This document shows, piece by piece, positions 1 through 25,000 of a stretch of DNA of 25,000 nt. Location: contig JAIWFS010000001.1 in the NCBI GenBank assembly GCA_048631505.1, positions 1 through 25,000 on the forward strand, written 5' to 3'. Numbering within the stretch: the first letter of the stretch is position 1; each line of letters opens with the position of its first letter. The translations under genes were made by a program, and so were the position numbers. This DNA comes from an archaeon (GTDB lineage Bacteria; Desulfobacterota; Dissulfuribacteria; Dissulfuribacterales; UBA3076). The notes beneath the pieces are model-generated. The model did not search any database. It was not told where the DNA came from and saw nothing but the letters and a program-made list of their open reading frames with translations.

Positions 1-257
1 AAAGCACATCAACCGGATTTTTCTCAAGCCAGGGAATCACTATGTGAAGACGTGACCTTATAGAATTCGTATTAAAGGTGGCAATGCTGAATTTGTCGAT
101 TTTCATATTCTGAGACCCTTGCCGGATATGCCAAAAATACAACCAAGGCCTGATTTATGAGTTTCACTATTTATTCCGATAAATATGCAAGAGATAAAGC
201 GGTAAATCAATAGGCTTTAACAATACTGCAACGTGAAAAATCATAAGGAAAAATTCA

Positions 258-599
258 ATGGGTATTGATCAACGAAAACACGTTAGGACACCTACTCAGT
301 TAATGGTTCAGTATTCAGATCAACGTCTCTTCTTTACAGAATTCCTGAGTGACCTCAGTCTTGGAGGAATGTGCATAGTGGCTTCGAAACCGCTCGAACC
401 CGGAACCAAGCTAATTATCTCCACTTCGACACAACCGCCGATCAAAGTTGAGGGGATAGTTACATGGAGCAAAAAGAGTATGAAGAACAAATTTAAATAC
501 GAAATAGGCGTCCGGTTCGTTGGACTCTCACAGGACCAGAAATCCCAAATTGCAGATATTATAGCCTCAATTTGCTGGGAAACGAACCCGATCCATTAA
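258..599 (+). CDS. Single-domain PilZ protein (c-di-GMP receptor)
   Basis: Both PilZ motifs are present: RxxxR (QRKHVR) and D/NxSxxG (DLSLGG), followed by a beta-rich body ending in GVRF. Confidence 0.9.
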   Translation: MGIDQRKHVRTPTQLMVQYSDQRLFFTEFLSDLSLGGMCIVASKPLEPGTKLIISTSTQPPIKVEGIVTWSKKSMKNKFKYEIGVRFVGLSQDQKSQIADIIASICWETNPIH

Positions 600-659
600 T
601 CGTATAGGATTAAGGAAGAGCTTTAACCGCAGTCTTTCTCCCCCTTTCGCGTTTCATTT

Positions 660-1622
660 TCAAGAGAGTTTTTCAAGTGCCTCGACGGCAGCTTCCAGAA
701 CTTCGCCGGAATAAGGACCTTTGCGAACACTGTTGAGTTTCGGGATCACACTAAGATCCTTTGATTCACCCAAAATATAGAGGATATCGCCTTTGACCTT
801 ATCGTCTACCTGGAAAAACCGGTCCCACAAAGGCGCAATAACCTGCGAGGCCATTTCTTTACGCTCTTCGGCAAGGAATTCAAACGTCACCATGGCGCCC
901 AGGCGAATTTGCCATTTTGCATGGGTCAGTAGATCCAGAAACGCAGGATAGATTTTCCCGCTTTCCATCATCATCTGCGCCAGGCCCGCGGCATCACCCT
1001 GCTCGATGATCTTCCTGAGCGAATCAGTACCGAGCTGGGAAGGATCCCGGGTGAGCATCATATGGACGATTTCTTCGAGCTGAATCGCTCCTGTCCAACG
1101 GAACTGATCGTCCAGTATAACCGTGGGCACCGACCGGACGTGGTCATTTTCGGCCCTTTCAGAAAACAGGGTCCCATCGATAACCGTGATATGAATCAGA
1201 CTTTCCGAGGCGGCAAGAGTCAGCAGCAAGGTCACCACCTGGGGACAAAAGGGACATTGGGGGGCAATATAGACCTTCAGCATCGCAGGGACCCTGAGCT
1301 GATTAAGGGCGTCCCTAACCGGTGAAGCCAGTTTTCCGGCGAGCGTGTCCCGGCCGCCCAGTGCATCCAGGAACGGGAGCAGCTCTCTTCCCAGAGGCAC
1401 GGCCTGATAGCTTATATTCTCCCCGATGCTGATTTCCGGTGCCTGTTCGCCGTCATTCTCCTCTCTTTCTATCCGGACGCCTGGAGCCAGACGGCTAAAG
1501 TCCTCGCAAAACTCCTGAATTTGCTTGCTGCGATCGTCTTCTGCCCGTATAAGACCGATCCGGATTTCTCCGTCGATCTTCCGGTACCACTCTGTTATGA
1601 TCGCTTCGTCCTCGGGAGTCAC
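660..1622 (-). CDS. Thioredoxin-fold (AhpF N-terminal/PDO-like) protein with C-terminal HEAT-like repeats
   Basis: YIAPQCPFCPQVV active site and VRSVPTVIL cis-Pro loop; helical C-terminus with HEAT-like segments (WQIRLGAMVTFEFL, VKGDILYILGE, VLEAAVEALEKL). Confidence 0.75.
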   Translation of the reverse strand: MTPEDEAIITEWYRKIDGEIRIGLIRAEDDRSKQIQEFCEDFSRLAPGVRIEREENDGEQAPEISIGENISYQAVPLGRELLPFLDALGGRDTLAGKLASPVRDALNQLRVPAMLKVYIAPQCPFCPQVVTLLLTLAASESLIHITVIDGTLFSERAENDHVRSVPTVILDDQFRWTGAIQLEEIVHMMLTRDPSQLGTDSLRKIIEQGDAAGLAQMMMESGKIYPAFLDLLTHAKWQIRLGAMVTFEFLAEERKEMASQVIAPLWDRFFQVDDKVKGDILYILGESKDLSVIPKLNSVRKGPYSGEVLEAAVEALEKLS

Positions 1623-1646
1623 AGTAGTCGCTTCTATACAGAATTA

Positions 1647-2033
1647 TTATGCCAATCGTCTAGGATTCAGGAAGAGCTTTATATAACCATCCGGTCGGAC
1701 TTCAGCCAGAAGCTTTTTAGCCCGTCTGGATATCTCCAGCATATGCTTTGCCCCTTCAGACTGTCCATCCCAAAAATTTATCACGAAATCTGCTGACCTG
1801 AGCAGTACCTCATTTCTCATCATAGTGGCCTTAAGCCCGTGCTTCTCCCACTCTGAAGGAATAATCTTCCATTCAAGTCCTGCTTCGCTGGCATAGCGCT
1901 CGCCCAGACGATCAGCCCCAGGGGCATTTCCGGAAAGTACAACGTCTCCGTCAATCAGCAAATACTTCAGTACACCTTGGATCAATTCATAGGATTCTAT
2001 ACTACGAGAACCTCCTACAGCCACTCTTGCCAT
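1647..2033 (-). CDS. SLOG-superfamily protein (YAcAr/DUF2493-like)
   Basis: RVAVGGSR, SGNAPGADRLGERYA, MRNEVL and FWDGQSEGAKHM motifs. Start moved to ATG 2033, which follows an AAGGGGG SD-like run. Confidence 0.8.
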   Translation of the reverse strand: MARVAVGGSRSIESYELIQGVLKYLLIDGDVVLSGNAPGADRLGERYASEAGLEWKIIPSEWEKHGLKATMMRNEVLLRSADFVINFWDGQSEGAKHMLEISRRAKKLLAEVRPDGYIKLFLNPRRLA

Positions 2034-2105
2034 ACAAAAGCCCCCTTTCATATAAAAAGTAGATCGAGCACACCCTCAGGCCTGAATTAATCCCGTATGA
2101 AGCCA

Positions 2106-2405
2106 TCATTCATCTTCTTCAGTGGAGTTTTCTCTGACAATATCCTTTACATTTTCAAGAATGTAGAGCACATCGTGAACGGTGACTTTGGAGTGTTCCT
2201 CACAAAAATCGTCAATTGCAACAAGAATACGTTCAGTCAATTCGTCAAACTGATCGACAGAAAGGTTGGTGGCAGGCTCCGAAGCCAGGAGGGAATCCAG
2301 GTCGATGCCATAATACCCTGACAGCTCCTCCTTTATCTTTGCGAGCCTGTGGGCATGCCCTCGACCAGAACGTTTTCTATCCCGTATGCTTACAATTTTG
2401 CCCAT
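2106..2405 (-). CDS. Hypothetical acidic helical protein (99 aa)
   Basis: Clean ORF; ATG 2405 follows a GGGGG SD-like run; co-oriented with the SLOG and thioredoxin genes. Confidence 0.6.
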   Translation of the reverse strand: MGKIVSIRDRKRSGRGHAHRLAKIKEELSGYYGIDLDSLLASEPATNLSVDQFDELTERILVAIDDFCEEHSKVTVHDVLYILENVKDIVRENSTEEDE

Positions 2406-2532
2406 TGAAATCCCCCACATGAAATATTTTCCTAATACAGGCCGTGAATATTCTAGCTCAATCTATTGATCAGTGGCAAGCTTTTTAAAATAAATTTATC
2501 CCTCTTCCATCCCCTTTGACTGCTAAAGCGAA

Positions 2533-2561
2533 TTGACATATTCCGGCACAATAAGTAAATT
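2533..2561 (+). promoter_or_regulatory. Sigma70-type promoter for the creatininase-family gene
   Basis: TTGACA (2533-2538), 17-nt spacer, TAAATT (2556-2561). Confidence 0.55.
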
Positions 2562-2567
2562 TCCGCC

Positions 2568-3287
2568 ATGATTCTAGAAGAACTTACCATGCCGGCCTTT
2601 ATAGAAGGTCTAACTAAAACCCGCACTATTATAGTGCCCTTTGGGGTTGTAGAGGAACACGGTCAGCATCTACCACTGGGGACCGATACGATCCATGCGT
2701 ATGAACTGTCCAAAGAAACCAGCAAGCATCGTCCTCTTTTCGTTGCGCCACCAGTGTGGTACGGACTCTGCAGAAGCACAAGTCAACATGCCGGTACAAT
2801 TACAATATCCGGAGACACCTTGAAAAGGCTTACTGTAGAACTTGCCACATCACTTTATAATCAAGGACTGAGAAATTTTGTACTCCTTTCCGGTCACGCC
2901 GGCGGCACTCACATGGCTGCCCTTACGGATGCAGGCGAAGCGATACTGTCCAACCTTGAGGAAAGCCGGGTGGCAGTATTATCTATCCTTGATCTGATAG
3001 CTGAAATTCCCGACGGAATTATAGAAACAGAGAATGACTCGCATGCTGGTGAGGTAGAAACATCATTAATGCTCCACCTGAGGCCGGCGCACATTGATGG
3101 TACGAGCCCTGAAGAGTATCCCTCCTTTCCCACACCCATCCTGGCCAGAGATAAAAAAAGGTTCTGGCCCGGAGGCGTATGGGGTGATCCTTCAAAGGCC
3201 TCTCTTGAAAAGGGCAAAACTCTGCTTCAGAAGGAAGTTGAAGTCCTGCTACGTCTAGTAAACAGGATCGAGTCTTTTGATGGTTGA
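2568..3287 (+). CDS. Creatininase-family amidohydrolase
   Basis: PFGVVEEHGQHLPLGTD, SGHAGG and HAGEVETS metal-binding motifs. Confidence 0.9.
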   Translation: MILEELTMPAFIEGLTKTRTIIVPFGVVEEHGQHLPLGTDTIHAYELSKETSKHRPLFVAPPVWYGLCRSTSQHAGTITISGDTLKRLTVELATSLYNQGLRNFVLLSGHAGGTHMAALTDAGEAILSNLEESRVAVLSILDLIAEIPDGIIETENDSHAGEVETSLMLHLRPAHIDGTSPEEYPSFPTPILARDKKRFWPGGVWGDPSKASLEKGKTLLQKEVEVLLRLVNRIESFDG

Positions 3288-3792
3288 GGCTAAGATTCGG
3301 ATATTTAATTACGTCCTTTTATCTCTGGTAGGGGCAATTTTGTTACCAGCCTGCCAAGGCAGCGCTGATCCTTCCAAGGCCCCTGATTTTACGCTTCTTA
3401 ATCTCCAGGACGAATCCGTAAATCTGTCGGACTATAAAGGACAGGTAGTGCTCATTAACTTCTTTTCCACCAATTGTCCTCCCTGTCGAGTAGAAATCCC
3501 TGACTTTGTTCTTCTGCAAAATCAATATGGTTCAAAAGGTTTTGCCGTTATTGGGATATCCGTAGACCAGAATGGGAAAAGAATCCTTCCGGGATTTGCG
3601 CAAGCATTAAGGATTAACTATCCTATATTGCTTGCCACATCAAAGGTTATAAGGGATTATGGAAATATCTATGCCCTTCCGGCATCTTTCTTGATTGACA
3701 GAGATCATCGAATTCTCAAACACTACACCGGTATGGTAACCAAGGACGAACTGGAACCTATCATAGTTAATGCTTTAGGCATCAATGAGTAG
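3280..3792 (+). CDS. TlpA/ResA-like thiol-disulfide oxidoreductase, probable lipoprotein
   Basis: Signal peptide with lipobox-like LLPAC; APDFTL, NFFSTNCPPCRVEIP and ALPASFLID motifs. The ATG at 3280 overlaps the upstream stop region. Confidence 0.85.
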   Translation: MVEAKIRIFNYVLLSLVGAILLPACQGSADPSKAPDFTLLNLQDESVNLSDYKGQVVLINFFSTNCPPCRVEIPDFVLLQNQYGSKGFAVIGISVDQNGKRILPGFAQALRINYPILLATSKVIRDYGNIYALPASFLIDRDHRILKHYTGMVTKDELEPIIVNALGINE

Positions 3793-3805
3793 TTTTTTGA
3801 GGAAA

Positions 3806-4303
3806 TTACTTGCGCAGAGTAGCTATCATTCGTTTGGGTTTGAGGAAAATATCCAGTGCATCACAGATGTTGAAGAAAACGGCATTACTTGCCATCAAGG
3901 CATCAATCGAGGCCCCTTCTTTACCAATTACGCACAAACCCAACTTGGCCTCTTTCAACATCAGGGCGTCATTACAGCCATTACCTATAGCCACTGTCTT
4001 ATCACGACCAAGCTCTTCCAGAAAAGCAAGCTTCTGCAGATCACCCCTACCGGATTCCAGTTGATGGATCTTTATACCACACTCCTCCACCAACTGATCA
4101 GTCAACTGGTCAAGAGTTTGACCTGTATCTGCCGTCAGTACATAAGCATCCATTATTTCCGATATTTCCTTTAGCCGCTCGACGACACCGTCAACAAAAC
4201 TGCCATCAACTGTAATTGTCCCGTTAAGATCCAGTATAATATTGAACAGATTGTAGAAATCCCCACAGGGCATATCTATTTGCATCTTTCGAGAACCAGA
4301 CAT
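3806..4303 (-). CDS. HAD-superfamily hydrolase, soluble P-type ATPase-like
   Basis: DLNGT motif I, LTADT motif II, AIGNGCND motif IV; AGGAGG SD upstream of ATG 4303. Confidence 0.85.
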   Translation of the reverse strand: MSGSRKMQIDMPCGDFYNLFNIILDLNGTITVDGSFVDGVVERLKEISEIMDAYVLTADTGQTLDQLTDQLVEECGIKIHQLESGRGDLQKLAFLEELGRDKTVAIGNGCNDALMLKEAKLGLCVIGKEGASIDALMASNAVFFNICDALDIFLKPKRMIATLRK

Positions 4304-4327
4304 GACTTATCCCCTCCTCAACGTTTC

Positions 4328-4756
4328 TTATCTGTCAACCCTCGCAAAGATAGACCGGCGAATACGAGCCGGCAAAAAAGCCACTGCCCCATCAGCCACC
4401 TTTCTCAGAAGTGGAATCAGGTCTTCACGCCCCCTCCAGTTATCTTTAAGCACCTTCTCGTCAACCCTGAGAACTAAACGCAACAGAGCAACGGCCACCA
4501 GGTAAACATCGTCAACCAGTCCTACAAAAGGAATCCAGTCAGGCACTAAATCAACCGGATTTAACATATAAGCAACCGTCGCCCCCAATATAGCCTTATC
4601 AGTAGATGAGACCCTTGGGTCCCTCAACAGATTTAGCAGCAACCCCAAAAACTGGGGCAACAGGGCAATATAACCACGAATTCTAGCATAAATACCGCAA
4701 TTAATCTGTCGCTGAGGATTAGATTTTTTCTGTTTGCCTTTCATGTTCAGCATCAC
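4328..4756 (-). CDS. DUF1232 (YkvA-like) membrane protein
   Basis: YMLNPVDLVPDWIPFVGLVDD signature. The start could be 4756, 4753 or 4744. Confidence 0.85.
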   Translation of the reverse strand: MMLNMKGKQKKSNPQRQINCGIYARIRGYIALLPQFLGLLLNLLRDPRVSSTDKAILGATVAYMLNPVDLVPDWIPFVGLVDDVYLVAVALLRLVLRVDEKVLKDNWRGREDLIPLLRKVADGAVAFLPARIRRSIFARVDR

Positions 4757-4933
4757 TATTTTTAAATCATAACCTCAAATAGTAAATAAAGTAAAGACCG
4801 ATTTTTATAGCTTGCAATAACAGGCATTAATATTTTAAACTACGAGCCGCTTTTAAACTTCTAGATTATACTACAATCAGCCAAGAGGAAATAAGCGGCT
4901 ACATCCATTTCACCAATCATAAAGGACAATAAC

Positions 4934-5956
4934 ATGAATATTTTACATGGACTGTTATATCCGGCAAGCTACCTCAGCCGGGATACAATGCTGCGGCTTG
5001 GCCAGGTATTCTCCAAACTGACTTTATTGGTACCTACAGAAGAGGATGTTAATCCACCACCCCCATCAAGTAACTGCTCCATGGAAATTGAGGCTACTGC
5101 GCCGGCCCCTCTGGGAGACAGGCTCGGCTGGTTCACCGGCCTTATCAGCAATTGGAAATCCTGGGCAGAAGAGATGGGCTTGGGAGAAAAGATTCCAGCC
5201 TCTACATTAATACGTGCTGCCGAAGGCGAGGAAGAATCTCTACAGGGAATTCTTAATACATTAAGGGGCACTGAAGTCCCTGACCCGCTTCTGGATGCGC
5301 GGATATTTCTTCAGCTTTCATTGGATCTGGATAGACGTAATGACGAATTGCAAACAGACCTTGACAAGATGGTAATACATGAAGACAAACTTAAGTCAAT
5401 ATTGAAAGATCCAGGGGAACTCGCCGACTCCCAGGGCTCTCCGAAATATCCTTACTCTCCTATTATGGAGCCCCTCCTCATGGCCAGGGAGCGATTGAGG
5501 GCCTGGGCATTGTTGTGGCAAAAATACACCTATCAAGGGCCGTGGCCAATCGGGGAAAGTATTACAGTAAAGGATCTGGTCGATAAGGCCTATGAAGCCT
5601 TACAGCCCAGAGAGGCCCCTGTAGATCTATTGGACCTGGTATTACCCCTTGATCCCAATATAAAGCCGGGAGAATCAGACAAAATCAATAACGGCCTGAC
5701 TTCACTTATTAATGCCATTTCAAACACAACCATACAGAACTATAGTGAAAATGGGGATATCCAGAAATTATCAGAAGAAATACAACAGACTTGGGACAAA
5801 GGCAATAAAAACCAGATTCCCGGCCCTATGTTAAACTTGACCTTATATCCTAAGAGGACGTGGAAAGAAGTATTTTCAAAGGCAGCCGACTTAGAATTAG
5901 AGGATAGAGGGCAAACCTCCAATGCAACATCCGGGTGGTCCTTCTTCCTGTGCTAG
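4934..5956 (+). CDS. Hypothetical protein (340 aa)
   Basis: Long ORF with an AAGGA SD; no motif recognised. Confidence 0.7.
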   Translation: MNILHGLLYPASYLSRDTMLRLGQVFSKLTLLVPTEEDVNPPPPSSNCSMEIEATAPAPLGDRLGWFTGLISNWKSWAEEMGLGEKIPASTLIRAAEGEEESLQGILNTLRGTEVPDPLLDARIFLQLSLDLDRRNDELQTDLDKMVIHEDKLKSILKDPGELADSQGSPKYPYSPIMEPLLMARERLRAWALLWQKYTYQGPWPIGESITVKDLVDKAYEALQPREAPVDLLDLVLPLDPNIKPGESDKINNGLTSLINAISNTTIQNYSENGDIQKLSEEIQQTWDKGNKNQIPGPMLNLTLYPKRTWKEVFSKAADLELEDRGQTSNATSGWSFFLC

Positions 5957-5979
5957 TGTTGCACAGAAGTCAACTGTTG

Positions 5980-7521
5980 CTAGAAGACCATGGCAAGGCT
6001 TTGCTGGGCAACATTAGCCACTTGTGACAGCCCTTCGGGTAATATTCCAAAATACATGATCCCCAGAGCAGCAGCAATCAATGCGATCATTGAAGTAACG
6101 CCAACTCTGCCGGCCACTACTTCCCTGGATGGCTCAACCATATACAGCATCCATATCACCCGCAGGTAGTAATATGCCCCGATAACACAGGTCAATATAC
6201 CCAGCGCTGCAAGCACGAAATACCCTTCTTTTATGGCCGCTGCGAACAAGTAGAACTTACCGATAAAACCGGCAGTGGGAGGAAGCCCCGCCATGGAAAC
6301 CAGGAACAGGGCCATCATGAAACTGAGAGCAGGATACTTGAACCCCAACCCCTTGTAATCGTCCAGGGTCTGGGCCTTTCCTTCCTGGCCATCCAACAGA
6401 TAGACCACACCGAAGGCCCCCATATTCATCAAGGTATACGCAAAGAGATAGAACAGCACACCCATGCGACCTTCATCATTTGCTGCAAGAATCCCCAAGA
6501 CCATGTACCCGGCATGAGCAATGGAGGAATACGCCAGCATGCGCTTCACGTTCTGTTGGGACACTGCAACCAGGTTGCCCACAAACATGGTAATAAGGGC
6601 CAGCCACCACAGCAGGGGTTTCCAGTATACTGCCAAGGCTGCCAGGTTGACCGTGGATTGAAACTCAGGTTGCCCGCTGTGCGCAAGAATCGGAGTAAAA
6701 GTAACAAACAAGAGCTTGATAAATATCCCAAAGGCCCCTGCCTTCACCGCTGTAGCCATAAAACCGGTTATAATCGCAGGACTACCCTCATAGACATCCG
6801 GGGTCCACATATGGAAGGGTACAAGGGCCATTTTGAAGAACAACCCTGACATCAGCATAGCCATAGCAACAAGCACCCCCGGGTTCTCAAGAAGAGGACC
6901 TGTGGACAGAACTTGAGCTATCTTTGTGATATTGATAGTACCGGTCAACCCATAAATCAGTGCAACCCCGAAAAGGAAGAACGCAGACCCAAAGCTCCCA
7001 AGAAGGAAATACTTAAGGGCCCCCTCCTGTGACTTCCTGTCGTTCTTCAGGAATGCAGCCAGGACATATACAGACAGGGACATCACCTCAAGAGCAATGA
7101 ACATCATGAGCAGATCAACTGACTGGACCATGGCTATGGTGCCATAAACCGCAAACAAAAGCAGTATGAAATATTCTGATCTAACCAGTTTATTGTTCCG
7201 CAAATAGCCTATACTCATAAGGCTCGCGAATATACCTGCCATCAAGACTATGGCCGACACAAATATGGCAAACTTCTCTGTAGAGAAGACATCCACCAGG
7301 ACTATTTCATTGAGTGTCCACCCACCAATCATATACTTCAACGCAACTAAAAAGCTCAGAGCAGTAAGCCAACCCATTGTTGCTACATGGTCCGGTTTCT
7401 CATCTGTTGAAAGCCAAAGATCAACAAAAATAAGCACTAGCCCGGCAATAAGGAGGATTATCTGTCCACCAGCTACCTGCCATAGCTGACTCAGGCTAAA
7501 GGAAAAACCAAGGTCGCTCAT
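5980..7521 (-). CDS. nuoN: NADH:quinone oxidoreductase subunit N
   Basis: Antiporter-like subunit: EVMSLSVYVL, EGALKYFLLGS, FKMALVPFHMWTPDVYEGSP, KRMLAYSSIAHAGY. ATG 7521 has AAGGAG at 8-nt spacing. Confidence 0.95.
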   Translation of the reverse strand: MSDLGFSFSLSQLWQVAGGQIILLIAGLVLIFVDLWLSTDEKPDHVATMGWLTALSFLVALKYMIGGWTLNEIVLVDVFSTEKFAIFVSAIVLMAGIFASLMSIGYLRNNKLVRSEYFILLLFAVYGTIAMVQSVDLLMMFIALEVMSLSVYVLAAFLKNDRKSQEGALKYFLLGSFGSAFFLFGVALIYGLTGTINITKIAQVLSTGPLLENPGVLVAMAMLMSGLFFKMALVPFHMWTPDVYEGSPAIITGFMATAVKAGAFGIFIKLLFVTFTPILAHSGQPEFQSTVNLAALAVYWKPLLWWLALITMFVGNLVAVSQQNVKRMLAYSSIAHAGYMVLGILAANDEGRMGVLFYLFAYTLMNMGAFGVVYLLDGQEGKAQTLDDYKGLGFKYPALSFMMALFLVSMAGLPPTAGFIGKFYLFAAAIKEGYFVLAALGILTCVIGAYYYLRVIWMLYMVEPSREVVAGRVGVTSMIALIAAALGIMYFGILPEGLSQVANVAQQSLAMVF

Positions 7522-7526
7522 ATTCA

Positions 7527-9104
7527 CTACTCCTTAGCCGAACTCACATCTAAAGGCGTCTTGTCATACACAAAGGCATGATGCTCTACAACCGCACCCG
7601 GAGACGCAGGTTCAGAGATCTTGACCTGACTGATAAAGTGGTCCACTGAGCTGTGCATCTTGCTCAGGAAGAAATTGGGATACAGGCCTATCCAGAATAC
7701 CAGCACAACCAGAGGCATGAGATAGGCCATTTCTCTGAGGTTCAAGTCCTTAAGTTTTTCATTCTTGGGGTTTGAGATCCTACCGAAGAAGACCCTCTGA
7801 TACATCCAGAACATATAAATTGCCCCAAGGACCACACCAGTAGCTGCCAATACAGCAGCGGCTTTGTTCACTTCAAAGACCCCTAACAGGATAAGAAATT
7901 CACCAATAAACCCGTTAGTAGTGGGAAATCCCACACTTGACAGGGTTATAAGGAAAAAGATAGCAGAATAAATAGGCATCGGCCTGCAAATTCCTCCGTA
8001 TTCCGCAATCATACGGGTATGGCGTCTTTCATAGACTACACCCACCAAGAGGAACAAGGCGCCGGTTGAAATGCCGTGGTTGATCATCTGGAGGATCGAC
8101 CCTTCCACGCCATGACGGTTCAAAACAAAAAGCCCGAGCATGCAGTAACCAAGGTGAGATACGGATGAATAAGCCACCAGTTTCTTGATATCCGGCTGAA
8201 CCATGGCCACCATTGCCCCGTAAATAATGCCTATAATCGAAAGGACAATAATAAGCGGAGTAAAGAAGGCCGACCCATCTGGGAAAAGCGGCATTGCAAA
8301 CCGGAAAAATCCATACGTGCCCATCTTCAGGAGAATACCTGCCAGAATCACTGACCCGGCAGTTGGTGCTTCAACGTGGGCATCCGGCAACCATGTATGG
8401 AATGGGAACATCGGGACCTTTATTGCAAATGCCAGGGCAAAGGCTGCGAAGAAGAGTATTTCATACGTCCTTGCCAGATCCGTATTGTATAGAGAGAGCA
8501 GGTTGAATGTCAGCTCACCGGTTTGCTGATGATGAAAGTAAACAAGGCCGATGATACACACCAGCATGAGGAAAGAACCGACTGCAGTAAACAGGAAGAA
8601 TTTGATTGCAGCATAGATCCTTCGTTCTCCGCCCCATACACCTATGATTAGCCACATGGGAATGAGCATAATTTCCCAGAATACATAGAACAGAAAGAGG
8701 TCCAGAGATACAAATGTCCCGAGCATTGCTGTCTCAAGGACCAGCATCGCAATCTGGAACTCCTTAACCCTTTTTGTAATGGCCGTCCAAGTGGAGAGGA
8801 TCGTAAGCGGAGTAAGAAAGGTAGTCAAAAGTACAAGCCAGAATGCAAGACCATCCAAACCCATAAAATAGGTAATGCCATAGCTGGGGATCCATGTATA
8901 TTTCTCTAGGAATTGGAACCCTGCCACGTCCGGATCGAAATCAAAGTACAATCTCAGCGAAACAATAAACACCAATGTGGATATTACCATTGCTACCCAG
9001 CGGATGGCATTCTTCCCTGATTCACTCCGCTGTGGAATAAAGAGAATAGCCAGCACTCCCAACAGAGGTAAGAAGGTTACATAGGTTAATATGGGAGCAT
9101 TCAT
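7527..9104 (-). CDS. nuoM: NADH:quinone oxidoreductase subunit M
   Basis: [43 protein letters not shown] and [13 protein letters not shown] motifs. Confidence 0.95.
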
Positions 9105-9189
9105 AATCTACCCTTCGATCCTTTTGTTTTGTTACACTCCATAACTGCTCTTTCCAGGCCCTGTTCCATAAAATAAAATCCAGCCGTTT

Positions 9190-11166
9190 TTACACAATGA
9201 AAAACCAGAGCATTACAACAAGTCCAAGGACCATAAATGCCCCATAGGTCTGCACATAACCATTATGGACCAGCCTTAACGCACCAGATCCCCTTTGTAC
9301 CCACCACGCCTGTCCATTCGCTCCTATGTCGTCGATGATGAACGCATCCACGAACTTCCAGAAGAACATTGAGAGATAATAAAACGGAAGGACAATCACG
9401 TAGTAGTATATTTCATCAACAAAGTATTTGTTATACACAAGCTTGTGATATATTGAATAGGTCTCGGCAAGCTTTCTTGGAAGTACATCAGCACGACGTA
9501 TATAGATATGATAAGCCAGGGAAATACCGCCAATGGCCACAGCCACCGAGCCAGCCATAAGAACCCACTCTACAACGGTGGAATGGTGTTGCACACCAAC
9601 ATAGGCAGCAATTATTTCATGTGAATTAGCAAATACCGGCTCAAAGAAATTTTCCATGACATTGGGTACATGGCCAAAGAGATTGCCGATTACATGCGGT
9701 AAGCCTAACCAGCCCCCAAACACTGAAAGAAAAGCCAGGATCATAAGGGGACCTGTCATGCTTAATGGCGATTCATGTAAGTGATGGGCCTGTTCTTCAG
9801 TACCTCGGAACTTACCATGGAAGGTCATGAAAATAAGCCTGAACATGTAAAAGGCCGTTATTCCAGCGGCAAGAAGGCCGATAAACCAGACTATCTTACC
9901 TACAACAGGATAATACGGAAACGTGAAGGCCTTCCACAGGATCTCGTCCTTACTGAAGAACCCTGCAAATGGAGGAATACCTGCAATCGCTATGGTTGCA
10001 AAAAGCATGGTGATATATGTGATGGGTATCTTCTTCCAAAGGCCACCCATGCTCCTCATATCCTGATCTCCGCCCATGGCGTGAATTACAGAACCGGCGC
10101 AAAGGAACAAGCAGGCCTTGAAAAAGGCGTGGGTCATGAGATGAAATATGCCTGCCCCATACGCAGCCACACTCACACCTATGAACATATATCCAAGCTG
10201 ACTTACAGTAGAATATGCAAGGACCCTCTTAATATCGTTCTGCAGGATACCAATGGTTGCCGCAATAAATGCAGTGGCCGCGGACATTAATACCAAAACC
10301 AGCAACGCAGTAGGAGCAAGGGTGAAAAGAACATTGGTCCTTGCTACCATATAGACGCCGGCGGTCACCATTGTTGCAGCATGGATGAGTGCTGAAACCG
10401 GGGTCGGGCCGGCCATGGCATCCGGGAGCCAGACAAACAAGGGGATCTGTGCTGATTTCCCGGTTGCTCCCAGGAAAAGCAAAAGGCATATGGCTATCAT
10501 TACCGGTGAGTTCATGGCCATTAAGCCATTCTCATACATGTGAGCTGCCTTTGGGAATACATCAAGATAAGACAGGGAACCAAACGTAATAAACATCAGG
10601 AACATGCCAAGGAGAAAGCCAAAGTCCCCAATCCGGTTAACAATAAAGGCCTTTTTACCCGCATCTGCATTCACGTTCTCCTTGTACCAGAAACCGATCA
10701 GCAGATAGGAAGCAAGACCTACGCCCTCCCAGCCGACAAACATCACTACATAGTTGGAACCCATGACCAGCATTATCATGAAAAACACAAACATGTTGAG
10801 GTAGGAAAAAAACCTCCAGGCTGCCTCATCATGTGCCATGTAACCTGTGCTGTATATATGAATAACAAAACTCACGCCGGTAACCACGAGGACCATCACA
10901 GCGGAAAGCGGATCAATCATCAAGGAAACATCTATATTCAGATTGCCTACGGCCATCCAATTCCATAGGACCTGCACGAGCAACCTGTCTTCAGCCGGGC
11001 TGCATGCCAGTTGGTACACGACCAGAATGGAAAATAGAAAAGCCAAGCCAATAGAGGAACAGCCAATGCAGAAAACACCGGATTTTCCGATCTTTTGCCC
11101 CAACAGGCCATTAATCAGAAATCCTATAAAAGGCAGTAGTGGTATGAGAAACAGATAACCTTCCAT
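9190..11166 (-). CDS. nuoL: NADH:quinone oxidoreductase subunit L
   Basis: GWEGVGLASYLLIGFW, GKSAQIPLFVWLPDAMAGPTPVSALIHAATMV and HAFFKACLFL motifs; C-terminal amphipathic region. Confidence 0.95.
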   Translation of the reverse strand: MEGYLFLIPLLPFIGFLINGLLGQKIGKSGVFCIGCSSIGLAFLFSILVVYQLACSPAEDRLLVQVLWNWMAVGNLNIDVSLMIDPLSAVMVLVVTGVSFVIHIYSTGYMAHDEAAWRFFSYLNMFVFFMIMLVMGSNYVVMFVGWEGVGLASYLLIGFWYKENVNADAGKKAFIVNRIGDFGFLLGMFLMFITFGSLSYLDVFPKAAHMYENGLMAMNSPVMIAICLLLFLGATGKSAQIPLFVWLPDAMAGPTPVSALIHAATMVTAGVYMVARTNVLFTLAPTALLVLVLMSAATAFIAATIGILQNDIKRVLAYSTVSQLGYMFIGVSVAAYGAGIFHLMTHAFFKACLFLCAGSVIHAMGGDQDMRSMGGLWKKIPITYITMLFATIAIAGIPPFAGFFSKDEILWKAFTFPYYPVVGKIVWFIGLLAAGITAFYMFRLIFMTFHGKFRGTEEQAHHLHESPLSMTGPLMILAFLSVFGGWLGLPHVIGNLFGHVPNVMENFFEPVFANSHEIIAAYVGVQHHSTVVEWVLMAGSVAVAIGGISLAYHIYIRRADVLPRKLAETYSIYHKLVYNKYFVDEIYYYVIVLPFYYLSMFFWKFVDAFIIDDIGANGQAWWVQRGSGALRLVHNGYVQTYGAFMVLGLVVMLWFFIV

Positions 11167-11232
11167 GAATAGCTCCCTACATAGACAGGGTGTTTATGCA
11201 CCAAAAAGCATAATTAGCTGAATACGTATTCT

Positions 11233-11535
11233 TTACCATTTCAATACATTAAACCTGGTTATATCCACCTCCCGCACATGCCGGAAGAGCGCTATTAATA
11301 TCGCAAGGCCGACCGCAACCTCAGCCGCAGCCACTGCAAAAATAAAAAGGACCATAACCTGCCCTGCCATATCGCCCATAAAATTCGAAAAGGCCACCAG
11401 CATGAGATTCACTGCATTGAGCATAAGCTCAATAGACATGAACAGGATTAAGGCATTTCTCCTTGTACAAAAGCCGATGGTCCCCAAGCCAAAGAGTATT
11501 GATGACAAAACTATATAGTGTGTGAGCGATGCCAT
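11233..11535 (-). CDS. nuoK: NADH:quinone oxidoreductase subunit K
   Basis: [19 protein letters not shown] and [11 protein letters not shown] motifs. Confidence 0.95.
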
Positions 11536-11546
11536 TCAGCCCTCTC

Positions 11547-12053
11547 TTAAAGTTTCTTCTTGCATAGATAGATCCCGCCAATCAGTGCTACAAGCAGGAG
11601 TACGGATACAACCTCAAAATGAAGCAGAAAGTCCCGGAAAAACAAATCACCAAACATCGATGGGTTTCCGAATCCTTCAGGGAGTGCCTTCATAGACACT
11701 ATGTCAGACACGCCCTTTGTCCCGACTGCTACGAGACCAATTAAACACAACCCAAGCAGGGCACCGAAGCCCCTGTATGAGACATTGGCCTGGATAGCCG
11801 CCAACCTTTCACCCGGTGTCGTGAGAAGCATGATAACAAACACAACCAGGATCAGGATGGCCCCGGCATAAATGGCTACCTGGAAAATAGCAAGCAACGG
11901 GGCATGCAGATGGAGATACAGGCTTGCAAGAGCAATAAAAACCGTGAGCAGTCCCATGGCACTGGGCAATGCGTCCTTTGCGGCTATGGTAAATAGCCCG
12001 GCCAGAACTGACATACTGGCAAATACCCAGAAATATAGATCCATATCAATCAC
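11547..12053 (-). CDS. nuoJ: NADH:quinone oxidoreductase subunit J
   Basis: QVAIYAGAILILVVFVIMLL and FEVVSVLLLVALIG motifs. Confidence 0.93.
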   Translation of the reverse strand: MIDMDLYFWVFASMSVLAGLFTIAAKDALPSAMGLLTVFIALASLYLHLHAPLLAIFQVAIYAGAILILVVFVIMLLTTPGERLAAIQANVSYRGFGALLGLCLIGLVAVGTKGVSDIVSMKALPEGFGNPSMFGDLFFRDFLLHFEVVSVLLLVALIGGIYLCKKKL

Positions 12054-12099
12054 CCGATTCCTCTACATCTATATACTTTATATACTTTCAACACCTGAT

Positions 12100-12918
12100 T
12101 TATTCTTCCTTCTCCGCGGCCTCTTTTTTCTCACCGCCCTCAGCCTTCTCGGTGGCCTCTACTTTCTCAGCGCTTTCGGCCTTCTCCGCGGTCTCAATCT
12201 TCTCAGTGCTTTCAGCCTTCTCAGCACTTTCGGCCTTCTCAGCCGCCTTTTTCTTTGCAACCGGCTTCTTTTTACCTTTAGCGCCAGCAACCTTGGCCTT
12301 TTTGCCCTCAGCACCCTCGGGTCCTTCTTCCCCCTCCGGCTTAGGCGGCGCAGGAACAACAGGAACACGCTTCCTGGGCGGCTTGAGCTTGCCCTCTTCC
12401 TTGGCCTTACGATAATTCATAAGCAATTTTCGTTTATCCAGAATACACTCTTCTTTTGTATACCTGGCAAACTCGAATTCTTGTCCTAAAACAATGGCAT
12501 TCTTGGGGCATGCATCTTCACAGAAACCGCAGAATATGCATCGCAGGAGGTCTACTTCAAAGGCTGCAGGATATGTCTTTGCAGCATACTTATCTTCCTC
12601 GCCTTCCTTTCGCTTGGCCTTCTTTATCGTAATACACTTTGCCGGGCAGATTTTTGCGCACATACCACACGCAATACACGTCTCCCTGCCCTTATCGTCC
12701 CGCTGCAGCATATGTTCACCGCGAAAGATAGGAGATATTTCCCTGGTGCGATCTTCCGGGTACTGCCAGCATGTTGGAATCGTATGGGGCCCGGGCCTCC
12801 AGCAGGCCTTAAAATTGAACCAGAAGTGTCCCCACGTGAGCTTCATACCCTTCAGGATCTCCCACAGATAGATCCGTTCAGTCAGGGTGTATTCCTTTTT
12901 TACAACCGGCTTGGCCAT
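12100..12918 (-). CDS. nuoI: NADH:quinone oxidoreductase subunit I (2x[4Fe-4S]) with a long low-complexity C-terminal tail
   Basis: CIACGMCAKICP and CIFCGFCEDACP ferredoxin motifs; FRGEHML upstream. Confidence 0.95.
   Translation of the reverse strand: MAKPVVKKEYTLTERIYLWEILKGMKLTWGHFWFNFKACWRPGPHTIPTCWQYPEDRTREISPIFRGEHMLQRDDKGRETCIACGMCAKICPAKCITIKKAKRKEGEEDKYAAKTYPAAFEVDLLRCIFCGFCEDACPKNAIVLGQEFEFARYTKEECILDKRKLLMNYRKAKEEGKLKPPRKRVPVVPAPPKPEGEEGPEGAEGKKAKVAGAKGKKKPVAKKKAAEKAESAEKAESTEKIETAEKAESAEKVEATEKAEGGEKKEAAEKEE
12103..12246 (-). repeat. Eight degenerate 18-bp coding repeats (xxEKxE hexapeptide) in the nuoI tail
   Basis: AAEKAE SAEKAE STEKIE TAEKAE SAEKVE ATEKAE GGEKKE AAEKEE, ending at the stop codon. 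Confidence 0.85.
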
Positions 12919-12930
12919 AATGTACTCCGA

Positions 12931-13977
12931 CTAGACCGTAAGCTGAATAAACAGCGCGGTAATGAAGATATTAAACAGGGCAAGAGGAATCAGCCCTCTC
13001 CACCCAAGGCCCATAATCTGATCATACCTGAACCGAGGCAAGGTCCACCTGACCCACACAAACATCCACAGGAAGAACGATACCTTTAAGAAGAATATAC
13101 AGAAAGATACTATCCCCCATGATATGGGTCCGAGATATGCGCCCAAGTCAATATATGGCATATGCCAGGAGCCAAAATACAGGGCGACAATAATACCGGA
13201 TATCGTTACCAGGTTTACGTACTCCCCGAAGAGATAAAGCCCCAGTCGCATTGAACCGTACTCTGTATGATAGCCCGAAACAATTTCGCTTTCCGCTTCA
13301 GGCAAGTCAAACGGCACACGGCTGGCCTCTGCATAGGCAGCCACAATGAACAGAATAAATCCCAAGGGCTGTTTGAATATCCCCCAGTTTGGTAGAAATC
13401 CCAAAAAAGTCCCCTGCTGGGCAAGAGATATATCTCTGAGGCTGAAGGTGCCATACACGAACACAATAGCCAGCAGAGCCAGCCCCAGAGGCACTTCGTA
13501 TGAAACCATCTGGGCAGTACATCTCAGACCTCCAAGGATCGAATACTTATTAGTGGAGCCCCAGCCGCCCAGTATTACCCCGTACACTCCCATGGAACCA
13601 ATGGCTAATATGAAGAGAAACCCTATATTCACATCGGAAACCTGGAGTATTATTTCCTTGCCTCCAAAAACAATCTTGTCTCCAAAGGGTACGACCGCAT
13701 AGGCTGAAAAGGCCGGAAGAGCAAAAAGCAAAGGACCCATAATATAGAGAAGCTTTTGAGCCTTTGTAGGTATTATCTCTTCCTTGGTAAAGAGCTTGAT
13801 TCCATCTGCCAAAGGCTGGAACAGTCCCCAAGGACCGGCGCGGTTCGGACCCGGCCTGTCCTGTATCAAAGCTGCACCCCGCCTTTCCACCCAGGTCATG
13901 ACCACGGCTATGAGCAAAACCCATACCCAGATGCAAACGACCTTAATAATTGCGATTAGCCAGTCATCCATGGGCAT
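12931..13977 (-). CDS. nuoH: NADH:quinone oxidoreductase subunit H
   Basis: ERRGAALIQDRPGPN, QPLADGIKLFTKE, PFDLPEAESE and PRFRYDQ motifs. Confidence 0.96.
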   Translation of the reverse strand: MPMDDWLIAIIKVVCIWVWVLLIAVVMTWVERRGAALIQDRPGPNRAGPWGLFQPLADGIKLFTKEEIIPTKAQKLLYIMGPLLFALPAFSAYAVVPFGDKIVFGGKEIILQVSDVNIGFLFILAIGSMGVYGVILGGWGSTNKYSILGGLRCTAQMVSYEVPLGLALLAIVFVYGTFSLRDISLAQQGTFLGFLPNWGIFKQPLGFILFIVAAYAEASRVPFDLPEAESEIVSGYHTEYGSMRLGLYLFGEYVNLVTISGIIVALYFGSWHMPYIDLGAYLGPISWGIVSFCIFFLKVSFFLWMFVWVRWTLPRFRYDQIMGLGWRGLIPLALFNIFITALFIQLTV

Positions 13978-13985
13978 CAGCCTCC

Positions 13986-15131
13986 TTACCGATCCAACTC
14001 GCCGGCAATAACGTTAAGACTACTGAGACAGGCAACCAGGTCGGCTATCAGTTCCCCCTCGACCAACTCAGGAAAGGCCTGATAGATCATATAGCACGGG
14101 GGCCTTATCCTTATTCTATAAGGGTTGGCGGAACCATCGCTCTTTACAAAAAAGCCCAGCTCCCCGTTAGGAGACTCTAAAGCACTATATACTTCACCTG
14201 CCGGGGGTTTGATGACCTTGGGCACCCTTGCCATCAGAGGGGCATCGGCCGGCATCTCCTTGTAAAGCTTGTATGCCTGGTCAATGATCTTGATGGACTC
14301 CTCCATCTCGATCATGCGCACGATGTAACGATCAAATACGTCTCCATTTTTCCCGACCGGCACTTCGAACTTGAATTTGTCATACATGCAGTAGGGTTCA
14401 TCTATTCTCAAGTCCCTCTTGACCCCGCATGCCCTCAGGCAGGGACCTGTAAAGCCCCAGTTCAGGGCGTCCTCTGCAGAAAAGGCACTGACGCCTATGG
14501 TACGGTCCATCCAGATACGGTTGTGAGTAAGGAGCTTTTCAGTTTCATCATTGGCCTTTCGCACACCGGGCTTGAGCTCCTCCCACCTCTCCTCAAAATC
14601 ATCAGGCAGGTCGGCATCCACTCCGCCGATACGGCCAAAGGTGTTAGTCAGCCTTGCTCCGTTGAACCACTCGAATATCTCGTAGATCTCCTCACGCTGT
14701 ATGATAAGATAGAAGAATGGCGTAAAGGCCCCAAGGTCCACGCCAAGGATCCCTATACAGACCTGGTGATCTGCGATCCTGGCAAGTTCCATCATGATGA
14801 CCCGGATGAGCTGGGCCTTCTCAGGGACCTCAATACCCATCAACTTCTCCACAGCCATCTCATATGAAACATTGTTGGGAATGGCGGAACAGTAGTTGAG
14901 CCTGTCCGTAATAGGAATGAATTGATGGTATGTAAGATTCTCGCCCAGCTTCTCCACGCCCCGGTGAAGATATCCTATCTCAGGGTCGACTTTTATCAGA
15001 GATTCTCCGTCGGTCAGAGCGATCACCCGGAGAGTGCCGTGCATGGCCGGATGAGAAGGGCCGATATTTACCGTTACGTAGTCACCTGTATCGTGACCGG
15101 TCTGAGGAGTGGGATTCTGATTCACCTTCAT
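13986..15131 (-). CDS. nuoD: NADH:quinone oxidoreductase subunit D
   Basis: NIGPSHPAMHGTLR, GYLHRGVEK, DRLNY and a C-terminal GELDR; no NiFe CxxC motifs. Start reassigned to ATG 15131 (GGAG SD, 5 nt after the nuoC stop). Confidence 0.95.
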   Translation of the reverse strand: MKVNQNPTPQTGHDTGDYVTVNIGPSHPAMHGTLRVIALTDGESLIKVDPEIGYLHRGVEKLGENLTYHQFIPITDRLNYCSAIPNNVSYEMAVEKLMGIEVPEKAQLIRVIMMELARIADHQVCIGILGVDLGAFTPFFYLIIQREEIYEIFEWFNGARLTNTFGRIGGVDADLPDDFEERWEELKPGVRKANDETEKLLTHNRIWMDRTIGVSAFSAEDALNWGFTGPCLRACGVKRDLRIDEPYCMYDKFKFEVPVGKNGDVFDRYIVRMIEMEESIKIIDQAYKLYKEMPADAPLMARVPKVIKPPAGEVYSALESPNGELGFFVKSDGSANPYRIRIRPPCYMIYQAFPELVEGELIADLVACLSSLNVIAGELDR

Positions 15132-15136
15132 TTCTC

Positions 15137-15715
15137 CTAATCGTCGTATATCAGGTGACGTTCTTCCCCCTGCCCTTCCAAGGGATAGTCCTTGCGAAGG
15201 GGATGTGCCGGAAAGTCGTCCCACATCAGGAGTCTCTTAAGATTGGGATGGCCCTTAAAGCGTATGCCAAACATGTCAAATACCTCACGTTCAGGCCAAT
15301 CTGCGGCCTTCCACACGGGAGTCAGGGTATCCACCTCCATATCATTCTCTTCCACACGTACCTTCACCTGCAGACGCTCATTTCGTTCAAGGCAAAGCAG
15401 CAGGTAAACTACTTCATAGCGGGGAGGAAGCGGCCCTTTCTCTTTTACTTCTTCTTCTTCTGCTGCCTCAGCACCCTCACCTTCTTCTGTTTTTTTCTTG
15501 GGCTTTTTCTTGGGCTTATTCAGGTCGAGATTATCCACCCCCAACAAGTCACTCAAAAAATTAAAACCGAGATCGGGTGTATCCCGCAAAAGGCGCATCA
15601 CTTCAACCACGCTTCTCTTTGGAACTTCCACACTGAGGTCGCCTTGACATTCAATCATGGCCACAACAAAATTTTCAGGCCCGAGACACTGTTCCACTCT
15701 GTTCTTGAGATCCAT
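15137..15715 (-). CDS. nuoC: NADH:quinone oxidoreductase subunit C with a charged insertion
   Basis: RYEVVYLL and WPEREVFDMFGIRFKGHPNLKRLLMWDDFPAHPLRKDYP motifs. Confidence 0.95.
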   Translation of the reverse strand: MDLKNRVEQCLGPENFVVAMIECQGDLSVEVPKRSVVEVMRLLRDTPDLGFNFLSDLLGVDNLDLNKPKKKPKKKTEEGEGAEAAEEEEVKEKGPLPPRYEVVYLLLCLERNERLQVKVRVEENDMEVDTLTPVWKAADWPEREVFDMFGIRFKGHPNLKRLLMWDDFPAHPLRKDYPLEGQGEERHLIYDD

Positions 15716-15717
15716 GG

Positions 15718-16224
15718 TTAGGTACCCACCAATAAGTCAGAGTACTTCTTATGTGTAATAGGCTGACTCTTCTCAGTCTTTTCGATAAACATCAACAAGG
15801 CCTGCAACAGGGCCTCAGGCCTTGGAGGACACCCTGGAATGTAAATATCCACAGGCACGAGCTTGTCAATACCCTGAAGCGTTGGATATGTCCTGAAAAC
15901 GCCTCCGCTGCAAGCACAGGCACCCATGGAAATAACACATCTGGGTTCAGCCATCTGGTCATATATCCTCTTGAAAGCAGGCGCCATCTTCAAGGTTATG
16001 GTCCCTGCCTGTATCAGCACGTCTGCCTGACGCGGAGAAAAGCTGGGTCGCTCCGCCCCGAATCTTGCCATATCGTAACCTGCGGCCAGAGCGCACATCA
16101 TCTCGATACCACAACAGGCAGTACCATAAGGGAGAGGCCACGGTGATCTTTTCCGTCCCCAGTTAATCAACCACTCCAGCTTGGTGGCTATCCATCCACC
16201 ACCATTGTATGCCTCAGTTGCCAT
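15718..16224 (-). CDS. nuoB: NADH:quinone oxidoreductase subunit B
   Basis: [26 protein letters not shown] and [10 protein letters not shown] (cluster N2 ligands). Confidence 0.96.
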
Positions 16225-16237
16225 ACGCCTTATCCCC

Positions 16238-16603
16238 CTAATCCCACTCTATAGCGCCCTTTTTAATCGCATAAATAAGACCGGCCAACAAGACCCCTAC
16301 AAAGATGAATATCTCAAAAAAAGCGCCCCACCCAATTGCAGCCAATTCACGATATCTGACAGCCAAGGGAAAGATCAAGATTGTTTCCAAATCGAATACC
16401 AGAAAGAGTATTGCAACAAGGAAGTATTTGACATCATAACGGGTACGGCTGGGGTCCAGGAGTGGCACACCGCATTCATAAGTACTGTGTTTGGCGGCGT
16501 ATGGACGAGAAGGCCCAAGGATATAAGCTCCGCCAAGCATGAGAATCACCACCAACAGCGACATGCCAAGATACATGACAATGGTCTCAAAACCGCTCAT
16601 CAT
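16238..16603 (-). CDS. nuoA: NADH:quinone oxidoreductase subunit A
   Basis: YECG loop and [14 protein letters not shown]; GAGGAGG SD. Confidence 0.95.
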
Positions 16604-16901
16604 GTCAATAGCCCTCCTCTCACAATAAATCCCAAACCGTTAATGGTGCAAAAATCGCTGAATCACACTTCAGTTTCAGCGCCATTATTAAGAAAAAATT
16701 ATTGTTCAAGTATAATTGGTGTCAGTGTATATTCTTTTCCACATTCAAAGTCAAGGTACTGTTTTTCGCCTTTGTCCATGTTTAATCACTGACTTTGGTG
16801 GATTCAACTATCACAAGAAAACACGGCTGTCAAGACAAAAAATGAATCCTCACTCAGTAAACTTGGGCGACATTTAAACCCGTGAACGGTTACGAATATG
16901 G

Positions 16902-17099
16902 TTACCTGCTATGCCTTGATTTGGCAGATGCGACTGTCCGGTATACAAGCTCAAAGACCTCTTCAAAGGAAGTAGGTGTAACCCTTCCCATTTCTATAAA
17001 TTTTACTACTATCTCCTTTGTGACCTTGAGTATCATCTCCTCTTCGCGGAGCTTTTGATCTCGGCCCGGGTCTTTATTCTTGTGTTGAGAGTCAGACAT
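16902..17099 (-). CDS. Small helical protein (65 aa), possible MucR/Ros N-terminal-like domain
   Basis: Amphipathic core VTKEIVVKFIEMGRVTPTSFEEVFELVYRTV; co-oriented between tRNA-Ala and nuoA. Confidence 0.7.
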   Translation of the reverse strand: MSDSQHKNKDPGRDQKLREEEMILKVTKEIVVKFIEMGRVTPTSFEEVFELVYRTVASAKSRHSR

Positions 17100-17127
17100 T
17101 TTCCCGCAGTTCCATGGCTATAAACAA

Positions 17128-17178
17128 TAAGGCCCCTGCTGCAGAAGAAGGCCAATTTCTCATTAGCAGGAGCCCTTA
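17128..17178 (-). terminator. Possible hairpin/terminator downstream of tRNA-Ala
   Basis: On the minus strand, TAAGGGCTCCTGCT...AGCAGGGGCCTTA can form about 12 bp (with G-U pairs), followed by TTGTTT. The loop is long. Confidence 0.3.
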
Positions 17179-17227
17179 CTTATTAAGAAAAACCCGGAAA
17201 GGCCCTCCCTATAGTAATCTTAATGTT

Positions 17228-17303
17228 TGGTGGAGCTGGGCGGGATCGAACCGCCGGCCTCTTGAATGCCATTCAAGCGCTCTCCCATCTGAGCTACAGC
17301 CCC
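17228..17303 (-). tRNA. tRNA-Ala (GGC)
   Basis: Reverse complement GGGGCTGTAGCTCAGATGGGAGAGCGCTTGAATGGCATTCAAGAGGCCGGCGGTTCGATCCCGCCCAGCTCCACCA: 76 nt, cloverleaf, GGC anticodon, GTTCGA T-loop, encoded CCA. Confidence 0.98.
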
Positions 17304-17393
17304 ACAGGCGGAAAATTATTAACATACTGGCCTGTTAGCGTCAAGACGAGTATGATGATATTGGTGACAGAAAATGAAAGGCAGGTAGGAGCC

Positions 17394-18845
17394 ATGGCGT
17401 ATTGCGATCTTCAGGATTTTATCAAGAAACTTGAGAAACATGGAGAACTTGTCAGGATCAAAGAGCCTGTGAGTCCGGTCCTTGAGATAACAGAGATCAC
17501 TGACAGGGTCTGCAAACTGTTTGGACCGGCCCTCCTCTTTGAAAACGTCCCTGGATTCGATATGCCTGTGCTTATGAATACCTTTGGATCCTACAGGCGA
17601 ATGTCCATGGCCCTGGAAGTGCCCAACCTCGACTCCCTTGGCGATGAAATCCTGGATTTTATCGAATCAGAGGCCCCTGATACCCTATTAAAAAAACTGA
17701 AAATAATACCCAAGCTCAAACGCTTGAAAAACGCCTTTCCAAAGACTGTCCCAAAGGCCCCCTGTCAAAAAATAGTCTACAAAGGTGAGGACGTCGATCT
17801 GACCCGCCTTCCGGTGCTTCACTGCTGGCCCGAGGACGGAGGTCCTTTCATAACCTTGCCCCTGGTCTTTACTCGCCATCCGGAGACAGGAATCAGAAAC
17901 GTCGGCATGTACCGCATGCAGGTCTTTGATAAAAAAACAACAGGCATGCACTGGCACACCCACAAGGGCGGGGCCCACCATTACAGGGTTGCCGAGCGCA
18001 TGGGACAGCGCCTGGAAGTTGCCGTCTCCATAGGGCCTGACCCGGCCATGACCTATGCGGCAACCGCCCCGCTTCCTGACGACGTAGACGAATGCATTTT
18101 TGCAGGATTTTTAAGAGAAGAGCCGGTCGAGCTTGTAAAATGCCTGACTGTGGACCTGGAGGTCCCGGCCTCATCTCAGATAATTCTTGAAGGATATGTC
18201 GAACCCGAAGAACGGCGAATCGAGGGTCCTTTTGGTGACCATACCGGATATTACTCCCTGGCTGACCAATACCCGGTCTTTCATGTAACCTGCATGACCC
18301 TCAGAAAAGACGCCATCTATCCGGCCACCATTGTCGGACAACCTCCACAGGAAGACTGCTACATGGCAAAGGCCACTGAACGCCTCTTTCTTCCTATGAT
18401 AAAAAAGACTTTGCCTGAAATTGTGGACATGAATCTCCCTCTTGAGGGCGTATTCCACAACCTGGCCTTTATATCCATTGACAAGCGCTATCCCGGCCAT
18501 GCCCGCAAAGTAATGCATGCCCTTTGGGGCCTCGGCCAGATGATGTTCTGTAAAATAATCCTTATCTTTGACAACGAGGTGGACGTGCAGGACCTGTCCC
18601 AGGTACTATGGCGCATGGGTAACAACATAGACCCCAGAAGGGACATAGTCTTTGCGGATGGGCCTGTAGATGCCCTTGATCATGCAGCACCACTCCCCCT
18701 TTATGGTAGCAAGATGGGTATAGACTGCACCAGAAAGTGGGCGGAAGAAGGGTTTACAAGACAGTGGCCGGATGTAATAGCAATGGAAAACGAAATCATC
18801 AAAAAGGTTGACAAGCTGTGGCCAAAGCTGGGACTGAAGACATGA
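17394..18845 (+). CDS. ubiD: UbiD-family prFMN decarboxylase (menaquinone/futalosine-pathway MqnL type)
   Basis: RNVGMYRMQ, EGPFGDHTGYY and SKMGIDCT motifs. Start reassigned to ATG 17394 (AGGAG SD); the longer track ORF runs through the tRNA. Confidence 0.93.
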   Translation: MAYCDLQDFIKKLEKHGELVRIKEPVSPVLEITEITDRVCKLFGPALLFENVPGFDMPVLMNTFGSYRRMSMALEVPNLDSLGDEILDFIESEAPDTLLKKLKIIPKLKRLKNAFPKTVPKAPCQKIVYKGEDVDLTRLPVLHCWPEDGGPFITLPLVFTRHPETGIRNVGMYRMQVFDKKTTGMHWHTHKGGAHHYRVAERMGQRLEVAVSIGPDPAMTYAATAPLPDDVDECIFAGFLREEPVELVKCLTVDLEVPASSQIILEGYVEPEERRIEGPFGDHTGYYSLADQYPVFHVTCMTLRKDAIYPATIVGQPPQEDCYMAKATERLFLPMIKKTLPEIVDMNLPLEGVFHNLAFISIDKRYPGHARKVMHALWGLGQMMFCKIILIFDNEVDVQDLSQVLWRMGNNIDPRRDIVFADGPVDALDHAAPLPLYGSKMGIDCTRKWAEEGFTRQWPDVIAMENEIIKKVDKLWPKLGLKT

Positions 18846-19426
18846 TGAAGGATAAAGGCCAGGAGCCAATCCTTCTTGCAATCACCGGGGCCAGTGGGTC
18901 TATCTACAGCCTTAAATTAATCGAAATCCTAAAAGACCTGGGCCAGGAGGTCCATCTCATCGTATCCAGGACAGGGGAACAGGTCTCCAGGATTGAGATC
19001 AAGGAAGATGGCTTCCAGGCCCTGATCCGGATGGCACACACAGTTTACAGCCCGGATAACCTGGCCGCTGCCCCTGCAAGTGGTTCAAGCAGATGGAAAG
19101 CCATGATAATCATCCCTTGTACAATGGGGACCATGGCATCCATAGCTCACGGATTCAGCCAAAACCTGATCCACAGGGCGGCTGACTGTTTCCTGAAGGA
19201 ACGTAGGCCCCTTATCCTGGTTCCCAGAGAAACCCCCTTGAATCGAATCCACTTACAAAATATGCTGTTGGCAGAAGAGGCCGGGGCCGTAATATATCCT
19301 GCAATGCCCAGCTTCTACTATCAACCCGGAAATATTGATGAAATGGCATCATTCTTTGCCGGCAGGTTGGCGGAATTCATAGGACTCGAGGTAGAAGGCC
19401 TTAAGAGGTGGCATGGAATTGATTAG
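18842..19426 (+). CDS. ubiX: Flavin prenyltransferase UbiX (MqnM)
   Basis: AITGASGSIY, ASGS, PCTMGT, RAADCFLKERRPLILVPRETP and PAMPSFY motifs; ATGA overlap with the ubiD stop. Confidence 0.95.
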   Translation: MMKDKGQEPILLAITGASGSIYSLKLIEILKDLGQEVHLIVSRTGEQVSRIEIKEDGFQALIRMAHTVYSPDNLAAAPASGSSRWKAMIIIPCTMGTMASIAHGFSQNLIHRAADCFLKERRPLILVPRETPLNRIHLQNMLLAEEAGAVIYPAMPSFYYQPGNIDEMASFFAGRLAEFIGLEVEGLKRWHGID

Positions 19427-19433
19427 GAGCCGC

Positions 19434-20339
19434 ATGCAATCACCAAATCACCAAATCACCAAATCACCAAATTCATTATCCCCAATTTCAAAGGTGCGGA
19501 TACTGCTTGAAATGATAAAATTCGAGCACACTATCCTTGCCCTGCCCTTTGCATACCTTGGGGCCTTTTTGGCTGCTGAAGGACCACCTGACCTGTGGAC
19601 TTCCCTGTGGATTCTTGTTGCTATGATTGGAGCCAGGACGGCTGCAATGGCTTTTAACCGTATAGTTGACATCCCCTTTGATTCAAAAAATCCCCGCACA
19701 AAGGAGAGGGCCCTCCCCAAAGGGACTGTCAAGGCAAGGGACGCCTGGATCATGGTAATAGTTGCTTCGGGGATTTACTTCCTGGCAGCCTATGAACTGA
19801 ATCGACTGGCATTCCTGCTCTCCCCGGTTTTCCTGGCTGTTGTGCTAAGCTACTCATATACCAAGAGGTTCACCTCACTGTGCCACCTCTTTTTGGGCCT
19901 GGCCCTGAGCCTGGCCCCTACGGCCGGATGGATCGCAGTAAAAGGAAGTGTAGAATTCCTTCCTTTGATCCTCAGCACAGGCGTACTTTTCTGGGTAGCG
20001 GGATTCGACGTTCTATATGGCTGCCTGGACTATGATTTTGACCGGAAACAAGGCCTGCACTCAATACCGGCAAGGTGGGGGATAAAGAAGGCCTTCTGGA
20101 TTTCAGGCATATTCCACTTTGTGGCCTTTATCGCCCTTGTTTCAGTGGGCCTTCTGGCACATCTCAACTGGATATACTACTGTGGCTTACTGGCCACCTT
20201 TGCACTCCTGGTAATGCAAAGGCTGGTGGTAAACCCCAAGGACCTTTCCCGGATGAATATGGCCTTTTTCACCTTTAACGGGGCCATAAGCATAATCCTG
20301 TTTACCGCAACAGCCATTTCTCTTATCTGGAAGGTCTGA
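19434..20339 (+). CDS. mqnP: UbiA-family prenyltransferase (MqnP-like)
   Basis: IKFEHT, AMAFNRIVD..D..NPRT..R, YSYTKRFT and GFDVLY..LD motifs; AGGAG SD before ATG 19434 (ATG 19413 is an in-frame alternative). Confidence 0.9.
   Translation: MQSPNHQITKSPNSLSPISKVRILLEMIKFEHTILALPFAYLGAFLAAEGPPDLWTSLWILVAMIGARTAAMAFNRIVDIPFDSKNPRTKERALPKGTVKARDAWIMVIVASGIYFLAAYELNRLAFLLSPVFLAVVLSYSYTKRFTSLCHLFLGLALSLAPTAGWIAVKGSVEFLPLILSTGVLFWVAGFDVLYGCLDYDFDRKQGLHSIPARWGIKKAFWISGIFHFVAFIALVSVGLLAHLNWIYYCGLLATFALLVMQRLVVNPKDLSRMNMAFFTFNGAISIILFTATAISLIWKV
19437..19472 (+). repeat. Tandem octamer repeat C(AATCACCA)4AAT, copy 1
   Basis: Four perfect 8-bp units at 19438-19469, immediately after the mqnP ATG. Confidence 0.97.
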
Positions 20340-21133
20340 TGCCCAAATTCGACATACCTGCCAGGATTGTAGAACAGACACAACTTGCCCATGGTATTTT
20401 CCTGCTTACGGTCAAGGCCCCTGCAATTCTGGATTCAGCCAACCCCGGGCAATTTTGCATGCTTGAGGTTAAATACAATAATAGCAGGGACCCTCTGCTT
20501 CGCCGCCCCCTGTCCATTTACAAGACCCGGGCAAACGGACAAATAAGCTTTCTTTATAAAGAAGTCGGCAAAGGCACCCGCCTGCTCTCGAAGCGGCGCC
20601 CCGGAGAGATAGTCAGGGTGCTGGGACCGCTGGGACAGGGCTTCAGGTTAATCCATGACCGTCCGTGCATACTGGTGGGCGGAGGGCTCGGCATTGCCCC
20701 TTTGCTCCTTCTGGCAGAGAGGATTAACCAATCCGGCAAACTTATCATCTTGATTGGGGCTGGAAATGCTTCGGAAATCCCGACCATTGAAGACTTCTCC
20801 GGACTTACCCGATATTTTCATGTTGCAACCGAGGACGGAAGCCTTGGACAAAGGGGAATGGTAACAGACCTGTTGGCTCAAACGCTCCAGGAAATCACGG
20901 GCATGGCGCAGATCTATACCTGTGGTCCGTGGCCTATGATGAAGGCTGTCTATCATATGGCCTGCAAAAAGAATATCCCCTGCCAGGTCTCACTGGAGGC
21001 TGCTATGGCTTGCGGCATAGGGCTGTGCCTGGGCTGTGCCGTTCCGAAATCAGATAGCCGGGGATTTCTCCACGTGTGCAAGGAAGGACCGGTATTTGAC
21101 GCAGATCAAGTACATTGGGAGTACACCCAGTGA
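20339..21133 (+). CDS. pyrK: Dihydroorotate dehydrogenase electron-transfer subunit
   Basis: PGQF, RRPLSI, GPLGQGF, VGGGLGIAP, CGP and the MACGIGLCLGC...VCKEGPVF [2Fe-2S] motif; TGATG overlap with mqnP. Confidence 0.93.
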   Translation: MPKFDIPARIVEQTQLAHGIFLLTVKAPAILDSANPGQFCMLEVKYNNSRDPLLRRPLSIYKTRANGQISFLYKEVGKGTRLLSKRRPGEIVRVLGPLGQGFRLIHDRPCILVGGGLGIAPLLLLAERINQSGKLIILIGAGNASEIPTIEDFSGLTRYFHVATEDGSLGQRGMVTDLLAQTLQEITGMAQIYTCGPWPMMKAVYHMACKKNIPCQVSLEAAMACGIGLCLGCAVPKSDSRGFLHVCKEGPVFDADQVHWEYTQ

Positions 21134-22089
21134 TCCATCAAAAAAATCCAATCACCAAATCACCAAATCACCAAATCACCAAATACCCCAATCTCTCAAT
21201 CAAAATTGGTTCCCTGATACTCAAAAATCCGGTCTTACTCGCCTCAGGGACCTGTGGTTATGGGGCAGAATTAAACGATCTTCTTGATTTGGACCAGGTA
21301 GGTGGAATTATAGTAAAAGGTATTTCCATTAAACCCCGTCCGGGGAACCCTCCTCCCCGCCTGGTGGAGACCCCGTGCGGTCTTTTGAACTCCATAGGGC
21401 TTGAAAACGTAGGAATAGAGTCTTTCCTCAGGGACAAGCTCCCCTGGCTGAGGAATGTAAAGACATCTTTGATTGTCAACATCCTTGGAAACTCAGTTGA
21501 AGAATATTCTGAAATAGCAAAAAAGCTCGACGGGGCAGAAGGTGTCAAGGCCATTGAGGTGAACATCTCATGCCCGAATGTAAAGGCAGGAGGCATTGCA
21601 TTCGGCACAGACCCTGAAGCTGCGGCAAATGTAACTCATGCGGTTAAGAAAGCCACAGGCCTTCCTGTAATAATAAAGCTCACACCAAATGTGACTGATA
21701 TTACCAAAGTTGCCCGGAAGGTGGCATCCGCAGGGGCAGATGCCATTTCTCTTATAAATACCCTCCTGGGTATGGCCATAGATATTAAGTCCAGGCGTCC
21801 GGCCCTGGGAAACGTGTTTGGAGGACTCTCAGGCCCGGCGATCAAACCCATTGCCCTGCGCATGGTCTGGCAGGTAGTCCGGGCTGTGGACATTCCTGTA
21901 ATAGGTATTGGTGGTATCAGCACCCCGGATGACGCGCTCGAATTCCTGATGGCCGGTGCAAAGGCGATTGAAATTGGTACGGCAACACTCGTACGGCCAG
22001 ACACTGCAGAGAACGTGCTGGCCGGTATCAGGGACTACATGGAGACCAACAGCATACAAAATGTAGAGGATTTGCGGCTACCGGTATGA
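21130..22089 (+). CDS. pyrD: Dihydroorotate dehydrogenase, family 1B catalytic subunit
   Basis: KNPVLLASGT, GNPPPR, LLNSIGLEN, EVNISCPN, KLTPN and GGLSGPAIKP motifs; probable GTG start overlapping the pyrK TGA (GTGA). Confidence 0.95.
   Translation: MIHQKNPITKSPNHQITKYPNLSIKIGSLILKNPVLLASGTCGYGAELNDLLDLDQVGGIIVKGISIKPRPGNPPPRLVETPCGLLNSIGLENVGIESFLRDKLPWLRNVKTSLIVNILGNSVEEYSEIAKKLDGAEGVKAIEVNISCPNVKAGGIAFGTDPEAAANVTHAVKKATGLPVIIKLTPNVTDITKVARKVASAGADAISLINTLLGMAIDIKSRRPALGNVFGGLSGPAIKPIALRMVWQVVRAVDIPVIGIGGISTPDDALEFLMAGAKAIEIGTATLVRPDTAENVLAGIRDYMETNSIQNVEDLRLPV
21149..21184 (+). repeat. Tandem octamer repeat C(AATCACCA)4AAT, copy 2
   Basis: Four perfect units at 21150-21181; 36/36 identical to copy 1; followed by degenerate units AATACCCC AATCTCTC AATCAAAA. 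Confidence 0.97.
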
Positions 22090-22101
22090 GAATTATTATA
22101 G

Positions 22102-22141
22102 GGGTTCAGAGGTTCAGGGTTCACCTTAAACCTCTGAACCC
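22102..22141 (+). repeat. Hairpin built from GGTTCA(G) repeats, just downstream of pyrD (terminator- or REP-like)
   Basis: Perfect 13-bp inverted repeat GGGTTCAGAGGTT (22102-22114) / AACCTCTGAACCC (22129-22141); no U-tract. Confidence 0.75.
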
Positions 22142-22337
22142 TATCATCCCGTCTCGCTGCCCTGAGTCAAGGCAAAACCACTCAATGGCCCCTTAAGAAC
22201 ATATTGTTTTCTCTTCCGGCAACCGTTATATATGTGAATATTTACGGCCACGTCGGTTGCAGAATCACTATTAGCTGACATGGATACCATAGCAATGAAT
22301 ATAACTAGACATATTCTTATAAAGAGAGGAAAATCTT

Positions 22338-22481
22338 ATGGGGGAAAAAGAGCGTCGTTCCAGAAAAAAACGAAGATCGGGGGTAGACCGCAGGAAGTTT
22401 AATGATCCGAATTACAAAGGACCTGAACGTAGAAGTGGTCGAGATAGGAGATCCGAAAAGGACAGAAGGAAATCCGCATAA
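22338..22481 (+). CDS. 47-aa Arg-rich small protein with a YxGPERR motif (putative c-di-GMP-binding peptide); not in the ORF track
   Basis: Hand translation: MGEKERRSRKKRRSGVDRRKFNDPNYKGPERRSGRDRRSEKDRRKSA; GAGAGGA SD 7 nt before the ATG; periodic [D/E]RR units. Confidence 0.75.
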   Translation: MGEKERRSRKKRRSGVDRRKFNDPNYKGPERRSGRDRRSEKDRRKSA

Positions 22482-22534
22482 AAGCCATGGAGGAGGCCAT
22501 AGGGGACGCCAGTGAAAGGTTGACATGCTCTTGG

Positions 22535-22567
22535 GTCGCGGTAGGAATGCCGGTTACACGGCGCACC
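22535..22567 (-). mobile_element. Probable decayed group II intron 3' end (domain VI only)
   Basis: Minus strand GGTGCGCCGTGTAACCGGCATTCCTACCGCGAC resembles recalled bacterial group II intron termini (...GCGCC.GGTAAC.GGCGTCCCTACCGCGAC). No domain V and no RT ORF nearby. Confidence 0.4.
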
Positions 22568-22588
22568 GTGACCGTTGTTCAGAATGGC

Positions 22589-22903
22589 CTACTGATAAGC
22601 AGAGTCATGATCGGGATGTAACGACAATAGGCGTAGCCATAAACCATCACGGTACGCTACTCCCCGAAATCCCTTTCCAATACGAAAACTGTAAAGTTTT
22701 TTGCCGCTTGGGCCTTTTTGAGATAAAATGACTTCCCATTTTAGACCATAATCTGAATATACCTGTTGCCATGTCATGTTTGCTAATTTCCGCAGAGTAT
22801 TTAGGATGTTGCGCTGGTCACTTTTGGTGAGGTTGAAAAGGTGGCGTTGAAAGACGGGGTTGTTCAAATCCAAGCGCACCGTCTGATATATTTTCTGGCT
22901 CAT
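22589..22903 (-). CDS. Putative RelE-superfamily type II toxin
   Basis: 104 aa and basic; RelE-like layout (LYSFRI..GFRGVAYR...LRLLSLHPDHDSAY); ATGA overlap with the upstream antitoxin-like gene. Confidence 0.6.
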   Translation of the reverse strand: MSQKIYQTVRLDLNNPVFQRHLFNLTKSDQRNILNTLRKLANMTWQQVYSDYGLKWEVILSQKGPSGKKLYSFRIGKGFRGVAYRDGLWLRLLSLHPDHDSAYQ

Positions 22904-23154
22904 TGCTTGATCCGGGTCTCTAATTCCTCAAAGTTTGTATCTTTGGGTGAATTTTTTTCTGCCCAAGCAACAGCTTCATTGAGTTCGGCCTGAACTCCCG
23001 GACCATGTAGCCATCTTTCATTATCGGGAATAAACCGACCCAGCTTGACGATCCAAACGCCGGTCTCGATTTCATCAATCATTACTGCTTGACCGGCGAA
23101 TTTTTTGCCAAGTGAGATCTGACCACTACGGCCGACTGTTTTTATAGTGTTCAT
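22900..23154 (-). CDS. Putative AbrB/MazE-like antitoxin (84 aa)
   Basis: N-terminal IKTVGRSGQISLGK AbrB-like beta-hairpin and an acidic C-terminus; AGGAG SD before ATG 23154. Confidence 0.65.
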   Translation of the reverse strand: MNTIKTVGRSGQISLGKKFAGQAVMIDEIETGVWIVKLGRFIPDNERWLHGPGVQAELNEAVAWAEKNSPKDTNFEELETRIKQ

Positions 23155-23184
23155 AGTTTCTCCTGAAATTGATATTATGATTTT

Positions 23185-23212
23185 ATGATAGCATGAATGC
23201 ATGATAAATCAA
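23185..23212 (-). promoter_or_regulatory. Candidate promoter/operator of the TA operon
   Basis: Minus strand TTGATT-N16-TATCAT; the spacer holds the palindrome GCAT-GA-ATGC between two ATGATA direct repeats. Confidence 0.45.
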
Positions 23213-23257
23213 AGATAAAATCAAAAGTCAGAGGCCAAAGATGTTTGCTCTCCATCG

Positions 23258-23285
23258 TTGACAGCAAGTGCCTCCTGCATATAAT
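23258..23285 (+). promoter_or_regulatory. Consensus sigma70 promoter upstream of the HD-GYP gene
   Basis: TTGACA (23258-23263), 16-nt spacer, TATAAT (23280-23285). Confidence 0.75.
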
Positions 23286-23398
23286 ATAAGAGTGTGGAGA
23301 AGCAAGTGTGGCCGCTTGCAGACATTGACTATCCGCAGACGTTTCAGGAATTTGACGCATGTTTTGCAACAGAGGATCGTTTAGGATAATTACATAAA

Positions 23399-24352
23399 GT
23401 GACTAAAAGAACTGAGTACATCCAAGCAAGGAAATCGCAGTTGAGTTTTTATAGAAAAGTACCTCTCTATATTAAAGGAGAGAAAGATAGATTTATTCTA
23501 TACAAACAAAAAGGGATAACCATTGATGATATGCGTATCAGCGAGAAAACATATCCATCTGTATTATATATCAAATCCTCAGACAAGATAAAAGGTATTC
23601 AAGAGGCACAGAAAGCATTTAACAAAAAATTAGAAAATGATATTAAATTAGGCAATCCTGAAAAAGTCAAGGAAACTCTCATCAGTATTGTAAGAGAAAC
23701 TTTTGAAGAACCAAGAAGTGGCAGCCTTGAAGGTGTTTATGACACAGTAAATATTTTAGTCAGCGACTACTCAAAAGAACATGATGTTGTTAAAAACTTG
23801 ATAGATATATCACACAAAGATTATTCAACAATCTTGCATTCTATCAGTGTCATGGCACTTGCATTGGGTTTTGCATCTTATATTAATCTTTCGCAGGATG
23901 AAACAAAGGTGCTTGGCTTATGCGGATTACTGCATGATGTTGGCAAAACGAAAATTAACCCAGAGATACTTAATGCCCAAAGAAAACTGACTGATGAAGA
24001 ATTTGAAGAAATGAAAAGCCATACCTATAGAGGTTACAATATTTTAAGAGAATGCAAATTCAAAAATGAATATATTAAACGCTTATCTCTTAGTGCTCTT
24101 GAACACCATGAAAAATCAGATGGTACTGGATATCCACTCAACAAAACTGAAAATCAATTAGCAAAATTTTCTCAAATAATTGCCATTATCGACTGTTATG
24201 AAGCATTGACAAATGATGACAGACCATACAGGAGCGCAATGAGTCCTTTTGATGCTTTGAACGAAATAATTGGAAGAAATGTAAAGAGTGGCAACTACAA
24301 TAAAGAAATATTTACCCTATTTATTCAAAGCTTGAGTACAATTGTCAAATAA
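23399..24352 (+). CDS. HD-GYP domain protein (probable c-di-GMP phosphodiesterase)
   Basis: LHS, LLHDVGK, HT..G, HHEKSDGTGYP, IIDCYEAL and RPYR motifs; GTG start; no recognisable sensor domain. Confidence 0.9.
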   Translation: MTKRTEYIQARKSQLSFYRKVPLYIKGEKDRFILYKQKGITIDDMRISEKTYPSVLYIKSSDKIKGIQEAQKAFNKKLENDIKLGNPEKVKETLISIVRETFEEPRSGSLEGVYDTVNILVSDYSKEHDVVKNLIDISHKDYSTILHSISVMALALGFASYINLSQDETKVLGLCGLLHDVGKTKINPEILNAQRKLTDEEFEEMKSHTYRGYNILRECKFKNEYIKRLSLSALEHHEKSDGTGYPLNKTENQLAKFSQIIAIIDCYEALTNDDRPYRSAMSPFDALNEIIGRNVKSGNYNKEIFTLFIQSLSTIVK

Positions 24353-24364
24353 AAGTATTTAAAT

Positions 24365-24399
24365 GTAGGTTGGGCAAAGCGCAGCGTGCCCAACACTAC
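24365..24399 (+). repeat. GTAG-type REP-like palindrome between convergent genes
   Basis: GTAG + GTTGGGCA-N10-TGCCCAAC (perfect 8-bp stem) + A + CTAC. Confidence 0.7.
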
Positions 24400-24638
24400 C
24401 GTCTGCTTTCTCTCAGAAAGGTATCCACGGCCTCTACAATGACATTTGTTATAGTAGTCCGATTCTTATGGGCATATGTTCTTGCCCTCTCAGCTAATTG
24501 TCGAGGAACGAAGACGTTACTGTTACCAATCTCTCCATGTTCACTGTTCATGATTGCATCTACACCGACTGGAGATTCTTGAAGACGGCTTAGGATACCG
24601 ATATCATGGCTTGCTACAAACTGGCTTTGTTCAGGCAT
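24396..24638 (-). CDS. Ribbon-helix-helix (CopG/Arc-like) DNA-binding protein
   Basis: C-terminal SNVFVPRQLAERARTYAHKNRTTITNVIVEAVDTFL fits the RHH pattern; GGGAGGA SD before ATG 24638. Confidence 0.65.
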   Translation of the reverse strand: MPEQSQFVASHDIGILSRLQESPVGVDAIMNSEHGEIGNSNVFVPRQLAERARTYAHKNRTTITNVIVEAVDTFLRESRR

Positions 24639-24732
24639 TTGATCCTCCCAGAGGTTGCTCAAATTCCTTCTATGAGCGGAATCACGGCTCAGTTTCAAGA
24701 AACCCTCTTGCAAGCAAGAGCTAGTGAGAAAA

Positions 24733-25000
24733 CTAACGAGAACCTCGAACCTTGAAAGGCAGTATTTCAGCGGATCTGAGCTCTTTTTCCTCGGTTTCGA
24801 CCCCTGAATGCGCAGCTCCCGCCATTTTCAGAGCATTTAGGAATCCTTTTTCCGCGAAAACGAAATTCCACATCATATCGCTCAGGCGTGTACAGGCAGC
24901 TAAAGGGTTACTGCATCTCTTACGTTCACTATCGATCTGCCACTGTAGACCTCGCAAACGTTGCTGACGATCCTCAGGTGCACTGGAAATAAGATCATCT
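24733..25000 (-). CDS. DUF3135-like protein, 5'-truncated by the window edge
   Basis: The frame stays open to the window end: DDLISSAPEDRQQRLRGLQWQIDSERKRCSNPLAAC, matching the recalled DUF3135 pattern (I.SAP...RLRGLQ..ID....NP). Confidence 0.65.
   Translation of the reverse strand, partial: DDLISSAPEDRQQRLRGLQWQIDSERKRCSNPLAACTRLSDMMWNFVFAEKGFLNALKMAGAAHSGVETEEKELRSAEILPFKVRGSR

Follow-up and report, generated by a model that had tools for sequence, protein, structure and literature searches.

The window, a stretch of 25 000 nucleotides (positions 1 to 25 000, forward strand, of contig JAIWFS010000001.1), is from a 1.34-Mb MAG (G000; 71 % complete) of Seep-SRB2 (GTDB g__UBA3076), sulfate-reducing bacteria of methane seeps and a bacterial partner of ANME archaea. 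It includes two copies of a short tandem array, which lie among the following features:

18818..19426, + strand: UbiX-family flavin prenyltransferase, 5' of copy 1
19434..20339, + strand: MqnP-like UbiA-family prenyltransferase (mqnP); ATG 19512 is an alternative internal start
19437..19472, + strand: array copy 1, C + (AATCACCA)x4 + AAT, directly 3' of ATG 19434
20339..21133, + strand: pyrK, electron-transfer subunit, between copies 1 and 2
21130..22089, + strand: pyrD, class 1B dihydroorotate dehydrogenase, starting at GTG 21130, which overlaps the stop of pyrK (GTGA)
21149..21184, + strand: array copy 2, the identical 36-mer in another codon phase, PyrD residues 7–18 (PITKSPNHQITK)
21185..21204, + strand: degenerate octamer units AATACCCC, AATCTCTC and AATC.., extending copy 2
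22102..22141, + strand: hairpin just 3' of the pyrD stop, with arms formed by a GGTTCAG-type heptamer array and the complement

The hairpin is a member of another short-array family of the genome. The gene names assigned previously (UbiD-type menaquinone decarboxylase, UbiX, UbiA-like/MqnP-like prenyltransferase, PyrK and class 1B PyrD) were upheld; the MqnP-like protein scores above the subfamily cut-off and below the MqnP models' own cut-offs. Copy 1, read as M-QSPNHQITKSPN, is an N-terminal extension of this protein, and the family models start at residue 17–22. The mqnP array directly follows a start codon, ATG or GTG, in the window and in 7 of the 11 aligned orthologues from the genus; among the 11, one lacks the array and another has a shortened array and no start.

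As the earlier note had observed, the 36-mer occurs twice on the + strand, 1712 bp apart and 36/36 identical, with 0 matches in shuffles, and the copies are in different frames (codon phases 1 and 2). For both, TRF finds 4.4 copies of period 8 at 100 % identity. All three sense frames are stop-free and encode cyclic permutations of SPNHQITK, and the reverse strand (TGGTGATT) has TGA in every frame within 24 nt. The deletion of mqnP–pyrK that was predicted to arise between the copies is absent from all relatives compared. Nor are the arrays peculiar to one operon or to gene starts, as the same MAG has 34 (AATCACCA) arrays of at least 2 units.

The N-terminal region of pyrD is in frame and stop-free in 14 of 14 orthologues from the genus, at lengths of 51, 69, 75, 93 or 117 nt. 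Because no in-frame ATG, GTG or TTG separates the array from the conserved KNPV motif, the pyrD array must, judged from its sequence, be translated, as the other arrays presumably are. The expectation that PyrD orthologues would lack the extension was borne out in other orders, but within the genus its presence is variable. A contraction-only model for pyrD (4.5 to 1.5 units) was rejected; the 69-nt leader is widespread and outgroup-like, and the 93-nt and 117-nt leaders are derived.

The genome is generally rich in 7- and 8-nt arrays, with 222 period-7 and 146 period-8 arrays found by TRF in 1.34 Mb. A 24-mer of the array had 45 matches in the MAG. Elsewhere in the genus it was present in 16 of 17 species, and in the order's other genera it was found in none of 23 genomes, whereas the reversed control had 0 matches in the MAG and in all other genomes searched. 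The modal array length is 36 bp, which is 4.5 units or 12 codons, and the length spectrum is bimodal (11–21 nt and 34–37 nt). Most arrays begin at the same unit phase (21 of 25) and end in ..AAT (18 of 25). The earlier description of a dispersed, protein-compatible repeat therefore holds genome-wide and genus-wide. No earlier report of this family was found in the literature searched. CRISPR repeats, considered on account of the 36-bp size, were rejected, as the copies are single, dispersed and intragenic, and are not regularly spaced with unique spacers beside cas.

About 90 % of the arrays are in sense orientation within real genes, and all three frames are used (codon phases 9 : 8 : 6). In G000, 26 of 34 arrays are within ORFs of at least 150 aa, and in a second genome, G011, 41 of 44 are genic and in the sense orientation. 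The host genes are ordinary housekeeping genes, including those for LeuRS, ProRS, DnaE, MurG, FtsQ, Mfd, SelB, GpsA and FolK, and each genome has over 40 proteins with the peptide. Roughly one array in three is within approximately 15 codons of a start and the remainder are in loops or linkers. The earlier proposal that the repeat colonises gene junctions is therefore correct only in part; N-terminal positions are enriched approximately 8-fold (12 of the 41 genic arrays in G011 are no more than 15 codons from the ORF start, versus 1.5 expected), but most arrays are deep within conserved enzymes. The start codon directly adjoins the array in mqnP, dnaE, miaA and the pyrD of L038 and L039. The arrays in FolK and GpsA coincide with alignment gaps of solved homologues, and AlphaFold models GpsA (mean pLDDT 90.9) with only one internal low-confidence stretch, the array peptide, which is a coil at residues 101–110 with pLDDT 49. 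The ProRS array is in a linker that is hypervariable but equal in length across relatives.

The anticipated strand bias is present and, within ORFs, is accounted for by the reverse-strand stop codons. Of the arrays outside ORFs, 7 of 8 are antisense and several begin at the TGA stop of the upstream gene. However, stop-freeness was rejected as the sole cause of the genic location, as other array families of the genome, stop-free ones included, are almost never within ORFs, though many of these are inverted pairs. Intergenic copies make up approximately 7–20 %, far below the expectation for random insertion and a viability filter alone.

Orthologous sites were aligned in the genes for LeuRS, MurG, FtsQ, MurE-F, mqnP, ProRS, GpsA, FolK, SelB, Mfd, an AddB-like protein, an aminotransferase, the CCA enzyme, KdsB and pyrD. 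The array sites are orthologous across the genus, and nearly every site examined is common to it. Every coding length difference is a multiple of 3, and coding indels are multiples of 24 bp (3 units) with two exceptions, a 12-nt difference in CCA of G013 and an 18-nt difference in the pyrD leader. Jumps from 1.5 to 4.5 units were seen in pyrD, GpsA and FolK, each in subsets of species; such a jump is hard to achieve by simple slippage. Arrays have been lost or shortened with no visible consequence in mqnP of L037, GpsA and the aminotransferase of G001 and the ProRS cluster P0011, and an MTHFR-like gene is polymorphic between strains, with one form lacking the array.

Variant units sweep whole arrays. 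This includes (GATCACCA)4 in LeuRS of G017, (AATCAGCA)4 in mqnP of L034, (AATCCCTC)4 in Mfd of G003 and (AATCACCC)3 in the CCA enzyme of G017, and variant arrays alter the encoded peptide (DHQITRSP, NPSIPQSL). Near-identity is kept in the crown species, where arrays differ at approximately 2.4 % of sites versus 5–12 % at third codon positions (approximately 4-fold more conserved), and arrays decay in the divergent species, where they differ at 30–38 % of sites versus 24 % at third codon positions. The species with decaying arrays are G004, G009, G012 and G013. As conservation of the crown arrays is several-fold above that expected of neutral drift, even with local homogenisation allowed for, inter-locus conversion or selection is needed. 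A search for further arrays of GATCACCA, the genome-specific G variant, as a sign of inter-locus concerted evolution found only a few extra matches and therefore gave no support for it.

We lean towards the view that the arrays are a coding satellite of the STRR/LSSR type that is translated and stop-free, resembles the Rickettsia RPEs in its outcome and is held uniform through concerted evolution. As 8 has no common factor with 3 and no frame of the sense strand contains a stop, the arrays fit any reading frame, and any array would encode the same hydrophilic, proline-containing peptide (cyclic SPNHQITK). Arrays would therefore persist wherever a floppy 12-residue stretch is tolerated, whether just 3' of a start codon, in a surface loop or in a linker between domains. 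Arrays in the reverse orientation would be kept only beyond ORFs or at their ends, where the TGA would terminate the upstream gene. Since the sites are orthologous, the family is older than the Seep-SRB2 radiation. Turnover would be by unequal exchange or slippage in 3-unit steps, together with templated copying between dispersed arrays, either ectopic conversion or template switching, and templated copying would account both for the +24-bp jumps from a 12-nt seed to the 36-bp form and for conservation beyond the neutral rate. The arrays would have no dedicated cellular function, although N-terminal copies may incidentally leave the initiation region unstructured. The scarcity of intergenic copies and the strength of the N-terminal enrichment go against the satellite reading, as do the 1.5 to 4.5 unit jump, the conservation of the crown arrays above neutral drift and the near-absence of the genome's other array families from ORFs.

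Repeats of related kinds are covered in PMC4679880 (which reviews Mrazek 2007), namely long simple sequence repeats (LSSRs) with 5–11-nt units, the STRR heptamers of cyanobacteria and the TAACTGA direct repeats of marine Beggiatoaceae. The Seep-SRB2 arrays share with these the head-to-tail unit of 5–11 nt, repeated beyond chance, and the dispersal of many short arrays (7–8-nt units, few copies each, tens to hundreds per genome) through a repeat-rich genome, with a patchy taxonomic distribution. In both, one orientation has stops in all frames and is found at ORF ends or just upstream of starts, and in the known systems the reverse orientation is occasionally within ORFs, at the periphery. However, STRR- and TAACTGA-like arrays are mostly intergenic, whereas the dominant unit in Seep-SRB2 is 8 nt and its arrays are overwhelmingly in ORFs, even in the middle of essential enzymes. 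The Seep-SRB2 sites are also genus-conserved, quantised in length (12, 36 or 60 nt) and near-identical in one clade. The Rickettsia RPEs resemble the Seep-SRB2 arrays in that one family is in frame in many unrelated housekeeping genes, is translated as an extra peptide at tolerated, fold-compatible positions and is confined to one genus of host-dependent or syntrophic bacteria. RPEs are, however, approximately 100–150 bp, palindromic and MITE-like with one usable frame per family, whereas the arrays are 36-bp non-palindromic tandem octamers that lack inverted ends, have three usable frames and expand or contract, and no duplication is visible in their flanks.

For the crown Seep-SRB2, a bolder and less probable reading is that the arrays are not passive, and that some factor in the cells holds over 40 dispersed 36-bp arrays to one sequence across species; lineages that lost it would have let their arrays decay. 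This could be templated rewriting or conversion, which could also build up 12-nt seeds to the standard module, or else selection for a cis-element or peptide shared by dozens of essential genes.

That the arrays are selected cis-acting RNA elements is possible but rather doubtful. The sense RNA, (AAUCACCA)4, is G-free, A/C-rich and unstructured, and sense copies right after starts or in 5' leaders would aid initiation or bind a factor such as ribosomal protein S1 or a cold-shock-type protein, while antisense copies in operon spacers (UUUGGUGA) would provide stops in all frames and the Shine–Dalgarno-like GGUGA. The enrichment near starts, the start codons that abut arrays, the antisense orientation and upstream-stop position of copies outside ORFs, and conservation in the crown group above that of third codon positions would all fit, and the Beggiatoaceae TAACTGA repeats that lie just upstream of starts offer a parallel (PMC4679880). 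However, a role in initiation is impossible for the two thirds of arrays that lie deep in ORFs. The losses and shortenings without visible consequence and the decay in divergent species also argue against selection, and few starts in the MAG are preceded by GGTGA (14 of 645 crude starts). The array unit contains AUCACC, which also occurs beside the anti-Shine–Dalgarno sequence in the 16S rRNA 3' tail; no 16S 3' end is present in the MAG. CA-rich or unstructured translation enhancers downstream of the start exist in Escherichia coli, and about a third of the arrays likewise place an A/C-rich, G-free tract right after a start. Unlike those enhancers, most array copies are far from any start.

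An active sequence-specific process that goes on writing or moving the module, such as a small mobile element or an enzyme of templated insertion, is unlikely. If a mobile element were involved, arrays would be its ends or its target, and solo arrays would be footprints. Constant boundaries and a standard 36-bp size are in keeping with such a process, as are the +24-bp jumps by which 12-nt seeds reach the standard form in some of the species, the whole-array replacement in Mfd of G003 and the array-free strain form of the MTHFR-like gene. Patchily distributed array-core-array composites (core TTAGCCACAGACMCACACAGAC..) were found in MurG and the AddB-like gene, and G000 has a solo array where relatives have the composite. 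However, nearly all sites examined are genus-wide, which leaves few if any recent insertions, and neither a target-site duplication nor terminal inverted repeats nor an associated gene could be identified. The core is also present without arrays; there are 0–12 cores per genome and approximately half have no adjoining array. The composite was therefore rejected as ancestor of all arrays and accounts for at most some sites, e.g. that in the AddB-like gene. A loose regular-expression pattern for the core returned only noise.

A functional peptide, acting as a frame-independent tag for recognition, localisation or turnover on dozens of housekeeping proteins, is very improbable. It is true that all 5-residue windows of the cyclic peptide are present in any 12 consecutive residues, that arrays of exactly 12 codons are the commonest and that so many proteins share the peptide. 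However, it is the nucleotide sequence that is conserved, whatever the frame, variant arrays freely change the peptide, and single species have lost arrays; the peptide is also predicted to be disordered and has no known partner. More improbable still are contingency loci, in which slippage by one or two units would switch genes off and on (phase variation). The unit length is not divisible by 3, and there are arrays in or near gene 5' ends, as in the contingency loci of host-adapted pathogens, but here the hosts are single-copy essential genes (LeuRS, ProRS, DnaE, MurG), copy number is low and nearly fixed, and the frame is kept in 14 of 14 pyrD leaders and at every aligned internal site, with no out-of-frame allele seen.

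An assembly or sequencing artefact, which the earlier note had raised, can be discounted; although short-k assemblies break at arrays, 17 independently assembled species have arrays at the same sites with species-specific substitutions, the stretch is present in at least 14 independent studies, and in X25 (labelled RNA-Seq, flagged as probably DNA) contigs end or start inside the array with a 19-nt overlap and none bridges it. In the metatranscriptome, k=31 contigs break at the array of the MTHFR-like locus, so none spans it. Array words are very abundant in RNA libraries.

The coding satellite reading means that a repeat with a unit that is not a multiple of three can inhabit essential bacterial genes, since none of its sense frames has a stop and the peptide that it encodes is benign. 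Its bearer is an uncultured syntrophic partner of methane-oxidising archaea, in which the arrays break short-read assemblies and add lineage-specific peptides; SPNHQITK, a shared tryptic peptide, could be a proteomic marker for Seep-SRB2. The 24-bp steps and the existence of both maintaining and decaying clades make the origin and upkeep of 7–8-nt arrays, in cyanobacteria, Beggiatoaceae and similar groups, directly testable.

The window contains exactly two copies of the 36 bp sequence C(AATCACCA)4AAT, both on the + strand and identical to each other, as the earlier note had described; shuffled sequence contained no match. TRF reports both copies with period 8, 4.4 copies and 100 % identity. 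The surrounding genes include one for a UbiD-type menaquinone decarboxylase and those listed here.

Arrays, genes and hairpin in the window
18818-19426, UbiX
19434-20339, UbiA-like/MqnP-like prenyltransferase
19437-19472, + strand, array copy 1, exact 36-mer match
20339-21133, PyrK
21130-22089, class 1B PyrD
21149-21184, + strand, array copy 2, exact 36-mer match
22102-22141, hairpin directly 3' of the pyrD stop, with 19 nt arms that are 89 % complementary

The coding properties originally attributed to the unit also hold: the sense strand of AATCACCA is stop-free in all frames, giving cyclic permutations of SPNHQITK, TGA is present in every frame of the reverse strand, and the two copies are in different codon phases. 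The family models first match MqnP at residue 17-22 and PyrD at about residue 21, which makes both arrays N-terminal extensions. The GTG start of pyrD overlaps the pyrK stop, and no ATG, GTG or TTG lies in frame from the pyrD array to the conserved KNPV motif. The GTG-to-KNPV stretch is stop-free and a multiple of three in 14/14 genus orthologues (51, 69, 75, 93 or 117 nt). At the MTHFR-like locus, metatranscriptome contigs end at the array, with none bridging it. The predicted mqnP-pyrK deletion between the direct copies was seen in no relative examined.

The MAG containing the window (G000; 1.34 Mb, 252 contigs, 71 % complete, 48.7 % G+C) has 34 perfect AATCACCA arrays of at least 2 units, and a 24-mer of the unit gave 45 matches against 0 for the reversed control. 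TRF found 222 period-7 and 146 period-8 arrays in G000. Among the array families, AATCACCA is the largest and stands alone in being mainly genic; the others, including those stop-free on one or both strands, are almost never within ORFs. Close PyrD loci belong to MAGs labelled Seep-SRB2, including E20SeepSRB2, FWG174_SeepSRB2 and UBA3076. Seep-SRB2 corresponds to GTDB genus UBA3076 (Dissulfuribacterales), for which the name 'Desulfomithrium' has been proposed in a paper that does not mention AATCACCA repeats (PMC10553843). The 24-mer was found in 16 of 17 other species of this genus, with 0-2 matches in each of four divergent species (G004, G009, G012 and G013), and in 0/23 genomes representing other genera within the family and order. 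The sole viral-collection contig with an array, IMGVR_UViG_3300049432_000205 from IMG/VR (locus L160, 4510-4640), may derive from a Seep-SRB2 virus or from a piece of host genome. Its spacer array consists of 6 perfect units and degenerate AATCCTTC units, preceded by inverted TGATTGAA units.

In G000, 26 of the 34 arrays are sense and within ORFs of at least 150 aa. The hosts are MqnP-like, PyrD, a MurE-MurF fusion, MurG (two sites), FtsQ, a DUF2760 protein, GpsA, FolK, SelB, Mfd, KdsB, ProRS, an AddB-like nuclease, DnaE, two MTHFR-like genes, LeuRS (editing domain), a class-III aminotransferase, a radical-SAM protein, the CCA-adding enzyme and MiaA. The arrays before the two MTHFR-like genes seem to be in 5' leaders, as their length differences are not multiples of three. 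The array upstream of the MTHFR-like gene at L074 (G000 C148, 3557-3607) shows a presence/absence polymorphism, with 14-16 unrelated letters replacing it in other strains (two metatranscriptome runs). In G011, another genome, assembled into long contigs, 41/44 arrays are genic and sense; 12 of these 41 lie no more than 15 codons from the ORF start, where 1.5 were expected (Poisson P about 7e-8), and the remainder are distributed along protein lengths. Codon phases divide 9:8:6, with every frame in use. The few arrays beyond ORFs mostly run antisense to the operon around them (5/5 in G000, 2/3 in G011), reading UUUGGUGA in mRNA, and several begin at the TGA that terminates the gene upstream. 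The unit contains ATCACC, which would be identical to the part of the 16S rRNA 3' tail that lies immediately 5' of the anti-Shine-Dalgarno CCUCC, though the MAG contains no 16S 3' end; if so, antisense arrays would show GGUGAU, an extension of the Shine-Dalgarno consensus.

Array sites are common across the genus at every locus examined, namely LeuRS, MurE-F, MurG (both sites), FtsQ, the mqnP leader, ProRS, GpsA, FolK, SelB, Mfd, the AddB-like gene, the aminotransferase, the CCA enzyme, KdsB and pyrD. Within coding sequence, arrays differ in length by multiples of 24 bp (3 units), with two exceptions, one of 12 nt (CCA enzyme, G013) and one of 18 nt (pyrD leader). LeuRS has +24 in G000, G003 and G011, the MurG N-terminus +24 in G006 and G016, and one ProRS cluster -8 aa, while GpsA, FolK, the aminotransferase and pyrD have 1.5 or 4.5 units. 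Spacers and 5' leaders vary freely in length. Perfect-run lengths are bimodal (11-21 nt and 34-37 nt, none at 22-26 nt), the unit phase at the array start is identical in 21/25 and 18/25 end in ..AAT. Such common boundaries argue for a common module or templating over independent birth by slippage. A 69 nt pyrD leader is the widespread, outgroup-like state, and the 93 nt leader in the window is derived, so arrays do jump from 1.5 units to 4.5. GpsA lengths agree: most of the genus has 345 aa, as do relatives at 72-76 % identity, and 353 aa is found only in crown species and one lineage at 88 % identity, again indicating array expansion.

Whole-array variants show local concerted evolution. They include (GATCACCA)4 in LeuRS and (AATCACCC)3 in the CCA enzyme of G017, (AATCAGCA)4 in mqnP of the UBA3076 type MAG, (AATTACCA)n and (AATCAACA)n in G015, and (AATCCCTC)4, which replaces the entire array of Mfd in G003, the genome most closely related to G000, between flanks about 93 % identical. 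Arrays of crown species differ at about 2.4 % of sites against 5-12 % third-codon-position divergence, whereas in divergent species they differ at 30-38 % of sites against about 24 %. One clade thus maintains its arrays, and in the others they are decaying.

When FolK and GpsA were aligned with solved structures, the array peptide sat in gaps. In an AlphaFold model of G000 GpsA (81 homologues, mean pLDDT 90.9), the array peptide, residues 101-110, is the sole internal low-confidence stretch (pLDDT 49), predicted as a coil joining helix 81-99 to strand 115-118. In ProRS, the array forms 16 residues of a linker that is hypervariable yet constant in length among relatives (569 aa with the array, 568-573 aa in relatives). 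Judged from these alignments and reading frames, the arrays appear to be translated and tolerated by their host proteins. The ProRS linker (L064, G000 C99, residues about 240-262; clusters P0003, P0006-P0010) has two equal-length alleles, one wholly array-encoded (SPNHQITKSPNHQITK) and the other with NESLIECKK as its second half, distributed across the genus at odds with relatedness.

Other repeats accompany the arrays. Heptamer arrays often form both arms of spacer hairpins, and several heptamer families seem to build them throughout G000. The hairpin after pyrD pairs a GGTTCAG-type array with its complement, and relatives have another heptamer hairpin in the ubiX-mqnP spacer. A second dispersed motif, TTAGCCACAGACMCACACAGAC.. 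(fuller form TTAGCCACAGAC(A/C)CACAC(A/G)GAC..), sometimes lies between two AATCACCA arrays, as at L059 (G000 C4, 8682-8734) and the orthologous spacers L100-L119, and even in frame within MurG (G011, G014, G006, G003 and G010) and the AddB-like nuclease gene (L209-L212). There are 0-12 copies per genome, about half without adjoining arrays, and some are paired with an inverted GTCTGTG array around a hairpin. Where relatives have an array-motif-array composite, G000 has a solo array; the 57 nt difference is consistent with deletion between direct arrays. At about residue 796 of the MurE-MurF fusion (L059, about 10468-10508), the repeat type varies by species, with (AATCACCA)5 in some, (ATTCAAA)4 or (CTCAAAG)4 in G001, G002, G015 and G004, and a short version in both G007 and G008. 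The distribution does not track relatedness and points to exchange of alleles or repeated replacement. Upstream of kdsB (L073, G000 C70, about 5918-6088) lies a repeat of about 165 bp that is dispersed in many copies per genome, with 17 matches in G011 and 10 in G001, and is probably a MITE-like element.

The nearest known counterparts are the TAACTGA heptamer repeats of Beggiatoaceae and cyanobacterial STRR/LSSR arrays, which are likewise dispersed short arrays but mostly intergenic (PMC4679880), and Rickettsia palindromic elements, which share in-frame, fold-compatible insertion and survival inside genes (PMC10969869) but are palindromic and about 150 bp. Unlike both, the AATCACCA family has an 8 nt unit usable in all frames, quantised length, genus-wide site conservation and clade-specific maintenance. 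No published report of it was found in the literature searched.

We lean towards regarding the family as a translated, stop-free coding satellite of STRR/LSSR-type short arrays. A purely neutral model does not explain why intergenic copies are so few, conservation is clade-specific, N-terminal positions are strongly enriched and spacer arrays tend to be antisense. These same features keep alive a cis-acting RNA function, which we consider unlikely, and production by an active writing or mobile process, which we regard as improbable. Phase variation and artefact are effectively excluded. The array comparisons show turnover in 3-unit steps and local homogenisation, and from the constant module size, the seed-to-module jumps and conservation beyond neutral expectation we infer templating between loci. 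The unit would simply happen to lack stops in every sense frame and to specify a peptide prone to disorder, and for these reasons the arrays would survive inside genes.

Follow-up and report, generated by a model that had tools for sequence, protein, structure and literature searches.

We report that positions 22338-22481 of the 25,000-nucleotide stretch of DNA analysed here (the window) are a genuine, conserved small gene under purifying selection, and that its 47-residue product, to judge from its sequence, probably serves as a minimal natural c-di-GMP receptor or buffer. Established here are the sole match of the peptide family in the PDB, its match to the tails of natural Cle-type proteins against a shuffling control, a contrast between first and second genomic neighbours, and operons with PilZ and GGDEF genes. 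On the usual view, cyclases and phosphodiesterases set the level of c-di-GMP, and folded receptors read it. If bacteria encode such peptides as genes of their own, second-messenger control would have a natural layer that has been overlooked, in which mini-proteins buffer the messenger or hand it over.

The protein element to which the peptide is compared is the ARR, a portable arginine-rich region that forms a complete c-di-GMP site in Cle-type CheY proteins (PMC5677366) and has the tandem consensus [Y/F]xGP[D/E][R/K]R (Nesper et al. 2017, PMC5677366). The ARRs of all five Cle proteins bind c-di-GMP, although that of CleA needs its C-terminal region to do so, and the ARR of CleD remains functional when grafted on other proteins (PMC5677366). 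Two c-di-GMP-sequestering peptides, CSP1 and CSP4, have been cut from CleD (PDB 6SFT; Hee et al. 2020, PMC7382256), and the sequence of the CleD 140-174 peptide is published in Table 1 of that paper. Apo-CSP1 is unfolded; the CSPs bind two c-di-GMP per peptide (2:1) and fold on binding (PMC7382256). An engineered CleD fragment of 19-36 residues can sequester c-di-GMP and block biofilm formation, and a CleD-derived synthetic peptide expressed in P. aeruginosa lowered free c-di-GMP and blocked biofilm formation (PMC7382256). The gene in the window and its parts are as follows:

22338..22481, + strand: 47-codon gene whose product is a free-standing, arginine-rich mini-protein resembling an ARR, from the ORF list; the end coordinate takes in the stop codon
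22324..22329, + strand: Shine-Dalgarno sequence GAGAGG, read from the sequence, 8 nt before the ATG
22386..22445, + strand: codons 17-36, counterpart of the minimal c-di-GMP-binding 19-mer CSP4 of CleD, as mapped on Table 1 of Hee et al. 2020
22350..22376, + strand: codons 5-13, two extra N-terminal (E/K)RR units, from the family alignment
22443..22472, + strand: codons 36-45, two extra C-terminal DRR units, from the family alignment

The evidence that this is a gene comes from its conservation. An ortholog with 91% identity is found in a genome of the same genus (G004), and lies downstream of pyrD in both genomes. Aligned at the nucleotide level, the two intergenic regions are 93.7% identical over 174 nt, from the Shine-Dalgarno site to a few bases past the stop codon, and the flanks of this block cannot be aligned. 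Six synonymous and four non-synonymous differences separate the two ORFs, with none of the latter in residues 13-38. The initial annotation had held that a real gene should have homologs in related genomes with dN/dS below 1; such homologs were recovered, and the ratio (NG86) is 0.17 between the window and G004, with a median of 0.12 over 205 family pairs. Per-site entropy at codon positions 1, 2 and 3 is 0.75, 0.49 and 1.44 (48 homologous cores), a pattern that fixes the plus frame and excludes an antisense ORF. The 17 nt before the ATG are conserved along with the ORF in the G004 ortholog and at loci from other phyla; the flanks are not. An in-frame ATG further upstream in G004 is not conserved, and the product is therefore the 47-residue form.

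In a cold-seep metatranscriptome assembly, a contig over 22345-22622 has a depth of 37, and the contig just upstream one of 3.8, which is compatible with transcription and could also be given by DNA carry-over. A strain variant in the cold-seep runs, 22420 G>A, turns Gly28 into Glu. That the ORF makes no functional protein, and is instead there by chance, encodes a leader peptide rich in Arg codons or marks a conserved RNA or antisense element, is very improbable, and has largely been refuted already. Its shortness would fit such a reading, as would the lack of a Pfam or NCBIfam match, a promoter and terminator scan around the gene that returned nothing convincing, and RNA evidence that consists of assembled metatranscriptome contigs, which may contain DNA. 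However, the coding signature and the low dN/dS both point to the plus frame, the Shine-Dalgarno sequence and ORF are kept together as a conserved island, and hundreds of homologs of equal length occur across phyla. A leader peptide was considered and rejected: the next downstream ORF lies on the opposite strand and the downstream genes differ among loci, so that there is nothing to attenuate. Likewise, a scan of 21900-22800 with Rfam, for a c-di-GMP riboswitch or other RNA, gave a chance lncRNA match far below threshold.

The peptide contains 14 Arg, 7 Lys, 4 Asp and 4 Glu, so that 21 of its 47 residues are basic and its net charge is +13. Its [E/K/D]RR units fall at residues 5-7, 11-13 and 17-19, and again at 30-32, 36-38 and 42-44, with a spacing of 6 within each triad; the stretch FNDPNYKGP links the two triads, and RxxxR spacings occur at R9-R13 and R31-R35. 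Recounted on the sequence, the composition, charge, triads, RxxxR motifs and Shine-Dalgarno sequence are all as the initial annotation had described them. Neither Pfam nor NCBIfam has a match to the peptide, and a search of the ESM Atlas returned unnamed small-protein clusters only. An AF2 model of the apo peptide is of low confidence (pLDDT 60), coil-like and without a fold, as expected for a peptide resembling unfolded apo-CSP1, and the product is predicted to be intrinsically disordered without ligand.

A resemblance to CleD had been proposed in the initial annotation, which gave a CleD string. That string proved to be residues 150-169 of the published peptide (PMC7382256 Table 1), and the gapless alignment claimed for it is reproduced by BLASTP, with 11 of 18 identities and a pairwise E of 9e-7. 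Position by position, the two correspond as follows:

CleD D154-R155-R156: peptide D17-R18-R19, conserved
CleD R157: peptide K20, differs
CleD Y163: peptide Y26, conserved
CleD G165-P166: peptide G28-P29, conserved
CleD R167: peptide E30, differs
CleD K168: peptide R31, equal to the affinity-raising K168R state
CleD R169: peptide R32, conserved
CleD D172: peptide R35, with D36 coming one residue later

In CSP4, alanine at Y163, G165, R168 or R169 causes losses of more than 20-fold or complete loss (43-fold for G165A), D172A and R167A each cost 10-fold, and K168R raises the affinity of the CleD peptide (PMC7382256). Counterparts of Y163, G165, R168 and R169 are all present in the window peptide with identical spacing, as are those of D154-R155-R156. 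The published CSP motif is DRR-x11-(R/K)RxxD, with a helical turn at RxxD (PMC7382256). In codons 17-36 we find DRR (D17 R18 R19), 11 residues with Tyr and Gly-Pro in the loop (Y-K-G-P), and then R31 R32, followed by an Asp that lies one residue further on than that of CleD. Where CleD has its Asp, three residues past the second Arg pair, the peptide has Arg35, a position that is variable in the family, and it is the following one that carries a conserved D/E/N. Natural Cle-type tails also vary at the D172 position (ERRKGGKAD), and the Asp of (R/K)RxxD may thus not be a universal feature.

Measured against the ARR consensus, the second half-motif, YKGPERR, is an exact fit and is nearly invariant in the family, and E30, which differs from CleD R167, agrees with the [D/E] position of the natural consensus. 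The first half-motif, RSGVDRR, keeps the Gly and the DRR and lacks the Tyr and the Pro. The absence of the first Tyr of the Cle motif had been entered as a caveat from the outset; it is true and matters little, since the 19-mer CSP4 also lacks this Tyr and yet binds c-di-GMP at 177 nM (PMC7382256). Of greater relevance are two other deviations: the Asp lies one position further on, and Gly28 is not invariant, 5 of 22 aligned homologs having Glu or Lys there.

Profile comparisons extend the match beyond CleD. Searched against 177,635 distinct PDB sequences, with matches reported to E<=10, the family profile has a sole match, the CleD peptide 6SFT_A (E 0.006), aligned over profile positions 15-33. 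We also gathered about 117 natural Cle-type CheY proteins, via the receiver-dominated similarity of a family member with a CheY receiver (L053/P0170). Their tails read Y-F-G-P-D-R-R-R-N-x-N-P-N-Y-x-G-P-E-R-R-K-G, and are nearer to the peptide family than CleD is. Aligned by hhalign, the family and these tails give probabilities of 96.6-97.3% and scores of 42-47, with residues 14-34 covered; the full alignments reach 97.3%. When the three sequences nearest the bridging one were dropped, the probability was 96.6% and the score 42.2, compared with 9.2 +/- 2.6 (maximum 18.5) in 100 column shuffles; because the score lies far above that of the shuffles, the resemblance goes beyond composition. We conclude that there is a solid case for homology between the window peptide and the ARR module. 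A CheY-like receiver (Response_reg) N-terminal to the ARR is absent from the ORF, which is bounded by the conserved Shine-Dalgarno sequence and the stop codon, and the peptide is therefore not a Cle protein. With a Cle-like core and 47 residues devoid of any Pfam domain, the idea of a homolog of the Cle binding region that stands without a carrier domain has held up.

What the CleD model leaves unexplained are the flanking RR units, whose arginines R13, R38 and R44 are as invariant as the core; R6/R7, R43 and K45 are nearly so in the family alignment. These outer units may represent added valency, contacts with a partner or ligand, or a broader binding of polyanions.

The peptide is a member of a large family. 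A word-indexed search found 21 close homologs, mostly of 46-50 aa, unnamed and without Pfam domains, and the family consensus retains almost all residues from R13 to K45. An exhaustive profile search gave 496 cluster representatives (E<=1e-3, clusters at the 50% identity level), and among the best 150 of these, 122 (about 80%) are no longer than 100 aa. Since they fall below the usual annotation cut-offs for length, genes of the family are largely missing from genome annotations. A scan of species-representative genomes located 52 genomic loci in about ten bacterial phyla, the labels of the MAGs being Nitrospirota, WOR-3, Deltaproteobacteria/Desulfobacteraceae/Syntrophaceae/Syntrophobacterales, Atribacterota, Cloacimonadota, Acidobacteriota, Ignavibacteria, Bacteroidia, Anaerolineaceae and Omnitrophota. 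Cultured carriers are Sphingopyxis granuli NBRC 100800 and Sphingopyxis sp. PET50.

A smaller part of the family takes the form of C-terminal tails on unrelated proteins, among them a CheY receiver (L053), an alphaproteobacterial methyl-accepting chemotaxis protein (L056, 2009-4093) and a ParA/MinD-like ATPase (P0043). Further carriers are a recurrent domain of about 340 aa and unknown function, bPH_4, YbjQ_1 and a membrane protein; an ESM Atlas search with the ~340-aa domain (of P0070) gave weak matches only (0.78). Inside a Treponema beta-CASP/RMMBL RNase (L060, 126-1757) the module is embedded within the protein. One 99-aa protein (L049, 3923-4222) holds two complete tandem copies, with a helical N-D-E-L-x-x-R-I-x-G-L-L-R-E-L segment ahead of each, and its gene adjoins a DUF4118-GGDEF gene. 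At another locus (L059), a related peptide frame has an in-frame stop.

Within the genus of the window, a clear ortholog was found in 1 of 17 genomes. The block 22319-22488, which comprises the ORF and about 17 nt of the Shine-Dalgarno region, has 70-91% nucleotide identity to L027 (1342-1509), L010, L047 and other loci that carry the labels of other phyla, all with different flanks. The highest value is for the Desulfobacteraceae-labelled L027, the flanks of which do not align, and dS to this locus (0.16) is as low as that to the same-genus G004. Given the single ortholog in the genus and a match to L027 that stops at the edges of the ORF and Shine-Dalgarno sequence, the gene looks accessory and horizontally mobile; alternatively, the short MAG contigs may be mis-binned. 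A scan of viral contigs found no relatives of the family, and origin from a phage sponge is thus without support.

In the window, a gene of c-di-GMP metabolism lies in the vicinity:

23399..24352, + strand: gene for an HD-GYP-type c-di-GMP phosphodiesterase, with a Pfam HD_5 match of 6.7e-23 and an HHE..DGTGYP motif

Its match to the NCBIfam c-di-GMP phosphodiesterase family is 1.6e-18, below the family cut-off. The initial annotation had pointed to this neighbor about 0.9 kb away. The gene is indeed there, 918 nt downstream of the peptide ORF, but the arrangement is not conserved: in G004 the peptide gene lies between pyrD and folE2, and the 3.1 kb around it contain no HD-GYP gene. Two opposite-strand ORFs separate the peptide gene from the HD-GYP gene of the window. 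They overlap (22589-22903 and 22900-23202, both on the minus strand; 104 and 100 aa), have a toxin-antitoxin-like layout without a Pfam or NCBIfam match, and are covered by metatranscriptome contigs at a depth of about 62. On the other side, 13 nt after the pyrD stop, a 19-bp inverted repeat (22102-22141; 89% complementary, 2-nt loop) has GGGTTCA-like heptamers and no T-run, and is absent at the G004 locus. Perfect octamer arrays, (AATCACCA)x4.4, occur at 19438-19472 and 21150-21184, at the 5' ends of a membrane-protein ORF (19413..) and of the pyrD ORF. They give both ORFs odd 'HQITKSPN' N-terminal extensions, and the true starts of both are therefore probably downstream of the arrays. A single-domain PilZ protein is encoded at 258-599 on the plus strand (Pfam PilZ 1.8e-15), 22 kb from the peptide gene.

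We surveyed the nearest gene on each side of 55 family loci (103 proteins) and the second neighbours (93 proteins) with Pfam. The commonest domains among the immediate neighbours are PilZ (6), HD (4, including 2 HD_5) and GGDEF (3), compared with second neighbours in which none of PilZ, HD or GGDEF has two or more members. At the level of the family, the peptide is thus genomically associated with c-di-GMP genes, which is no evidence that the peptide and the HD-GYP gene of the window work together as a pair. The c-di-GMP neighbours stem from only 3-4 clades or arrangements, and so are not independent. There is no universally conserved neighbor, the largest neighbor cluster covering 6 of the 55 loci, and in the complete genomes that carry the gene (WOR-3, Anaerolineaceae, Sphingopyxis) no GGDEF gene lies nearby. 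Elsewhere in the genome of the window (a MAG from cold-seep or marine sediment, 71% complete) at least two GGDEF and at least five PilZ proteins are encoded, and GGDEF genes are present in 9 of 10 other peptide-bearing genomes that we examined. The sole carrier without one is a Thermoplasmata-labelled MAG, on a 5.3-kb contig (L048) that is probably mis-binned, since its neighbor gene clusters, ABC-transporter genes, are common to the Atribacterota loci L022 and L028.

These data bear on the possibility that the product is a basic peptide that binds polyanions in general (RNA, DNA, ribosomes or polyphosphate), and that its likeness to the ARR would reflect a shared grip on guanines or phosphates and not specificity for c-di-GMP. 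A disordered peptide of such high positive charge could behave in this manner, its six regularly spaced RR units are all conserved, one copy of the module sits in an RNase, and in about four fifths of loci no c-di-GMP gene adjoins. However, the best-conserved stretch is the non-basic D-P-N-Y-K-G-P-E core, which matches the natural Cle N-P-N-Y-x-G-P-E far beyond composition, and the sole PDB match of the profile is a c-di-GMP peptide, with no RNA-binding protein. Nor were there recurrent ribosomal or RNA-metabolism families among the first and second neighbours, and CSPs of similar charge are reported to be highly specific for c-di-GMP (PMC7382256). We therefore regard general polyanion binding as quite unlikely.

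The most regular arrangement of the family is found in Nitrospirota. In six species (L016, L021, L025, L030, L033, L042), the next gene after that of the peptide, on the same strand, encodes a 226-240-aa double-PilZ protein, with a gap of 46-71 nt in five of them and a slight overlap in the sixth (L025). The pair is located at about 4180-4930 in most of these loci, the genes upstream of it differ among species, and a frameshift or stop splits the PilZ gene of L030. Three further Nitrospirota species have a DUF4118-GGDEF gene directly after the peptide gene, on the same strand, and at L024 and L042 the peptide gene is flanked by HD-GYP genes homologous to that of the window. These operons with PilZ and GGDEF genes argue that at least some members of the family act together with partners.

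Such operons are also a ground for supposing that the peptide is a c-di-GMP-dependent adaptor rather than a passive sink. The folded peptide-(c-di-GMP)2 complex, or a c-di-GMP bridge, would then dock on a specific protein and regulate it, candidate partners being the co-transcribed di-PilZ protein, the DUF4118-GGDEF cyclase and the HD-GYP enzyme. The di-PilZ pair is kept while its upstream genes change, the invariant outer RR units are not needed for a CleD-type site and could touch a partner, and the ARR of Cle proteins belongs to an effector and not to a sink (PMC5677366). On the other hand, at most loci, those of the window and of its ortholog in G004 among them, there is no partner gene that is conserved, and where partners occur they fall into three different kinds. 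As an account of the peptide in the window, we consider an adaptor rather unlikely.

We think it likely that the window peptide binds c-di-GMP in the manner of CleD. The peptide, disordered alone, would fold around an intercalated c-di-GMP dimer as the CleD peptide does, with D17-R18-R19 and R31-R32 reading the guanine Hoogsteen edges, Y26 stacking on the outer guanine and G28-P29 forming a turn. Since the peptide has no output domain, holding the ligand or presenting the complex to a partner are the only modes of action left to it. It may act simply by holding c-di-GMP, buffering it or competing for it so that less is free for other receptors; alternatively, where its gene shares an operon with that of a di-PilZ protein or of a diguanylate cyclase, it may work with these neighbouring c-di-GMP proteins. 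At the window locus we rank the buffer or competitor slightly ahead, since there is no conserved partner there. Taken as a whole, the picture that we favour on balance is that of a genuine gene for a disordered, free-standing ARR homolog that holds c-di-GMP as a buffer or competitor, or acts with neighbouring c-di-GMP proteins; ligand binding, stoichiometry and the buffering role are parts of it that we infer.

A more far-reaching version would have all six conserved RR units bind ligand, so that each peptide takes up more than one intercalated dimer. The family would then consist of natural multivalent sponges of 38-70 aa, probably spread horizontally, which set the thresholds at which PilZ proteins and other receptors respond in some ten phyla. 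This is doubtful, and we offer it tentatively; if it were true, the sponges would be a third layer of control over the c-di-GMP pool, beside synthesis and degradation. The sequence clusters of the family number in the hundreds and come from many phyla, some of the genes being in operons with PilZ or cyclase genes, and the natural variants would offer a stock of binders from which biosensors and anti-biofilm tools could be made. A literature search, with subscription journals mostly outside its scope, found no papers on ARR peptides that occur naturally without a carrier, on how widely they are distributed or on the operons to which they belong.

How does the peptide compare with known systems? 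With the PilZ-domain site it shares two RxxxR spacings, and in PilZ the arginines of RxxxR contact an intercalated c-di-GMP dimer. Unlike a PilZ domain, it has no beta-barrel, no (D/N)xSxxG and no match to Pfam PF07238, and PilZ proteins enter its story as neighbours only. The phage sponges Tad1, Tad2, Acb2 and Acb4 are alike in concept, in that a nucleotide messenger is controlled by stoichiometric sequestration. However, they are folded, oligomeric, phage-encoded and aimed at immune signals, and the peptide family is unrelated to them in sequence.

Cle proteins and the peptide both have a linear, arginine-rich module of about 20-30 residues with DRR, an N-x-x-Y-x-G-P loop and (D/E)RR, and in both the module is portable, being found in the peptide family on CheY, MCP, ParA/MinD-like and other carriers. 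In contrast to Cle proteins, the window peptide lacks the receiver domain and the C-terminal region, its first half-motif is without Tyr and Pro, and it has two extra conserved RR units on each side. The distributions differ as well: the ARR matches of the 2017 survey are mostly alphaproteobacterial (294 of 302, with 5% of the matches having no known domain; PMC5677366), whereas the peptide family lies mostly outside the Alphaproteobacteria. CSP1 and CSP4 are engineered, whereas the window peptide is naturally encoded, and its Asp is one residue further, R157 is replaced by Lys and R167 by Glu, and Gly28 is non-invariant in the family. Only for the CSPs have binding, a 2:1 stoichiometry and in vivo sequestration been demonstrated. 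The window peptide resembles these two in that they too are free peptides of similar size, carry DRR-x11-(R/K)R with counterparts of the key residues, and are disordered without ligand, as observed for CSP1 and predicted for the window peptide.
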